Shown here: positions 1 through 64,000 of the stretch, in pieces | How positions within the stretch are numbered: the stretch's first letter is position 1 | Layout: each line of letters opens with the position of its first letter | Source of the DNA: Candidatus Tabaqchalia intestinavium | Lineage (GTDB): Bacteria; Bacillota; Clostridia; Oscillospirales; CAJFTT01 | Length of the DNA: 64,000 nucleotides | Reading direction: 5' to 3' | Assembly: GCA_904420005.1 (NCBI GenBank) | Contig: CAJFTT010000042.1 | Coordinates: 13,970 to 77,969 of the forward strand | Position numbers and translations under genes: made by a program | Notes under the pieces: model-generated | Told to the model about the DNA's origin: nothing | The model's input: the letters and a program-made list of their open reading frames with translations, nothing else | The model's database searches: none

Positions 1-1387
1 CCAAAAATGCGCGGTATGCCATATAGACGTCCAGCTTTGCCACCACTTCATAGGGCGAATGCATGGACAGCACCGGCACGCCGAGATCGACGGTATCGAC
101 GTTGAGGTTGGCGATATACATCGCCACGGTGCCGCCGCCGCCCTGATCGACCTTGCCGAGCTCGCCCGTCTGCCAGACGACGTTGGCGTCATCGAGCGTG
201 CGGCGGATCTGCGCCATATATTCTGCGGAAGCGTCGGAAGTATCGGATTTGCCGCGGGCACCGGTATATTTCGTGATAACGACGCCGTAATTGAGCAGCG
301 CAGTGTTGCGCTTCTCGGTCACTTCCGGATAGGAGGGGTCGAACGCGGCGTTGACGTCGGCGGACAGGCAGCAGGATTTGGAGAGTACGTGGCGGCCCTT
401 CGTGCCGGCGGCTTCGGCGATGTCGTCGATGAAATAGGCCAGGAAGCTGCTCTGCATGCCGGTGTTGCCGTTGCTGCCGACCTCCTCTTTGTCTGCGAGG
501 ATCGTGACCATCGTGCGCGCGGGCTTCTCTGCGTCGAGCGTGGCGCGCAGCGCGGTATAAGCGCAGACACGGTCGTCATGGCCGTAAGCGCCGATCATGC
601 TGCGGTCGAAGCCGACGTCGCGCGCGGAAAAGGCGGGCGTGAATTCCAGCTCTGCCGAGAGGAAATCCGCCTCGTCGATGCCGTACTTTTCTTGCAGCAA
701 ATGCAGCACGTTGAGCTTCACCTTTTCGCTCGCGGCGTCATCCTTGAAGGGGCGGCTGCCGATCAGGATGTTCAGCGCCTCGCCCGCCACGCCTTCGGTC
801 ATTTTTTTGCTCATCTGGTCCTTGGCCAGATGGGGCAGCAGGTCGGTGATGACGAAAAGGGGATCGCCCGCGTCCTCGCCGAGCTTGACCTCGACGACGG
901 TGCCGTCGCGCTTGACGACAACGCCGTGCAGCGAGAGGGGAATGGCCGTCCACTGGTATTTTTTGATACCACCGTAATAGTGGGTTTTGAAGTAACAGAT
1001 CTCGTTGTCCTCATAGACGGGGCGCGGCTTGAGATCGATCCGCGGCGAATCAATATGCGCAGCGAGCAGGTTGACACCCTCCTGCAGCGGCGCTTCGCCG
1101 AAGACGGCCAGCAGCAGGCTCTTGCCGCGATTGTTGAGATACACTTTATCCCCGGCCTTGTAAACCTGCCCGACGCAATAGGGGACGAAACCGCGCGCCT
1201 CGGCGAGCTTGACGGCGGTGCATACCGCTTCGCGCTCTGTTTTTGCCGCGTCGAGGAATTGCTTATAATCCTCGCAGAAAGCGTCCGCCCGCTGCACTTC
1301 TTCTTCCGAAATGCGCTCCGCCGCATGTTTCGGCTCCCAGAAAAGCGTCTCGCGCAGCGTCTGTCCGGCAGTTTTTTCCTGTTTCAT
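1..1387 (-). CDS. M18-family (aspartyl) aminopeptidase, 3' end runs off the window
   Basis: Manual minus-strand translation from ATG at 1387 (RBS GAGAGGTG upstream): MKQEKTAG...AAHIDSPRIDLKP...THYYGGIKKYQW...LSMHSPYEVVAKLDVY, typical M18 motifs. Absent from the ORF track because there is no stop inside the window; the + strand 59..1414 ORF is its shadow. Confidence 0.88.
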   Translation of the reverse strand, partial: MKQEKTAGQTLRETLFWEPKHAAERISEEEVQRADAFCEDYKQFLDAAKTEREAVCTAVKLAEARGFVPYCVGQVYKAGDKVYLNNRGKSLLLAVFGEAPLQEGVNLLAAHIDSPRIDLKPRPVYEDNEICYFKTHYYGGIKKYQWTAIPLSLHGVVVKRDGTVVEVKLGEDAGDPLFVITDLLPHLAKDQMSKKMTEGVAGEALNILIGSRPFKDDAASEKVKLNVLHLLQEKYGIDEADFLSAELEFTPAFSARDVGFDRSMIGAYGHDDRVCAYTALRATLDAEKPARTMVTILADKEEVGSNGNTGMQSSFLAYFIDDIAEAAGTKGRHVLSKSCCLSADVNAAFDPSYPEVTEKRNTALLNYGVVITKYTGARGKSDTSDASAEYMAQIRRTLDDANVVWQTGELGKVDQGGGGTVAMYIANLNVDTVDLGVPVLSMHSPYEVVAKLDVYMAYRAFL

Positions 1388-1490
1388 CGTAACAACACCT
1401 CTCTATTAAAATAAATATGCAAACGGCGGCCCGGCCGCCGGGATGGAAACGATACAATGCGCGCCTGTTGCTGGCCGCGCGCCTTTGGGA

Positions 1491-2114
1491 TTACTGTATG
1501 CAGTTTGGGGGGCGTTCATCCGCGCCGACCATGCAGGCGTAGGCTTTTTCCAGCTTTTCCTCAAACGCACCAAGCGTGCTGTCGTTGTCAATGACGAGAT
1601 CTGCGCGGGCAGCAAATTCTGCCATCTGCGCCTGCGCGTCGAGCCGCCGCTGCGCCGCTGCTTCATCCAGGCCGTCGCGCGCGATGATCCGTGCCCGCTG
1701 TGTCTCCGGCGCGGCAGTGAGAAACAGCACCCCATCGCACAGACGTTCCGCGCCGCTCTGATAAAGCAGCGGCGCATCGAGCAGAACCAGCGGGATACCG
1801 GCCATTTTGGCCGCGTCGATCTGCCGGGCGCATTCGCGCAAAATGGCCGGATGCGTGATGGCGTTGAGCCGGGCGAGGGCAGCGCCGTTTATGAAAGCGC
1901 GCTCCGCGAGCGCCCGGCGATCGATCTCCCCCTCGGGCGTGAGGATCTGCGCGCCGAACGCTTCGACCAGCGCCGACTTTACCGCCGGAAAGTGCAGTGC
2001 CTCGTGCGCGATGCGGTCGGCGTCGACTACGGCGGCGCCCTGTCGCGCGAAATAGGCTGCCGCGGTGCTTTTGCCCGCGCCGGTCATGCCGGTCAGGCCC
2101 CATACACGGCTCAT
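1491..2114 (-). CDS. coaE: Dephospho-CoA kinase
   Basis: GLTGMTGAGKST P-loop, VDADRIAH, LNAITHPAI, LDAPLLY motifs; overlaps the sua5 stop. Confidence 0.95.
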   Translation of the reverse strand: MSRVWGLTGMTGAGKSTAAAYFARQGAAVVDADRIAHEALHFPAVKSALVEAFGAQILTPEGEIDRRALAERAFINGAALARLNAITHPAILRECARQIDAAKMAGIPLVLLDAPLLYQSGAERLCDGVLFLTAAPETQRARIIARDGLDEAAAQRRLDAQAQMAEFAARADLVIDNDSTLGAFEEKLEKAYACMVGADERPPNCIQ

Positions 2115-3145
2115 ACGGAGATCACCTCGAAATTGGCGGCGCGCAATAGGCGATTATTGACGGCAAGGCCAATGCCTTCGTTGGTTTCCGTGCGCACCAG
2201 CACAAGACGGAACCCGTCCTCGTCCGCCTGCCGCAGCAGCGTGAAGATCTCATGGGCCTTTTCTTTCCCCTGTGCCGAGGCGCCGAGACTGTAGCGCGCC
2301 ATACCGGCCGGAGCAGGCTCATCGTCAAACGCGAGATAGACGCTGCCCTCGTGTGGAAAATGCGCGGCCGCGTAAGCGGCGGCCGCCTCCGGCGAGCCGG
2401 AGAGCAGCACCACCCGCGCGTCGGGAGCATAGTGCTTGTGCTTCATGCCGGGCGAAAGCGCAGCCTCGCCCTCGGCGAGCGGCTGCAGCACCGCGCCCGC
2501 GATCTGCACTTCGACGCCCGCGCCGCGCAGCATTTCCGCGGTGACGGCGCCGGGGCGCAGGATAGTCGCCTTCTCGCCCTGCAGGGAGAGCACCGTGGAT
2601 TCCAGCCCCACTTCGCAGGGGCCGCCGTCCAAAATCAGAGGGATGCGGCCGTCCATATCATGCAGCACATGCGCCGCCGTCGTTGTGCTGGGCCGGCCCG
2701 AGCGGTTGGCAGAAGGGGCGGCGAGAGGCGTGCCGGCCGCGGTGATGAGCGCCTGCGCCGCCGGATGGGAGGGCATGCGCACGGCAACGGTGGGCAGCCC
2801 CGCGGTGACGCAGGCGGGCAGCGCTTCGCTTTTGGGAAACAGCAGAGTGAGCGGGCCGGGCCAAAACGCCTCCATCAGCCGCCGCGCAGTGGCAGAAACC
2901 TCGCGCACCACAGCGGTCAGCTGGGCGCGGTCAGCGATATGCACGATGAGGGGATTATCCTGCGGACGTCCCTTGGCGAGGAAAATCTTCTCCACCGCCG
3001 CAGGGTTGAAGGCGTCGGCCGCAAGGCCATAGACGGTTTCCGTCGGCATGCCGACAACTTCGCCCGCTCGCAGCAGCGCCGCTCCTTCCGCTGCGGCTGC
3101 GGCCAGCGCGGCGGGGGTGCGTGTGTCGAGAACGCGCGTATGCAT
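2111..3145 (-). CDS. sua5: L-threonylcarbamoyladenylate synthase (Sua5/TsaC with SUA5 C-terminal domain)
   Basis: PTETVYGLAADA, KGRPQDNPLIVH, APSANRSGRPS, SPGMKHKHYAP. Confidence 0.95.
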   Translation of the reverse strand: MHTRVLDTRTPAALAAAAAEGAALLRAGEVVGMPTETVYGLAADAFNPAAVEKIFLAKGRPQDNPLIVHIADRAQLTAVVREVSATARRLMEAFWPGPLTLLFPKSEALPACVTAGLPTVAVRMPSHPAAQALITAAGTPLAAPSANRSGRPSTTTAAHVLHDMDGRIPLILDGGPCEVGLESTVLSLQGEKATILRPGAVTAEMLRGAGVEVQIAGAVLQPLAEGEAALSPGMKHKHYAPDARVVLLSGSPEAAAAYAAAHFPHEGSVYLAFDDEPAPAGMARYSLGASAQGKEKAHEIFTLLRQADEDGFRLVLVRTETNEGIGLAVNNRLLRAANFEVISV

Positions 3146-3274
3146 GGCGTCCCCTCCTTTCTAGATCAATCGGATTCGCGTAAATATTTGGAACCGAAGC
3201 GCTCCTGCGCCATCAGCAGAAATTTCATCTGTTTGATTTTTCCTGAAGAAAAGTATTTAATCCCTTTATACGTC

Positions 3275-4345
3275 TTATACGTCGCCAAGTCGGAGCTTTT
3301 CCGCCTGATCGGCGGCGATGAGCGCGTCAATCAGCTCGGTCAGGTCGCCGTTGAGGATCGCCTCCAGGCGGTAAAGCGTCAAGCCAATGCGATGGTCGGT
3401 CACGCGCCCCTGCGGATAGTTGTACGTGCGGATGCGCTCGCTTCGATCGCCGGTGCCCACCTGGCTGCGCCGCTCTGCCGCGATGGCGTCAGCCTGCTCC
3501 TGCTGCATTTTTTCGTAAAGCCGGGAGCGCAGGATGCGCATGGCTTTTTCCTTGTTTTTGTATTGGCTGCGCTCGTCCTGGCACTCCACGACCAGGCCGG
3601 TCGGCAGGTGCGTGATGCGGATGGCGGACTCGGTTTTGTTTACGTGCTGACCGCCGGCCCCGCCGGAACGGTAGGTATCGATCTGCAGGTCGCCGGGCTG
3701 GATTTCCAGCTCGACCTCCTCCGCTTCCGGCAGCACGGCCACCGTGGCGGTGGAAGTGTGGATGCGGCCGCCGGCTTCTGTTTCCGGCACGCGCTGCACG
3801 CGGTGTACGCCGCTTTCAAACTTGAGCTTGGAGAAAACGCCATCCCCCTCGATCATGAAACAGATTTCCTTGAACCCGCCGAGCTCCGTGGGGTTGGAGG
3901 AAAGCACCTCGCTCTTCCAGCCGAGAGAAGAAGCATACATCGAATACATGCGAAACAGCGTGCCGACAAACAGCGCCGCTTCCTCGCCGCCCGCACCGCC
4001 GCGGATCTCGATGATGACGTTTTTTTCATCGTTGGGGTCATGCGGGAGCAACAGGACGCGCATCTCCTGCTGCGTGCGCGCGAGCGTATCCCGCGCCGTG
4101 CGCAGCTCTTCTTCCACCAGCGCGCGGAACTCCCGGTCCTGCGGTTCCCGCAGCAGCGCGGCGGCCTCTTCCTCGGCCTGCCTTGCCGCGCGGTGCTCGC
4201 GATATTTCTGCACCAGCGGGGTGAGGGATTTATATTCCTTCATGAGCGCGCGATACTGCGCCTGATCGCCGACCACAGCGGGGTCGGTGAGTTTACGGGC
4301 GATCTCTTCAAACCGCGCCTCCACCAATTCGAGTTTTTCCAGCAT
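3275..4345 (-). CDS. prfA: Peptide chain release factor 1
   Basis: [13 protein letters not shown] (GGQ), [10 protein letters not shown] (PxT motif of RF1), [11 protein letters not shown]. Confidence 0.97.
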
Positions 4346-4386
4346 GGCGTTCGTTCCTTTCTTCCGATGGATGGGGAAGAAAACCG

Positions 4387-4581
4387 CTACAGCCCCGGTT
4401 CCGACTCTCGATGAATTTTTTTGATGTTTTTCTCAATTTTGGCCCGGGCGACCAGAACCTCACGTCCGCATTGCAGGCAGCGAATGCGGAAATCCATCCC
4501 GGAGCGCAGCACCAAAAACCGATGATTGCCGCAGGGATGCGCTTTTTTCAGTTCCAGAACATCGCCGACGCGCACGTCCAT
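4387..4581 (-). CDS. DUF951-family small protein (64 aa)
   Basis: ATG at 4581 after RBS AAAGGCGG; [18 protein letters not shown]...[17 protein letters not shown] matches the DUF951 pattern. Confidence 0.85.
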
Positions 4582-4627
4582 CCCATTTCCGCCTTTCTTC
4601 TTCCTTTTGCTCCGCTTTGGGGGCGGA

Positions 4628-5077
4628 TTATTGCGCCGCCTCATCTGGCAGAAGCCGTTTCTCCATACGCACATGCGGGCAGGATTCGTCCAGGTATTGC
4701 CCCGACACGGCGGTATATCCCAGCTTTTCGTAGAACCCCTGCGCCTGCACCTGCGCGGACAGCGTAATGACCTGTGCGCCGGTACGCTGCGCCTCGGCTT
4801 CCAGCACACGCAGCACTTCCCGGCCGAGAAAACGCCCGCGCCAGGCGCGGCGCACCGCTACGCGCCCGATGGTCTGCCGCCGCGGCGTCTCGTCAAAAAA
4901 CAGACGCCCCGTCGCGACGGCGTCCTCGCCATCATAAAGCACCACGTGGGTTGCGCGCGCGTCAATATCGTCAAATTCCCCGATGAATCCTTGTTCCTGG
5001 ATAAAAACTTCTTCCCGGATGGCCGCGGCGTCGGGGTTGTCCGCGAGACCATGGGAAAGATTGATACGGTAAGACAA
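4628..5077 (-). CDS. GNAT N-acetyltransferase (YjcF/ElaA-like)
   Basis: IREEVFIQEQG, GRVAVRRAWRGRFLG, LSAQVQAQGFYEKLGY; TTG start. Confidence 0.88.
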   Translation of the reverse strand: MSYRINLSHGLADNPDAAAIREEVFIQEQGFIGEFDDIDARATHVVLYDGEDAVATGRLFFDETPRRQTIGRVAVRRAWRGRFLGREVLRVLEAEAQRTGAQVITLSAQVQAQGFYEKLGYTAVSGQYLDESCPHVRMEKRLLPDEAAQ

Positions 5078-5143
5078 ACGGATCCCTCATTGTCCCAAGC
5101 TGCCGGAAAAACGTCCGGTGGCAGAAAGATTTTCGATTTTATT

Positions 5144-5173
5144 ATTATAGCACAATTTTGCCATTGAAAGCAA
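5144..5173 (-). promoter_or_regulatory. SigA-type promoter for the GNAT-DUF951-prfA-sua5-coaE unit
   Basis: Minus strand TTGCTT-18 bp-TATAAT with an extended -10 TG. Confidence 0.6.
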
Positions 5174-5272
5174 TTCTTTTCTGGTTTAGCACGCGACGGT
5201 CGGGAAACAACTAACATTGACAAGTTTCGCGTCAACCGGCGCGAGGCGCCTGTCGGAAAGGAGGGATGCAGT

Positions 5273-5650
5273 TTGGTGACGATTTACGCTGATTTCGACA
5301 CGGTGGACATGGCGGAATTCGCCGCGCGGCGGCTCAAGCAGAAAGTGCCCGACATCAAAAGCGTGGCGCTGCTCGACAATCGCCATATTCCGTATTACCA
5401 GAATCCCGGCCCAACGTATTTCACGCCGCACAGGGCGGACGGCTCTATGTCGTTTTTCCCCACGCCGGCTTATTTCATGAACGATTACGAGCCGTACAGT
5501 TCACCCTGGAACAACGATATCGGCTATTTCGAGCCGCAGCAGCGCGCCGATACGACGCTGCGTGTGCGGGTGGAGTCCGATAAGCTCAAAGCATGCGAGT
5601 CCACGCTGCGCAATATGGGCGGCATGAAGATCGAGATCACGGATGACTAA
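5273..5650 (+). CDS. Hypothetical protein (125 aa) with Tyr/Pro/Asn/Phe-rich centre
   Basis: Strong RBS AAAGGAGG upstream, host-like codon usage; no family recognised. Confidence 0.7.
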   Translation: MVTIYADFDTVDMAEFAARRLKQKVPDIKSVALLDNRHIPYYQNPGPTYFTPHRADGSMSFFPTPAYFMNDYEPYSSPWNNDIGYFEPQQRADTTLRVRVESDKLKACESTLRNMGGMKIEITDD

Positions 5651-5686
5651 ACGGCAACAGGCCGGAAACAATTTTTTCCCGGCGAG

Positions 5687-5716
5687 GTCATTCTTCGCGC
5701 CCCGGCGCATATAAAT
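5687..5716 (+). promoter_or_regulatory. Putative sporulation sigma-E-type promoter
   Basis: GTCATTC..14 bp..CATATAAAT resembles the sigma-E consensus (TCATATT / CATACAAT). Confidence 0.45.
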
Positions 5717-5751
5717 CCTGTGTAGGACGATTGAAACAGGAGGCTGCTGGA

Positions 5752-6681
5752 ATGACGAAGAAGTATTATCCCGAGGGCGGGTTGCTGGAAACCCGTGAGA
5801 ATCTGGAATATTGTAAGGATGCCGCCGGACTGCAGCGCGCTGCGGAAACCGGGGCGATTGTGGAGGCGCGCGCGGTGATCTGTGACAGCGCGCACAATTT
5901 GATCGTCGACCTGGGAGAGGTGCGGGGCATCATCCCGCGCGAGGAGGGCGCCATCGGCATCAGTGACGGCAGCGTGCGCGACATTGCCGTCATCTCCCGG
6001 GTCAACAAATGCGTCTGCTTCAAGGTACGCCGCGTCTATAAAAACGAAGCCGGCCGCTGGGAGGCGCTCCTGTCCCGGCGCATCGCGCAGGAGGAATGCT
6101 TCAACCGGTACTTATACACGCTCATGCCGGGAGATATTATCGATGCGAAGGTGACGCATCTCGAGCCGTTCGGCGCGTTTGTAGATGTTGGCTGCGGGAT
6201 TCCGTCGCTGATTCCCATCGATGCGATCTCCATCTCGCGCATCTCTCATCCGAGCGACCGCTTCACCGTTGGGCAGGACATCAAGGCCATCATCCGCGAG
6301 GTGGACTGTTTCTCCGGCCGGATCACCCTGAGCCACAAAGAGCTGCTCGGTACCTGGGAGGAGAACGCGCAGAATTTCAGCGCCGGCGATACGGTGGCGG
6401 GCATCATCCGTTCCATTGAGAGCTACGGCATCTTCGTCGAGCTCACCCCCAATCTTGCGGGGCTCGCGGAGCTGCGGGAGGATGTGGCCGTCGGCCAGCA
6501 TGCGAGCGTTTACATCAAGAGCCTGATCCCGGAGAAGATGAAAGTCAAGCTCATCATCATCGACAGCTTTGATGCACATTTCCGCACGCCGCCGCTCAAT
6601 TATTTCCTCAAAAGCGGCAATATCGGCAGCTGGACGTATTCGCCGGAACGGTGCAGCAAAGTGATCGAAACGGTGTTCTGA
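5752..6681 (+). CDS. S1 RNA-binding domain protein (three S1-like repeats; ribosomal protein S1-like)
   Basis: GDIIDAKVTHLEPFGAFVDVG, GDTVAGIIRSIESYGIFVEL, ITLSHKEL; ATG 5752 after RBS AGGAGG. Confidence 0.85.
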   Translation: MTKKYYPEGGLLETRENLEYCKDAAGLQRAAETGAIVEARAVICDSAHNLIVDLGEVRGIIPREEGAIGISDGSVRDIAVISRVNKCVCFKVRRVYKNEAGRWEALLSRRIAQEECFNRYLYTLMPGDIIDAKVTHLEPFGAFVDVGCGIPSLIPIDAISISRISHPSDRFTVGQDIKAIIREVDCFSGRITLSHKELLGTWEENAQNFSAGDTVAGIIRSIESYGIFVELTPNLAGLAELREDVAVGQHASVYIKSLIPEKMKVKLIIIDSFDAHFRTPPLNYFLKSGNIGSWTYSPERCSKVIETVF

Positions 6682-6819
6682 GCCGGCGGGCGGAAAACGC
6701 GATCGCCGCGGCGGGGAAGATATCCCGCCGCGTTTGCATGCCCGCGGCCGGACCGGACAGCAGGACCCGCGGAATGTTGCTTTTGGATGGAGGGAGACGT
6801 ACGTTTTACCGCTGTGGTC

Positions 6820-6848
6820 TTGACTTTTGCCGCGTTCCCCGGTAAAAT
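6820..6848 (+). promoter_or_regulatory. SigA promoter of rnpB
   Basis: TTGACT-17 bp-TAAAAT immediately upstream of the RNase P RNA 5' end. Confidence 0.75.
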
Positions 6849-6854
6849 GAATCC

Positions 6855-7195
6855 GCGAGGAAGTCAAACGGTCGCGCGCGCCCATGCCGAAAGGCCGGCG
6901 CGTGAGGAAAGTCCGAGCTCCACAGGGCAGGAATAGCGGATAACGTCCGCCGGAGGCGACTCCAGGGAAAGTGCAACAGAGAGATACCGCCGAGCAATCG
7001 GTAAGGGTGGAAAGGCGAGGTAAGAGCTCACCGGCCTGCGCGGAGACGCGCGGGTCCTGTAAACCCTATTCGGAGCAACACCGTTATGGGACATATGGCT
7101 TGCCCGGCCGTCCCGAGGTGGCTTGAGACCGTCAGCAATGGCGGCCCTAGATAGATGATCGTTCTCGACAGAACTCGGCTTACAGGCTTGCTCGC
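6855..7195 (+). ncRNA. rnpB: RNase P RNA (bacterial class A)
   Basis: Universal motifs GAGGAAAGTCCGAGCTC, GAAAGTGCAACAGA, TAGATAGATG, ACAGAACTCGGCTTA; P1 pairing GCGAGGAAGTC/GGCTTGCTCGC. Confidence 0.96.
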
Positions 7196-7198
7196 ACC

Positions 7199-7238
7199 AA
7201 AAGGAGAGGCTGCCGGATTTCCGGCGGCCTCTCCTTTT
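7199..7238 (+). terminator. Intrinsic terminator of rnpB
   Basis: AAAAGGAGAGGCTGCCGG-ATTT-CCGGCGGCCTCTCCTTTT hairpin. Confidence 0.8.
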
Positions 7239-7404
7239 GGGGGCTGGAAATAAGGCATGGGGTTGACGGCGCTTGCGCTGCATGTGGGAAGCTTGTCTGC
7301 CGTAAAATACCAGAGGCAGGCCGGCGCGCGTCGCCGCAGCCCTGTGTGCCGCAGGAAAACCGAAAAAATTCGTCCTTCATCAGAGGGAAGGGGAGAGACA
7401 CGCC

Positions 7405-8517
7405 ATGAAAGAACGCCTGCTGGCGATTGTTAAGCGGGAAACTGTGCTGCTTGTCGCAGTTGCCGTGGCGGCGGCCTCCTGCTTTGCCATCCCGCCGGAT
7501 GGGGAATATGTCGGCTATTTTGATATGCAGACCATCCTGCTGCTGTTTTGTCTGATGGCGGTGACGGCGGGTTTGCAGCGGGCAGGGCTGTTTCGGGCGG
7601 TGGGGAACGCTCTGCTGCGCAACGTGCGCAGCAGCAGGGCGCTCGCGGCGATCCTGGTGCTTTTGTGCTTTGTCAGCAGCATGCTGGTGACCAACGATGT
7701 GGCGCTGATTACGTTTGTCCCGTTTGGCCTGTTTCTGATGCAGGTGGCAGGCTGGAAGAGACGGGTTTGCCTGACGGTGACGCTCATGACGGTCGCGGCC
7801 AATCTGGGCAGCATGCTTACGCCGATTGGAAACCCGCAGAACCTGTATCTATTCACGGCGTCGGGCCTTTCTATCCCGGCGTTTCTGCGGATCACGCTGC
7901 CCTATGTGCTGCTGGCGGCGCTGCTGCTGACAGGGGCGATCGTTGTGTTCTATCGCAGGGAGACCGTGCAGGCGGTTGAATGGAAAGCGGGAAAAACAGA
8001 TGGCAGGCGGTTGCCGATTTATGCGCTGCTGTTTGCGGGCTGTGTGGCGTCTGCCGCAGGGGCGGTGCCGGCGCTGGTCCTCGCGCCGGTGGTGCTGGTT
8101 GTGATGCTGCTGCTGGATCGGTGTGCGCTGACGCAGGTGGATTACGGCCTGCTGCTGACGTTTCTCGCTTTGTTTGTTTTCACAGGCAATATGGGACGCA
8201 TCCCGGCTCTGCACACATTTTTGGAGAGCACGCTTGCCGGGCGTGAAATGCTGGTCGCTGTCGGCGCGAGTCAAATCATCAGCAATGTCCCGGCCGCACT
8301 GCTGCTTTCCGGTTTTACGGAGCATTGGCGCGCGCTCATCGTGGGGACCAATCTCGGCGGGTTGGGCACGCTGATTGCCTCGATGGCCAGCCTGATTTCC
8401 TATAAGCAGCTGGCAATCCGTCATCCGGAGAAAAAGAAAAAATATCTGCTCGTCTTTACCCTGGTGAATGTGGCGTTTCTGGCGGTATTGATTCTGGCGG
8501 CGTGCATTCTGGAGTAA
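7405..8517 (+). CDS. SLC13/ArsB-NhaD (citrate transporter-like) permease
   Basis: Highly hydrophobic; SMLVTNDVALITFVP, AANLGSMLTPIGNPQNLYL, SNVPAA, GTNLGGLGTLIASMASLI. Confidence 0.85.
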   Translation: MKERLLAIVKRETVLLVAVAVAAASCFAIPPDGEYVGYFDMQTILLLFCLMAVTAGLQRAGLFRAVGNALLRNVRSSRALAAILVLLCFVSSMLVTNDVALITFVPFGLFLMQVAGWKRRVCLTVTLMTVAANLGSMLTPIGNPQNLYLFTASGLSIPAFLRITLPYVLLAALLLTGAIVVFYRRETVQAVEWKAGKTDGRRLPIYALLFAGCVASAAGAVPALVLAPVVLVVMLLLDRCALTQVDYGLLLTFLALFVFTGNMGRIPALHTFLESTLAGREMLVAVGASQIISNVPAALLLSGFTEHWRALIVGTNLGGLGTLIASMASLISYKQLAIRHPEKKKKYLLVFTLVNVAFLAVLILAACILE

Positions 8518-8717
8518 GGGGCAAGGCGCACAAAAGCGCCATGGGACGAACGCGTCGCCTGCGCGCTTTTGCGCTGTAGTATGGGCGCTGCTTTCCCGGC
8601 CGGTTTTGAAAAATGAGGTGCATTGGCTCGCCTGGTATAAGGCCACGCTGACCCGGCGGTTTTTCGATTGACTGCCTGCTGCGGCGCATTCGCAAAGGGG
8701 ACAAGGGGGATTTCTCT

Positions 8718-9029
8718 GTGAAATACGTATTGTTAAGTGCCGATGGGGAAATAAGCGTCTTCGCTGTTCCGGACGAAATCGCAAATAACCTTGAAAAATA
8801 CTGCCTGGAGTTTTGCCACGAGTGGTTACATAAAAGCCCGGACGCAGCGAAGTACCGTGTGAAAATAGGCGGCGGGTTTGGCGTGTGTTATAACGAAAAA
8901 GATTTTATTGATTATCTGAATCAGTACGTATGTGAGGAACAGTCGACGTTAATCGCAACCTTGGCTGGCGTGTATGATGAAGATAGCCTGCCGGAAGAAT
9001 ATATCGGGTTGCCCTACTTTAATTTTTGA
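8718..9029 (+). CDS. Hypothetical protein (103 aa), AT-richer than neighbours
   Basis: GTG start after RBS AAGGGGG; intact ORF ending just before a terminator. Confidence 0.7.
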   Translation: MKYVLLSADGEISVFAVPDEIANNLEKYCLEFCHEWLHKSPDAAKYRVKIGGGFGVCYNEKDFIDYLNQYVCEEQSTLIATLAGVYDEDSLPEEYIGLPYFNF

Positions 9030-9039
9030 AAAACTCCTG

Positions 9040-9077
9040 AAAAATGGCGGGTGCCTGTAAGGCGCCCGCCATTTTTT
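9040..9077. terminator. Bidirectional intrinsic terminator
   Basis: AAAAATGGCGGGTGCC-TGTAA-GGCGCCCGCCATTTTTT between convergent genes. Confidence 0.8.
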
Positions 9078-9148
9078 GCGTCGGCAGTTTCTCTCGAAAA
9101 TGCGCCGAAACGCAGGCTTTTTCCGTCGATTGTTTCACGATAGGAGCA

Positions 9149-10330
9149 TTACCGCAGCAGGGTTTCCAGCCTGGCCATGGCCTCCTGCGTATCTTCGTGG
9201 CTGGAAAAGGCGGAGAAGCGGAAATAGCCCTGCCCGCATTGCCCGAATCCTTCGCCCGGCGTACCGACGATCTGCGCCTCATGCAGCAGCTTGTCGAAGA
9301 ACGCCCAGGAATCCATATTTCCAGGGCAGCGCAGCCAGACGTAAGGGGAATTCTTTCCGCCGGTATACCAGATCCCCAGCCGATCGAGCGTGTCGGTCAT
9401 GCACCGGGCGTTGCGCTTGTAGTATTCGATGCTCTCCCGTGTCTGCGCCTGCCCTTCGGGGGTGAAAACGCCCATTGCCGCGCGCTGCACAACGTAGGAA
9501 ACGCCGTTGAACTTGGTGGTCTGCCGCCGCAGCCAAAGCCGGCGCAGCGGGGCGCCGTCAAAGACAAGCGCCTGCGGGACGATGGTATATCCGCAGCGCG
9601 TGCCCGTGAAGCCCGCCGTTTTCGACAGAGAGCAGAATTCGATCGCGCAGCGCCGCGCGCCTTCGATTTCGTAAATACTGCGTGGACTGCCGTCGGAAAC
9701 GAAGGCCTCGTACGCCGCGTCGAACAGGATCAGGCTGCGGTGCGCGAGCGCGAAGTCCACCCACGCCTGCAACTGTGCCCGGCTGTAGACCGCGCCCGTC
9801 GGATTGTTCGGCGAGCAAAGATAGATCAGATCGCCCTGCGTGTCGTCCTGCGGCAGGGGAAGGAACCCGTTTTGCTGGTTGGCTTCGAGGAAATGAATCG
9901 TCCGTCCTTCCATGATGTTGGTGTCGACATAAACAGGGTAAACCGGATCGGGAATGAGCACGGTATTGTCGCGCGAGAACAGATCGAGAATATTGCCCAG
10001 GTCACTTTTGGCTCCGTCGGAGATGAAGATCTCATCGGGATCGAGCGTGATCCCCCGGTTGGCGTAATAACCCGCGACAGCGCCGCGCAGGAAGTCATAT
10101 CCCTGTTCGGGTCCATATCCGTGGAATGTCTCGGCCCGGCCCATTTCCGCCACGGCCGCCTGCATCTGCTTGATGACAGCGGGGCAGAGGGGGCGGCTGA
10201 CATCCCCGATGCCCATACGGATGACGCGCTGCTCCGGGTGCGCGGCGGTGTATTCGCGAACCCGTTTGGCGATTTCGGAAAAAAGATAGCTCTCCTTGAG
10301 CTGCAAATAATGCTCGTTGATCTTCAGCAC
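9149..10330 (-). CDS. dapL: LL-diaminopimelate aminotransferase
   Basis: SYLFSEIAKRV, IRMGIGDV, GYGPEQGY, SDGAKSD, CSPNNPTG, SLSKTAGFTGTRCGY, RRQTTKFNG. Confidence 0.95.
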   Translation of the reverse strand: MLKINEHYLQLKESYLFSEIAKRVREYTAAHPEQRVIRMGIGDVSRPLCPAVIKQMQAAVAEMGRAETFHGYGPEQGYDFLRGAVAGYYANRGITLDPDEIFISDGAKSDLGNILDLFSRDNTVLIPDPVYPVYVDTNIMEGRTIHFLEANQQNGFLPLPQDDTQGDLIYLCSPNNPTGAVYSRAQLQAWVDFALAHRSLILFDAAYEAFVSDGSPRSIYEIEGARRCAIEFCSLSKTAGFTGTRCGYTIVPQALVFDGAPLRRLWLRRQTTKFNGVSYVVQRAAMGVFTPEGQAQTRESIEYYKRNARCMTDTLDRLGIWYTGGKNSPYVWLRCPGNMDSWAFFDKLLHEAQIVGTPGEGFGQCGQGYFRFSAFSSHEDTQEAMARLETLLR

Positions 10331-11133
10331 GGCAAATCCTCCTCTTTGTATTCTCCGTCAAATACGAACGCGGCCGGCCCGGTCATGAGCAGCTGCGTAT
10401 CGGGAAGGTACTGGATCGTCAATGGTCCGCCAAGCAGATGGACCGTTACGTCCCGATCGCACAGGCCGTTTGCCACCGCAGCGACGACGCTGGCGCAGGC
10501 CCCTGTGCCGCAGGCGAGGGTTTCGCCGCTGCCACGCTCCCAGACGCGCATTTTCAGCTGATGCCGGTCGAGGATCTCGACGAATTCCACATTGGTGCGT
10601 TCAGGGAAATTTTCATGCGTTTCGATCTGCCGCCCCGGCGTCTCGATGTCCATGTCATCCACGCCCTTTACAAACAGCACGCAGTGCGGATTGCCGACGG
10701 AAATGTCGGTGTAGCGGTATTGCACGCCGCCGGCCGTCAGCGTCGCGCCGACAGCCCGCACCTGCGGCGCGCCCATCTCCACGGAGACGGAGGTCACGAC
10801 GCCGCCCTCGAGCGTCAAATGCAGGCGTTTGATCCCGCTGCGTGTTTCCAGCGTGAGATCGGTTTTGTCGGTCAGCCCCCGCTCGAATACGTATTTCCCG
10901 ATGCAGCGGGATGCGTTGCCGCACATCTTTCCTTCGCTGCCGTCGGCGTTGAACATCCGCATGCGAAAATCCGCCACGTCGGAAGGGAGGATCAGCACGA
11001 TCCCGTCCGCTCCCACGCCAAAGTGCGGCTGCGACAGCCGCACCGAGAGCGCTTCAGGGTTTTCCGGCGCGCCCTGCATGCAGTCAAAATAAATATAATC
11101 ATTGCCGAGCCCTTGCATTTTCGTAAACTTCAT
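10324..11133 (-). CDS. dapF: Diaminopimelate epimerase
   Basis: FTKMQGLGNDY, NADGSEGKMCGNASRC, VGNPHCV, VWERGSGETLACGTGA. Confidence 0.96.
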   Translation of the reverse strand: MKFTKMQGLGNDYIYFDCMQGAPENPEALSVRLSQPHFGVGADGIVLILPSDVADFRMRMFNADGSEGKMCGNASRCIGKYVFERGLTDKTDLTLETRSGIKRLHLTLEGGVVTSVSVEMGAPQVRAVGATLTAGGVQYRYTDISVGNPHCVLFVKGVDDMDIETPGRQIETHENFPERTNVEFVEILDRHQLKMRVWERGSGETLACGTGACASVVAAVANGLCDRDVTVHLLGGPLTIQYLPDTQLLMTGPAAFVFDGEYKEEDLPC

Positions 11134-11175
11134 GGTTTTTCCTTCTCCTCCTCCGGCCTCACCTGTCTCGCAGTG

Positions 11176-12639
11176 TTAAGCGTCGCGGGAGGCCGCGTCG
11201 GTCCGCGCGCCGCGCTGACTGAGCTTCTGCTCGAATTTGTTCTTGCCTCGCCCCTGCGGAACGGCGGTGGGATACCGTCCATCGAAGCACGCGCTGCAAA
11301 ATCCCATGCAGGGCGATGTCCCCAGCAGCTCATGCAGCCGTTCCAGCGGCAGGTATCCAAGGCTGTCCGCGCCGATCATGTCGCGGATTTCCTCGACTGT
11401 GTGCTGGCAGGCGACCAGCGAGTCGCGCGAGTCGATGTCCGTGCCGTAATAGCAGGGGTTGAGAAACGGCGGGGCAGAGATGCGCACATGGATCTCACGC
11501 GCGCCGGCCTCTCGCAGCAGCCGGACGATGCGCGCGCTCGTCGTGCCGCGCACGATGGAGTCGTCGATCATCACCACGGATTTGCCCCGCACCGTTTCCT
11601 GCATGGGATTGAGCTTGATTTTGACCTTATCCTCCCGCGATGCCTGCCCCGGCGCGATGAAAGTGCGGGCAATGTACCGGTTTTTGATAAAACCGGTGCC
11701 GTAAGGAATACCTGCGGTCTGGGCGTATCCCAGCGCCGCGTCGAGCCCCGAGTCGGGGACGCCGATAACCACATCCGCCGCCACCGGATAGGTCTCGGCA
11801 AGGATCGCGCCGGCCGTTCGCCGCGCGCGGTGCACGCTGACGCCGTCCAGGACGGAATCGGGCCGGGCGAAATAAATATGCTCAAAAATGCAGGTGCGCT
11901 TTTCGCACCGGCCGCAGTGCTCGCGCAGGGAATGGACGCCGTCCTGATCGAACAGGAGAATTTCTCCCGGCTCCACATCGCGGATGAAGGCGGCGCCCAC
12001 TGCGTCGAGCGCGCAGCTTTCCGATGCGACGATATATTGTCCCGCCGGCGTGCGGCCAAAGCACAGCGGCCGAAAACCGTGCGCGTCCCGCACGGCGATC
12101 AACTTGGCCGGGGACATGATCACCAGCGAGTAAGCGCCCTCGAGGATCCGCATGGCCCGGTTGACCGCTTCTTCGATCGACGGAGCGCGCAGACGCTCCC
12201 GCGTGATGATATAAGAGATGACCTCCGTGTCGCTGGTGGTGTGGAAAATGCAGCCCTCCAGTTCCAGCGCGTCACGCAGCTGCTGGGAATTGACAAGATT
12301 GCCGTTGTGCGCGAGCGCCATGTGCCCTTTGCGGTGGTTGACGACGATGGGCTGCGCGTTGATCCGCCCGCTGCCGCCTGTGGTGCCGTATCGCACATGC
12401 CCCACCGCCATGTGTCCGCGCCCCAGCGATTGCAGCACGGCAGGCTGAAACACGTCACCGACCAGTCCGACGTCTTTATAAGCGTGAAACAGCCCGTCGT
12501 CGTTGACGACGATGCCGCAGCTTTCCTGCCCGCGATGCTGCAGCGCGTAAAGCCCGTAATAAACCGTCGACGCGACGTCCGCCTCACCTTCCGGACAGAA
12601 TACGCCGAACACGCCGCATTCCTCATGAATTTCCCGCAT
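11176..12639 (-). CDS. purF: Amidophosphoribosyltransferase (propeptide and Fe-S type)
   Basis: HEE-CGVFG Ntn Cys, LQHRGQES, GHVRYGT, CIFEHIYFARPDS, DDSIVRGTT, PCYYGTD, CSACF. Confidence 0.96.
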   Translation of the reverse strand: MREIHEECGVFGVFCPEGEADVASTVYYGLYALQHRGQESCGIVVNDDGLFHAYKDVGLVGDVFQPAVLQSLGRGHMAVGHVRYGTTGGSGRINAQPIVVNHRKGHMALAHNGNLVNSQQLRDALELEGCIFHTTSDTEVISYIITRERLRAPSIEEAVNRAMRILEGAYSLVIMSPAKLIAVRDAHGFRPLCFGRTPAGQYIVASESCALDAVGAAFIRDVEPGEILLFDQDGVHSLREHCGRCEKRTCIFEHIYFARPDSVLDGVSVHRARRTAGAILAETYPVAADVVIGVPDSGLDAALGYAQTAGIPYGTGFIKNRYIARTFIAPGQASREDKVKIKLNPMQETVRGKSVVMIDDSIVRGTTSARIVRLLREAGAREIHVRISAPPFLNPCYYGTDIDSRDSLVACQHTVEEIRDMIGADSLGYLPLERLHELLGTSPCMGFCSACFDGRYPTAVPQGRGKNKFEQKLSQRGARTDAASRDA

Positions 12640-12688
12640 ACAAACGCTCCTTCTGTGAACTCAGCTGTTGTCCCCGCATCGCCATCTT

Positions 12689-13441
12689 TCAGCTTTGCGG
12701 GAAAGCGCCGTCCTCCTCGCGGTAGCACAGGATCGGCCGGCGCTTGTGCTCGCTGCGCGCATGGAATTTCTGCAGGATGGCGCGGTTGCGTTCGGTGGTG
12801 GTGCCGTTGAGCAGATATTCGTCAATCTCGCGGTAGGTGATTCCCATTTCCGCCTCGTCCGTTTGCCCGTCGAACAGTCCGGCGGAAGGCGCTTTTTCCA
12901 GGATGGCGGCCGGCGCGCCGAGATATTCGAGAAATTCGTAGATTTCCGTCACCGTCAGGTCTGCGATAGGATTAAAGTCGCAGGCCCCGTCGCCCCATTT
13001 GGTGAAATATCCCATATATGCTTCGCTGGCGTTGCCGGTACCGGCGACAAGCCGGTTTTCCGAGGCCGCCACGGCATAAAGCGAGGCCATCCGCAGCCGG
13101 GGCGCGAGATTGGCGGTCGCGGCCGCTGTGAGCGCCGTGACGCCGGCGAGCTGCGAGAGCGCCGCGTCCCGCACCGGCGTGAGATCCATCACCCGCGTTT
13201 CGATGCCGTATTGCCGGGCGACCGCCTCGCCGTCCTGCCGGTCCTGGGTGAAATTTCGCTGCGAGAAGCAGGGGAGGATAAGCCCCACGGTGTTTTCACA
13301 CGCCTTTTTGCAGAGGATGCCGACGAGCGCGCTGTCTTTTCCGCCGCTGTTGCCGTAAACGATGCCCTGCGCACCGCTGGCTTTCAGCGCGTGCCGGATG
13401 AAATGCACCCGGTTTTCTGTTTCCTGCTTGTAGTTTCTCAT
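12689..13441 (-). CDS. nadE: NH3-dependent NAD+ synthetase (no glutaminase domain)
   Basis: SGGKDSA, NLAPRLRM, GYFTKWGDGA, KAPSAGLFDGQTDE; only 250 aa. Confidence 0.93.
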   Translation of the reverse strand: MRNYKQETENRVHFIRHALKASGAQGIVYGNSGGKDSALVGILCKKACENTVGLILPCFSQRNFTQDRQDGEAVARQYGIETRVMDLTPVRDAALSQLAGVTALTAAATANLAPRLRMASLYAVAASENRLVAGTGNASEAYMGYFTKWGDGACDFNPIADLTVTEIYEFLEYLGAPAAILEKAPSAGLFDGQTDEAEMGITYREIDEYLLNGTTTERNRAILQKFHARSEHKRRPILCYREEDGAFPQS

Positions 13442-13507
13442 GGGAAAACCCTCCTTTGGACGATGCCTGGAATCAAGCCCGGCGGAAAAAACTATGCCGG
13501 TGAGAGG

Positions 13508-16500
13508 TCATTTGGAATCGATCGTATCGACGGACGGCACGATGTCCTCCAGCACGTCGAGCAGAATGCGCGCCGTGTCGAGCGAGGTGAAAGCAGTCAC
13601 GCCGTTTTCCACTGCGCAGCGGCGGATGTACGCGCCGTCATCGGCGTGCGAGCCGGAAAAAAGCGAACGGGTATTGATGATATAGCTGACATACCCTGCG
13701 CGAATGGATTGCAGGATCTGGTCGCTGCCCTCGCTGATTTTCCCCAGCACGCGGGTTTTGATGCCGTGCTTGCGGAGGAAAGCCGCTGTACCGGCCGTGG
13801 CCTCGATGTTGAAGCCCAGGCGGTAAAACCGCTGCACAAGCGGCAGGGCCTCCTGCTTGTCCTCGTCGGCCAGCGTGACAAGCACGGTACCGTAATCGCG
13901 CACATGAATGCCCGACGCCTGCAGCGCCTTGTACAGCGCGCGGTTGAGCCGCGTGTCGTAGCCGATGGCCTCGCCCGTGGATTTCATTTCCGGGGAGAGA
14001 TAGGTGTCCATGCCGCCGAGCTTCGAGAAAGAGAAGGCCGGCGCTTTGACGTACCACCGCGGTTTCTTGCCGGCGAGGGAAAGCGCCGCGCGCTGCTCCT
14101 GCAGCGATTGCCCCAGCATGGCCCTGACCGCGATCTCCACAAGATTGCAGCCGGCTGACTTGGACAGAAACGGGACGCTGCGGGACGCGCGGGGATTGAC
14201 CTCGATGATATAGACGTTCTCGTCGCTGTCTACGATGAACTGGATATTGAACAGCCCCACGATGCCAATGCCGAGCCCCAGCTTGGTGGTGTAATCGAGG
14301 ATCGTATCCCGCACTTTCTCCGACAGGCTGAAGGGAGGATAGACGCTGATGCTGTCGCCCGAATGCACGCCGGTGCGCTCGACCAGCTCCATGATGCCCG
14401 GCACGAACACTTCCTTGCCGTCGCAGATGGCGTCGACCTCCACCTCTTTGCCGGTGACATATTTGTCGACCAGTACGGGTTTGTCGACGTCGACCTCCAC
14501 GGCGGTTTTCAGATAATGCCGGAGCATGGCGTCGTCCGCCACGATCTCCATCGCCCGGCCGCCGAGCACGAAGCTGGGCCGCACGAGCACCGGGTATCCG
14601 ATCTCCGCCGCGACGCGCAGCCCGTCCTCCATGGTGGTGACGGCCGCGCCGGTCGGATGGGGAATGCCGAGAGAAAGAATGAGGTTTTCAAATGCGTCGC
14701 GGTTCTCGGCCTTTTCGATGGCTTCGCACCCTGTGCCGATGATGCGCACGCCGCGCCGCGCCAGCGGCTCGGCCAGATTGACCGCGGTCTGTCCGCCGAG
14801 GGAAACGATGACGCCCAGCGGCTTTTCATGCTCGAGGACATTCATCACGCTTTCCACCGTCAGCGGCTCGAAATAAAGCTTATCAGCCTGCGTGTAATCG
14901 GTGGAGACCGTCTCGGGGTTGTTGTTGATGACGATGGCTTCATACCCCGCCTCACGAATGGTGCGCAGCGCATGCACGGTGGAATAGTCGAATTCCACGC
15001 CCTGGCCGATGCGGATAGGGCCCGAACCGAGCACGACGATTTTCTCCCGGTCGGTCACGACGGATTCTTCTTCCGCCTCGTAGGTCGAATAGAAATACGG
15101 TACGTAGCTCTCAAATTCCCCCGCGCAGGTGTCGATCATCTTATAGGTGGGGAAGATGCCTTCGCGCCGCCGCATGGCGAACAGATCCTCCTCCTGCAGG
15201 TTCCACAGCTGCGCGAGATACTGATCGGAAAAGCCCATCTTTTTCGCCTGACGCAGCAGCGCGATATCGCCCGGCGCAGCTTCCAGCTCTTTTTCAAAAT
15301 CGACGATATTCTTGATCTTGTCCAGGAAGAACATATCAATCTGCGTGATGTCGCAGATGCGCGAATGGTCAACGCCCAGCCACATCAGCTGCGCGATGGC
15401 GTAAAGCCGGTCGTCCGTGCCCTCTTTGATGTAGTCGAGCAGTTCGTCGACCGTCATATTTTTGCGATCGAACTTCGCGGCGTGAATGTGGCAGACGCCG
15501 GTCTCCAGCGACTGGATGGCTTTGAGAATGCTTTCCTCAAATGTGCGGCCAATAGCCATCACTTCGCCCGTCGCTTTCATCTGGGTAGAGAGGGCATTGG
15601 AGCAGTTGGTGAATTTGTCGAACGGGAAGCGCGGGATTTTTGTCACGACATAATCCAGCGCCGGCTCAAAGCAGGCCGGGGTGTTGATGAGCTGGATTTC
15701 CTCCAGGCGCATGCCCACGGCGATCTTGGCCGATACGCGGGCGATGGGATAGCCGGTGGCTTTGGAAGCCAGGGCAGAGGAGCGCGAGACGCGGGGGTTG
15801 ACCTCGATGACGTAATACTGGAACGACTGGGGATCCAGCGCGAACTGGACGTTGCAGCCGCCCTTGATGCGCAGCGCGCGGATGATGCGCAGCGCGCTGT
15901 CGCGCAGCATCTGGTATTCCTTATTGGTGAGGGTTTGGCTGGGCGCGACGACGACGGAGTCGCCGGTATGAATGCCGACGGGATCGACGTTCTCCATGTT
16001 GCACACGGTGATGGCGGTGTCGTTCGCGTCGCGGATGACTTCGTATTCGATCTCCTTATAGCCCTTGATGCTCTTTTCGATGAGCACCTGATGCACGGGG
16101 GAGAGCGCCAGCGCGTGTTTCATCATTTCCTTGAGCTCCGCGTCGTCATGCGCGAAGCCGCCGCCTGTGCCGCCCAGCGTGAAAGCGGGGCGCAGGATAA
16201 CGGGATAGCCGATTTTCTGCGCGGCGGCCAGCGCTTCCTCCACGCTGAACGTGACTTCGGACGGGATGACCGGTTCGCCGATTTGCAGGCACAGCTCCTT
16301 GAACAGGTCGCGGTCCTCCGCCTGCTCGATGCTCTCCGCGTCGGAACCGAGCAGCTCAATCTGGCATTCGTTGAGCACGCCTTTTTTCGCCAGCTGCATC
16401 GCAAGGTTGAGGCCCGTCTGCCCGCCGAGGCTCGGCACGATGGCGTCCGGCCGTTCATAACGGCAGATGCGCGCGAGATATTCCAGCGTCAGCGGCTCCA

Positions 16501-16688
16501 TATAAACCTTGTCCGCGATAGAGGTGTCCGTCATGATGGTGGCGGGATTAGAGTTGACCAGCACCACCTCGTACCCTTCCTCTTTGAGCGCCAGGCAGGC
16601 CTGGGTGCCGGCATAGTCGAATTCCGCTGCCTGGCCGATGACGATCGGCCCGGAGCCGATGACCATGATTTTGTGCAGATCCGTTCTC

Positions 16689-16696
<8 letters not shown>
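13508..16696 (-). CDS. carB: Carbamoyl-phosphate synthase large subunit
   Basis: MPKRTD...[21 protein letters not shown], two ATP-grasp halves ([21 protein letters not shown]), C-terminal MGS domain. Confidence 0.97.
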
Positions 16697-19404
<2,708 letters not shown>

Positions 19405-19989
19405 TCAGTTATTATAGGTTTTGATAATATTTTCCGCGATCTCCCTGCGCTTGACGCAGGTGTCCATCGCGCGTTTTTCAATATAGCGGTGCGCTTCCGG
19501 CTCGCTCATTTTCATGTGTTCCATCAGCAGCAGCTTGGCGCGGTTGACCAGCCGGATTTCCTCCATTTTGCTCTGCAGCGTGGAAGCTTTGGCTTCCAGC
19601 GCCCGGATTTTCTGCCGCGTGGCAACCAGGAGCTTGACGGACTGAAAAACCATCTGCCGGTTGACCGGCTTGGACAGGGTCAACACACCATAGTCTTCCA
19701 CCCGATGGCTCACGGCGTCCTGCAGCTCGGCTTTGACGAACAGGAGCACGCCGCAGCTCTGTGTCTGGGCTGTTTCCAGCGCGAACTGCACGCCGAAGTC
19801 GTCGGGCAGCGGAGAATTGATGATGAGGATATCAAACGGCCTGTCCACCAACATCCGTCTGGCTTCCCCCACAGTGTGAACGGAGAGGATCGGAGAAAAT
19901 TCCTGCGGCGGCAGAAGCTGGGTCAGCAGCGCCGTCGCTTTCTCGCCTGCAGAAACGATCAAGATGCTCATTTGACTTTTTTCCTGCAT
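19405..19989 (-). CDS. ANTAR-domain RNA-binding antiterminator with pseudo-receiver domain (NitR/AmiR-like)
   Basis: C-terminal ANTAR signature EEIRLVNRAKLLLM..MSEPEAHRYIEKRAMD...RREIAENII; N-terminal REC fold with ILIVSAG and ILIINSPLPD replacing the acidic and phospho-acceptor Asp residues. Confidence 0.9.
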   Translation of the reverse strand: MQEKSQMSILIVSAGEKATALLTQLLPPQEFSPILSVHTVGEARRMLVDRPFDILIINSPLPDDFGVQFALETAQTQSCGVLLFVKAELQDAVSHRVEDYGVLTLSKPVNRQMVFQSVKLLVATRQKIRALEAKASTLQSKMEEIRLVNRAKLLLMEHMKMSEPEAHRYIEKRAMDTCVKRREIAENIIKTYNN

Positions 19990-20028
19990 CAAGCGGGCCT
20001 CTCCTTTCGTGCGGGGTATAGGGGAACG

Positions 20029-21219
20029 TCACGCGAGAATATCCGGCATACAGCGGCGGATCAGCTCGCTTTGCCGGGCCAGCTGGAGCGCTTCCTCCAG
20101 CGTGGCGGGCAGCGTTTCCAGCGCCTGCGTGACGCCGGGACCCGCGGTGAAAAGATTCAGGTCGAGCGGCTGACAGAGCGGAAGGCGTCGGCGGATGCCG
20201 TCAAGCCCCGCGTGGATCAGCAGCGCATAGGCAAGATACGGGTTGGCGGCGGGATCCGGGGAGCGCAGCTCAAAGCGCACATATTGTCCTTTGGCTGCGG
20301 GAATGCGGATCAGCTGAGAACGGTTCTCGGAGGACCAGGTGACATATTTGGGCGCTTTCTTTTCTCCCAGCCGCAGATAGGATTCCTCCGTGGGATTGAG
20401 AAACGCAGTGATTTCGCGAATATGGCAGAGGATCCCCGCCATGAATGCGTCGGTGTCCTCTTTGCCGCGGGGGCTTTGCAGAGAAATGTTAATGTGCAGG
20501 CCGTTGCCGCTCTGCCGCTCGAGCGGCTTGGGAGAGAAGCAGGCGAAGAGGCCGTTTTGTGTGGCGATGGTTTTGACGACCGCCTGGAAGGTGACGGCGT
20601 TGTCCGCGGATGTCAGCGCGTCGCTGTAACGGAAATCGATCTCGTTCTGGCCCGGCCCTTCCTCGTGATGGGAGCTTTCCGGCTGGATCCCCATGTTTTC
20701 CAGCGTCAGGCAGATGTCGCGCCGGATGTTTTCCCCGCGGTCATCCGGCGCAATGTCCATATAGCTGGCGCTGTCAAACGGAATTTTTGTCGGGCGACCG
20801 TTCTCGTCTGTCTGGAACAAATAAAACTCAAATTCCACGCCGAACGAGCAGGAAACCTGCAGCTTTTCCGCTTCTGCGATGGCCTGCTTGAGCAAAAAAC
20901 GGCTGTCCCGGCGAAACGGCGTGCCGTCCGGGTGCCGGATGTCGCAAAACATACGAACCACGCGTCCCTGCGCGGGCCGCCAGGGAAGGACCGAAAGGGT
21001 AGAAGGGTCCGGGAAAAGAAACAGGTCGGACTTCACTTCATCCCCGAAGCCATGGATGGCGGAAGCGTCGAAAGAGATACCATGGAGAAAGGCGCGCTCC
21101 AGCTCCGCCGGCATGATGGCGATGTTTTTCTGCTTTCCCGTGAGGTCGCAGAACGCCAAACGGATGAATTTGACGTCTTCTTCCTGGCAGTAGGTCATCA
21201 CTTCGTCATAGGAATACAT
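20029..21219 (-). CDS. glnA: Glutamine synthetase type I-like protein, C-terminally truncated, catalytic flap Glu absent
   Basis: KFIRLAFCD, FDASAI, GVEFEFYLF, HHEEGPGQNEIDF, PKP...GNGLH, NRSQLIRIP, FELRSPDPAANPY; 396 aa. Confidence 0.88.
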   Translation of the reverse strand: MYSYDEVMTYCQEEDVKFIRLAFCDLTGKQKNIAIMPAELERAFLHGISFDASAIHGFGDEVKSDLFLFPDPSTLSVLPWRPAQGRVVRMFCDIRHPDGTPFRRDSRFLLKQAIAEAEKLQVSCSFGVEFEFYLFQTDENGRPTKIPFDSASYMDIAPDDRGENIRRDICLTLENMGIQPESSHHEEGPGQNEIDFRYSDALTSADNAVTFQAVVKTIATQNGLFACFSPKPLERQSGNGLHINISLQSPRGKEDTDAFMAGILCHIREITAFLNPTEESYLRLGEKKAPKYVTWSSENRSQLIRIPAAKGQYVRFELRSPDPAANPYLAYALLIHAGLDGIRRRLPLCQPLDLNLFTAGPGVTQALETLPATLEEALQLARQSELIRRCMPDILA

Positions 21220-21341
21220 GCTTTTCCTTCCTTTCTATGTTTCTATGCAGCGGCTCTATGCTGCGGCGCGAACGTCGTTCCCCTGCAAAGCGGCCGGCGC
21301 GAACCATGCCGGAACGAAGCTCCCAAGCGGCCGTGTGCAAC

Positions 21342-21409
21342 AAAAAAAGCGTCTCATATGCCGCGAGAAGAAACACTTCTCCAAAACATATGAACGCCAT
21401 TGCCCATAT
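21342..21409 (-). promoter_or_regulatory. ANTAR-target hairpin overlapping an intrinsic terminator (glnA-like operon leader)
   Basis: Minus-strand RNA AUAUGGGC-AAUGGC-GUUCAUAU; its 3' arm alternatively pairs with CAUAUGAGACGC, followed by U7. Confidence 0.75.
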
Positions 21410-21431
21410 CGAATTCCCCTATTTTCTTTTT

Positions 21432-21461
21432 ATTATATAATCTTGCACACAGGTTTGTCAA
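21432..21461 (-). promoter_or_regulatory. SigA promoter of the glnA-like/ANTAR/pyrG...dapL operon
   Basis: Minus strand TTGACA-18 bp-TATAAT. Confidence 0.8.
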
Positions 21462-21520
21462 TACCCGTTTTCGCGTTTTTTCGGTCTTGTAATCGTTTTG
21501 CGGTTGACTGCCCTCCATCC

Positions 21521-21549
21521 TTGCTATGGCCAGCTTCATGTGGTAAAAT
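21521..21549 (+). promoter_or_regulatory. SigA-type promoter of the flavodoxin/ferredoxin gene
   Basis: TTGCTA-17 bp-TAAAAT with extended -10 TG. Confidence 0.55.
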
Positions 21550-21620
21550 GACGAAAGAGCCGATCTGTGGCGATTCGCCCGGAATAAACCGGCAGCGCAC
21601 AGGAAAGGGGAGCGCAATGT

Positions 21621-22379
21621 ATGGGAACTATCTGCTGCGTCAGTTTCAGCCCGACCGGAACGAGCAAAAACGTAGCATGTCAGATTGCACGGGAGTTGGA
21701 AGGCGAGAAAACCACCGTTGATCTGTGCGAAGCTCCCGCAAAAGACATCCAGTTTGGACGCAACGATCTCTGCATCTTTTCCGTGCCATGCTACGGAGGC
21801 CGGATCCCGCAGACTGCGGCGGCGAGGCTTTCCCGCCTGCACGGGGATGCGACTGCGGCGATTGTCTGCGTCACATTTGGAAACCGCGCGTTTGAGGACG
21901 CATTGCTGGAACTGGCGGATACAGTAGAGGCGCAGGGGTTTGCCGTGTTTGCCGGTGCGGCTGTCGCGGCAGAGCATACTATTATGCATATCTTTGGGCA
22001 GGGGCGCCCGGACGCGGCGGACCGGGAGGAGATTGCGGCGTTCGCGCGTCAAGCGGCCCGAAAGCACTGCGCCGGCGACAGCGTTCGGCCCGCGTTACCG
22101 GGCAATCGTCCTTATCGGGCGTGGCACGGCGGCAGCACCCCCATTTTGGTGAAGGAAGCGACCTGCAACCACTGCGGGCTGTGCGCGCAGCGCTGTCCGG
22201 TGGACGCGATTTCGCCCGACGGCAGCAGGACGGACGCGGGGCAGTGCATTGGCTGCATGCGCTGCATTCAGCAGTGCCCTACCGCGAGCCGATCCCTGCC
22301 GGCCGAGCATGTCGCGGCGCTGATCGCGCGGCTGGGGCCCGCGTGTGAAGGCAGGAAAGCGAATGCATTTTACTTATAA
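21621..22379 (+). CDS. Flavodoxin-like + 2x[4Fe-4S] ferredoxin fusion (EFR1 family)
   Basis: FSPTGTSKNVA, PCYGGRIP, FGNRAFEDALLEL; CNHCGLCAQRCP and CIGCMRCIQQCP. Confidence 0.88.
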   Translation: MGTICCVSFSPTGTSKNVACQIARELEGEKTTVDLCEAPAKDIQFGRNDLCIFSVPCYGGRIPQTAAARLSRLHGDATAAIVCVTFGNRAFEDALLELADTVEAQGFAVFAGAAVAAEHTIMHIFGQGRPDAADREEIAAFARQAARKHCAGDSVRPALPGNRPYRAWHGGSTPILVKEATCNHCGLCAQRCPVDAISPDGSRTDAGQCIGCMRCIQQCPTASRSLPAEHVAALIARLGPACEGRKANAFYL

Positions 22380-22506
22380 TGGCTATAACGGCGAACAACA
22401 CGGCAGGCGTTGTTTCCGGCACCAACCGGAGAATCTCGCAAGATGTGTGGAGAAGGCCGCTGCTTGCGGGTGAAATATGAAAATTTATAAAAATTCGAAT
22501 CGGGGG

Positions 22507-22535
22507 TTGACAAACTGGCACGAAGAGAGTATACT
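22507..22535 (+). promoter_or_regulatory. SigA promoter of the GSIII-gltB-gltD operon
   Basis: TTGACA-17 bp-TATACT. Confidence 0.85.
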
Positions 22536-22543
22536 CTCAACGT

Positions 22544-22772
22544 AACAACGGCAATGACGTCGCGGTAAGAAATTTCTGCTTCGTCGTTGTTTTTTTATTT
22601 CCCGGACAAAGCCCGGCAGCGATCGGCGGTTTTGCCAATGGAGGCGAAAATCGCTTGGCCGGAGGAACCGGAACGGTGCGGCCGATAGTCTGGGGAAAAT
22701 ATTCTTTTGTGAACAAGCGGCAAGGGCGTCGCGGGACAGTTGTCCCGAGGAGCCCCTGTCGCTTTATTTTTT
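22544..22772 (+). promoter_or_regulatory. Leader with three ANTAR-type hairpins and two overlapping intrinsic terminators
   Basis: CGGC-AATGAC-GTCG (22549-22562), GCC-AATGGA-GGC (22634-22645), CGGC-AAGGGC-GTCG (22718-22731); terminator stems AACAACGGC/GTCGTTGTT + T tract and AAGCGGCAAGGGC/GCCCCTGTCGCTT + T-rich tract. Confidence 0.78.
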
Positions 22773-22789
22773 ATCAAGGAGTTGTTTGT

Positions 22790-24886
22790 ATGAATGCGAT
22801 CACAAACCTGTTTGGCACGAACGTTTTCAACGACGCGGTGATGCGCGAGCGTCTTCCCAAGGAAACGTACCGGCAGCTGCAGCGCACAGTTAAAGAAGGC
22901 AAGCATCTGGACAATGCGGTCGCCAATGTCGTTGCCAACGCCATGAAGGATTGGGCCATCGAAAAGGGAGCGACGCATTTCACGCACTGGTTCCAGCCCA
23001 TGACAGGCATCACGGCGGAAAAGCACGACAGCTTTATTACGCCGACGGACGACGGGCGCGTCATTTTGGAATTTTCCGGCAAGGAGCTGATCCAGGGAGA
23101 GCCGGACGCGTCGTCTTTCCCCTCCGGCGGCCTGCGGGCGACCTTTGAGGCCAGAGGATATACCACCTGGGATCCCACTTCTTATGCGTTCATTAAGGGG
23201 AAAACGCTGTGCATCCCGACGGCGTTTTGCTCGTACGGCGGGGAAGCGCTGGACAAGAAAACGCCGCTGCTGCGCTCGATGGAGGCCATCAATCGGCAGG
23301 CGCTGCGCGTTCTGCGCCTGTTTGGCGACACGGCGGTGACCTCTGTCAAGACGACCGTAGGCCCTGAACAGGAATATTTCCTGGTAGAAAGGGAAATGTT
23401 TGAAAAACGCCCCGATCTGGTATTCACCGGCCGGACTCTGTTCGGCGCGCGGCCGCCCAAGGGACAGGAGCTGGACGATCATTATTTCGGCACCATCAAA
23501 ACCCGCGTGGCTGAATACATGGAGGACCTCAACGAAGAGCTGTGGAAGCTGGGCGTGCTGGCCAAGACGGAGCATAATGAAGTCGCGCCGGCGCAGCACG
23601 AGCTCGCGCCTATTTTCAGCACGACCAATATCGCCACCGATCACAACCAGCTGACGATGGAGCTGATGCAGCGCATCGCGAAAAAGCATGGCCTGGTCTG
23701 CCTGCTGCATGAAAAGCCGTTTGCCGGCGTCAACGGCTCCGGCAAGCATAATAACTGGTCGATCTCCACCAGCACCGGCAAGAACCTGCTGGATCCGGGC
23801 GACACGCCGCGGGAGAACGCGCAATTTTTGCTGTTTTTGTGCGCGGTTATCCAGGCGGTGGATGATTACCAGGATCTGCTGCGCGTGTCGGTCGCCTCGG
23901 CGGGCAACGACCATCGCCTGGGTGCCAATGAAGCGCCGCCGGCGATCGTTTCGATCTTCCTGGGGACGGAGCTGACGGAGATTCTCGACTCCATCGAAAA
24001 GGACGAACAGTACGGCACGAAGGAAAAAGAGCTGTGGAAGGTCGGCGTACATATTCTTCCGCGCTTCCCCAAAGACACGACCGACCGCAACCGCACTTCG
24101 CCGTTTGCGTTTACAGGTAACAAATTCGAGTTCCGCATGCTGGGTTCCAGCAATTCCATTTCGGGCGCCAACATCGTGCTCAACACCGCCGTGGCGGAGA
24201 GCCTCCGGCAGTATGCCGATGAGCTGGAATCGGCGGAGGATTTCAACAAAGCGCTGCATGATCTGATCCAGCGCACCATCCGGGAACACAAGCGCATCAT
24301 CTTCAACGGTAACGGCTACGATGAGGCGTGGGTGAAGGAAGCGGAGCGCCGTGGGTTGCTCAACCTCAAGACGACCCCGGAATGCCTGCCTTACTTCTGC
24401 GCGGAGAAAAATGTGCAGCTGTTCACGCAGCATCGCGTATTTTCCGAGACGGAGATCAACGCCCGCTGCGAGATTATGCTGGAGACCTACAGCAAGATGC
24501 TCAATATCGAGGCGCTGACCATGCTGGATATGGCCAATAAGGATCTGCTGCCGGCCTATTCGGCGTACGCCCGGCAGCTCAGCGAGGCGCTTCTTGCGAA
24601 GAAAGAGGCGGCGCCCGGCGTGGACTGCACGTACGAGGAAGAGCTGCTGCGCAAGGTTTCCGGTCTGTGCGGCGGTATGTATCAGAAAACCAAGGCGCTG
24701 GAAGCGACGCTGCTGGAGCTTGTCCATAAGGACTGCAGCGAGCTTGAGAAGGCTCAGTATTACCGCTCGGTGGTGTTTGGCGCCATGAATGAGCTGCGCA
24801 TTGTCGCCGACGAGCTGGAAAGCGTGACGGATCGCAAATATTATCCGTATCCCACCTATGGCGATCTGCTGTTCGGCGTGCGCTGA
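22790..24886 (+). CDS. glnN: Glutamine synthetase type III
   Basis: [101 protein letters not shown]; ATG 22790 after RBS AAGGAG. Confidence 0.96.
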
Positions 24887-25145
24887 CGGCTTTCTTCAAC
24901 GGGAGAAGGATTTTTGTGCCGGAGACCGCAGCGAGAGTCTGGCGGCCCGCACGGACGGCGGTACCGGCGCTGTCCGAAGGGATGTCGGCGGGAGCCGTTG
25001 AACGGGGAATGATTTGAATCAGACGGGCGGAATGCGTGCGACGCTTCCCGGGTTCGGGAGGGTCGCGCGCGTTCCGCCGCAAACAGCCGCAGCGCGGAAA
25101 TTTCGCCGCGCGCTGCGGCAAATTGAGCAACTGGAGGGTATCGGA

Positions 25146-28100
25146 ATGCAACAGCAACAACAGGGCCTGTACCAGCCGTCGTTTGAGCACGACGCCTGCG
25201 GCATCGGCGCGGTCGTCCAGATCAAGGGGAAGAAGAGCCATCAGGTCGTGGACGACGCGCTGAAGATCGTTGAAAAGCTCGAACACCGCGCCGGAAAGGA
25301 CGCCACGGGCGAGGTCGGGGACGGCGTGGGGATCATGCTGCAGATCTCGCACCCGTTTTTTGAGAGCGTGGCGCAGGAGCATGGCTGCTTTCTGGGGAAA
25401 GAAAGGGAATACGGCGTAGGGATGTTTTTCTTCCCGCAGAATCGGCTCTTGCGCACGCAGGCGATGAAAATGCTGGAGGTCATCGTGCAGAAGGAGGGGC
25501 TGGAGCTTGCCTTCTGGCGCGAGGTACCCGTGCACCCGGAGGTTTTGGGCAAAAAGGCGCTTGACTGCATGCCTGCGATTTATCAGTGTTTCATCAAAAA
25601 GCCGAAGGATTTGCCCGCCGGCATCGCGTTTGACCGGCGGCTTTACGTGGTGCGCCGCACATTTGAACAGAGCGACAACGGCACGTATGTCGCGTCGCTG
25701 TCCAGCAGGACCATTGTGTATAAAGGGATGTTCCTGGTGCATCAGCTGCGGGAATTTTATGACGATCTGCAGGATGAACGCTATACTTCGGCGATGGCGC
25801 TGGTGCATTCCCGCTTTTCCACCAATACCAATCCCAGCTGGGAACGGGCGCATCCCAACCGGTTCCTGCTGCACAACGGCGAGATCAACACCATCCGTGG
25901 CAACGTCGACCGTATGCTCGCCCGGGAGGAAACGATGCATTCTCCTTTCCTGCAGGGGGACATGGACAAGATCCTGCCGGTCGTGGACGACAATGGTTCC
26001 GATTCCGCGATTCTCGACAATACGATTGAATTTCTCGTCATGAACGGGATGGATTTGCCGCTGGCCATGATGATCACCATCCCTGAGCCCTGGGACGGAG
26101 AGGAGAATATCAGCCGGGAGAAAAAGGACTTTTACCGGTATTACGCCACGATGATGGAACCATGGGACGGTCCCGCCTCCATCCTGTTTTCCGACGGCGA
26201 TCTCGTGGGCGCGACGCTCGACCGGAACGGGCTGCGGCCTTCGCGCTACTATGTGACGGACGACGACATGCTCATTCTCGCCTCCGAAGTAGGGGTGCTG
26301 GATATCCCGCCGGAACGCATCGTGCGCAAGGCGCGTCTGGAACCCGGAAAAATGCTGGCGGTCGATATGATGCAGGGCAGGATTCTTTCCGATGAAGAGC
26401 TGAAAAATTCTTATGCCCGCCGGCAGCCGTACGGAGAATGGCTCGACCGGAACGTGGTCAATCTCGCCACGCTTAAAGCGCCCAATCAGAAGGTGGAGAC
26501 ACATCCGCAGGCGCAGCGCGACAAGCTGTATAAAGCGTTTGGCTATACCTATGAGGATATCAAGACGGCGATTCTCCCCATGGCGCGGGACGCCAACGAG
26601 CAGACCGCTTCGATGGGGATCGACATCCCGCTTGCGGTGCTGTCCGACAAGCACCAGCCGCTGTTTAACTATTTTAAGCAGAGCTTCGCGCAGGTCACGA
26701 ATCCGCCCATCGACGCCATCCGGGAGAAGATCGTCACCAGCACCACGGTATACGCCGGCTCCGACGGCAATCTGCTCGAGGAAAAGCCGGAAAACTGCAC
26801 GGTGCTGCAGATCGACAATCCCATTCTCACCAGCGTCGATATGCTCAAGATCAAGGCGCTCGACCGCCCCGGACTGAAAACGGCCACCGTGTCGCTGCTG
26901 TATTACCGCAACACACCCGTGAAGAAAGCGCTGGATCGCCTGTTTGTGCAGGTGGATAAGGCCTATAAGAACGGGGCGAATATCATTGTTCTGTCCGACC
27001 GCGGCGTGGATGAGAATCACGTCGCCATCCCGTCCCTGCTTGCCGTGTCGGCTATGGAGCAGTATCTGATCCGCACCAAAAAGCGCACGGCTATTTCCAT
27101 CATCCTGGAAAGCGGGGAGCCGCGCGACGTCCATCATTTTGCGACGCTGCTGGGCTACGGCGCGATCGCGATCAATCCGTATCTCGCGCAGGAAGCCATC
27201 GAGGAACTGATTGAGAACAACATGCTCAACAAGGATCTGTATGTGGCCATTGCGGACTACAACAAAGCGATTCTCAGCGGCGTGGTCAAGATCGCTTCCA
27301 AAATGGGCATTTCCACGCTGCAATCGTATCAGTCAGCGCAGATTTTCGAAGCGGTCGGCATCAAGCAATCGGTGATCGATGCCTATTTTACCAATACGGT
27401 CAGCCGCGTGGAGGGGATCGGGCTGGAGGAGATCGATCAGGACATCCATGTCCGGCACGCGCATGCGTTCGACCCGCTGGGGCTGGGCGTGGATACCACG
27501 CTGGATTCTTCCGGCAGCTATCATCTGCGCAGCGGCAGGGATAAGGACGATCATCTTTACTCGCCCGAGGTGATTGTGGCGTTGCAGCAGGCGACGAAAA
27601 CCGGCAGCTATGAGAAATTCCAGGAGTATACCGCGATGGTGGACGACGAAACCCGGCCGCATACGCTGCGGGGACTGATGGATTTTGTTTTCGACGAAGC
27701 GGGCGGCGTTCCGCTGGAAGAGGTGGAACCGGCCGAGTCCATCGTGCGGCGGTTTAAGACCGGCGCGATGTCCTATGGCTCGATTTCCGAGGAAGCGCAC
27801 AAATGTATGGCGCTGGCGATGAACCAGCTCGGCGGCAAATCCAACTCCGGCGAGGGCGGCGAGCTGCCCGAGCGTCTGAATTCCGAATATGGCAGCGCCA
27901 TCAAGCAGGTGGCGTCCGGCCGCTTCGGCGTCACAAGCGAATATCTCATTTCGGCACGGGAGATCCAGATCAAGATGGCGCAGGGTGCGAAACCGGGCGA
28001 AGGCGGCCACTTGCCCGGCAAAAAGGTGTATCCCTGGATTGCGAAAACGCGCTATTCCACGCCCGGCGTGTCGCTGATTTCGCCGCCGCCCCATCATGAC

Positions 28101-29666
28101 ATCTATTCCATTGAAGATCTTGCGCAGCTGATCTACGACCTGAAAAATGCGAACCACAATGCGGATATTTCCGTCAAGCTCGTTTCCGAAGCGGGGGTGG
28201 GAACCATCGCCGCCGGCGTCGCGAAAGCGGGCGCCAGCGTCGTGCTCATTTCCGGCTATGACGGCGGCACCGGCGCCGCGCCGCGCAATTCCATCCACAA
28301 TGCCGGCATGCCCTGGGAGCTGGGGCTGGCGGAAGCGCACCAGACGCTGATGCAAAACGGCCTGCGTTCCCGGGTGCGGCTGGAAACGGACGGCAAGCTC
28401 ATGAGCGGGCGGGACGTGGCCATCGCCTGCCTGCTCGGCGCAGAGGAATTTGGCTTTGCGACGGCGCCGCTGGTGGTGATGGGCTGCCGGATGATGCGGG
28501 TATGCAACCTCGACACCTGTCCCTTCGGGATCGCGACGCAGAATCCCAAATTGCGGCAGCGGTTTGCCGGCAAGCCGGAATACATCGTCAATTTCATGCT
28601 GTTCATCGCGCAGCAGCTGCGCGAAATCATGGCGAAGCTCGGCGTGCGCACGGTCGACGAGATGGTGGGGCGGACCGACCTGCTCAGAAAGCGGGAGAAT
28701 TCCGCGGCGCCCCGCGGCGCGCTGGTGGATCTGTCGAGGATTCTGGCCCGGCCTTATCACGGCACCTGCCATTACCGGAAAGAGGACGCCTATGATTTTG
28801 CGCTGGAGAAAACGGTGGATGAGAGCGTCCTTCTGCCCAAGCTGCGGAAAAATCTCATGACAGGGGAGCCGGGAAAAGTGGAGCTGCGCGTTTCCAGCAC
28901 AGACCGGACGGTCGGCACGCGTTTCGGCTCCGAGGTGACGCGCCGGTTCGGCGGCAGCTTGCAGGAAGACACGTTCCGGATCTTCTGTCACGGCGGTGGC
29001 GGGCAATCCTTCGGCGCGTTTGTGCCACAGGGAGTGACGCTGATCCTCGACGGCGACAGCAACGATTACTTCGGCAAGGGGCTTTCCGGCGGCAAGCTGG
29101 TCGTTTCCCCGCCGAAGCGCAGCCGCTTTGCCGCCGAAGAGAATATCATCATCGGCAATGTGGCGCTGTATGGCGCGACCGGAGGCAAAGCGTTCATCAA
29201 CGGTATCGCCGGCGAACGGTTCTGCGTGCGCAATTCCGGCGCGCTGGCGGTGGTGGAAGGCGTGGGCGACCACGGCTGCGAATATATGACCGGCGGCACG
29301 GCGGTGATTCTGGGACCGACGGGCAAGAATTTCGCCGCCGGCATGAGCGGCGGCGTCGCCTATGTGCTGGATGCGGCGCATGACCTGTACCGCAAGGTGA
29401 ATAAGGAAATGGTTTCGATCGAGCCGCTCGCCGAACGGCACGACGTGGAGGAGCTGCGCCGCATTGTGACGGAGCATTATCAGAACACTTCTTCTGCGCT
29501 GGCCAAAAGGATTCTCATGGATTTTGACGCGTATGTCCCGCAGTTCAAAAAGATCCTGCCCAATGACTACCGGAAAATGCTTGCTGCCATTTCTTCTATG
29601 GAAAAAATGGGCATGAACCGGGCAGAAGCGGAGATCGAAGCGTTTTATCAGAACACGAGGGGGTAA
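25146..29666 (+). CDS. gltB: Glutamate synthase large subunit
   Basis: EHDACGIG Ntn Cys, HSRFSTNT, GAMSYGSIS, KMAQGAKPGEGG, CRMMRVCNLDTCP [3Fe-4S] motif, GXGXG domain; ATG 25146 after RBS GGAGG. Confidence 0.97.
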   Translation: MQQQQQGLYQPSFEHDACGIGAVVQIKGKKSHQVVDDALKIVEKLEHRAGKDATGEVGDGVGIMLQISHPFFESVAQEHGCFLGKEREYGVGMFFFPQNRLLRTQAMKMLEVIVQKEGLELAFWREVPVHPEVLGKKALDCMPAIYQCFIKKPKDLPAGIAFDRRLYVVRRTFEQSDNGTYVASLSSRTIVYKGMFLVHQLREFYDDLQDERYTSAMALVHSRFSTNTNPSWERAHPNRFLLHNGEINTIRGNVDRMLAREETMHSPFLQGDMDKILPVVDDNGSDSAILDNTIEFLVMNGMDLPLAMMITIPEPWDGEENISREKKDFYRYYATMMEPWDGPASILFSDGDLVGATLDRNGLRPSRYYVTDDDMLILASEVGVLDIPPERIVRKARLEPGKMLAVDMMQGRILSDEELKNSYARRQPYGEWLDRNVVNLATLKAPNQKVETHPQAQRDKLYKAFGYTYEDIKTAILPMARDANEQTASMGIDIPLAVLSDKHQPLFNYFKQSFAQVTNPPIDAIREKIVTSTTVYAGSDGNLLEEKPENCTVLQIDNPILTSVDMLKIKALDRPGLKTATVSLLYYRNTPVKKALDRLFVQVDKAYKNGANIIVLSDRGVDENHVAIPSLLAVSAMEQYLIRTKKRTAISIILESGEPRDVHHFATLLGYGAIAINPYLAQEAIEELIENNMLNKDLYVAIADYNKAILSGVVKIASKMGISTLQSYQSAQIFEAVGIKQSVIDAYFTNTVSRVEGIGLEEIDQDIHVRHAHAFDPLGLGVDTTLDSSGSYHLRSGRDKDDHLYSPEVIVALQQATKTGSYEKFQEYTAMVDDETRPHTLRGLMDFVFDEAGGVPLEEVEPAESIVRRFKTGAMSYGSISEEAHKCMALAMNQLGGKSNSGEGGELPERLNSEYGSAIKQVASGRFGVTSEYLISAREIQIKMAQGAKPGEGGHLPGKKVYPWIAKTRYSTPGVSLISPPPHHDIYSIEDLAQLIYDLKNANHNADISVKLVSEAGVGTIAAGVAKAGASVVLISGYDGGTGAAPRNSIHNAGMPWELGLAEAHQTLMQNGLRSRVRLETDGKLMSGRDVAIACLLGAEEFGFATAPLVVMGCRMMRVCNLDTCPFGIATQNPKLRQRFAGKPEYIVNFMLFIAQQLREIMAKLGVRTVDEMVGRTDLLRKRENSAAPRGALVDLSRILARPYHGTCHYRKEDAYDFALEKTVDESVLLPKLRKNLMTGEPGKVELRVSSTDRTVGTRFGSEVTRRFGGSLQEDTFRIFCHGGGGQSFGAFVPQGVTLILDGDSNDYFGKGLSGGKLVVSPPKRSRFAAEENIIIGNVALYGATGGKAFINGIAGERFCVRNSGALAVVEGVGDHGCEYMTGGTAVILGPTGKNFAAGMSGGVAYVLDAAHDLYRKVNKEMVSIEPLAERHDVEELRRIVTEHYQNTSSALAKRILMDFDAYVPQFKKILPNDYRKMLAAISSMEKMGMNRAEAEIEAFYQNTRG

Positions 29667-29671
29667 GAGAC

Positions 29672-31144
29672 ATGGGAAAGCCGACGGGTTTTTTGGAATA
29701 TGATCGCTGTGCGACGCCGGCCAGGGCGCCGCAGGAGCGCCTGAAGGATTTTGAAGAATTTCACAGCGCGCTGTCCGAAGAGGAACGCCGCCGGCAGGGC
29801 GCGCGCTGCATGAACTGCGGCGTGCCGTTCTGCCAGTCCGGCATGATGCTGCACGGCATGGCGACCGGTTGCCCGCTGCACAATCTCATCCCGGAATGGA
29901 ACGACGAGGTGTTCCATGGCAATACCTGGCACGCGCTGTCACGGCTGCTCAAGACAAACAATTTCCCGGAATTCACCGGTCGGGTCTGCCCCGCGCTCTG
30001 CGAGGTAGCGTGCCTGTGCGGCGTGGAGGATTCGCCTGTTACCATACGGGAAAATGAACTGGCTATCATCGAAAAAGGCTTTTCAGATGGATTCATGCAG
30101 CCGCGCGTGCCGGCGGTGCGCACGGAAAAGCGGGTGGCCATCGTCGGCTCCGGGCCGGCCGGGCTCGCGTGCGCCGATATGCTCAACCAACGCGGCCATC
30201 GCGTGACAGTCTACGAAAAAAGCGACCGGCCGGGCGGACTGCTGATGTATGGCATCCCCAACATGAAGCTCGACAAATCTGTGGTGGCGCGCCGGGTGTC
30301 GCTGATGCAGGAAGAGGGCGTCCGCTTTCTCACAAGCACCGACGTGGGACGGGATGTGTCGCCGCAGACGCTGCGGGAACAGTTTGACGCGGTGGTGCTT
30401 TGCTGCGGTGCGGGAAGGCCGCGCGACATCCAGACGGAAGGAAGAGAGGCCGCGCAGGGTGTTTATTTCGCGGTGGATTTCCTCACGCGCAATACCAAGA
30501 GCTATCTTGACGCCCGGTTTGCTGATGGGAATTTTATCAATGCGAAGGACAAACATGTCGTGATCGTCGGCGGCGGAGACACTGGGAATGATTGCGTGGG
30601 GACGGTGCTGCGGCATGGCTGCAAATCCGTGACGCAGCTCGAGATGATGCCGCAGCCGCCGCAGGCCCGCGCGGAGGATAATCCCTGGCCGGAATATCCG
30701 CGGGTGTGCAAGGTCGATTACGGCCAGGAGGAAGCGATCGCCGTGTTCGGTGAGGATCCGCGTCGTTACAGCACGACCGTCAAGCGGATTCTGACAGACG
30801 ACAGCGGCGCAGTCACGGCAATCCAGACGGTGAAAATGGCTTTTGACGCGCAGAACCGCTATGTTCCGGTTTCGGGCAGCGAGGAGGAGATTGCGTGCGA
30901 CCTGCTGCTCATCGCCGCGGGTTTCACGGGTTGCGAGCCGTATGTGCCGGAGGCGTTTGAAGTGCCGCTCTCTGCGCGGGGAACGGTACAGACCGCCGCA
31001 GGGCACTATGCGACAGAGGTCCCGGGCGTTTTCACAGCGGGCGATATGCATCGGGGCCAGTCATTGGTAGTGTGGGCCATTGCCGAGGGAAGGGAATGCG
31101 CACGGGAGGTCGACCGGTTTTTGGAGGGCTATTCTAACATGTGA
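29672..31144 (+). CDS. gltD: Glutamate synthase small subunit
   Basis: MGKPTGFLEY, RCMNCGVPFC, NNFPEFTGRVCPALCE, GSGPAGLA, GGGDTGNDC, RGQSLVVWAI. Confidence 0.96.
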   Translation: MGKPTGFLEYDRCATPARAPQERLKDFEEFHSALSEEERRRQGARCMNCGVPFCQSGMMLHGMATGCPLHNLIPEWNDEVFHGNTWHALSRLLKTNNFPEFTGRVCPALCEVACLCGVEDSPVTIRENELAIIEKGFSDGFMQPRVPAVRTEKRVAIVGSGPAGLACADMLNQRGHRVTVYEKSDRPGGLLMYGIPNMKLDKSVVARRVSLMQEEGVRFLTSTDVGRDVSPQTLREQFDAVVLCCGAGRPRDIQTEGREAAQGVYFAVDFLTRNTKSYLDARFADGNFINAKDKHVVIVGGGDTGNDCVGTVLRHGCKSVTQLEMMPQPPQARAEDNPWPEYPRVCKVDYGQEEAIAVFGEDPRRYSTTVKRILTDDSGAVTAIQTVKMAFDAQNRYVPVSGSEEEIACDLLLIAAGFTGCEPYVPEAFEVPLSARGTVQTAAGHYATEVPGVFTAGDMHRGQSLVVWAIAEGRECAREVDRFLEGYSNM

Positions 31145-31160
31145 TGGCACTATACAACAC

Positions 31161-31204
31161 AACAAAAGGAGGCAGGGATCACATGATTCCTGCCTCCTTT
31201 TGTT
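31161..31204. terminator. Bidirectional intrinsic terminator
   Basis: AACAAAAGGAGGCAGGGATC-ACAT-GATTCCTGCCTCCTTTTGTT between convergent gltD and the GNAT gene. Confidence 0.85.
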
Positions 31205-31217
31205 GTGGGAAACGTTT

Positions 31218-31733
31218 TCATGACTCTATGCCGAATTCTTTTGCATATACGATACTACCGTGTAACGGGGCCGCATCAGAGCACAGCTGGATCGCCAGGA
31301 AATTTTCTTTCGGTATTCCCGCTGGCGGCTTGACGCCGAGTTCTTCTGCCGGGCGGTAGCCAAAACGCGGATAATAAGTCTCGCTTCCCAAAACCAGCGC
31401 ATATGCGTAGCCTAGTTCCTGTGCAATTTGATGTCCACGCTGAATCAATGCTGTCCCGATCCCTTGTTTCTGAAAGCCGGGCAGCACGGCGAGCGGTGCT
31501 AGCACAAGCACTGTAGCATCCCCAACCTTGGCTTTTGTAAATAAAATATAGCCGGCGATACGCCCCTTCACTTCCGCAACCAACGACAGCTGCGGTACGA
31601 AAGCATCCCCGTTTCGCAGCGCAACGACTAAATCCTGCTCGTTTCCATCCTTGTGTTTCGCTGATGCAAACGCTTCTTTCAAGAGTTTGTAAACGGCTGC
31701 GTAATCTTTCGAGGTTTCCTGCCGAATCAACAT
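31218..31733 (-). CDS. GNAT N-acetyltransferase (YhbS-like)
   Basis: IRQET..D, LSLVAEV, LAPLAVLPGFQKQGIG, VLGSETYYPRFGY. Confidence 0.88.
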   Translation of the reverse strand: MLIRQETSKDYAAVYKLLKEAFASAKHKDGNEQDLVVALRNGDAFVPQLSLVAEVKGRIAGYILFTKAKVGDATVLVLAPLAVLPGFQKQGIGTALIQRGHQIAQELGYAYALVLGSETYYPRFGYRPAEELGVKPPAGIPKENFLAIQLCSDAAPLHGSIVYAKEFGIES

Positions 31734-32155
31734 GCGAACCCGCCCCTTTCAAATCATTATTGCATTTTTAGTTGTTTTGCTCTTTCTCCGCATTTCAAGA
31801 CGAAAACTGCCGGTTATTGCACTGCCGCTGCCTAGGCTCATAACTGGCAAGCTCAATCGGCTGGTATACAAGGCTGTTTGCTATTTAATGTAAGAAAAGT
31901 ATCCCGGCAAAAACTGCGATTTCTCTGGTTCTCTCAACTTACTATTTTTTAGTGTGACAGAAACCGATCCTTTTGTCAAATGAAAAAATGTTCGAAAAAA
32001 AGAAAATAAGCTTTTTTTATTCAAAAATGTGTGTTATACTAATTTCGTATAGAAAAGGATGCGGGTGGCACGCACGAAGTTTTGCAGGTATAGGATAACG
32101 CCGAAGCGCCTTGTATTGCATCTGAAGAAGGAACCTGAAAAGGACGGTGTGTTGC

Positions 32156-33082
32156 GTGATTGTCTCAGCTTCCCGCCGCACAGATTTGGCCTGTTGCTTT
32201 CCCGAATGGCTTATGCGGCGGTTGCGGGCGGGTACCGTTCTGGTGCGCAATCCATTTCGCCCTTCGCAGATCAGCCGTGTTACGCTGACGCCGGACGTGG
32301 TGGATTGCATTGTCCTATGGACGAAGGATCCCGCGCCGCTTCTCCCATTCCTGCCGGAGCTGGAAAGTATGGGGCATCGGTTTTGTTTTCATTTCACGCT
32401 GACGCCATATGACTCGACGTTGGAACGTGGCCTGCGGGATAAACGGGCCATTGTCGAAACCTTTCAGCTGCTAGGGGGCACCATAGGCCGGCATCGCATG
32501 CATTGGCGGTACGATCCGATTATCGTGAATAATGCGTGGACCATGCGGCGGCATGAGGCAGCGTTCGCCCGGCTGTGCGAGCTTCTCTGGCCGTATGCGG
32601 CGGATGTAACCATCAGTTTTGTCGACCTTTACCCGGGACGAACCACCTCTTTGCAGGCTGTGTCCGCACAGCAAATGGAAGCGCTGTGCAGAAGTATCGG
32701 CCAAATTGCCGGACAATACGGTCTGCCTGTGCGCGCCTGCTGCGAAGCGACGGACTTCACACGCTTCGGTATTCTGCCCGGAAGTTGCCTGAGCCGAGAA
32801 GCGCTGGAGGCAGCGTGCGGATATTCGCTCGCGCTGCGCCCCGATCGAGCGCAGCGCAAAGGCTGCGGTTGTATGCAAAGCGTGGACATCGGCGCATATA
32901 ATACTTGCCGCAACGGCTGTGTTTACTGTTACGCAACGGGCTCCGCTTCGGTCGTCGATCGTCAGAACGCCGCCCATGATCCTGACGGCGAGCTCCTGGT
33001 GGGGCGGCCCGGCCGGAACGATACAATCAAGCAGCGCCCTGCGGTTTCCCTTCGTGCGCCGGCGCCCCTATTTCCTTTCTGA
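32156..33082 (+). CDS. DUF1848 protein (radical-SAM/photoproduct-lyase-like, C-terminal Cys cluster)
   Basis: VIVSASRRTD, VRNPF, WTKDP, WRYDPII, GCGCMQSVDIGAYNTCRNGCVYCYA; GTG 32156 preferred over 32147. Confidence 0.85.
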   Translation: MIVSASRRTDLACCFPEWLMRRLRAGTVLVRNPFRPSQISRVTLTPDVVDCIVLWTKDPAPLLPFLPELESMGHRFCFHFTLTPYDSTLERGLRDKRAIVETFQLLGGTIGRHRMHWRYDPIIVNNAWTMRRHEAAFARLCELLWPYAADVTISFVDLYPGRTTSLQAVSAQQMEALCRSIGQIAGQYGLPVRACCEATDFTRFGILPGSCLSREALEAACGYSLALRPDRAQRKGCGCMQSVDIGAYNTCRNGCVYCYATGSASVVDRQNAAHDPDGELLVGRPGRNDTIKQRPAVSLRAPAPLFPF

Positions 33083-33223
33083 GGTTTTCTATATCTCTAT
33101 AGAAACAATCTGAACCGCAATCTTCCGTCGGCCATCATGCCGGCGTTAGAATAACAACCAAAATAACGCAATTGATCGAATACCATCAATATTCGATCGG
33201 GAAGTTAAAGGAGGAAGATACCC

Positions 33224-33955
33224 ATGCTGAAATTGGAACACCTTGCATGGAATTTGCCGGACGGCGGAGAAATCATCCGGGACATCGACCTGACGCTGCA
33301 AAGCGGGAAGCTGGTCGTGGTCACGGGACCGAACGGCGGAGGAAAAACAACGCTTGCCAAGCTGATCGCCGGAATCGAGACGCCTTCGTCCGGCCGGATT
33401 TTGCTCGAAGGACAGGATATCACGCAGATGGATCTGACGCAGCGCGCCCGTCTGGGCGTTGCTTATGCGTTCCAGCAGCCGGTACGGTTCAAGGGACTGA
33501 CGGTGCGCGATCTGCTTGAGCTCGCCGCCGGCGAAGCGCTGTCGGAACCCGCGCTGTGCGCGTTGCTGACACGTGTGGGGCTGTGTGCGGAGGAATATAT
33601 CAACCGCGAGATGAGCGCGGCATTGTCCGGAGGCGAAATCAAGCGAATTGAGATCGCCACCGTGCTTGCGCGCAAAGCAAAGCTTTCGATTTTCGACGAG
33701 CCGGAAGCCGGCATCGATTTGTGGAGCTTTGCCCGCTTGGTCGAGACGTTTGAAGAGCTGCGCAGTCAACGGTCCGGCCTGCTGCTGATCATTTCGCATC
33801 AGGAGCGGATCCTGTCCATCGCGGATGAAATCGTCGTCATCACCAATGGCCGCGTGAGCGCGGCCGGCAGCCGGGAAGAAATCCTGCCCTCCCTTCTTGC
33901 CGAAGAGAAGACGGATTACTGCCCGCGCGGGAAGGAGGTTTTCTGCAATGAATAA
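33224..33955 (+). CDS. sufC: SufC-like ABC ATPase
   Basis: GPNGGGKTT, AFQQPVRFKG, LSGGEIKRIEIA, FDEPEAGIDL, ISHQ; overlaps the SufB-like gene. Confidence 0.82.
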   Translation: MLKLEHLAWNLPDGGEIIRDIDLTLQSGKLVVVTGPNGGGKTTLAKLIAGIETPSSGRILLEGQDITQMDLTQRARLGVAYAFQQPVRFKGLTVRDLLELAAGEALSEPALCALLTRVGLCAEEYINREMSAALSGGEIKRIEIATVLARKAKLSIFDEPEAGIDLWSFARLVETFEELRSQRSGLLLIISHQERILSIADEIVVITNGRVSAAGSREEILPSLLAEEKTDYCPRGKEVFCNE

Positions 33956-34865
33956 GATTACAGATGAGCTGCTGCGGTTGGTTTCTGATTTCAAAGGCAG
34001 CTTCAAAGGTGCATTCAATATTCGTGAAGACGGCCAGTGCGCCGGCCGGCAATCCACCAAGAACATCCGAATTGAGTCCAAAACGGACGCGCCGGGTCTT
34101 GTCATCCGCATTCAGCCTGGTACCAAAGGGGAGAGTGTCTACATTCCCGCCTGCGTAACGCACGGAGATCTGGACGATCTGGTTTATAATGATTTCTATG
34201 TCGGGCAGGACGCGGACGTCGTTATTGTAGCGGGCTGCGGCGTGCATACGGACGACGATGCGGAGGCGCGGCACAACGGGATCCATCGCTTCTTTCTGGA
34301 ACCGGGTGCGCATGTTGTCTATAAAGAAAAGCACATTGGCACCGGCAGCGGCAACGGAACCAAACGGATCGATCCCGTGACGGACGCCGTTTTGTCGGAG
34401 AATTCCTATCTGGAAATGGACACTGTACAGATCCGCGGTGTTGATTCGACTTTCCGCCGTACCACGGCGAAGCTCGCGGCCGGAGCGCGTTTGCTGGTTC
34501 GGGAGCGCATCATGACCGATGGGGATGAAATTGCAAAGACCGATTTCGAGGTCACGCTGGAAGGCGAAGGCAGCGGCGTGGATTTGATTTCGCGTTCCGT
34601 CGCCCAGGGAAATTCCTTCCAGGAGTTTCGTTCCAGCATCAAAGGTCAGAACCGCTGCACAGGCCACTCGGAGTGCGACGCCATTCTGGTGGATCACGGA
34701 ACCGTTAACGCCATCCCGGCGTTGGAGGCTTCGCACGTTGATGCAGAGCTTATTCATGAAGCTGCCATCGGGAAAATTGCTGGAGAGCAGATCATGAAAC
34801 TGCGCACGCTCGGTCTCACAGAAGAGGAGGCAGAGGAAAAAATCATTTCCGGTTTCCTCAAATGA
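33948..34865 (+). CDS. SufB/SufD-family Fe-S assembly scaffold (short, ~305 aa)
   Basis: Beta-helix-like sequence; GHSECDAIL, AIPALEA, AELIHEAAIGKIAGEQIMKLRTLGLTEEEA. Confidence 0.85.
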   Translation: MNKITDELLRLVSDFKGSFKGAFNIREDGQCAGRQSTKNIRIESKTDAPGLVIRIQPGTKGESVYIPACVTHGDLDDLVYNDFYVGQDADVVIVAGCGVHTDDDAEARHNGIHRFFLEPGAHVVYKEKHIGTGSGNGTKRIDPVTDAVLSENSYLEMDTVQIRGVDSTFRRTTAKLAAGARLLVRERIMTDGDEIAKTDFEVTLEGEGSGVDLISRSVAQGNSFQEFRSSIKGQNRCTGHSECDAILVDHGTVNAIPALEASHVDAELIHEAAIGKIAGEQIMKLRTLGLTEEEAEEKIISGFLK

Positions 34866-35269
34866 GGTCGTCCTGGCGGATACGCGCCGTGTGCCGCACG
34901 GTTTGTTAGTGCTGCATGGTCATATACAGGTCATGCGGAACGGTTACCTTCGTCAGACAACGGGGGATGTGCCCGGCGGCTGGGATGCGCACGGGCAGCG
35001 TTGATGCCTTTGGGCGGACGTCAGTTCGCTATTCTGCTGCAGCCTTGCCCGTGCCCGTTCCACCGGGTCTATGGAGTTTTCGGGGAGAAAAGCGGGGCGG
35101 TAAGGTTGACGAGGCAGCCGTGTTAGCGCTTGTGGGGGAGAAAAACATAGCCGGCCGTCTATTTTGCCTCGAAATGTCCACTAAGGACACCCCAATTTTA
35201 TATTCAGATATTCATGGCGCCAGCTTTGGTTCTTGTTGTTCACCGGCGGAATAAAAATGCCGCCAGGGC

Positions 35270-35298
35270 TTGACAAAGCTGCATTGGCGTGCTATGAT
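35270..35298 (+). promoter_or_regulatory. SigA promoter of infC-rpmI-rplT
   Basis: TTGACA-17 bp-TATGAT with extended -10 TG. Confidence 0.85.
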
Positions 35299-35307
35299 AA
35301 ACAAAAC

Positions 35308-35418
35308 AAAGCAGAATGGGAACCGTTCTCACCCCGCTGTTTTATCTCGACGGGGTAAATACCTTACAGATTTGGGTATGATTGCGGGCGCATTTTGTCG
35401 TCCGCATTTTTCTTTTTC
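35308..35418 (+). ncRNA. Ribosomal protein L20 leader (autoregulatory attenuator)
   Basis: AAGCAGAA...CCGTTCTCACC 5' motif and terminator TGCGGGCG/CGTCCGCA + T tract upstream of infC, as known for Firmicutes. Confidence 0.75.
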
Positions 35419-35451
35419 GCTTTGTTGAATATTTTACTGGAGGTGCTGGAT

Positions 35452-35970
35452 ATCAAAGACAGGGAGCTTTTCATCAACGAGGAAATCAGGCACAGAGAAG
35501 TTCGCGTCATCGGGGAGGACGGCGCGCAGCTGGGCATTATGAAAACGTCCGACGCGCTCGCGCTTGCGTATGACAAGAATCTGGATCTTGTGGAGATTGC
35601 CCCGCAGGCGGCTCCGCCGGTCTGCCGGATCATGGATTACGGCAAGTATCGCTTCGAGCAGTCGAAGAAGGAGAAAGAAGCCAGAAAGAACCAGCGCATT
35701 GTTGAGATCAAAGAAGTGCGCATGTCGGTCAACATTGACACCAACGACCTGAACACCAAAATCAACAATGCACTCCGCTTCCTCAAAAACGGCGACAAAG
35801 TAAAGGTGTCGGTCCGGTTCCGTGGGCGTGAAATGGCGCATCAGAACCTGGGCCAGACGTTGCTGCTCAATTTTGCCGCCCAGTGTGAGGAATTTGGTTC
35901 TATGGATAAGCCGCCCAAGATGGAGGGACGCACCATGTCTCTGTTCCTGCTGCCGAAAGCGGCGAAATGA
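35452..35970 (+). CDS. infC: Translation initiation factor IF-3 (non-canonical ATC start)
   Basis: INEEIR..EVRVI, LDLVEIAP...PPVCRIMDYGKY, KVKVSVRFRGRE; RBS GGAGGTG 6 nt before ATC 35452. Confidence 0.95.
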   Translation: MKDRELFINEEIRHREVRVIGEDGAQLGIMKTSDALALAYDKNLDLVEIAPQAAPPVCRIMDYGKYRFEQSKKEKEARKNQRIVEIKEVRMSVNIDTNDLNTKINNALRFLKNGDKVKVSVRFRGREMAHQNLGQTLLLNFAAQCEEFGSMDKPPKMEGRTMSLFLLPKAAK

Positions 35971-36014
35971 CACAGAGGTTACCACAGCATTAATTTTGGA
36001 AGGAGAAAATGACT

Positions 36015-36212
36015 ATGCCTAAGATCAAAACCCACAGCGGCGCGTCGAAGAGATTCAAGCTGACCAAGAACGGAAAGGTCAAGCATGCACACGCGTACAA
36101 GTCCCATATTCTCAACAAGAAGAGCACCAAGCGCAAGAGAGGGCTTCGCAAGGCCGGCTATGCGGACATGACGAACGTTGCGGCGATCAGAAAGCAATTA
36201 CCGTATTCTTAA
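36015..36212 (+). CDS. rpmI: 50S ribosomal protein L35
   Basis: [17 protein letters not shown]...[12 protein letters not shown]. Confidence 0.97.
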
Positions 36213-36243
36213 TTTTGACATTTACGCATAGGAGGAAAATAAA

Positions 36244-36597
36244 ATGGCTAGAGTCAAGGGCGCGATGATGACGCGCAAAAGAAGAAATAAAATCCTCAAG
36301 CTCTCCAAGGGCTATTTTGGCGGCAAGAGCAAGCTGTTCCGTACCGCGAACGAAGCGGTCATGAAGTCCCTGATGTACGCATACATCGGACGCAAGCAGA
36401 AAAAGCGCAATTTCCGCCGGCTGTGGATCACCCGTATTTCTGCGGCGTGCAAGCTCAACGGCACGAACTATTCCACCTTCATGAACGGCCTGAAGAAAGC
36501 GGGCATTACGCTCAACCGCAAGATGCTCTCCGAGATGGCGATTCATGATGCGGCGGGCTTCTCCAAGCTGGTTGAGACGGCTTTGGCGGCGAAATAA
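36244..36597 (+). CDS. rplT: 50S ribosomal protein L20
   Basis: MARVKGA...KGYFG...[16 protein letters not shown]...[10 protein letters not shown]. Confidence 0.97.
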
Positions 36598-36603
36598 GAA
36601 CCG

Positions 36604-36636
36604 GTACCCGAGCTTCGACTCGGGTATTGTTCGTTT
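36604..36636 (+). terminator. Terminator after rplT
   Basis: GTACCCGAG-CTTCGA-CTCGGGTAT followed by a T-rich run. Confidence 0.65.
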
Positions 36637-36698
36637 GTATGGAAATTTTTCTGCTGCCCGTATAATCCGGCGGGCAGCGGGCGGAGGTGGCGGCAGAT

Positions 36699-37487
36699 AT
36701 GCCCTTGATGCGGATCGAGAGCCGGGAGAATCCGAAGGTGCGCCGTGTGGCGAAGCTGCTGGCTGACCGCGCCGCCCGGCGCGCGGAAGCGGTGTTTGTG
36801 GCGGAGAATCCCGGCCCAGTGCTGGAGGCGTTGGATGCTGGCATCGTGCCGGAGAGCGTCTTTTTCGACGAGACGGCGCTGGAGACGAACGCTGCGCTGG
36901 CAGCCCGGTGCGAGGCCTCGGGCACGGCTGTGTTTTGCCTGCCGCATACGTTGGCACGCCGCGTGTCTGCGCTGGAAACGCCGCAGGGGGTTTCGGCGAT
37001 TATCCCGATCGTGCAGCTGCCCCGCTGCGTATTGCAGCCCGGCGGACGGTACGTCGTGCTGGAGCGTGTGGCAGATCCAGGAAACGTGGGAACGATCATC
37101 CGCACGGCGGACGCGTTCGGCTTTGACGGCGTGCTGCTGTCGCAGGGCTGCGCCGACGCCTTCTCACCCAAAACATTGCGTTCCACGATGGGCAGCATTT
37201 TCCGCACGCCGCTCATGACGGGGATTTCGGTACAGCAGGTGATCGCAGACTGTGCGCGGCACGGCATCGTAACAGCCGCGGCTGTGTTGGATGACGCAGC
37301 CGTGCCGGCAGAGCAGCTGGACGCGTCGCAGGGAATCGCCGTGTTCATTGGCAACGAGGCCGCTGGATTGACCAAAGAGACGGCAGAGAAAACAACACAG
37401 AGAGTATATTTGCAAATGACGGGAGGCGCGCAGTCCCTGAACGCGGCGGTGGCCGCGTCGATTTTGATGTGGATTTTGCGCCGGTGA
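36699..37487 (+). CDS. TrmH/SpoU-family RNA 2'-O-methyltransferase
   Basis: IESRENPKV, TPQGV, DPGNVGTIIRTA, RSTMGS, IGNEAAG, SLNAAVAASI. Confidence 0.92.
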   Translation: MPLMRIESRENPKVRRVAKLLADRAARRAEAVFVAENPGPVLEALDAGIVPESVFFDETALETNAALAARCEASGTAVFCLPHTLARRVSALETPQGVSAIIPIVQLPRCVLQPGGRYVVLERVADPGNVGTIIRTADAFGFDGVLLSQGCADAFSPKTLRSTMGSIFRTPLMTGISVQQVIADCARHGIVTAAAVLDDAAVPAEQLDASQGIAVFIGNEAAGLTKETAEKTTQRVYLQMTGGAQSLNAAVAASILMWILRR

Positions 37488-37505
37488 GAGTATCGGGGTG
37501 AAACA

Positions 37506-38732
37506 GTGGAAAAATGGATATGGCTGGCGGAAAAATTCACGACCGGCTGTGTGAAAACGGACGAACTGCTCGACCGCTTCGGCTCTGCGGAAGGCGTCTA
37601 TGAAGCGACCGAACAGGAATATCGCGAGACTTATTTTCTCAGCCGCAATGATATCGTCAAATTGACGGATAAATCTTTGTCCGCTGCGTATACAATTATG
37701 GAAGCCTGCCGCCGAAAAGGCTATCGCATCCTGACCCTGGACAGCGAGGAATATCCGGAAAAGCTGCGCAACATTCCGCAGCGCCCGCTGGTTTTATATG
37801 TAGAAGGGCAATTGCCGGATGTGGATCGGACGCCGTCGTTTTCCATTGTTGGTACGCGGAAGGCCACGGCTTATGGCGCCAAAGTTGCGTCCGTCATGGC
37901 GATGGGCATCGCGCAGGCGGGCGGCATCGTCACGAGCGGCATGGCGGTGGGCATCGATTCCTTCGCCCACAAAGGGGCGCTGCGAGGCGGCGGGAAAACG
38001 ATCGCCGTGCTGGGCAGTGGCCTGGATGTGGTGTATCCCGCGAGCAATGCCGGGCTCAAAAAGCAGATCGCGGAACGGGGCTGCGTGATCTCGGAATTTT
38101 CCCCTGGAACCAAGCCGAGCAAAATCAGTTTTCCTATCCGCAACCGCATCATTGCCGGCCTGTCAGAGGCCACCATCGTGGTGGAAGCCGGCGTGCGCAG
38201 CGGTTCGCTGATTACAGCGAACCTGGCGGCGGAGCAGGGGCGTGCGGTCTATGCCGTGCCGGGTAACATCGATTCCAGCGAAAGCGCCGGGCCCAACCGG
38301 CTGATCCTCGACGGCGCGCGCCCGCTTGTGACGGTACGGCAGCTCATCGGAGAATATGTCGGACTGTATCCGCATGCGCTCGATCCTGCCCGACTGCAGA
38401 ACACACGCCTGTTGGAGGAAGCAAAGCGGTCGGAGGAAGTGCTGCTGGAAGAAGTTAAGCGGCACCAACGCCGCGGCGGGAAGGAACCCGCTGTGCAGAT
38501 GGCGCTGGACCTGGGGAAAGCATCCGCGCCGGAGCATGCGGCTTCGCAGCCGGAGATCCCGCCGCAATATCAGGAGATTTATTCCCTGCTGGCACAGTCG
38601 CCGTGCCGGATGGAAGATCTGGTCGAGAAAACCGGGCGCCCGGTTTACCGCATCGCGGCGGAATTGACAGCGATGGAGGTCAAGGGAATGATTGAAATTT
38701 TGCCGACGGGCTGTTATACTGTTAAGAACTAA
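37506..38732 (+). CDS. dprA: DNA processing protein DprA
   Basis: YPEKLRNI, SIVGTRKAT.YG, SGMAVGID, FPIRNRIIAGLS, VVEAG..SGSLITA, C-terminal winged helix. Confidence 0.95.
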   Translation: MEKWIWLAEKFTTGCVKTDELLDRFGSAEGVYEATEQEYRETYFLSRNDIVKLTDKSLSAAYTIMEACRRKGYRILTLDSEEYPEKLRNIPQRPLVLYVEGQLPDVDRTPSFSIVGTRKATAYGAKVASVMAMGIAQAGGIVTSGMAVGIDSFAHKGALRGGGKTIAVLGSGLDVVYPASNAGLKKQIAERGCVISEFSPGTKPSKISFPIRNRIIAGLSEATIVVEAGVRSGSLITANLAAEQGRAVYAVPGNIDSSESAGPNRLILDGARPLVTVRQLIGEYVGLYPHALDPARLQNTRLLEEAKRSEEVLLEEVKRHQRRGGKEPAVQMALDLGKASAPEHAASQPEIPPQYQEIYSLLAQSPCRMEDLVEKTGRPVYRIAAELTAMEVKGMIEILPTGCYTVKN

Positions 38733-38755
38733 AAGAGAAGCAGAGGTGCAAGCGA

Positions 38756-41011
38756 ATGTCCAAACTGGTCATTGTGGAGTCGCCCTCCAAGGCGAAAAAT
38801 ATCGGCAAATATTTGGGAAAGAACTATCATGTCGTGGCCTGCATGGGGCATGTGCGCGACTTGCCCAAAAGCCAGCTCGGGGTGGATGTGGAGCATGGTT
38901 TTGCCCCCAAATATATTTCCATCCGTGGCAAAGCGGAGCTCATCAACGGACTGAAAAAGCAGGCAAAAGCCAGCGATAAGGTCCTTCTTGCCGCTGACCC
39001 TGATCGCGAGGGGGAGGCGATTTCCTGGCATCTGGCGCATGTGCTTGGCCTGAAGGAGGACGATCTCAACCGCGTCACATTCAATGAGATCACCAAGACG
39101 GCGGTCAAAGAGGGGATCAAGCATCCGCGCAAGATCGATCTCAATCTGGTCAATGCCCAGCAGGCGCGCCGGATTCTCGACCGGCTTGTGGGATATAAGC
39201 TCAGTCCGTTTCTGTGGAAAAAGGTGCGGCCTGGGCTGTCTGCCGGTCGTGTGCAGTCGGTTGCGGTGCGTATCATCGTGGACCGAGAGAATGAAATTCT
39301 GCGTTTTGTGCCGGAAGAATACTGGACCATTGACGCGCAGCTCGAGACGGAGAAAAAGGAGCGCTTCACCGCGCGGTTTTACGGCGACAAAAACGGCAAG
39401 ATGGAACTGAAGGACAAAGAATCCACGGATCGCGTGCTGTCCGGACTGGAAGGCGTGCAGTATCTCGTCGGCAAAGTCAAAAAAGGAACCAAAACGCGCA
39501 ATCCGGCGCCGCCATTTACCACCTCCACCCTGCAGCAGGAGGCATCCCGCAAGCTCAATTTCCAGTCGAAGAAAACCATGGCGACGGCGCAGGCGCTCTA
39601 TGAAGGTATGGAGATCAAAGGTTATGGCGCGATCGGTCTGATTACCTATATGCGTACCGACTCGCTGCGGATCTCTGCGGAAGCGGCGGCGGAAGCGCGC
39701 AGCTATATCGGCGAGAAATACGGGGAAGCGTATGTTCCGGAAAGTGTGCGTGCCTTCAAGTCCCGCGCCAGCGCGCAGGATGCGCATGAAGCCATTCGCC
39801 CGACGGTGCCGTCGCTGACGCCCGCAATGGCGAAACCCGATCTCACCAACGATCAGTATAAACTGTATAAGCTCATTTGGGAGCGGTTCATCGCTTGTCA
39901 GATGAAGGCCGCTGTCTATGATACGACGCAGGCGGACATTCTGGCGGGGGAATATGTGTTCAAAGCAAGCGGCAGCAGTGTGAAGTTCCCTGGCTTTACG
40001 GTTCTGTACGAGGAGGGCCGGGATGAAAAAGTTGAAGAGGAGAAAACGCTGCCGCCGCTGCGGGAGCAAGATGCGCTGACGCTGCTCAAACTCGGCGGAG
40101 AGCAGCATTTCACACAACCGCCCGCGCGGTATACGGAAGCGACGCTTATCAAAGCGCTCGAAGAGAACGGAATTGGTCGTCCGTCCACCTATGCGCCGAC
40201 CATCTCCACGATTTTGCAGCGCGGCTATGTGAACAGGGAAGGAAAAGCCCTTTACCCAACGCCGCTCGGCATTGCCACCAATCAACTGATGTGCGAGCAT
40301 TTCAAGGACATTGTGGATGTGAATTTCACCGCCAACATGGAGCATAATCTGGACGAGGTCGCAGCCGGCGAGCTCGGCTGGGTGGATTCGCTCGACAGCT
40401 TCTACCGGGTGTTTTCCAATACGTTGAGCGAGGCAGAAAAGACCATGGGCGACACCAAAGTGCAGGTCGAGGACGAAGTGACGGACATCGTTTGTGAGAA
40501 ATGCGGGCGCAACATGGTGATCAAACAGGGGCGCTACGGCAAGTTTCTGGCCTGTCCCGGCTATCCCGAATGCAAGAACACTAGGCAGCTGGGAGAAAAA
40601 ACGCCGCCCGAGATTTCCGATGTCAAATGCGAACTGTGCGGCCGTCCCATGGCCATCAAGCAGGGGCGCTACGGCAAATTTCTGGCCTGCACCGGCTATC
40701 CGGAATGCAAAAATACCAAACAGATTAATAAGGAGACGGCCGGTGTCTGCCCCAAATGCGGCGCCAAACTTGCCCAGCGGTATACCAAGCGGGGCAAGGC
40801 ATTTTATGGCTGCACGAAATACCCGGAATGCGATTTTGTCAGCTGGGATGAGCCGACAGAGGAGAAATGCCCGCAGTGCGGCAGCACGCTTTTCAAAAAG
40901 CGTGTCAGCGGCGGATTCAAACTGAATTGCCATAAAGAGGGCTGCGGTTATACCCGCACGGAAAAAGATGAGGCGCCGCACACGACTGATACCCCGGAAG
41001 CTAAGGAATAA
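38756..41011 (+). CDS. topA: DNA topoisomerase I with four C-terminal Zn ribbons
   Basis: LVIVESPSKAK, DPDREGEAI, SAGRVQS, ITYMRTDS, QDAHEAIRPT, GIGRPSTYA. Confidence 0.97.
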   Translation: MSKLVIVESPSKAKNIGKYLGKNYHVVACMGHVRDLPKSQLGVDVEHGFAPKYISIRGKAELINGLKKQAKASDKVLLAADPDREGEAISWHLAHVLGLKEDDLNRVTFNEITKTAVKEGIKHPRKIDLNLVNAQQARRILDRLVGYKLSPFLWKKVRPGLSAGRVQSVAVRIIVDRENEILRFVPEEYWTIDAQLETEKKERFTARFYGDKNGKMELKDKESTDRVLSGLEGVQYLVGKVKKGTKTRNPAPPFTTSTLQQEASRKLNFQSKKTMATAQALYEGMEIKGYGAIGLITYMRTDSLRISAEAAAEARSYIGEKYGEAYVPESVRAFKSRASAQDAHEAIRPTVPSLTPAMAKPDLTNDQYKLYKLIWERFIACQMKAAVYDTTQADILAGEYVFKASGSSVKFPGFTVLYEEGRDEKVEEEKTLPPLREQDALTLLKLGGEQHFTQPPARYTEATLIKALEENGIGRPSTYAPTISTILQRGYVNREGKALYPTPLGIATNQLMCEHFKDIVDVNFTANMEHNLDEVAAGELGWVDSLDSFYRVFSNTLSEAEKTMGDTKVQVEDEVTDIVCEKCGRNMVIKQGRYGKFLACPGYPECKNTRQLGEKTPPEISDVKCELCGRPMAIKQGRYGKFLACTGYPECKNTKQINKETAGVCPKCGAKLAQRYTKRGKAFYGCTKYPECDFVSWDEPTEEKCPQCGSTLFKKRVSGGFKLNCHKEGCGYTRTEKDEAPHTTDTPEAKE
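40493..40717 (+). repeat. Tandem 135-nt duplication of a TopA Zn-ribbon coding unit
   Basis: CEKCGRNMVIKQGRYGKFLACPGYPECKNT and CELCGRPMAIKQGRYGKFLACTGYPECKNT start at 40493 and 40628; the nucleotide sequences are near-identical. Confidence 0.85.
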
Positions 41012-41259
41012 TTGTGGCTGCGCGCAGGAGCAGCCAGGGATCAATCAGCATGAGATACGGGCGGCGGGGCAGCGCATGCAGACGCGCCCGTCCCGGCACC
41101 GCCGGTAAAACGGCCGCCGGGGCGTAAGCCGTTTCCGCATGACAAGAGGGCCCGGGGCGCGCGACGTGCAAATTCGGGGACGTGCAAGGACATATAGGCG
41201 GACAATGGGCACCCTGAGGGGGCGGCGCGGCAATCGTTCGACTGAAAACAGGAGGAACT

Positions 41260-42561
41260 ATGCAAATTCATGTCATAGGTGCGGGGCTTGCGGGCTGCGA
41301 GGCGGCGTGGCAGGCTGCGCAGCACGGCGCGCAGGTAACGCTGTACGAGATGAAACCGGACCGGTTCTCTCCGGCGCATCACAGCGAAAATTTCGCGGAA
41401 CTGGTGTGCTCCAACTCTCTGCGGGCGGAGGGGCTCGCCAATGCGGTGGGGTTGCTCAAAGAGGAGATGCGCCGTTTGAATTCGCTGATCATGCGGGCGG
41501 CCGATGCGACGCGTGTGCCGGCCGGCGGAGCGTTGGCGGTCGACCGGGCGGCTTTTTCCCAATACATCACGGACCAGATCTGCTCGCGGGAGAACATCAC
41601 CGTTGTGCGTGGAGAGGTGAAGACGCTGCCAGCAGATGGGATCGTCATTGTGGCCTCCGGCCCGTTGACGGACGGCGCGCTGGGGGAGCAGATCCTCTCG
41701 CTGTGCGGCGGAGAGGCGCTGCATTTTTTTGACGCGGCGGCGCCGATCGTGACGGCAGAGAGCGTCAATCTGGAGCGGGCTTATTTCGCATCCCGCTATG
41801 GAAAAGGCGGGGACGATTATCTCAACTGTCCCATGGACAAGCAGGAATACGAAGCGTTCTGCGCGGCGTTGATCGCGGCGGAAACCGCGCCGCTCAAGGA
41901 GTGGGACGCTGGCGAGCAGAAAGTGTTCGAAGGCTGCATGCCGGTGGAGGTGATGGCCGCTCGCGGGCCAGACACGCTGCGCTTTGGTCCGCTTAAACCT
42001 GTGGGACTGCCCGATCCGCACCGGGATGGCAAGCTGCCTTATGCCGTCGTGCAGCTGCGGCGGGACAATGCGGCCGGGACGCTGTTTAATCTTGTCGGAT
42101 TCCAGACACATCTGAAATTCGGGGAACAGAAACGCGTTTTTTCCATGATCCCCGGGCTGGAGCAGGCGGAATTTGTCCGGTATGGCGTCATGCATCGTAA
42201 TACGTTTTTGAATTCGCCGCGCTTGCTCGATTGTTTTTATCGCCTGCGGCAGGAACCGAGAATCTATTTTGCAGGTCAGATCACGGGCGTGGAGGGCTAT
42301 GTCGAATCGACGGCTTCCGGTCTGGTGTGCGGCCTTTGCGCCGCGCGGCAGGCTGCGGGAGAGCCGCCGGTCGATTTCACCGCGCGCACTGCAATCGGCG
42401 CGTTGCAGCATTATGTCAGCAATCCCGCTGTTACAGATTTTCAGCCGATGAATGTGAATTTCGGGATCATTGACAGCCTGGAGGAACGGGTTCGTGGCAA
42501 GCGCGAGCGCTATATGCGCATTTCACAGCGTGCGCTTGCGGTTTTGGCGGAAAAAAGTTAA
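41260..42561 (+). CDS. trmFO: Folate-dependent tRNA (uracil-5)-methyltransferase
   Basis: [60 protein letters not shown]. Confidence 0.96.
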
Positions 42562-42624
42562 AATAGATACGCTGAGAATCGGACGGAGCGTGCGGCGGGT
42601 CGCGCGCCGGGAGGAGGAGCAATT

Positions 42625-43638
42625 GTGAAAATTGTGATGGATGCGCACGGCGGCGACCATGCGCCGCTGGAGATCGTCAAGGGCGCGGCGCTCGCGGCGA
42701 AAGAATTTGACGCGACGCTGGTGCTTTGCGGCCGGGAGGCGGAGATCCGCGCAGCGGCGAAAGAGGCGGGCGTTTCGCTGGATGGGATGGAGATCGCGCC
42801 TGCCGAAGATGTGATCGGCATGGAGGACGATCCGGTTTCCATCCTCAAGGAACACGCGGAGTGTTCGATGGCGCGTGGGCTCAAGATGGTGGCGGAAGGA
42901 CAGGGAGACGCGTTTCTGTCGGCCGGCAGCACCGGGGCGCTCGTGGTGGGCTCCCGCTTCTTCGTCAAAAACATGCCCGGTATCAAACGCGCAGCGCTCG
43001 CGCCGATCTTGCCCAGCGCTTGCGGACGCTACATCCTGGCCGACGCCGGCGCGAACGTGGAGTGCCGGCCCGATTTCCTTGTGAAATTCGCCATCATGGG
43101 TTCGGCTTATATGAGCGGGATCCTCGGCGTGGAGAATCCGAGGGTTGGACTGCTTTGCAACGGCACGGAGGAAGGAAAGGGCAACAAACTGACCCAAGAG
43201 GCCTATGAACTGCTCAAGGCAGCGCCGATTCACTTTGTCGGGAATCTCGAGGCGCGGGAAGCGCCGCTCGGCGGATGCGACGTGCTGGTGACGGACGGCT
43301 TTACGGGCAATATTTTCCTCAAGCTCAGCGAAGGTATGGGGAAAATGGTGTCAAACGGTCTGAAAACGGCGCTCAAGAAAAATCCGGTGCGCCTGCTCGG
43401 CGCAGCGCTTATCAGCGGCGGGTTGAAAGAATTCAAAAAATCGCTGGATTACAAGGAAACCGGCGGCGCGCCGCTTCTTGGCCTGCGCTGCCCCGTGATC
43501 AAGGCCCACGGCAGCTCGGATGCCAAAGCGATTTATAATGCGGTCCGGCAGGCGGTGCATTTTGTGCGCAATGATGTCAACGGGCGTATTGAAACGATGC
43601 TGCAGCAGACAGAGCAGCAGGAAAAAGAGAAAGAATAA
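42625..43638 (+). CDS. plsX: Phosphate acyltransferase
   Basis: DAHGGDHAP, SAGSTGA, DAGANVEC, GTEEGKG, DGFTGNI.LK, IKAHGSS. Confidence 0.96.
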   Translation: MKIVMDAHGGDHAPLEIVKGAALAAKEFDATLVLCGREAEIRAAAKEAGVSLDGMEIAPAEDVIGMEDDPVSILKEHAECSMARGLKMVAEGQGDAFLSAGSTGALVVGSRFFVKNMPGIKRAALAPILPSACGRYILADAGANVECRPDFLVKFAIMGSAYMSGILGVENPRVGLLCNGTEEGKGNKLTQEAYELLKAAPIHFVGNLEAREAPLGGCDVLVTDGFTGNIFLKLSEGMGKMVSNGLKTALKKNPVRLLGAALISGGLKEFKKSLDYKETGGAPLLGLRCPVIKAHGSSDAKAIYNAVRQAVHFVRNDVNGRIETMLQQTEQQEKEKE

Positions 43639-43714
43639 GAAACCCAAGCAGCAGAAATTCGGCATGTCAAAAGCGACCTGCTAACACTTGCTGCAGAAAG
43701 GAGAGGAAACAGCG

Positions 43715-45052
43715 GTGGAACAAGAAACACGAGAAAGGAAACGCCGCCCGCGCAGAAGAAACCGGGCGCATGCGACAGGGGATCCGATTGCCCAACAGCC
43801 GTCTGCCGAAACACCGACTGCAGCCCCGGCAGAGCGCCCTGTGATTCGGGATGCGTTGCTTTACGAGACCGTGCGGCAGCCGGCGCAGAAAAAGCCGGCC
43901 AAGGCAAAGGTCACAGAGACTACGGACGCGCAGAAAGGGGAGGCGAAAGGACCGAGGAAAGCGAAAGAAAAACCGGTCGCGCCGCCGACACAGCAAACGG
44001 TACAACAATCTGCCCCGCAGCCCAAAGCGCCGACGCAGGAGAACGAAGCGTCTGAGATGGTGCAGGAAAGCCAGCCCAAGGAGAGCGCCAAACGGCGCGG
44101 CCGCGGCGGCCGAGGCAGGAAGAAGCAACCCGCCGCGCAGGAGGCGGTTCCGGCAACGGCGGAGGCGGAGCCCAAAGCAAAGCCCGAACCCGTCGAGGAG
44201 ACAGCAAGCGCTGAACCCAAGGAAGCGGCACAAACGGCGTCCGCCTCCACACACGGCAAAAACCGCCGCAAGAAAAAGGCCAAGTCGCCGGCTGCCTCCC
44301 AGCCGGCAGAACAACCGGCGGCGCACAAGCAGAAAGTCACGCTGCGCGGCCCGGTGGTTCGCGACGCGATTTTGGACGAGTTCGAGCGTGTGATCGGGTA
44401 TCAGTTCCAGAACAAGGAGCTGCTGCGGCAGGCGCTGACCCATTCCTCCTACGCCAACGAAACCAAAGGGCCGCCCATCGGGCAGAACGAACGGCTGGAG
44501 TTCCTGGGGGATTCGGTGCTTTCCCTCACGGTGGCCAATGAGTTATACCATAAGTATCCCGATTTCCCGGAAGGCGAGCTGACGCGGATGCGCTCTGCGC
44601 TCGTTTGTGAGAAAACGCTGCATATTCTCGCCAAGGAAATCCATCTGGGGCAGTACTTATACCTCGGCAAGGGGGAAGAAGCGACAGGCGGGCGTGAGCG
44701 TCCTTCCGTGCTGGCAGACGCTTATGAAGCGGTGATTGCTTCGATTTACCTTGACGGCGGCCTCGATGCCGCGCGCTGGTTCATCCTCACGCGGATGCAT
44801 CAGCAGATGGTGATGCACAGTCAGGACATTCCGCGGGATTATAAGTCCGCGCTGCAGGAGATTGTCCAGCAGAATCCGGAAGAGCGTTTGACTTATGTGC
44901 TGGCAGACGAGAGCGGCCCTGACCACAATAAGAGCTTTACCGTGGAAATTTACCTCAATCGCAACCGCATCAGTTCAGGTACCGCCGCTTCCAAGAAAGA
45001 GGCGGAACAGCGCGCCGCAAAGGAAGCGTTGGAGCTGATGGGCCGGCGATGA
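43715..45052 (+). CDS. rnc: Ribonuclease III with long low-complexity N-terminal extension
   Basis: ALTHSSYANE, NERLEFLGDSVL, LADAYEAVIASIYLD, dsRBD (DYKSALQE...GPDHNKSF...KKEAEQRAA); GTG 43715 after RBS AAAGGAGAGG. Confidence 0.92.
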   Translation: MEQETRERKRRPRRRNRAHATGDPIAQQPSAETPTAAPAERPVIRDALLYETVRQPAQKKPAKAKVTETTDAQKGEAKGPRKAKEKPVAPPTQQTVQQSAPQPKAPTQENEASEMVQESQPKESAKRRGRGGRGRKKQPAAQEAVPATAEAEPKAKPEPVEETASAEPKEAAQTASASTHGKNRRKKKAKSPAASQPAEQPAAHKQKVTLRGPVVRDAILDEFERVIGYQFQNKELLRQALTHSSYANETKGPPIGQNERLEFLGDSVLSLTVANELYHKYPDFPEGELTRMRSALVCEKTLHILAKEIHLGQYLYLGKGEEATGGRERPSVLADAYEAVIASIYLDGGLDAARWFILTRMHQQMVMHSQDIPRDYKSALQEIVQQNPEERLTYVLADESGPDHNKSFTVEIYLNRNRISSGTAASKKEAEQRAAKEALELMGRR

Positions 45053-46086
45053 AACACGGGAACGTCGCAGTATTCGTGCCTCATGCCGGGTGCCCGCATC
45101 AATGTGCGTTTTGCAATCAAAAGCGTATTTCCGGCACATTGACCCCGCCGCGCGGCGAGGATGTGCAGCGCCTGCTGCAGCAGGCCGTCGATGCCATGCG
45201 GAAACATAGGCCGCAGCAAGCACAGATCGCGTTTTTCGGCGGCAGCTTTACCGCGGTGCCGCGCGCGTATATGCTTGAGCTGCTGGACGCGGCGCAGCCG
45301 TTTTTGGCTGAGTTTTCCGGCATCCGGATTTCCACGCGGCCGGATGCCGTCGATGATGAGATCCTGGCCATGCTGCGACGAAAAGGCGTGACAGCCATAG
45401 AGCTGGGCGCGCAGAGCATGCGTGAGGAAGTGCTGCTTCGATGCGGCCGCGGTCATACGGCGCAGGACACGCGGGACGCCGCGGCGCGGATTCTCGATCA
45501 TGGCTTTGTTTTGGGGCTGCAGATGATGACCGGCCTGCCGGGGGACGACGACGCTGGCGCGCTGTCCACGGCGCGCCAGCTGCTCGCATTAGGGCCGCAG
45601 GAGATGCGTGTTTATCCCACGCTTGTGCTGCGGGATACGCCGCTTGCCGAAGCGTATACGGCGGGACAATATCGGCCGCAAACGCTGGACGAGGCGGTGG
45701 CGCTTGGCGCGCGGCTGCTGCAGCAGATCGAAGCTGCGGGCGTGCGCGTGCTGCGAATGGGTCTGCATGACGACCATTTGGCCGAATCTGTGTTGGCGGG
45801 ACCGTACCATCCGGCTTTCCGCGCGCTGTGTGAAAGTCGGCTATATTATGAAAATGCCTGCAGGGCTATGGCGGCGGCCGGTGGACGCATACACACGCTG
45901 ATTGTGCATCCCAAGGGGGTCTCTTCGCTCATTGGCCAGCGGCGGGAGAATCTTCTCGCGCTGGAGCGGCGAAATGCAGGATCGCTGCGCATCAGAACGG
46001 ATGCGGCGCTTTTGAAATACGCGGTGCGGGTGCAGCCGGCCGAGCGCGGAGAAACAGCGCCAGAGATAGAGAAATCAAAATTCTAA
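45049..46086 (+). CDS. Radical SAM protein (Elp3/YhcC-like)
   Basis: FVPHAGCPHQCAFCNQ, AFFGGSFT, ISTRPD, IELGAQS, GLQMMTGLPGD, GPYHPAF. Confidence 0.88.
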   Translation: MKHGNVAVFVPHAGCPHQCAFCNQKRISGTLTPPRGEDVQRLLQQAVDAMRKHRPQQAQIAFFGGSFTAVPRAYMLELLDAAQPFLAEFSGIRISTRPDAVDDEILAMLRRKGVTAIELGAQSMREEVLLRCGRGHTAQDTRDAAARILDHGFVLGLQMMTGLPGDDDAGALSTARQLLALGPQEMRVYPTLVLRDTPLAEAYTAGQYRPQTLDEAVALGARLLQQIEAAGVRVLRMGLHDDHLAESVLAGPYHPAFRALCESRLYYENACRAMAAAGGRIHTLIVHPKGVSSLIGQRRENLLALERRNAGSLRIRTDAALLKYAVRVQPAERGETAPEIEKSKF

Positions 46087-46098
46087 AGAAGCAGGGAA

Positions 46099-49000
46099 GT
46101 GAAACGCTTGCAGTTGCGGTCTCTTGAGATTCAGGGCTTCAAATCGTTCCCCGACCGGACGAAACTGACGTTTGGGGAAGGCATCACCGCCGTCGTAGGC
46201 CCCAACGGCAGCGGAAAATCCAACATCAGCGATGCTGTGCGATGGGTGCTGGGGGAGAAATCCAGCAAGAGCCTGCGCGGCACCAAAATGGAAGACGTCG
46301 TGTTCAACGGAACCCAGAAGCGCAAGCAAATGGGATATGCGGAAGTGACTCTGACGATAGACAATACTGCCCGCACGCTGCCTTATGACGAAGATACGGT
46401 CGCCGTGACCCGCCGGTATTACCGTTCAGGAGAGAGCGAATACCAGATCAACGGCAATACCGTGCGTCTGCGCGACGTGCATGAGCTGTTCATGGATACC
46501 GGTCTGGGACAGGATGGGTATTCCATCGTCGGCCAGGGCCGGATTGCTGAGATTGTTGCCGCGAAGTCGGACGACCGCCGCGAGATTTTCGAGGAGGCCG
46601 CCGGAATTTCGCGTTTTCGCAGCAAAAAAGAGGAATCGGAGCGGCATCTCAAAGTGGCGGAAGAGAATCTTTCCCGCCTGCTGGATATTCTCACGGAGCT
46701 GGAGAGCCGCGTTGAGCCGCTGCGCGAACAGAGCGAGAAGGCCAAGCGTTTTTTGGAATATAACGGGGAAAAAAACGGGCTGGAGATCGCGCTGTCTCTG
46801 GTGCAGCTCGAGCGCGGACGCGACCAGCTGCGAGATGTCGAATATAAACTGAGGGCCGCGCAGGCGCAGTATCAGGCTGCGGCTGAAAAGATCGAGGCGC
46901 TTGCCGGCGAAAACGAAGAAGTGTACCTCCAGCAGCAGAAGCTGGCCGCCCGGACGGATGAAATCCGCCGCGCCGCGCAGCAGATGGAGGAGCAGGCGAC
47001 GCAGCGGGAAGCTGAGGTGGCCGTGCTGCGCAACGATATGCGCCGCGATGAGGAGATCCGGCAGCGTATTGCGGGCGATCTGTCTGCCGCGCAGGATGCG
47101 GACGCGGGGTTTGACGCCCTGGTAGCGCAGCGGCAGGAACGGATCAAAACGCGGGAAGAGGAAATCCGCAAGCTGGAAGCGTCGCTGGAGACGCTCAATG
47201 CCGAGCTGCTGGAGAGCGTCACGCGCACGGATGCTTTGGCGGGAGAATTGGAGACGCATAACCGCCGCCTTTCCGAGCTGACGGTCGCGGTGAGCGAGCG
47301 CCGGGTGCAGCTTTCCACCGCGCAGACGGCGGTCGAGGAGCTCGACGAGCGCGCGGCGTCTGTGGCGGAGCGGCGCGAGCAGCTGGCAGCCCGGGCGGAA
47401 AGGGCGCGGGAGGAACTGGAGACGCTGCAGCAGGAGCAGGCGGCGCAGACAGTTCGGCAGGAGAGCCTGCGCAATGCCGAAGGCGGCTACGCGATCAAGC
47501 TGGAAAATCGCAGAAAAAAGCGCGAGGAAAAAGAAGAAGCCGTGCGCCGGCTGGCGCTGCGGCTTTCGGAGAAGCAGCAGCGCGCAGAGATGCTTTCGAA
47601 CCTTGAGCGTCAGCTGGAGGGCTTCGCCGGCAGCGTCAAGACCGTCATGCGGGAAAGCGAGCGCGGTCGGCTGCGCGGTGTGATCGGACCGGTGTCGCGC
47701 GTGGTCACGGTGCCGGATGATTATGCCGTCGCGGTGGAGACGGCGCTTGGCGCGGCGCTGCAGAATATCGTCGTCGAGACGGAGAACGACGCCAAAGCGG
47801 CGATCGGGTATCTCAAGCAGCAGGATGCGGGACGCGCGACGTTTCTGCCGCTGTCCTCGGTGCGGGGCAATCTGCTTGACGAGCGCGGCGTCGCCGGGCA
47901 GCCGGGGTATGTCGGCGTTGCGGCGCGCCTGGTGCAGTATGAGGCGCGGTTTGAAGGCGTGGTTCATTCTCTGCTGGGGCGCATCGCTGTGGTACGGGAT
48001 CTGGACGCTGGCATCGCGCTGGCGAGGAAGAACCAGTTCCGTTTTCGTATCGTGACGCTCGACGGGCAGATCATCAACGCGGGCGGCTCCTTCACCGGCG
48101 GTTCCGTCGGGAGAAACGCAGGGCTGCTCACCCGCTCCCGCGACATTGAAAAGCTGCAGCAGGAAGCGGCTGCGCTGCAAACGCAGCTGGATGCGGCTTC
48201 CGAAGAGAAACGGCGCATTTCAGAAGAAACGGCCGCGCTGGAAGCGGAATATCTCGGCCTCAAGAGCGAGCTACAGACCTGCGCGGAGAATCTCATTCGT
48301 CTGGACGGGGAGTTGAAGCTGCGGCAGGATCAGGCGGAGGCTGCCGACAGCATGCTTTCTTCCCTGGAGGAGGAAGCGGCTGACGCGGCGCAGCGGCGGG
48401 AAGCGCAGCTGGCCCAGATTGCGCAGACGCAGCAGGCGCTCTCCGAATTAAGCGAGCAGATGACGCAGGCCGAGGAAGCCGTTACGCGGCTGTCCGGCGG
48501 TCAGTCGCAGCTGGCGGCCCGCCGGGAGGCGCAGTCGCAGGAGATCGCCTCCATCCGGCTGCAGGTGATGGAGATCCGCAAGGATATCGACGCCGACGAG
48601 CAGGCGATCGCGGATGTCGAAGTCCGCCGGCAGGAGCAGAAAAGCCGCGCCGGCGCTTACGAGGAGGAAATCCGCACACTGGAAGAGAAAACCCGGCAGG
48701 ATGAAGAAAAGATCCAGGCGCTCTTGGCGGAGGCGGCTGCGCTGCGCGAGCAGGCGAAGGCATCGGAGACCGGCGTGGCCGAAGTGGCCCGCGAGAGGGA
48801 GACGCTGGAAAAGCGCGTCACGCAGATCGGGGAAGAGCAGAAAGCCGCCTATAACGAGCGGGAGAAAATCGGAGGCGAGGTCGGTCGGCTGGAAGAGCGC
48901 CGCGCGAATCTCAGCCGCGACTATGACAAGATTATCGCTTCCCTGCTCGAGGAGCATCAGCTCACCCGCTCGGAAGCGGAAGCGGCTGCGCCCAAGATCG

Positions 49001-49689
49001 AGGATGTACCGCAGGCGCAGCGGCGGCTGGCAGAGCTGAAAAACAAAATCAAAGCCCTGGGATCCGTCAACGTCGGCGCAATCGAGGAATATAAGGAAGT
49101 CTACGCCCGGTACGCCGCGATGAAGGAGCAATATGACGATGTGGAGCAGTCGAGGAAAGAGCTGCTGCATATTATTTCAGACGTTACCTCCAAGATGAAA
49201 ACCATCTTTGGGGAGGAATTTGCCCGCATCAATCTCAATTTTACGGAAACGTTCCGGGAGCTGTTCGGTGGCGGCACAGCGCAACTGCGCTTGACGGACC
49301 CGGACGATGTGCTGACCTCCGGCATCGAGATCGACGTGGCGCCGCCTGGGAAGATTATCAACAATCTCGCCTCACTCTCCGGCGGCGAGCAGGCGATGGT
49401 CGCTATGGCGATCTATTTCGCGATCCTGAAGGTGCGTCCCGCCCCGTTCTGCATTCTCGACGAGGTGGAGACGGCGCTGGACGACGTCAACGTCTCCCGC
49501 TTTGCGGCGTATCTGAACAAAATGTCGGATCGCACCCAATTCATTGCGATCACGCATCGGCGCGGCACGATGGAAATGGCGGACCGGCTTTACGGCGTGA
49601 CGATGCAGGAAGAAGGCGTGTCCAAGCTGCTGGTGATGAACGTCTCGGAAATGGCGAAGGATAAGCAGCTCGGCGCGATCATAAAATAA
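46099..49689 (+). CDS. smc: Chromosome segregation protein SMC
   Basis: GFKSF, GPNGSGKSN, coiled coils, hinge GRATFLPL / GGSFTGG, LSGGEQA, ILDEVETALD. Confidence 0.97.
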   Translation: MKRLQLRSLEIQGFKSFPDRTKLTFGEGITAVVGPNGSGKSNISDAVRWVLGEKSSKSLRGTKMEDVVFNGTQKRKQMGYAEVTLTIDNTARTLPYDEDTVAVTRRYYRSGESEYQINGNTVRLRDVHELFMDTGLGQDGYSIVGQGRIAEIVAAKSDDRREIFEEAAGISRFRSKKEESERHLKVAEENLSRLLDILTELESRVEPLREQSEKAKRFLEYNGEKNGLEIALSLVQLERGRDQLRDVEYKLRAAQAQYQAAAEKIEALAGENEEVYLQQQKLAARTDEIRRAAQQMEEQATQREAEVAVLRNDMRRDEEIRQRIAGDLSAAQDADAGFDALVAQRQERIKTREEEIRKLEASLETLNAELLESVTRTDALAGELETHNRRLSELTVAVSERRVQLSTAQTAVEELDERAASVAERREQLAARAERAREELETLQQEQAAQTVRQESLRNAEGGYAIKLENRRKKREEKEEAVRRLALRLSEKQQRAEMLSNLERQLEGFAGSVKTVMRESERGRLRGVIGPVSRVVTVPDDYAVAVETALGAALQNIVVETENDAKAAIGYLKQQDAGRATFLPLSSVRGNLLDERGVAGQPGYVGVAARLVQYEARFEGVVHSLLGRIAVVRDLDAGIALARKNQFRFRIVTLDGQIINAGGSFTGGSVGRNAGLLTRSRDIEKLQQEAAALQTQLDAASEEKRRISEETAALEAEYLGLKSELQTCAENLIRLDGELKLRQDQAEAADSMLSSLEEEAADAAQRREAQLAQIAQTQQALSELSEQMTQAEEAVTRLSGGQSQLAARREAQSQEIASIRLQVMEIRKDIDADEQAIADVEVRRQEQKSRAGAYEEEIRTLEEKTRQDEEKIQALLAEAAALREQAKASETGVAEVARERETLEKRVTQIGEEQKAAYNEREKIGGEVGRLEERRANLSRDYDKIIASLLEEHQLTRSEAEAAAPKIEDVPQAQRRLAELKNKIKALGSVNVGAIEEYKEVYARYAAMKEQYDDVEQSRKELLHIISDVTSKMKTIFGEEFARINLNFTETFRELFGGGTAQLRLTDPDDVLTSGIEIDVAPPGKIINNLASLSGGEQAMVAMAIYFAILKVRPAPFCILDEVETALDDVNVSRFAAYLNKMSDRTQFIAITHRRGTMEMADRLYGVTMQEEGVSKLLVMNVSEMAKDKQLGAIIK

Positions 49690-49724
49690 TCTCGGATGGA
49701 ATTTGAAGAGGAGAAGGTGCCGCA

Positions 49725-50636
49725 ATGGGATTTCTGGAAAAGATCAAAAACGGACTGCGCAAAACAAGGGACAGTTTCACCTCCAATCTGCGCGGAATTT
49801 TGAATTCCTTCACCAAAATCGATGAAGAACTCTTCGAAGAACTTGAGGAAATCCTCATCATGGCGGATGTCGGGACGGTCACCACACAGCATATCCTCGA
49901 TCGGCTGCGCCAGAAGATCAAAGAGGAGGGGCTGACCGACCCGCAAGCCATCCAGGAAAAGCTCAAAGAAGTGCTGTGCGAACTGCTGACAGGGGACAAC
50001 ACGCTGCATCTTGCCACACAGCCGTCGGTGATTCTGGTCATCGGCGTCAACGGCGTTGGGAAAACCACCACCATTGGAAAAATGGCGGCGTATTTCTCCG
50101 CGCAGGGGAAAAAGGTTGTGCTGGGCGCGGCCGACACTTTTCGCGCCGCCGCGATCGATCAGCTGGAGGTCTGGGCACAGCGCGCGAACGTGCCGCTGGT
50201 GCGCCAGAGCGAAGGAGCGGATCCGGCGGCCGTGGTGTTTGACACCATGCGGGCGGCCAACGCACGGCACATGGATATTGCCATCTGCGACACGGCGGGG
50301 CGACTGCATAATAAGAAAAACCTCATGGATGAGCTGAGCAAAATCAGCCGCGTCATCGAGCGCGAAGCGCCCAGCAGCGACAAGGAGGTACTGCTGGTGC
50401 TGGACGCGACGACGGGGCGCAACGCCGTCACCCAGGCGCGGGAATTTCGCGAGGCGGCCGGCATTACCGGCATTGTCTTGACGAAGCTTGACGGCACGGC
50501 GAAGGGCGGCGTCGTGCTTGCCATTCAGGACGAATTGGGAATCCCTGTAAAATTTGTCGGCGTGGGGGAAAAGATCGACGATCTGCAACCTTTCGATGCG
50601 CAGGCGTTCGTGGATGGGTTGTTTGAAGAAGTATAA
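49725..50636 (+). CDS. ftsY: SRP receptor FtsY
   Basis: GVNGVGKTTTIGK, DTFRAAA, DTAGRLH, TKLDGTAKGG. Confidence 0.97.
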   Translation: MGFLEKIKNGLRKTRDSFTSNLRGILNSFTKIDEELFEELEEILIMADVGTVTTQHILDRLRQKIKEEGLTDPQAIQEKLKEVLCELLTGDNTLHLATQPSVILVIGVNGVGKTTTIGKMAAYFSAQGKKVVLGAADTFRAAAIDQLEVWAQRANVPLVRQSEGADPAAVVFDTMRAANARHMDIAICDTAGRLHNKKNLMDELSKISRVIEREAPSSDKEVLLVLDATTGRNAVTQAREFREAAGITGIVLTKLDGTAKGGVVLAIQDELGIPVKFVGVGEKIDDLQPFDAQAFVDGLFEEV

Positions 50637-50672
50637 ACAATTGTTCGCGTCGCCGAAAGGAGAGAAATGTAG

Positions 50673-51266
50673 ATGAAATTCGTCGTTGCGACCAATAACG
50701 AACATAAATTGCAGGAGATTCAGCGGATTTTGCTGCCGCTGGGAATCGAAGCGCTTTCACAAAAACAGGCGGGGGCGTCGGTCGAGGTAGAGGAAACCGG
50801 GAGCACCTTCGAGGAGAATGCTTTTCTCAAGGCGCAGGCAGTCGCAAAGGCGACCGGTCTGCCGGCGGTTGCTGACGATTCCGGCCTTGCGGTGACGGCG
50901 CTGGGCGGACGGCCGGGGATTTATTCCGCGCGGTATGCCGGAGAGGGCGCGAGCGACGCCGATCGGATCCGCAAACTGCTCAAAGAGCTCGAAGCGTGCG
51001 ATACACAGGACCGCAGCGCCAAATTTGTGTCTGCGGTGTGCTGTTATTTTTCCGAGGACGATTGGTTTTGCGTGCGCGGCGAATGTCCCGGCGTGATTGC
51101 GCACGCGCCTATGGGGGAAGGCGGGTTCGGCTATGATCCCGTATTCTTCCTGCCGGAAGAGGGGAAAACCTTCGGACAGCTTACCCCGCAGGAGAAGGAT
51201 GGCTACAGTCACCGCGGGCGGGCGCTGCGCGCCATGCAGGAGAAGCTGCGGGATCGGCTGGCGTAA
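50673..51266 (+). CDS. rdgB: dITP/XTP pyrophosphatase (RdgB/HAM1)
   Basis: ATNNEHK, TFEENA..KA, ADDSGL, PGIYSARY, GFGYDPVF, SHRGRA. Confidence 0.95.
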   Translation: MKFVVATNNEHKLQEIQRILLPLGIEALSQKQAGASVEVEETGSTFEENAFLKAQAVAKATGLPAVADDSGLAVTALGGRPGIYSARYAGEGASDADRIRKLLKELEACDTQDRSAKFVSAVCCYFSEDDWFCVRGECPGVIAHAPMGEGGFGYDPVFFLPEEGKTFGQLTPQEKDGYSHRGRALRAMQEKLRDRLA

Positions 51267-51369
51267 GGAACCGCGAGCAGCGCGGTGAAAAGAAAGGAAT
51301 AAGCCGCAGGGAAAAGCGACGGATTTTCCTTCTCGGTGGAACAATGATACAGAAAGGCGTTTTGATACC

Positions 51370-51678
51370 ATGATTACAACCAAACAGAGAGCCTATTTGC
51401 GCGCGATGGCCAATGGACTGGAGACAATTTTGCAGATAGGAAAAGGCGGCATTTCTCCCAATCTCGTCGCGCAGGTTAAAGACGCGCTCGAAGCGCGGGA
51501 AATCATCAAGCTGTGTGTGTTGGAAACGGCTCCTGTCACGGCGCGGGAAGCGGCGCAGGAGCTGGCCGATTCGGCCCGCGCGGAGATTGTGCAGGTGATC
51601 GGCAACCGTTTCACGCTTTATAAGCGAAACGAAAAGGAGCCTCGGATCACGTTGCCCAAAGCAGTGCGGAAAGCCTGA
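51370..51678 (+). CDS. yhbY: YhbY (CRM-domain) RNA-binding protein
   Basis: TTKQRAYLR, QIGKGGI, ALEAREIIK, VQVIGNRFTLY. Confidence 0.93.
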   Translation: MITTKQRAYLRAMANGLETILQIGKGGISPNLVAQVKDALEAREIIKLCVLETAPVTAREAAQELADSARAEIVQVIGNRFTLYKRNEKEPRITLPKAVRKA

Positions 51679-51772
51679 CCACGGCCGGTGCGGCCGATAA
51701 ATCAAAACCGCCGGAAGTGAAAATCCGGCGGTACAGCGGCATTGGGAAAGAAGAGAAGCGGAGGCAGCGGCT

Positions 51773-52396
51773 TTGAAAACAGCGGTTTTTGGCGGTACGT
51801 TTGATCCAATTCACCTTGGGCATGTCGCGTTGGCGCAGCATTTTTCCGAAGCGTTGCAGCCCGACCGCCTGTTGCTGATTCCGACGAGCGTTCCTCCGCA
51901 CAAGCAAGCGACACAGCTTGCCACCGGCGCGCAGCGCTTGGAAATGTGCCGTCTCGCCGCGAGGGAAATCCCGCGTTGCGAAGTATGCGACCTGGAACTG
52001 AAACGGCCAGGCAGAAGCTACACGGTCGACACATTGGAAGCGCTGCACGCAATGGGAGAAGGGGATTTCTATCTTCTCATGGGAGCGGACATGTTCCTCT
52101 CTCTGGAGCGTTGGCGTAATTTCTCGCGCATCGCCCAGCTTGCCGTATTATGCGCCGCGCCCCGGCAGGAGAAAGAATACGCCGCGTTGTGCCGGCACGC
52201 CGCGCATTTGGAGCGGCAATGGGGGGCGAGAACCTTTGTGGGGAACTTTTCTGTGCTGGAGCTTTCCTCCACGTACATCCGGCAACGGCTGAAAAGGGGA
52301 GAGCCTTGTCGGGATTTCTTGCTGCCTGCTGTTGAGACCTATATCTGTGAAAACGGGTTATACGGCGTGAAGCGTCCGTTTTCCGGCGGCGTATAA
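51773..52396 (+). CDS. nadD: Nicotinate-nucleotide adenylyltransferase
   Basis: FGGTFDPIHLGH, PPHK, SYTVDTL, MGAD, LSSTYIR. Confidence 0.95.
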   Translation: MKTAVFGGTFDPIHLGHVALAQHFSEALQPDRLLLIPTSVPPHKQATQLATGAQRLEMCRLAAREIPRCEVCDLELKRPGRSYTVDTLEALHAMGEGDFYLLMGADMFLSLERWRNFSRIAQLAVLCAAPRQEKEYAALCRHAAHLERQWGARTFVGNFSVLELSSTYIRQRLKRGEPCRDFLLPAVETYICENGLYGVKRPFSGGV

Positions 52397-52547
52397 CGTA
52401 GGACTGCCAGGCGCATAATTTTCAAAAAAGGCTCGCGCAGCGCGGGATTTTATGGTAAAATGAGGCCATTGGAAGGAAATGCGGGTCGCCGCACGGTAAA
52501 CGCCCGGCGGCTGTGGTGCGTTTCTGTCCAGGGAAGGATGAAAAACG

Positions 52548-53132
52548 ATGCAGGAAAAAATCGAAGAATGGAAGAAGATGCTGCAAGCGCGGTTAGACGC
52601 GCGGCGGTATCATCATTCTCTCTGTGTGATGGAGGAAGCGGAGCGGCTGGCACGGCAATACGGCGCGGACGTGGAGAAAGCGCGGATCGCCGGGCTACTG
52701 CACGATATGACGAAAAACGACACGGAGGAGCAGCATTTTGACGTCTTTACCCGCGGAGGGATCGAGCTGGACGAAGTGGCGCGCAGCACGAAGAAGCTGC
52801 ACCACGCTATCAGCGGCGCCTGGCGGATAGAGCATGAGCTGGGCGTGACGGATCGCGAAATCCTCGACGCCGTACGGTACCACACCACGGCGCGCGCCGG
52901 CATGACGCTGCTGGATAAAGTCCTGTACCTTGCCGATTTTGTTTCAGCGGATCGTGACTATGAAGGCGTAGAGGCGCTGCGCGCGCTGGTGCATCAAGAT
53001 TTGGAGGCCGGGCTGAGAGAGGCACTGTCTTTTTCCATTGCGGAGCTGCTGCAGAAACCCGCGCCCATTCACAGAGATACAGTGGAAGCATGGAATGCAG
53101 AAATGTTACAGCGAAAGGAGACAACGATTTGA
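52548..53132 (+). CDS. yqeK: HD-domain Ap4A hydrolase YqeK
   Basis: RYHHSLCV, AGLLHDMTK, VRYHTT, YLADF; located between nadD and rsfS. Confidence 0.92.
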   Translation: MQEKIEEWKKMLQARLDARRYHHSLCVMEEAERLARQYGADVEKARIAGLLHDMTKNDTEEQHFDVFTRGGIELDEVARSTKKLHHAISGAWRIEHELGVTDREILDAVRYHTTARAGMTLLDKVLYLADFVSADRDYEGVEALRALVHQDLEAGLREALSFSIAELLQKPAPIHRDTVEAWNAEMLQRKETTI

Positions 53133-53491
53133 TGGAAGCGCTGGAAATCGCAAAGCTGGCGGCCGGATGGCTGGACGCCAAAAAAGCGCAGGATTTGCAG
53201 GTCATCCGCGTGCGGGAGCTGACGGTGATCGCGGACTATTTCGTCCTGGCGAGCGGCACGAGCAATACGCAGGTCAAAGCGCTGGCGGATGAGGTGGAAT
53301 ATCAGTTTTCCCAGCGCGGGATTGAGCCTGCGAGAACGGAAGGCTACCGCACGGCAAGCTGGATTGCCATGGATTACGGCAGTGTGATTATTCACATTTT
53401 CCAGAAAGGCACCCGCGATTTTTATCAGCTGGAGCGCGTCTGGGCCGATGGGGAACAGGTGGATCTGTCGGAGATTATCAAACCAAATTGA
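53132..53491 (+). CDS. rsfS: Ribosome silencing factor
   Basis: DAKKAQD, ADYFVLASG.S..QV, WIAMDYGSVIIHIF, RDFYQLERVW. Confidence 0.95.
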   Translation: MEALEIAKLAAGWLDAKKAQDLQVIRVRELTVIADYFVLASGTSNTQVKALADEVEYQFSQRGIEPARTEGYRTASWIAMDYGSVIIHIFQKGTRDFYQLERVWADGEQVDLSEIIKPN

Positions 53492-53515
53492 GCAAAAACA
53501 GGGGAGAAACCGAAG

Positions 53516-55930
53516 ATGAAAAACGACGTGACGAAATACGATTTCAAGGCGATCGAACAAAAATGGCAGAAAATCTGGGATGAAAAGCAGGCTTTTGCCG
53601 CCAAGCAGGATTTTTCTCTGCCGAAGTTTTACGGTCTGGTGGAGTTCCCGTATCCTTCGGGCGCGGGACTGCATGTCGGGCATCCGCGCTCGTATACGGC
53701 GCTGGACATCATCTGCCGGAAAAAGCGGCTGGAAGGCTTCAATGTGCTCTACCCGATGGGATGGGATGCGTTCGGCCTGCCGACGGAGAATTTCGCGATC
53801 AAAAATAAAATTCATCCCGCGATCGTGACGGAAAAAAACGTCGCGCGTTTCAAGCAGCAGCTGCGTTCGCTGGGTCTGTCGTTTGACTGGGCGCGGGAAA
53901 TCAACACTACAGATCCCAGCTATTATAAATGGACCCAGTGGATTTTCCTGCAGATGTACAAGCACGGTCTGGCCTATAAGAAAAAGATGACGGTCAACTT
54001 CTGCACATCCTGCAAGGTGGTGCTGGCGAACGAGGAGGTCGTCAACGGCGTGTGCGAGCGCTGCGGCAGCCCTGTCATCCAGAAGGAGAAAAGTCAATGG
54101 ATGCTCGCCATTACCAAATACGCCCAGCGCCTGCTGGACGATCTGGACCAGGTGGATTACATCGACCGCGTCAAGCTGCAGCAGCGCAACTGGATCGGCC
54201 GCTCGACCGGTGCGGAGGTGCGTTTTGAGACGACGCAGGGCGACACGCTGACCGTTTTCACCACACGGCCGGATACGCTGTTCGGCGCGACGTACATGGT
54301 CATCGCACCGGAACATCCTTTCCTGAAAAAATGGAAGATCGATAACCGTGCCGAGGTGGAAGCATATCAGGAACAGGCCGCGCATAAGAGCGATTTTGAC
54401 CGGACGGAAATGGCCAAGGAGAAGACCGGCGTACGCCTGGAAGGCGTGCGAGCGATCAACCCCGTCAACGGCCGGGAAATCCCGATTTTTGTCTCTGACT
54501 ATGTGCTGATTACCTACGGGACCGGCGCCATCATGGCGGTGCCGGCGCATGACACCCGCGACTGGGAGTTCGCCAAAAAATTTGACCTGCCTATCATCGA
54601 GGTGGTGCAGGGCGGCGACGTGCAGCAGGAAGCGTTCACCGATTGCGAGACCGGCGTGATGGTCAATTCCGGTTTCCTCGATGGCTTGTCTGTGGAGGAA
54701 GCTAAAAAGAAAATGATCGACTGGCTCACCGAAAAGGGGCTGGGAGAGCAGAAAGTCAATTTCAAGCTGCGCGACTGGGTGTTCTCGCGTCAGCGTTATT
54801 GGGGCGAGCCGATCCCGATGGTCTGGTGCGAAAAGTGCGGCTGGGTGCCTGTGCCGGAGTCCGAGCTGCCGCTGACGCTGCCTGAGGTTGAGTCCTATGA
54901 GCCGACGGACAACGGCGAATCGCCGCTGTCAGCGCTGGACGATTGGGTCAACACGACCTGTCCGCACTGCCACGGTCCGGCCAAGCGCGAAACGGATACC
55001 ATGCCGCAGTGGGCGGGTTCCTCCTGGTATTTCCTGCGCTATACCGATCCGCATAACGACACCGCGCCCGCCTCCAAAGAGGCGCTGGAATATTGGCTGC
55101 CCGTCGACTGGTATAACGGCGGCATGGAACACACCACGTTGCATTTGCTTTACAGCCGGTTCTGGCATAAATTCCTTTACGACATCGGCGTTGTGCCGAC
55201 TTGTGAGCCGTATGCCAAGCGCACTTCGCACGGCATGATCCTGGGCGAAAACGGCGAGAAGATGAGCAAGTCGAAGGGGAACGTCGTCAACCCCGACGAG
55301 ATCGTCGCGACCTATGGCGCGGATACGATGCGCCTGTATGAGATGTTCATCGGCGACTTTGAGAAATCTGCCCCCTGGTCGTCCGACAGTATCCGGGGAT
55401 GCAAGCGGTTCCTCGACCGTACGTTTGCGTTGCTGGGAATGCTGGAAGCGGGCGACGATTATTCCGCCGCGCTGGAAAGCAGCATGCATAAAACCATCAA
55501 AAAGGTCACGGATGACATCGGCAGCATGAAGTTCAACACCGCCATCGCTTCGATGATGGCGCTGATCAATGAGATTTACGACAAGGGCAGCCTGAATCAC
55601 GCTGAGCTGCGTACGTTCCTGCTGCTGCTCAATCCGTTTGCGCCGCATATCACGGAAGAAATGTGGGAGCGCGCGGGTTTTGCCGGCATGGTGTTTGAGC
55701 AGCGCTGGCCGCAATATGACGAAAGCAAGACAAAGGATGCCATGGTCGAGATCGCGGTGCAGGTCTGCGGCAAGCTGCGCGCGACTGTAACGGTGCCGGC
55801 GGATTGCGACAAAGAAACGGCCATTGCCATCGCGCGGGCGGAGGAAAAGGTTGCGTCCGCAGTGAACGGCAAGACCACGGTAAAGGAGATTTACGTCCCG
55901 GGCCGTCTGGTGAATCTGGTGGTCCGTTGA
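53516..55930 (+). CDS. leuS: Leucyl-tRNA synthetase
   Basis: [50 protein letters not shown]. Confidence 0.97.
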
Positions 55931-55966
55931 CAACACTGGCGAGGAACAGGAGGGAACACGGGCGGA

Positions 55967-56737
55967 ATGTATCAAGAAGAGATTATGGTGCGCTATAGCG
56001 ACAGTGACAGCGACGGGCAATGCAGCCTGCTGTCGATGGTGAATTATTTGCAAGATGTGGCAACCGATCATTCAGATGCGGTCGGTTACTCTATAAAAGC
56101 ACTGCGGGAGCTCAACGTGTTTTGGGCGTTGCTCGTGTGGCGAATTGAACTTAACCGCTTCCCACGTTATTTGGACCGCATTACTGTGCGCACCTTCACC
56201 AATCAGCTGAATCGCTGCTTTTCCACGCGTGGTTTTGATATTCTGGACGCCGATGGTACTGTGATCGGACTTGCAGCATCCCGCTGGGTAATGTGCAATG
56301 CAACGACCTTTCATGTGATGAAGATCCTGGAAGGAATGCCGGAAACCTATGGCAGGGATGATTACATGCCGCTTGAGCCGCCTAAGATTACGGGCCGGGA
56401 AATTGCAGAGCTTGCCCTGCAGGAACACAGTCGCATTCGGGTTTCCCGACGGGATATTGATACAAACGGGCATGTCAACAACGCCAGTTATGTGGCGTAC
56501 GCGCTCGACGCGCTGCCGGACGACGGCGTCGACATGCGCACGTTGGAGGTGCATTACCGCTCCGCGGCATATCTGGGGGATACGCTGGTGATCAAAAGCG
56601 GCTGGGTGGAAGATCGTTATGCGGTTGGCCTTTACACGCCGGCGGGAGAACTTCGCGTGCTGTGCTATTTCGGCGGCGCACGAAGTGCAGGCAGTGTTGG
56701 GACCGATAAAGAGACACCATCTTACGAGCGTATATAA
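55967..56737 (+). CDS. Acyl-ACP thioesterase (double hot-dog fold)
   Basis: VRYSDSD, YLQDVATDH, RFPRY, RRDIDTNGHVNNASY. Confidence 0.87.
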   Translation: MYQEEIMVRYSDSDSDGQCSLLSMVNYLQDVATDHSDAVGYSIKALRELNVFWALLVWRIELNRFPRYLDRITVRTFTNQLNRCFSTRGFDILDADGTVIGLAASRWVMCNATTFHVMKILEGMPETYGRDDYMPLEPPKITGREIAELALQEHSRIRVSRRDIDTNGHVNNASYVAYALDALPDDGVDMRTLEVHYRSAAYLGDTLVIKSGWVEDRYAVGLYTPAGELRVLCYFGGARSAGSVGTDKETPSYERI

Positions 56738-56905
56738 ATGCGGAGTCAGGCTCTCTTGGTTTGACCGTAAAAATCGGTAGACAGCTGTGAAGCAGGCGGT
56801 AGGCCAGGTTGGTTTGTTGCGGCCCCGCCTGCCGTTATATTTTCGAGAGACAGTCCGCATGGTGGAAACTAGAATATTGCCCTGTTAGAGGGGGAGGAGA
56901 ATCCG

Positions 56906-57772
56906 ATGGATAACGTCTATGTGCAGTGGTTTCCGGGGCATATGACCAAAACACGCCGTCAGATGGAAAAACGGCTCTCGCAGATCGACGCAGTTGCAGA
57001 AATCCTCGATGCCCGCATTCCGCTGAGCAGCCGCAATCCCGATCTGGACGAGCTGGTGAAGGATAAGCCGCGGCTTATCCTGCTCAACAAAGCCGATCTC
57101 GCTGACGAAGCGCAGAGCGAACGTTGGGTGCAATATTTTCGGCAGCAGGGTTGCTCTGCCATTAAAGTTTCCTGTCAAAACCATGTGGGAATTCAGGAAT
57201 TTCAAGCGCGTGTCAAGGAAGTGCTGGCGGAAAAGCTGGCGGCATACCGAGAAAAAGGGATGGTCGGCCGCAGTATTAAGGTGATGGTGGCAGGCATCCC
57301 CAATGTGGGGAAATCCACTTTTATTAATCGGCTCGCCGGCGGCGCCAGGCTCAAAACGGCCGACCGCCCCGGTGTGACGCGCGGCGAGCAGTGGATCAAT
57401 CTCGGCAACGGCATCGAGCTGCTTGATACCCCCGGCGTTCTTTGGCCGAAGTTTGACGATCCGCGCGTCGGAGAAATGCTGGCGTTCACGGGCGCTGTTC
57501 GAGACGCGGTGGTTGACGTGGAACATCTGGCGGTGCGCCTGCTCGAGCTGCTGCTCGCACAGTATCCGTCTCTGGTCGCGCAGCGATACGAGGTGTCGCT
57601 GGAGTATGATGCGTTTGTGTTTGAAGTGCTGGAACGAATCGCACGCAAACGCGGATTTCTGCAAAAGGGTGGTGTGCCGAACACAGAACGCGCGGCCGTT
57701 ATGCTGCTGGATGAATTCCGCGGCGGCAAGCTGGGGCGGATCACGCTCGAGCAGGCGCCTATGCAGGAATAA
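56906..57772 (+). CDS. rbgA: Ribosome biogenesis GTPase YlqF/RbgA
   Basis: [46 protein letters not shown]. Confidence 0.96.
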
Positions 57773-57789
57773 GAAACGAAAAGGGGAGA

Positions 57790-58410
57790 ATGGCCGTGTG
57801 GGAATTTGAAACGCAGGAACGGGCAGCGGGCCGAACGTTGCTCTGCGGCGTGGATGAAGCGGGCCGGGGATCTTTGGCGGGGCCCGTTTGTGCAGCGGCG
57901 GTAATCTTGCCGTTTGAAGTGGAGATTCCGGGGCTGAATGATTCCAAAAAGCTCTCCGAGGCCAGACGAGAGCGTTTATTTCCGGAAATTCAGGAGAAAG
58001 CGTTGGCTTTTTCCATTGCATTCGCCCAGGTGGAGGAAATTGAAGAATATAATATTCTCGGCGCCACTATGCGTGCTATGCAACGAGCTGTAAAGGGGCT
58101 TAACATTACGCCAGAGCTTGTACTGGTGGATGGTAATCGAGCCCCGGATTTTGGAATTCCTGCCCGGACGATCGTCAAGGGGGACGCGCGCAGTGCCAGT
58201 ATCGCAGCGGCTTCCATTCTGGCGAAAGTATCTCGTGACCGGTTGATGCGCGAACTGGATGCAAAGTACCCTCAATATGGGTTTGCTAAACATAAAGGCT
58301 ATGGGACGGCAGCGCATTATGCCGCGCTGCAGGAATATGGCCTGTGTCCTGAGCATCGCCCCAGTTTCTTAAAAAATCTGGCGGCGCATGCTGGGAATGG
58401 CAATACGTAG
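57790..58410 (+). CDS. rnhB: Ribonuclease HII
   Basis: [45 protein letters not shown]. Confidence 0.96.
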
Positions 58411-58820
58411 ATGAAAAACAAGGCGGATACTGCTTGTTTTTATATTCCTCGGTAGATTAGGGAAATTTAGGCTTTATGTGATGTCGAACAAGACGGCCAG
58501 CTGTGCTTTCCTCGTCTGTTAGAGTTAGTGTGACTGCCTTGTCAGCCCGTTTTTGATCTAAAAACGCTGCGGATTTATCGGTGGGGGCGGAGAGGCCGCT
58601 GCCTGACAGTGGGCTGACAGGAGATCGGATCCACGGCCATTCTAGCTGTGTCGAGCGTGTTGTCTCTTACCTGCTGAGGCCATTTTATGCAGTTTGTACA
58701 AAGAAGAAGGATGATTTCATTCATCCTTCTATTATTTTTTCCTTTTTCCATTGTTTTCCCGGCTTGCTTATGTTACACTGAGCGAAAGAACACTGGTAGG
58801 ACTATGCGAGGAGGGATTGG

Positions 58821-61775
58821 ATGGAACTGAAGCAGTTTTGCAAGGAAATTGAGACGAACGCGCAGCAGTTTGGCAGTATACCGTTCTGGAGCTGGAACGA
58901 TAAACTGGAACCGGAAGAACTTCGCCGGCAGATTCGTCGGATGAAGGAGCTGGGGATGGGCGCGTTTTTCATGCATGCGCGCGGCGGTTTGGAGACCGGG
59001 TATCTGCAAGACGACTGGTTTGAAGCGGTGCATACCTGCGTGGAGGAAGCGAAAAAGCTCGGGATGCAGGCGTGGGCTTATGATGAAAACGGGTGGCCGA
59101 GCGGCTTTGCGGGCGGCGCGCTGCTGGAGGACCCGAAAAATCATGCCACCTATTTGGAGTTTGCCAGGAGCCGGACGTTTCCCGAAGATGCGCTGGCGGT
59201 GTACGTTCTGCAAGGGGAGATACCGCGCCGAGTCATAGAGGAGATACCAGATACGCAGGAGTATCTGGCGGTTTTTCAACGGTATGACAGCTCTTATGTC
59301 GACACGATGGATGCCCGCATCACGCGGTTGTTTTTGCAGCATACGCACGAAGTCTATAAGCAGCGCGTGGCGGAAGAGGACTGGGGAACAGTTATGCCCG
59401 GTTTCTTCACGGACGAGCCGCAGTATTATCGCTGGGCAACGCCATATTCCAACACGTTCCCAGAGCAGTTTTCCCAACGGTATGGTTATGATCTGTTCGA
59501 GCGGCTGCCGGCGCTGTTTGTGGATTTCCCCGGAGCGGAAGAGTTCCGTTACGATTATTATCTGCTGTGCCACACGCAGTTTATCGAGAATTTCATCCAT
59601 GTGCTTTACGACTGGTGCGAAGAGAATGGCTGCCAGCTGACTGGGCACGCCGTGGAAGAGGGGAACCTATTCGCGCAGATGTGGTGCTGCGGCGGCATTA
59701 TGCCGTTTTATCAATACGAGCACATCCCCGGGATTGATCAGCTCGGGCGCTTCTGTGCGCGGGACTTTGCCGTTCGGCAGATGAGTTCTGTCAGCGCGCA
59801 GACGGGCAAGGAAAAAACCATTTCCGAAATGTTCGGCTGCTGTGGCTGGGACGTTACGCCCGTGGAGCTGAAAAAAGTTGCCGAGTCTCAATATGTCAAC
59901 GGCGTCAATCTCATGTGCCAGCATTTGTACGCATATTCCATCCGCGGGCAGCGCAAGCGCGATTATCCCGCGACCTATTCCGAGCATTTGCCCTGGCAGG
60001 CGCATCTGGCGACGTTTGAACGCTATTTCAGCCGGCTCGGTTATGTGCTCTCGCGCGGTACAGAAGCGGTGCGTACGCTTGTTCTCCATCCGATTCACAG
60101 CGCTTATCTGCACTTCAAGCGCGATAATGACTACGGTTCAATCAAGGAACTGGAGGATAAATACGGCGCCCTTTCCGACATGCTGTCCTCCCGGCAGATC
60201 GCCTACCATTTCGGCGACGAAACCATGCTCGCCTCGCTTGGCAGCGTAGAGGGAACCCGGCTTCGCTTGGGCCTTTGCAGTTATGATTACGTGATTTTGC
60301 CTTATACGGAAACAATAGACCATACGACGGCGCAGCTGCTGCGGGAATATCTGGCGGCAGGCGGCAAGCTATGGATGTATGACCGCGCGCCGGACCGCAT
60401 AGACGGGCGCAAGGCGGATCTGTCTTGGCTGCAGGCCAACTGCACGCTCGAGGAGATCGAGAATGCGCAGGAAGCGAGCCTGCGTACCCCGGACGGGAAG
60501 ACGCTTCCCACGATCCGGCAAATGGTACGGGAAACGGAGAACGGCCGCATTTTCTTCCTCACAAACCTCTCGGACGAGGTATTGCCGGAGGTACAAATGA
60601 CAATATCCGCCTGCCGCGGCCTGTCCTGCCTGGATCTGCAAACAATGCAGGAAACGCCGGTGTTCTACAAGAAGGAAGGGCAGCGTCTGACAGCGACGCT
60701 TTCCTTCCAGTCGGCGGAATCTTTCGTCCTTCTGGAGACGGACGCCGCCTCGGCTGTCCGCCCGCCGCGCGCGCCGGAGGTCCTCTCGCTGCCGTCCGAT
60801 TTCCATTTTACTTCTCTGCCGGAAAACTGGCTGACGCTCGACACCGCGGAGATCTCTTACGACGGGGGCGTCACGTATGAACCCGCGCGGCCGGTGATGT
60901 TGCTGAAAGATCTGTTGCTGCGCAACCGTTACGAGGGCGAGGTGACCCTGCGTTTTACCTTTTTTGCCCAGACCGTGCCGGAGTCGTTGTTTGCGGTCTT
61001 TGAGCCGCTGCGCTATAGCCGAATTTCCTGCAATGGGATGATCTTGCAGCCGGAAAACGCTATGTGGCGTCTGGATCGTTCTTTCCGTTGCGTCGATCTG
61101 CACAAGGCAGTGCATGAAGGGGAAAATACGCTGGAATTTACATTTTCCTATTGGCAGCGTCCCTATGTGTACCACGTGTTGTATGGCGGCGTTTCGGAAT
61201 CGCTGCGTAACTGCCTTTCCTTTGATACGGAAATCGAATGTGTGTATCTCTGCGGGGCTTTCTGCGTCGCGATGCCGGATGGAGAAGTTCGATGGGACGA
61301 GCGCGAAAGTCGTATCTATGCGGGAACTTTCGCGTTGTGTCCGCAGAAAAAGGAAATTGATCTCCGTGACGTTGTGACAGACGGGTACCCGTTTTTTGCC
61401 GGCAATCTTTCGGTGGAAGCGACGCTTATGTGGCAGCCGGAACAAGCAACGGCGCTGCGTTTGTCTGGTCGCTATTGCGTATGCGAAGTATCGCTCAACG
61501 GCCATCCGGTGGAAAAGTCCCTGTTCTCGCCTTATGTGGAGCTTTCGGAGGCGCTTGTCCCCGGCGAAAACCGTCTTTGCCTGCGGCTGTACAATTCCAA
61601 TCGCAACTTGATGGGACCGCATCATTTCCCGGACCCGGAGCCCTATTCCGTGGGACCGTGGACCTTCTCGTGCGAAAACAGCTGGAAAGACGAGCGATGC
61701 GACGCGTATTTGCCGGAACGGTATTCGTTTGTGCGTTTCGGCCTTGATCTGCCGAACCCGGAGAAGGAAGCCTGA
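58821..61775 (+). CDS. Large glycoside hydrolase (GH106/alpha-L-rhamnosidase-like TIM barrel plus sugar-binding domain)
   Basis: PFWSWND, FMHARGGL, AYDENGWPSGFAGG, GFFTDEPQY, PGIDQL, SEMFGCCGW, RGQRKRDYP; substrate not determinable from sequence. Confidence 0.75.
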   Translation: MELKQFCKEIETNAQQFGSIPFWSWNDKLEPEELRRQIRRMKELGMGAFFMHARGGLETGYLQDDWFEAVHTCVEEAKKLGMQAWAYDENGWPSGFAGGALLEDPKNHATYLEFARSRTFPEDALAVYVLQGEIPRRVIEEIPDTQEYLAVFQRYDSSYVDTMDARITRLFLQHTHEVYKQRVAEEDWGTVMPGFFTDEPQYYRWATPYSNTFPEQFSQRYGYDLFERLPALFVDFPGAEEFRYDYYLLCHTQFIENFIHVLYDWCEENGCQLTGHAVEEGNLFAQMWCCGGIMPFYQYEHIPGIDQLGRFCARDFAVRQMSSVSAQTGKEKTISEMFGCCGWDVTPVELKKVAESQYVNGVNLMCQHLYAYSIRGQRKRDYPATYSEHLPWQAHLATFERYFSRLGYVLSRGTEAVRTLVLHPIHSAYLHFKRDNDYGSIKELEDKYGALSDMLSSRQIAYHFGDETMLASLGSVEGTRLRLGLCSYDYVILPYTETIDHTTAQLLREYLAAGGKLWMYDRAPDRIDGRKADLSWLQANCTLEEIENAQEASLRTPDGKTLPTIRQMVRETENGRIFFLTNLSDEVLPEVQMTISACRGLSCLDLQTMQETPVFYKKEGQRLTATLSFQSAESFVLLETDAASAVRPPRAPEVLSLPSDFHFTSLPENWLTLDTAEISYDGGVTYEPARPVMLLKDLLLRNRYEGEVTLRFTFFAQTVPESLFAVFEPLRYSRISCNGMILQPENAMWRLDRSFRCVDLHKAVHEGENTLEFTFSYWQRPYVYHVLYGGVSESLRNCLSFDTEIECVYLCGAFCVAMPDGEVRWDERESRIYAGTFALCPQKKEIDLRDVVTDGYPFFAGNLSVEATLMWQPEQATALRLSGRYCVCEVSLNGHPVEKSLFSPYVELSEALVPGENRLCLRLYNSNRNLMGPHHFPDPEPYSVGPWTFSCENSWKDERCDAYLPERYSFVRFGLDLPNPEKEA

Positions 61776-61792
61776 AAGGGGAGACACTTGCT

Positions 61793-62515
61793 TTGTATAC
61801 CGGAGAAGACTATCTCGCGCTGCAGAGTCGATTGCGGGAACTGGCGGACGAAAAATTCCGATCCTTCAACGAGAGCCTGATTCCCGGTACAGAGGGCAGT
61901 TTGGGCGTGCGTGTGCCGCAGCTGCGCGCCATAGCGAAAACGATCGCCGGGACAGAGGACTGGCGCGGATATCTGGCCGTTGCGCAGGACGGGACGCTGG
62001 AGGAACGTCTGCTGCAGGGTATGGTGATTGGCGCCGCCCGCTGCGAATATACTGAGCGGCTGCAGAGAATCGCCTGGTTCGTGCCGAAAATCAACAATTG
62101 GGCTGTGTGCGACGTGTTTTGCGCGTCACTCAAAGACACCGCGCGCCATCGGGCGGAGATGTGGGAGTTTTTGCAGCCGTATCTCGCCGCGACGCAAGCA
62201 TTTTCTCTTCGCTTTGCCTGTGTGATGCTGCTGGACTATTTTGTCACGCCGGACTATATCGGCAGGACGCTCGAATGTTTGGGCGGCGTCCGGCATACGG
62301 ACTATTACGTCAAAATGGCCGTGGCGTGGGCGCTGTCGGTCTGCTTTGTCAAGCAGCGGGCGGAGACGATGCGCTTCTTGCAGGCGCATCCGCTCGAGGA
62401 AGAGATCCGGCATAAAACTGTACGCAAGATCTGCGAATCCCGGCGCGTGGCGCAGGACGACAAGCAGCTGCTGCGCCAGTGGGATAAATCACCGGACAGC
62501 ACACTGCTTCTTTGA
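61793..62515 (+). CDS. DNA alkylation repair protein (AlkD-like HEAT-repeat family)
   Basis: GVRVPQLR.IAK, INNWAVCD, YYVKMAVAWALS. Confidence 0.85.
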   Translation: MYTGEDYLALQSRLRELADEKFRSFNESLIPGTEGSLGVRVPQLRAIAKTIAGTEDWRGYLAVAQDGTLEERLLQGMVIGAARCEYTERLQRIAWFVPKINNWAVCDVFCASLKDTARHRAEMWEFLQPYLAATQAFSLRFACVMLLDYFVTPDYIGRTLECLGGVRHTDYYVKMAVAWALSVCFVKQRAETMRFLQAHPLEEEIRHKTVRKICESRRVAQDDKQLLRQWDKSPDSTLLL

Positions 62516-62556
62516 ACGGCAGGAAAACCATGCGCTGGCCGTGCAGACAGAAATAT

Positions 62557-62599
62557 AGAAGCCCCGCCATTGCCATATTGCTGCAACGGCGGGGCTTCT
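62557..62599. terminator. Bidirectional terminator between the alkD-like gene and pdaB
   Basis: AGAAGCCCCGCCATTGC...GCAACGGCGGGGCTTCT inverted repeat. Confidence 0.75.
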
Positions 62600-62619
62600 T
62601 GCTATAATCGGAACCCGGA

Positions 62620-63549
62620 TTATTCTTCCGGTACGGGTTGCAGCGCTTCTTCCTGTTTCATCGCTTCCTGCTCCATCTGGTATTCCATATAATAATCGCC
62701 CAGATAGGGCTGCGTATTCATGGGAGAGAGCGTCTCCTCCGCGTCATCCGATGCTTCGGCGTCAGCGCTGAGATCCGGAACCTCGGACGCCGGCCGCTGC
62801 ACGCCGGCATGGTCGATGACATAATTCTCTTTCAGAATCAGCTCAGAAATCGGCACAAACTGATAGCCGTCGGCCAGCAGCGCTTCTATGATCTGCGGCA
62901 GCGCTTCCGGCGTATTTTTTGCCGCGTTATGGAACAGGCAAATGGATCCGGGTTTCACTTTGGCGGTCACATTTTTGACCAGCTGATCGACGGACGGATC
63001 TTTCCAGTCCAAGCTGTCGACATCCCATTGAATGCAGTAATATTGCTCGCTTTCCAATGCTTCAATCAGTGTGTTATTATAACTGCCGTAAGGCGGGCGG
63101 AAAAGATTGGGCTTTTTCCCTGTAACTTTTTCGATCTTTTCGCCGCAGGCCCGGATTTCTTCCAGCATTTTGTCCAGCGAGAGCGTCGCCATGTCGGGAT
63201 GTGTGTTGGAATGGTTCATGATCTCGTGCCCGGCGTCAGAGAGCGCCTTGACAGATTCGGGATATTTATCCACCCACTCTCCGACGACAAAAAACGTCGC
63301 CTTGATCTTGTATTTTCCAAGAATATCGATCAGCGCCTGTGTATCCTCGTTTCCCCAGGCCGCGTCAAAGGAGAGGGAAATCACCTTTTCTTCTTTTTCC
63401 ACATTATAAATCGGGATTTTCCGCGCCTTTCCTGACGTGGCCGCGACCTGCGGCCCGATGGCAAACAGACAGATCAGCACCGACGCCACCAGCAGAAGGC
63501 ACACAGCGGCGATGCTAACCTGCCGCCGGCTAATAACAAACAGCTTCAT
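62620..63549 (-). CDS. pdaB: Sporulation polysaccharide deacetylase (PdaB-like, CE4)
   Basis: N-terminal TM segment, IPIYNV, SLSFDAAWG, HEIMNHSNTHP, FRPPYG, QWDVDSLDWK, LFHN. Confidence 0.85.
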   Translation of the reverse strand: MKLFVISRRQVSIAAVCLLLVASVLICLFAIGPQVAATSGKARKIPIYNVEKEEKVISLSFDAAWGNEDTQALIDILGKYKIKATFFVVGEWVDKYPESVKALSDAGHEIMNHSNTHPDMATLSLDKMLEEIRACGEKIEKVTGKKPNLFRPPYGSYNNTLIEALESEQYYCIQWDVDSLDWKDPSVDQLVKNVTAKVKPGSICLFHNAAKNTPEALPQIIEALLADGYQFVPISELILKENYVIDHAGVQRPASEVPDLSADAEASDDAEETLSPMNTQPYLGDYYMEYQMEQEAMKQEEALQPVPEE

Positions 63550-63715
63550 CGAGCATTCCTCCCTTATACCCTATGCATATGCGGCAGCCATCGAAAAAAT
63601 TTCCATGCCTGAATTTTGTTTTTCAGTATTCTCAACAAAATAAAAAGCAGTACATTTCGAAAAACAGGTAATTCTGACGATTTATGAAATTAGCATAAAA
63701 ATTCAGCGCGGCGGC

Positions 63716-63744
63716 TTGCTTTTTACCCCGAAAAATATTACAAT
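63716..63744 (+). promoter_or_regulatory. SigA-type promoter for the gene beginning at 63990
   Basis: TTGCTT-17 bp-TACAAT in an AT-rich intergenic region. Confidence 0.5.
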
Positions 63745-63989
63745 ATACTTAGTTTTCTTGGCGAAATACGGCAGGAAACCACCATATTTTGTGTCTGGCA
63801 GGTGTGGGTATGAGCATGTGTGTTTCCGCAATCGTATGCGACGAAAAAGGATTTGTGCCGAGAGAGGGAAAAGGCTTTTATTGTCTTACCAATTTTTAAT
63901 GAGCAAGAGGGTAGCGCTGTATCTTAGCGCTTTTTTCTTTTTTGGAAAACAAGAGGAATTCTGTTTCGGAGTGAGAAAGGGGCAGGCAT

Positions 63990-64000
63990 ATGAAAAAAGT
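63990..64000 (+). CDS. 5' start of an unidentified CDS running off the window
   Basis: ATGAAAAAAGT preceded by RBS-like AAAGGGG; only 3 full codons visible. Confidence 0.5.

Follow-up and report, generated by a model that had tools for sequence, protein, structure and literature searches.

Does a glutamine synthetase (GS)-like protein that lies directly beside an ANTAR antiterminator make glutamine, or does it sense glutamine on behalf of its neighbor? The question is raised by a locus in a 64,000-nt stretch of DNA from Candidatus Tabaqchalia intestinavium, the whole of which is referred to here as the window. The answer that we tentatively prefer, with somewhat less than even confidence, is a nitrogen circuit of the glnA-nitR type in which the GS-like protein serves mainly as a glutamine sensor for the ANTAR protein. 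The pairing of a GS-I gene with an ANTAR gene (glnA-nitR type) is known; what is new is the truncated GS variant with a Lys in its flap. The genes and residues concerned are as follows.

17770-19392, minus strand: CTP synthase (pyrG), starting 12 nt past the ANTAR stop
19405-19992, minus strand: pseudo-receiver ANTAR antiterminator (NitR-type), 195 aa, by ORF, Pfam, and PDB alignment
19816-19818, minus strand: Asn59 codon; the residue takes the place of the phospho-acceptor Asp in alignments with Rv1626 (1s8n) and 6wsh
20029-21219, minus strand: GS-I-alpha-like protein, 396 aa, of the short-flap truncated class, with Lys288 at the flap Glu position; intact ORF
20350-20373, minus strand: flap RLGEKKAP (residues 283 to 290), 1 residue shorter than the canonical RLVPGYEAP, with Lys288 for the catalytic Glu
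21037-21042, minus strand: Asp60-Glu61 of the D50 loop, Asp60 at the B. subtilis Arg62 position and Glu61 adjoining
22790-24886, plus strand: type III glutamine synthetase (GSIII), the likely catalytic GS (GSIII_N, 277.5 bits; Gln-synt_C-ter; Gln-synt_C)
25146-29666, plus strand: large glutamate synthase (gltB-like), downstream of GSIII

The GS-like protein and its linkage to the ANTAR gene

The ANTAR gene was located downstream of the GS-like gene on the same strand, 36 nt past its stop (about 40 nt in the original prediction). In 77 of 80 related loci it was again directly 3' of the GS-like gene, with gaps of 2 to 260 nt, and the remaining 3 loci break off within 300 nt of the end of the GS gene, so that the linkage held in 77/77 loci where room exists. 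Values of dN/dS were 0.025 to 0.062 in six closer pairs, indicating strong purifying selection; a pseudogene reading of the pair was ruled out by the intact ORFs and by these ratios (about 0.03 to 0.06). On the other side of the ANTAR gene, pyrG is possibly cotranscribed with it and was found downstream on the same strand in 48/80 related loci. The GSIII gene is divergent from the pair and was present upstream on the opposite strand in 44/80 related loci; gltB was counted in 10/80. The genome itself (82% complete) contained two GSIII genes, and no GS-I was found in it besides the GS-like protein. An intact GSIII gene was thus present nearby, as had been proposed, and it may take over catalysis.

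The GS-like protein matched Gln-synt_N (84.2 bits) and Gln-synt_C (285.8 bits), both above the Pfam cutoffs, its best PDB alignment was to the GS-I-alpha of M. mazei (8s59/8tfb; E = 5e-108), and its AF2 model had a pLDDT of 93.3. The score against TIGR00653, the GlnA equivalog, was 339.5 bits, below the cutoff of 429.15, and the match stopped at model position 417 of 462; weaker matches were obtained to TIGR03105 (254 bits) and to gamma-glutamylputrescine synthetase (210 bits; cutoff, 650). All seven motifs named in the original prediction as holding the metal-, ATP-, and glutamate-binding residues (GVEFEF, HHE, GQNEID, GLH, NRS, IRIP, and FELRS) were present, with key residues invariant among 74 to 80 relatives. 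Residues E129, E131, H184-H185-E186, E193, H242, R300, R305, R315, E317, and R319 were kept and were invariant or nearly so; the role of each in metal, ATP, or glutamate binding is the one usual for GS enzymes. The ammonium-site residues Asp51, Ser53, and Tyr153 were invariant among the relatives as well. We propose that the ring interface and the pocket for nucleotide, metal, and glutamate/glutamine are kept, and since every ligand-binding residue is retained, the protein could still be an enzyme.

Alignment to this characterized GS-I supported a Lys flap, a deletion, and a truncation. The Asn loop read 'rqsgnglh' opposite 'gvngsgmh' of M. mazei GS, in agreement with the predicted QSGNG in place of VNGSG, a 12-residue gap followed 'inisl' C-terminal to that loop, and the protein ended opposite chain residue 411 of 446. 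The flap shift, the gap, and the early end were also found in an alignment with 29 canonical clostridial GS. About 30 to 35 residues are missing at the C terminus, and the extension past the query end was 2 to 11 residues in the truncated class versus 30 to 32 residues in full-length GS. The truncation at 396 aa therefore stood; it probably removes the final helix, if not more, of the C-terminal 'thong' (alpha14-alpha15) that joins the two rings.

In the same alignment to M. mazei GS, the flap 'rlge.kkap' lay opposite 'rlvpgyeap', placing Lys288 at the position of the catalytic Glu. Numbering of the B. subtilis flap was taken from the part consulted of a structural account, which gives the E flap as residues 300 to 306 and the catalytic residue as Glu304 (PMC9249791). 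The prediction of a Lys at this position, with its coordinates, was borne out. Among 80 close relatives, Gly285 was found in 80 and Glu286 in 74, being replaced by another residue in 6; Glu286 might partly serve as the flap base. Because Lys288 was found in 80/80 relatives and the ANTAR gene in 77/80, with no room for it in the remaining 3 loci, the combination of flap Lys and ANTAR neighbor is not a matter of chance.

A second change was seen in the D50 loop, where 'gfgdevksd' lay opposite 'gftrieesd'. The residue equivalent to Arg62 was Arg in 22/28 canonical rows, and 'DE' or 'GE' was found at this position in 17/25 Lys-flap rows. As read from these alignments, replacement of the flap Glu by Lys is accompanied by replacement of Arg62 by Asp or Glu, an exchange that would leave the known glutamine "lock" with its charges inverted. 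In B. subtilis-type GS, glutamine, Glu304, and Arg62 are described as holding the flap and the D50 loop in the GlnR-binding conformation, and the GlnR tail as also contacting helix alpha15 (PMC9249791, PMC10799026, in the parts consulted). By analogy, the parts altered here (E flap, Arg62 of the D50 loop, and C-terminal helix) are those with which the B. subtilis-type enzyme binds GlnR.

The ANTAR protein and the leader elements

The ANTAR domain scored 66.8 bits (Pfam cutoff, 27.3) and was preceded by a coiled coil and an N-terminal input domain; Response_reg reached 22 bits in this protein, under its cutoff of 30.2. Alignments with Rv1626, 6wsh, and AmiR extended over the linker and the ANTAR domain. 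Ser14-Ala15 occupies the place of the receiver acidic pair, and Asn59 that of the phospho-acceptor Asp when compared with 1s8n and 6wsh, both in line with the original prediction. Asn59 sits in a conserved motif, N-(T/S)-P-L-x-D-(D/E)-F-G; among 74 relatives it was kept in at least 90%, and P61, L62, D64, and G67 were invariant. The protein is accordingly classed, by its residues, as a pseudo-receiver that should not be open to phosphorylation. The prediction had also noted the lack of a histidine kinase in the window, and a profile search found no HATPase_c match on the window's entire contig; 16 matches were found in the genome, all on other contigs. Complex prediction for the GS-like and ANTAR proteins, with paired 74-row alignments and without controls, gave a score of 0.08 (mark, 0.32), a value that speaks neither for binding nor against it.

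Leader elements were identified upstream of both the GS-like/ANTAR operon and the GSIII gene.

21432-21461, minus strand: sigma-70-like promoter of the GS-like/ANTAR operon (TTGACA, 18-nt spacer, TATAAT; 12/12)
21340-21410, minus strand: leader element of the same operon, a hairpin and an intrinsic terminator with U run
22507-22535, plus strand: sigma-70-like promoter of the GSIII gene (11/12)
22544-22599, plus strand: first GSIII leader element, hairpin CGGC[AAUGAC]GUCG and terminator
22717-22772, plus strand: second GSIII leader element, hairpin GCGGC[AAGGGC]GUCGC in overlap with a strong terminator

The hexaloop of the operon's own leader, AUGGGC[AAUGGC]GUUCAU (21390-21407), overlaps the 5' arm of the terminator, and the second GSIII hairpin/terminator sits immediately 5' of the ribosome-binding site. 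Four hexaloop sites were found in the genome, in the leaders of the GS-like gene, GSIII (two sites), and amtB; the rule at such candidate sites is A at loop position 1 and G at position 4, with an overlapping intrinsic terminator. Covariance model R1 scored the own-leader site at 39.1 bits, this site being part of its training set, and recovered both window sites on which it had been trained, together with a weak match at amtB (E = 0.17). The second GSIII site was missed by R1, so the list of regulon members is a minimum. A loose genome-wide regex for a hairpin plus T run had given 229 mostly spurious matches, and the covariance model was used in its place. An Rfam scan of the window returned RNase P alone, no family covering the leaders.

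The leader hairpin was present in 53/72 related upstream regions and was followed by a T run in 52 of these 53; in the related leaders, 8/10 terminator base pairs covaried. The published ANTAR target consists of two hexaloop hairpins, according to the parts consulted of two reports (PMC3369936, PMC3369931). Here, one conserved hexaloop was found per leader, at the extreme 5' end of the transcript. For most relatives no space is left for an upstream P1, since the promoter directly precedes the hairpin, and the inner hairpin loops of the leaders depart from the A1/G4 rule; AAU[AGGGGA]AUU is a weak candidate for a second hexaloop in the window.

GS/ANTAR pairs across Clostridia and competing explanations

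Co-occurrence was surveyed with one ANTAR locus per genus (97 genera), taken from the 150 matches listed of 214 (399 genomes). The survey was anchored on ANTAR genes, and the share of short-flap GS lacking an ANTAR neighbor lies outside its scope. Among the matches listed, a GS-I homologue was directly upstream in 70/97 loci (29 canonical and 41 short-flap GS), so that such pairs are a frequent arrangement in Clostridia. The phospho-site Asp was found in 20/27 ANTAR loci without GS and in 7/29 ANTARs beside canonical GS, and Asn was found at this site in 36/41 ANTARs beside short-flap GS, again among the matches listed; by inspection of the same matches, no GS-linked ANTAR had a DD pair. Judged by these residues, GS-linked ANTARs are almost all pseudo-receivers, whereas those without GS mostly keep the phospho-Asp. 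The flap position was E or D in 29/29 canonical rows listed, and in the 41 short-flap rows listed it was E (11), K (24), S (2), or R, F, N, or T (1 each). Non-Glu rows fell at several separate places in a quick IQ-TREE tree. Loss of the catalytic Glu thus appears to have recurred within the short-flap clade, with no instance in the canonical clade; essentially one origin accounts for the Lys/truncated clade, whose 24 rows amount to a single event. The pairs seem to form a series from canonical GS through a short flap with Glu to the truncated Lys form. Presence of GSIII was considered as a class discriminator and rejected, being common everywhere (24/29, 9/11, and 22/23 by hand count); one Lys-flap genome (G066) gave no GSIII match.

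Pseudo-receiver ANTARs also accompany canonical GS that are presumably active. The pairing is therefore independent of catalytic loss, and it might be mere coexpression of an enzyme with a regulator. The GS-like protein could then be a working GS, perhaps slower or differently regulated, with the ANTAR protein sensing nitrogen through a small ligand, PII, or another partner. This explanation, which we rate as unlikely overall, would be in keeping with the invariance of the metal-, ATP-, glutamate-, and ammonium-site residues, the very low dN/dS, the 29 loci (among the matches listed) in which canonical GS accompanies the same kind of ANTAR, and the precedent of C. saccharobutylicum glnA-nitR, as far as its description was consulted (PMC6316151). 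It is harder to reconcile with an invariant Lys at the catalytic Glu position, a Glu286 that differs in 6/80 relatives, a flap position that varies freely in the short-flap clade, a truncated C-terminal thong, and two GSIII genes, one of them adjoining under the same leader motif. If the flap change instead reflected a new substrate, the protein would be a gamma-glutamyl ligase for another amine (polyamine, ethanolamine, or methylamine; GlnA2-4/PuuA/GmaS-like). Amine-ligase activities of this kind are known among GS paralogues whose flaps are altered, and the subequivalog GlnA score and the weaker TIGR03105 and gamma-glutamylputrescine synthetase matches point the same way; the best matches by far, however, were to true GS-I-alpha, the ammonium-pocket residues Asp51, Ser53, and Tyr153 were invariant, amine catabolic genes were absent beside the GS-like gene, and linkage to a nitrogen-assimilation regulator and GSIII was strict, all of which leaves a ligase very improbable.

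The sign of control can also be turned around, with the GS-like protein acting as a positive cofactor, a scaffold that pairs two ANTAR monomers and activates RNA binding. Adjacent active sites of FBI-GS are described as setting two GlnR monomers together as an active dimer (PMC9249791), and dimerization as a requirement for RNA binding by ANTAR proteins (PMC3369936, PMC3369931), each in the parts consulted. Nitrogen-assimilation genes, however, would be expected to be on at low, not high, glutamine. The deletion phenotype in C. thermocellum, in which nitrogen genes reportedly go up, likewise points to a negative role, and we consider a scaffold quite improbable.

The proposed circuit and known systems

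In the glutamine-sensor reading that we prefer, the active ANTAR protein would bind a hexaloop hairpin (A1, G4) in competition with the intrinsic terminator, allowing read-through at its own operon's leader, at the two tandem sites before GSIII, and at the amtB leader. The signal would come from the cotranscribed GS-like protein, with its charge-reversed glutamine lock and part of the thong gone: with glutamine plentiful it would hold the ANTAR protein in an inactive state, and it would let that protein go when nitrogen runs short. The two GSIII enzymes would make the bulk of the glutamine. That the two proteins touch, that the GS-like protein has lost its activity, and that control runs in this direction are what we infer here. 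The original proposal of a dedicated glutamine/glutamate sensor thus gained comparative evidence (linkage, selection, pseudo-receivers, loss of the flap Glu, and leader hairpins), its loss of catalysis staying a supposition. A more specific form, which we regard as speculative and on balance unlikely, makes the GS-I-alpha fold a dedicated, essentially noncatalytic glutamine receptor in which a latch between Lys288 and Asp60'/Glu61' of the neighboring subunit replaces the Glu304-Arg62' lock and the regulator pocket docks the N-(T/S)-P-L-x-D-(D/E)-F-G loop. If true, this would be a route from GS to an RNA antiterminator and would explain NitR-type sensing across Clostridia, including pairs with active GS.

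If GS does the sensing, the scheme known from B. subtilis, with GS reporting glutamine to a regulator, would hold for RNA-binding antiterminators as well as for DNA-binding repressors. The truncated Lys-flap class would then be a natural case of separated functions (sensing without catalysis), and bacteria would gain an example of a GS-fold pseudoenzyme. Many "glutamine synthetase family proteins" annotated in gut Clostridia may then not make glutamine; Clostridia with NitR-type regulators are abundant in gut and rumen.

C. saccharobutylicum glnA-nitR resembles the present locus in having an ANTAR regulator gene next after a GS-I gene. There, GlnA is an active GS of the canonical type, about 440 aa long; the present protein differs by its Lys flap, its Arg62-to-Asp change, and its lack of a 12-residue loop and about 30 C-terminal residues, and catalysis here is probably left to GSIII. 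NitR is described, in the parts consulted, as an antiterminator that induces GS/GOGAT genes when nitrogen is limiting (PMC6316151, PMC4676874). No description of how NitR senses nitrogen was found in the literature searched. In C. (Acetivibrio) thermocellum, an ANTAR gene (Clo1313_2030), a type I GS gene (2031), GOGAT genes (2032 to 2036), and a GSIII gene (2038) are reported together in the parts consulted (PMC4676874, PMC9888227). The Clo1313_2030-2038 neighborhood is the same as here in gene content. Deletion of the type I GS in this species is said, by the title of Rydzak 2017, to deregulate nitrogen metabolism.

B. subtilis-type GS-I-alpha senses glutamine and signals to TnrA/GlnR by protein-protein contact, made with its E flap, Arg62 of the D50 loop, and helix alpha15, as given in the part consulted (PMC9249791), and these contact elements are those altered in the GS-like protein. 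The B. subtilis partners bind DNA, belong to the MerR type, and carry a C-terminal tail, and the GS is fully active; the presumed partner here, in contrast, is a pseudo-receiver RNA-binding protein. EutV shares with the present regulator the ANTAR domain and a target with an A1/G4 hexaloop whose 3' arm overlaps the terminator, and it is described in the parts consulted as being phosphorylated by a kinase and needing two hexaloop hairpins (PMC3369936, PMC3369931). The present system, unlike EutV, has no phospho-Asp, no kinase on the contig, and a single conserved hexaloop. In AmiC-AmiR and NasS-NasT, a ligand-binding partner encoded next door holds a pseudo-receiver ANTAR protein until the ligand frees it, according to the parts consulted (PMC3369931, PMC3795266). 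The likeness to AmiR and NasT lies in the adjoining, co-oriented candidate partner gene, directly upstream in all 77 related loci that have room for the ANTAR gene. AmiC and NasS have the periplasmic-binding-protein fold, whereas the neighbor here has the fold of a glutamine synthetase.

Gene neighbourhood and altered sites of the GS-like protein

The GS-like and ANTAR genes were found in the following arrangement.

6856-7198 (+): full-length bacterial RNase P class A RNA (266 bits), the sole Rfam match in the window
13508-19392 (-): pyrG, then carA and carB, 3' of the ANTAR gene
19405-19992 (-): ANTAR ORF, 195 aa; pyrG starts 12 nt past its stop
20029-21219 (-): GS-like ORF, 396 aa; 36-nt gap before the ANTAR ORF
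between promoter and GS-like ORF (-): leader, ~200 nt
21461-21432 (-): sigma-70-type promoter, perfect match, upstream of the GS-like gene
21621-22379 (+): EFR1-family ferredoxin (flavodoxin-like + 2x[4Fe-4S]), between the gene pair and GSIII
22790-24886 (+): type III glutamine synthetase (GSIII), divergent from the pair
25146-29666 (+): large glutamate synthase, on the same divergent side

Both GS-I domains were present in the GS-like protein (Pfam), its NCBIfam GlnA score (339.5 bits) was under the model cut-off (429.15), and its nearest solved relatives were GS-I-alpha enzymes (M. mazei, 5e-108; B. subtilis 4lnf, 1e-102). Modelling the monomer with AlphaFold2 on 74 relatives gave a confident structure (pLDDT 93.3). 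Each sequence item of the original prediction was indeed found. The flap reads RLGEKKAP, one residue fewer than the canonical RLVPGYEAP, and Lys288 takes the place of the catalytic Glu as had been proposed; in B. subtilis this is Glu304 of the E flap, residues 300-306 (PMC9249791, in part). The predicted altered Asn loop (RQSGNGLH) aligned with GVNGSGMH, ~12 residues were absent after NISL, and the protein ends early, 30-35 residues short of the canonical end. HMMER (M. mazei GS) and MAFFT (29 canonical clostridial GS) alignments agreed on flap, Asn loop, deletion and C-terminus. In B. subtilis, the C-terminal helices alpha14 and alpha15 ("thongs") keep the two GS rings together (PMC9249791, in part).

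The intact GSIII noted beside the pair was present, and the lack of a histidine kinase extended to the whole contig, in which HATPase_c domains were absent. The source genome, a MAG that is 82% complete, carried two GSIII genes, one ANTAR gene and no second GS-I gene.

Conservation of the pair across Clostridia

Scanning species-representative genomes with the GS-like protein gave 80 loci (63-82% identity; a set anchored on GS), all from Oscillospiraceae, Acutalibacteraceae or Ruminococcaceae-type MAGs and relatives. The anticipated co-occurrence held: a same-strand ANTAR gene lay downstream in 77 of the 80, and in the remaining 3 the sequence stops <300 nt past the GS gene. Lys288, Gly285, Ala289 and Pro290 were unchanged in all 80 sequences (Glu286 in 74, Lys287 in 69), and the metal and substrate residues, as well as ammonium-site Asp51, Ser53 and Tyr153, were invariant. 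dN/dS values of 0.025 to 0.062 (six closer gene pairs) indicate a gene under strong selection and not decaying. In 48 of the 80 loci pyrG lay downstream of the pair, and enzymes that consume glutamine may thus share a transcript with the putative glutamine sensor; glutamine is the nitrogen donor for all three enzymes of pyrG, carA and carB. None of the 80 loci carried an EFR1-family ferredoxin, which marks the one between the pair and GSIII as inserted locally in the divergent region.

Of 399 Clostridia genomes sampled, 195 had an ANTAR domain. From 150 matches listed of 214 we took one locus per genus (97 loci, ~2.7 kb around each), a sample that is anchored on ANTAR genes and hence silent on short-flap GS without an ANTAR neighbour. 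Among the matches listed, a same-strand GS-I homologue lay directly upstream in 70 of the 97 loci; the L170 match, a GSIII, was left out of the 70. Canonical GS (~441 aa, RLVPGYEAP flap, full C-terminus) made up 29 of these, with Glu (27) or Asp (2) in the flap, and 41 had a short flap, again among the matches listed. Of the latter, 11 kept Glu (ten full-length, one cut by the contig end), 24 had Lys (23 truncated like the protein studied here) and 6 had S (2), R, F, N or T. One Lys-flap truncated GS, that of locus L160, showed further changes in metal-site motifs (SRHEE, QHEVH). Two very long proteins of the representative set, P0121 (4424 aa) and P0122 (2757 aa), matched the GS-like protein over 12 and 6 segments (~32-33% identity); they may be polyproteins of tandem GS domains or products of misassembly.

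In a quick maximum-likelihood tree of 68 rows from the matches listed, run in place of a completed careful search, a long-flap clade (support 99) was set apart from a short-flap clade (99), inside which the truncated Lys clade (26 rows, support 95) was nested. R, K, N, T and F rows lay elsewhere within the short-flap clade, indicating that this clade exchanged its catalytic Glu on several occasions; among the matches listed the Glu was never replaced in the canonical clade. As judged from these sequences, the Lys/truncated form is essentially of single origin.

The ANTAR protein had been predicted to be non-phosphorylatable, and it has Ser14-Ala15 and Asn59, the latter aligned to where Rv1626 and 6wsh, a solved response regulator, have their phospho-acceptor Asp. 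The Pfam Response_reg score was 22 bits, under the threshold of 30.2. In 74 sequences the loop past the Asn read N-(T/S)-P-L-x-D-(D/E)-F-G, with P61, L62, D64 and G67 invariant.

Phospho-acceptor residue of ANTAR proteins by neighbour (among the matches listed)
No GS neighbour (27): Asp 20, mostly with DD pair
Beside canonical GS (29): Asp 7, Asn 8, Gly 12, Glu 1, Ser 1
Beside short-flap GS (41): Asn 36

By inspection, all 70 GS-linked ANTAR proteins among the matches listed lacked the DD pair; together with the acceptor residues, this marks GS-linked ANTAR proteins as pseudo-receivers as a class.

Leader hairpins and candidate regulon

A 12-nt pattern common to the leaders had exactly three matches in the window, every one in a leader.

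Before the GS-like gene: AUGGGC[AAUGGC]GUUCAU
First site before GSIII: CGGC[AAUGAC]GUCG
Second site before GSIII: GCGGC[AAGGGC]GUCGC

Each of the three hairpins overlaps a terminator hairpin in its 5' arm, with a U run behind the terminator, and every loop carries A1 and G4, which ANTAR binding requires (PMC3369936 and PMC3369931, both in part). The GSIII leader (22544-22772, +) contains two tandem hexaloop-plus-terminator units ~170 nt apart, an arrangement that could make the response steeper or split it into two steps.

Such a hairpin was found in 53 of 72 upstream regions of relatives, with a T run next in 52 of the 53. The motif with five further pairs accounted for 37 of 77 leader occurrences versus 49 of 1840 elsewhere in the same loci. 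Those 49 hairpins outside GS leaders (~2.7% of motif occurrences in the 80 loci) exceed our chance expectation and are candidate sites of further regulon genes. Across 52 aligned rows, the 3' arm and positions 4-6 of the loop pair with the bases immediately 5' of the U run, and 8 of 10 terminator pairs showed compensatory changes. The alternative hairpin was paired in 93.9% of cells, versus 33-48% with the partner slid, although its inner four pairs were a selection criterion and only the outer two are thus independent. Outside the window, a covariance model found a weak site (22.4 bits, E 0.17) at 15917-15960 (-) of contig C21 of the source genome, preceded by a -10 box and followed by an ammonium transporter gene (amtB), with hairpin GAAC[AAAGGC]GUUC and a terminator of the same type.

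A possible glutamine lock and the sensor reading

In GS of the B. subtilis type, bound glutamine touches Glu304, which is held by Arg62 in the D50 loop of the neighbouring subunit; these contacts fix flap and loop in the GlnR-binding conformation, and the GlnR tail makes further contacts to Arg62, Arg316 and helix alpha15 (PMC9249791, in part). Glutamine feedback inhibition depends on Arg62 (PMC10799026, in part). Among the matches listed, the Arg62 position was Arg in 22 of 28 canonical clostridial rows, Asn, Ser or Asp in short-flap rows with Glu, and Asp/Gly followed by Glu in Lys-flap rows (DE in 12 and GE in 5 of 25); the protein studied here has Asp60-Glu61. The flap change from Glu to Lys thus goes with a change from Arg to acidic on the partner loop, and with a single origin of the Lys-flap clade the swap would be one evolutionary event. 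From the alignment we read the swap as a putative reversed salt bridge, which could retain the latch without the catalytic base. The three derived features (flap, Arg62 position and truncated C-terminus) fall on the three elements that form the regulator-binding site of GS-I-alpha.

We tentatively propose that, under nitrogen limitation, the ANTAR protein would bind the 5' hexaloop hairpin, leaving the terminator unable to form and allowing read-through at its own operon, GSIII (probably with gltB) and amtB. In glutamine excess, a latch of Lys288 and Asp60'/Glu61' would lock glutamine into the GS-like protein, which would then hold the ANTAR protein through the conserved pseudo-receiver loop, so that transcription terminates. 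The contact between the two proteins is putative, and we infer the direction of control from physiology and from the deletion of the C. thermocellum type I GS, upon which nitrogen genes reportedly go up. Brief mention of this deletion is made in PMC9888227 and PMC7063780 (both in part).

Against a sensor stands an enzyme, whose needs the complete ligand pocket fits equally well; canonical GS is also paired with the same regulators. GSIII was frequent in all GS classes (24 of 29, 9 of 11 and 22 of 23; counted by hand among the matches listed), and its presence therefore does not discriminate. The hand count also gave one 100% complete Lys-flap genome, G066 (that of L160), without a GSIII match, which speaks against the sensor reading.

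The glnA-nitR gene pair and ANTAR control of nitrogen genes are already known (PMC6316151 and PMC3369931, both in part). In the openly accessible articles searched, we found no description of a GS as partner of an ANTAR protein or of a Lys-flap truncated GS. The chief interest of the sensor reading is that the sensing mechanism of NitR-type regulators becomes testable.

Compared with the published dual-hairpin motif, which has a second hexaloop upstream, most relatives' leaders differ: the promoter lies immediately 5' of the hairpin, leaving no space for one. A single loop may be enough, or a second site may be degenerate. The gene neighbourhood equals that of C. thermocellum (PMC4676874 and PMC9888227, both in part). 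For AmiR and NasT, control comes from a ligand-binding partner whose gene lies alongside (PMC3369931 and PMC3795266, both in part), and GS-linked ANTAR proteins are likewise pseudo-receivers, the setting of control by an adjacent-gene partner.

Follow-up and report, generated by a model that had tools for sequence, protein, structure and literature searches.

Tandem single-hexaloop attenuators, presumably of the ANTAR type, ahead of the type III glutamine synthetase gene of Candidatus Tabaqchalia intestinavium

The determinant of ANTAR recognition is a hairpin hexaloop with A at position 1 and G at position 4 (A1 and G4), and ANTAR-controlled nitrogen regulons were predicted in Firmicutes in 2012 (PMC3369931). 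Hexaloops of this kind and an ANTAR-domain protein are shared by EutV/eutP of Enterococcus faecalis, NasR/nasF, AmiR/amiE and NasT/NalA, and in these systems the terminator-adjacent hairpin and the terminator exclude each other. Their sites are made of two hairpins 5-12 nt apart, both of which are needed. Two hexaloops are required by EutV (PMC3369931, PMC8934654), NasR (PMC7496416) and NasT (PMC10783516), and EutV tolerates only 5-12 nt between hexaloops (PMC3369931, PMC8934654). A structure published in 2022 places the EutV dimer in contact with one hexaloop, which led its authors to reduce the minimal binding motif to one such loop; the same paper called for bioinformatic work on single-hexaloop sites (PMC8934654). 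NasR binds a single hairpin with an affinity of about 12 uM (PMC7496416).

For nitrogen assimilation, the closest described systems are those of NitR and of Clostridium thermocellum, in which an ANTAR gene lies beside a type I glutamine synthetase (GS) gene, near glutamate synthase (GOGAT) and type III glutamine synthetase (GSIII) genes, and in which the regulator is thought to induce GS and GOGAT genes under nitrogen limitation. Antitermination of the glnA and gltAB cluster of Clostridium saccharobutylicum by NitR was reportedly described by Stutz et al. in 2007, and an antisense RNA is also said to have been reported for that system; the title of Rydzak et al. (2017) is said to state that deletion of type I GS deregulates nitrogen metabolism. 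In the later literature, NitR is described as an ANTAR antiterminator that induces the GS/GOGAT genes of C. saccharobutylicum (PMC6316151), and the C. thermocellum cluster is made of Clo1313_2030 (ANTAR), 2031 (type I GS), 2032-2036 (GOGAT) and 2038 (GSIII) (PMC4676874, PMC5887222, PMC9888227). A serial layout has a precedent in Desulfotomaculum acetoxidans, in which two predicted ANTAR elements lie about 190 nt apart before amtB-PII; further matches are found before GS, GOGAT and ANTAR genes and before GS-plus-ANTAR operons (PMC3369931, Table S2). The D. acetoxidans elements, which come from a search with a dual-hairpin model, are 45-76 nt long and putatively dual.

The window, which is the whole stretch of 64,000 nucleotides analysed here, carries a comparable locus: an ANTAR gene is found directly downstream of a type I GS gene, beside its presumed GS/GOGAT targets. 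The likeness to NitR is one of gene neighbourhood. Given the 2012 predictions, NitR and the C. thermocellum neighbourhood, both the role of the regulator and the serial layout were already known. What sets the locus apart, judging from the sequence, is the RNA site, which has a single hexaloop per terminator, unlike the two-hairpin sites studied so far. A literature search, with Stutz et al. (2007) outside its reach, returned no report of single-hexaloop ANTAR terminators in nitrogen leaders. We consider it probable that the GSIII leader of the window is made of two serial protein-dependent attenuators, in a tandem arrangement of the NitR type with single hexaloops. The features of the leader and of the genes that follow it are these:

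22507-22535, + strand: sigma-70-type promoter, TTGACA-17-TATACT, 11 of 12 matches
22549-22562, + strand: hairpin H1 of unit 1, CGGC-AAUGAC-GUCG, -4.9 kcal/mol alone; presumed ANTAR-bound antiterminator
22550-22596, + strand: intrinsic terminator 1, stem 22550-22591, seven U at 22590-22596; -17.7 kcal/mol, z -3.84
22630-22649, + strand: third hexaloop hairpin, UUUUGCC-AAUGGA-GGCGAAA; -14.4 kcal/mol with extension, z -3.2
22715-22772, + strand: intrinsic terminator 2, stem 22715-22764, U-rich tail UUUAUUUUUU; -35.1 kcal/mol, z -5.97
22717-22732, + strand: hairpin H2 of unit 2, GCGGC-AAGGGC-GUCGC, -7.7 kcal/mol alone; presumed ANTAR-bound antiterminator
22776-22781, + strand: ribosome-binding site AAGGAG, 3' of terminator 2
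22790-24886, + strand: GSIII, the first gene after the leader (Pfam GSIII_N 3e-83, Gln-synt_C-ter 5.9e-43)
25014-29666, + strand: glutamate synthase large subunit
29672-31144, + strand: glutamate synthase small subunit

The leader runs for 254 nt from the promoter to the ATG of GSIII, and the position of the promoter predicts a transcription start near 22542-22543. A preliminary description of this DNA had announced a near-consensus promoter followed by two near-duplicate units, and both are present within a few bases of where it had placed them. The two units share a 17-nt core, CGGCAANGNCGTCGCGG, which occurs without mismatches at 22549 and 22718 only in the 64-kb window; the next-best site has 2 mismatches. 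Both hexaloops, AAUGAC in H1 and AAGGGC in H2, have the A1 and G4 that characterise ANTAR targets. RNA folding, a check that the preliminary description had proposed, recovered both terminators (-17.7 and -35.1 kcal/mol). Each has a stable G+C-rich stem with a U run directly after it, and in each case none of 200 shuffled sequences was equally stable. Terminator 1 carries a small inner hairpin at the tip of its stem and takes in most of H1 (22550-22559 of 22549-22562), while the stem of terminator 2 is an inverted repeat that engulfs H2 entirely. As the terminators incorporate most or all of the hexaloop hairpins, hairpin and terminator are mutually exclusive. The earlier idea that the terminator uses the 5' arm of the hairpin was thus right but too narrow: the terminator also enlists the loop and some, or the whole, of the hairpin's 3' arm. 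Both terminators had been missed by a simple promoter and terminator scan, because their loops exceed the limit of that scan. GSIII and the glutamate synthase genes are presumed to be co-transcribed. A terminator-like hairpin at 24890-24909 separates GSIII from the glutamate synthase genes.

Conservation of the unit was examined in 79 loci obtained from a GSIII protein scan, with one genome per species, which together with the window make 80 sources. Uncultured Oscillospiraceae and further Clostridia account for most of the loci, and roughly a dozen come from Treponema; the two nearest to the window, L001 and L018, show 85% protein identity. The 500 nt upstream of GSIII were searched for C-AANGNN-G on a stem of 3 or more pairs and, after it, a U run; the condition was that the hairpin preceding this U run must pair back into the hexaloop hairpin. 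This condition replaced an earlier one, pairing of loop nucleotides with the last 25 nt, which 29 of 60 candidates had passed. The search yielded 51 hairpin-plus-terminator units in 41 of the 80 sources. A covariance model of the hairpin, R1, placed a unit within 330 nt upstream of GSIII in 44 of the 79 loci, and 35 loci had no unit by this model.

The usual order of elements is a -10 box, about a dozen bases, AAACGGC-AAAGGC-GYCG, a small hairpin with a variable loop, a 3' arm complementary to the loop of the hexaloop hairpin and to one or both of its arms, and a U run; a ribosome-binding site and ATG follow 20-50 nt past the U run. The distal terminator arm has its partners in the 3' half of the loop and in the 3' arm in 36-45 of the 51 units. 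That C, A1, A2, G4 and the closing G do not vary among the 51 units is partly a product of the selection, which was made on these letters. The motif is also commoner than expected by chance. C-AANGNN-G on a stem of 3 or more pairs has 54 sense-strand matches in 78 GSIII upstream regions of 250 nt each (19.5 kb), as against 2.1 in shuffled sequences; the antisense strand has 12, and 162 kb of GSIII coding sequence have 38. In an unbiased census of all 337 leader hexaloop hairpins with any loop, the commonest loops were AAAGGC (16), AAGGGC (7) and AAUGGC (5), and hairpins of the C-AANGNN-G type made up 39 of the 337 compared with 189 of 29,333 in the background.

The stem itself varies in a compensated manner. 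When the 51 hairpins were aligned, which required no gaps, pair 2 was GU in 20, GC in 16, AU in 11 and UA in 3, and pair 3 was GC in 38, AU in 9 and GU in 3; the first three pairs are, however, forced by the selection filter. Pair 4, which the filter does not force, was CG in 37, AU in 4, GU in 1 and UA in 1, and was unpaired in 7. The stem covariation score was 0.41 as compared with 0.21 in shuffled alignments, none of 500 of which reached 0.41, and it fell to 0.13 or less when the partners were slid. RNAalifold predicted exactly this 4-bp hairpin from a separate alignment, made with MAFFT, which comprised 36 whole units out of the 51; the 15 units excluded from this alignment were those of L003, L004, L015, L029, L050 and L077, both units of L005, L053 and L055, and the second units of L044, L071 and L073. 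Because a terminator does not need a 5' arm that folds on itself, covariation within the stem argues that the hairpin is a structure in its own right. The covariance search of orthologous GSIII leaders that had been suggested at the outset found the hexaloop unit kept in 41 of the 80 sources, with a covarying stem.

The candidate regulator is encoded 2.5 kb from the GSIII leader, in a divergent operon on the minus strand in which the type I GS gene is followed by the ANTAR gene and then by pyrG, carA and carB. Its relevant features are the following:

21388-21409, - strand: hexaloop hairpin AUAUGGGC-AAUGGC-GUUCAUAU in the leader of the type I GS/ANTAR operon; 12.9 bits on R1, E 0.3
21342-21398, - strand: terminator overlapping that hairpin, seven U at 21348-21342; -23.5 kcal/mol, z -3.17
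20029-21219, - strand: opening gene of the divergent operon, encoding a 396-aa type I-alpha-like glutamine synthetase; candidate nitrogen sensor or partner of the ANTAR protein
19405-19992, - strand: ANTAR-domain regulator, 195 aa, with a degenerate (pseudo-)receiver; Pfam ANTAR 1.5e-18

The ANTAR domain scores 66.8 bits, with a curated cut-off of 27.3 (Pfam PF03861), and the best solved relatives of the protein are Rv1626 (3.5e-14), EutV (7.6e-07), AmiR and NasR. At E <= 1e-10 there are 5,700 relatives. The invariant Ala, Lys and Glu of the domain are retained, and His replaces Tyr164 of EutV, as in AmiR. The receiver is degenerate: Response_reg reaches 22 bits, below its cut-off of 30.2, the acidic pair near the N-terminus is missing, and an Asn stands where Rv1626 and EutV have their phospho-acceptor Asp. 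The Asn is found in 22 of 23 orthologues. With Asn in place of the acceptor Asp, the regulator is not kinase-driven like EutV, and since its receiver is not phosphorylatable the signal probably arrives through a partner protein. The same holds for AmiC-AmiR and NasS-NasT, in which the receiver-like domain of the ANTAR protein is not phosphorylated and a partner protein exerts control. The sensor in those two systems is periplasmic-binding-protein-like, whereas here a glutamine synthetase would be the candidate for that place.

The type I GS in question retains, without variation across 21 sequences, residues that we take to be the catalytic motifs of GS, those for metal and substrate binding, and its alignment stops about 35 residues before the end of the Bacillus subtilis GS chain. 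Prediction of a complex between type I GS and the ANTAR protein gave a score of 0.10 (mark 0.32), which weighs neither for nor against binding. An apparent GS-ANTAR fusion, P0055, was discarded as it looks like a read-through gene call and not a real fusion. Other ANTAR proteins may be encoded outside the 64-kb window.

A gene homologous to the ANTAR gene of the window is present in the flanks of 26 of the 79 loci, and in about 20 loci it lies just downstream of type I GS, divergent from GSIII. All 26 loci with the ANTAR gene have an R1 unit, compared with 18 of the 53 without it (Fisher 2.8e-9, a value that ignores kinship and includes many short contigs). The association bears on the alternative that the hairpin is read by some other RNA-binding protein, or is a small ligand-sensing RNA, and has nothing to do with the neighbouring ANTAR protein. 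We regard this alternative as unlikely. It draws on the facts that ANTAR binding to H1 and H2 is a prediction, that the unit-bearing Treponema loci have no ANTAR gene within the flanks examined, and that every ANTAR protein tested requires two hairpins, according to the papers cited above. However, besides the presence of the unit in 26 of 26 ANTAR-gene loci, the loop consensus is the exact ANTAR determinant, A1 and G4, and the EutV dimer touches a single hexaloop in the crystal described in PMC8934654. A ligand-sensing RNA is further disfavoured by the size of the hairpin, which at 14-16 nt is below that of known metabolite riboswitches, and by Rfam, of which no family matches the leader, either at the gathering score in the window and five loci or at E <= 10 in 21100-22900. 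The matches that Rfam did give at the gathering score, RNase P and a tRNA, are both outside leaders.

If the ANTAR protein is the reader, as we propose, the layout of its sites departs from the dual-hairpin scheme. A second A1/G4 hexaloop, on a stem of 3 or more pairs, is found within 45 nt upstream in 9 of the 51 units, where 7.8 are expected; hence there is no enrichment. In 6 of the 51 units such a hexaloop lies between the hairpin and the U run. Two hexaloops joined by a short linker of 5-12 nt, as in dual-hairpin ANTAR sites, are not the arrangement found. Space is short as well. In 26 of the 41 sources the first unit has a promoter ahead of it that matches at 9 or more of 12 positions, mostly a perfect TTGACA-17-TATAAT, and in 22 of these 26 leaders the end of the -10 box is 11-15 nt from the stem; the 13 nt of the window are typical. 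At this distance, some 4-8 transcribed bases would precede the hairpin. The hexaloop hairpin thus often begins about 4-8 nt into the transcript, unlike EutV-type sites. The preliminary description had seen that the 13 nt between the -10 box and H1 leave no room for an upstream partner hairpin; what it had noticed in one leader turns out to be a family-wide rule. One hexaloop per terminator, standing alone, is a conserved rule as far as the sequence can tell.

A possible exception is the third hairpin of the window. Its presence between the two units, announced in the preliminary description, was verified at 22630-22649. It sits in the 115-nt spacer between the units, with its 3' end 67 nt before H2, and it conforms to the generic ANTAR loop rule, with A1 and G4, a C-G closing pair and a 7-bp stem. 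Generic A..G.. hexaloops with stems of at least 7 pairs are expected at 0.007 per 115 nt. Unit 2 might accordingly be regarded as a canonical dual-hexaloop site, with the third hairpin serving as recruitment hairpin (P1) for H2 and with unit 1 as the only single-hexaloop site. The rarity of such a hairpin by chance and its orthodox loop and stem speak for this reading, and so does the fold of the whole leader, in which a 10-bp stem closes the spacer and ends 16 nt before H2 and could bring the third hairpin near. We nevertheless hold it to be decidedly unlikely. The third hairpin scores 1.1 bits on R1 compared with 28.2 for H1 and 26.9 for H2, both of which are in the training set of the model, and it was rejected as a member of the family on that score. 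It is missing in the two nearest relatives, L001 and L018, in which the spacer that holds it has no counterpart and the units are far closer (90 and 103 nt between loops as against 169 nt). The 67-nt gap is well beyond the 5-12 nt of EutV, for which linkers of 14 nt or extended by 20 nt abolish antitermination (PMC3369931, PMC8934654). Lastly, the 13 other tandem leaders need no such hairpin. The earlier suggestion of a distant partner of H2 is therefore unsupported by these comparisons, and the third hairpin may be a lineage-specific extra binding site or a decoy. No copies of the 115-nt spacer were found elsewhere, so that an origin as a repeat or mobile element was also discarded.

The serial layout is not confined to the window. 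Two R1 units lie upstream of GSIII in 13 loci besides the window (14 sources in all), and serial elements within one leader also appear in Table S2 of PMC3369931. Distances from loop to loop lie between 54 and 169 nt, the upper value being that of the window. In several lineages, Treponema included, the loop of unit 1 is AAUGA(C/G) and that of unit 2 is AA(A/C/G)G(G/A)(C/U). The recurrence of unit-specific loop types across lineages suggests an old arrangement and not a recent duplication in this genome.

Our reading of the tandem single hexaloops as protein-dependent attenuators envisages the following sequence of events. A strong, probably constitutive promoter would start the RNA about 6 nt before H1. 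By default, each unit would fold as a terminator, and transcription would stop near 22592-22597 in unit 1 and near 22766-22773 in unit 2. An active dimer of the ANTAR protein would capture the 4-5-bp hexaloop hairpin as it emerges from the polymerase, while the 3' arm of the terminator is still to be transcribed. The captured hairpin would withhold the 5' arm of the terminator, block the lower terminator stem and leave the 3' arm unpaired, with read-through as the outcome; the small tip hairpin might still form, but would then lie 10-18 nt from the U run. One hexaloop per unit would suffice for this purpose, with no upstream recruitment hairpin. The hairpins (-4.9 and -7.7 kcal/mol) fall far short of the stability of the terminators (-17.7 and -35.1 kcal/mol), so that the scheme presupposes a kinetic trap that acts co-transcriptionally. 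Control over the pseudo-receiver of the ANTAR protein would probably come from another protein; the likeliest candidate is the co-transcribed type I GS, which might report glutamine or nitrogen status after the manner of AmiC-AmiR, NasS-NasT and GS-TnrA/GlnR.

In tandem riboswitches and attenuators, two serial termination decisions sharpen and deepen the response; the effector here would be a protein and not a ligand-binding RNA. The polymerase would have to clear both units, and multiplication of the two read-through fractions would reduce the leak and make the response steeper. It is thus reasonable to expect a steep, nitrogen-dependent induction from the two serial terminators, as the preliminary description had proposed. 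Plain unregulated terminators or pause sites, with the hairpin as a by-product of terminator sequence, are hardly credible: the terminators are strong and contain all of H2 and most of H1, but the hairpin stem covaries although a terminator has no use for a self-folding 5' arm, the loop letters are kept across Clostridia and Treponema, and strong unregulated terminators after a consensus promoter would silence an essential assimilation operon.

A broader and more tentative proposal is that one hexaloop at the 5' end suffices as a rule, and that a large family of pseudo-receiver ANTAR proteins, together with a short type I GS, runs a single-hexaloop nitrogen regulon in gut Clostridia. We see this as possible, although we would lean somewhat against it at present. 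If true, the two-hairpin requirement of EutV, NasR and NasT would not be general. The regulon would comprise GSIII-GOGAT, the operon of the regulator, amtB-PII, pyrG and carAB, with tandem copies setting the gain; RNA elements of this kind are also present in Treponema. Widespread as ANTAR proteins are, searches for their RNA targets use a two-hairpin model and may undercount ANTAR regulons. The leaders described here offer a natural, conserved set of dozens of putative single-hexaloop terminator switches along with a candidate regulator, and make the sufficiency of a single hairpin for antitermination directly testable. They also outline a possible control of nitrogen assimilation in abundant gut anaerobes, which are not known to have the classical NtrC or TnrA circuits.

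The wider distribution of the unit was surveyed on both strands of 2.27 Mb. A loose unit finder gave 655 matches, 586 of them outside GSIII leaders, and as this was too unspecific the criteria were tightened, which left 72 units: 41 upstream of GSIII and 31 elsewhere. Thirteen of the 31 precede the type I GS/ANTAR operon and have a GTTC-type variant of the stem; this variant is conserved upstream of type I GS in other loci. The presence of the same hairpin type on the operon of the regulator itself would provide for autoregulation. Three units lie before an amtB-PII fusion gene, and two each before pyrG, carA and a GATase_2 gene, genes that the hairpin type may thus also guard in related genomes. 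Nine of the 31 are mirror images of palindromic terminators, are intragenic or precede no recognisable gene. The identified targets of the unit all make or consume glutamine or import ammonium.

In the hexaloop attenuators considered here, a C-AANGNN-G hexaloop hairpin overlaps an intrinsic terminator. The features of the window that bear on the paragraphs below are the following:

13508-21219, minus strand: genes for type I glutamine synthetase (GS), the ANTAR regulator, pyrG, carA and carB, head to tail
21621-22379, plus strand: gene for an EFR1-family ferredoxin
22597-22711: spacer between units 1 and 2 of the leader of GSIII, the type III GS gene
24890-24909, within 24887-25013: terminator-like hairpin with AUUUUUG, directly 3' of the GSIII stop codon

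All five genes of the minus-strand operon, from type I GS to carB, lie downstream of the attenuator near 21400; the gap between the ANTAR gene and pyrG is 12 nt, and the genes beyond pyrG overlap. Among the loci retrieved by the GSIII protein scan, separate hexaloop attenuators are found ahead of pyrG in L022 and L077, and carA is preceded by its own in L071 and L073. Because pyrG, carA and carB follow an attenuator in the window and such genes have attenuators of their own in other loci, the regulon seems to include glutamine-consuming enzymes.

A 294-aa database protein, P0055, joins the C-terminus of a type I GS to an ANTAR protein of the type found in locus L018. The linker between the two parts looks out of frame, and the protein seems to be an artefact of gene calling, by read-through or a frameshift, rather than a true GS-ANTAR fusion.

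Hexaloop attenuators like those of the window, some of them in tandem, are also found upstream of GSIII in 8 of the 13 Treponema/Spirochaetaceae loci (L003-L005, L015, L053, L055, L071 and L073; the others are L006-L009 and L067). The GSIII proteins of Treponema share 60-75% identity with that of the window, and a divergent carAB operon with its own unit is present in L005, L071 and L073. The fetched flanks of the Treponema loci yielded no ANTAR gene. This pattern may reflect inter-phylum transfer of the GSIII gene and its leader together.

In the GSIII leaders of 26 sources, the promoters that precede the attenuators are strikingly near consensus, and many are a perfect TTGACA-17-TATAAT, which fits control after initiation. 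In the window, the GSIII promoter lies 127 nt from the end of the ferredoxin gene, with an A+T-rich stretch immediately 5' of its -35 box. The spacer between the two units exceeds that of most other tandem leaders by 60-100 nt, and is predicted to form a closed multi-branch domain when the whole leader is folded; no copies of it were found elsewhere.

Co-transcription of GSIII with the GOGAT (glutamate synthase) genes in the window is not certain. A search of the junction (24887-25013) with the covariance model of the hexaloop hairpin detected no member of the family. Elsewhere, a hexaloop attenuator lies just 3' of GSIII in L027, before the contig end, and in L067, before amtB-PII, while the hexaloop hairpin at this position in L001 folds without a clear terminator.

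The same model gave a weak match just 5' of an S1-domain protein gene (5646-5672, plus strand; 13.1 bits, E 0.25). Since no clear overlapping terminator was seen in the fold, this match is probably due to chance. The window also carries a class A bacterial RNase P RNA (6856-7198, plus strand; 266 bits, E 9.4e-86).
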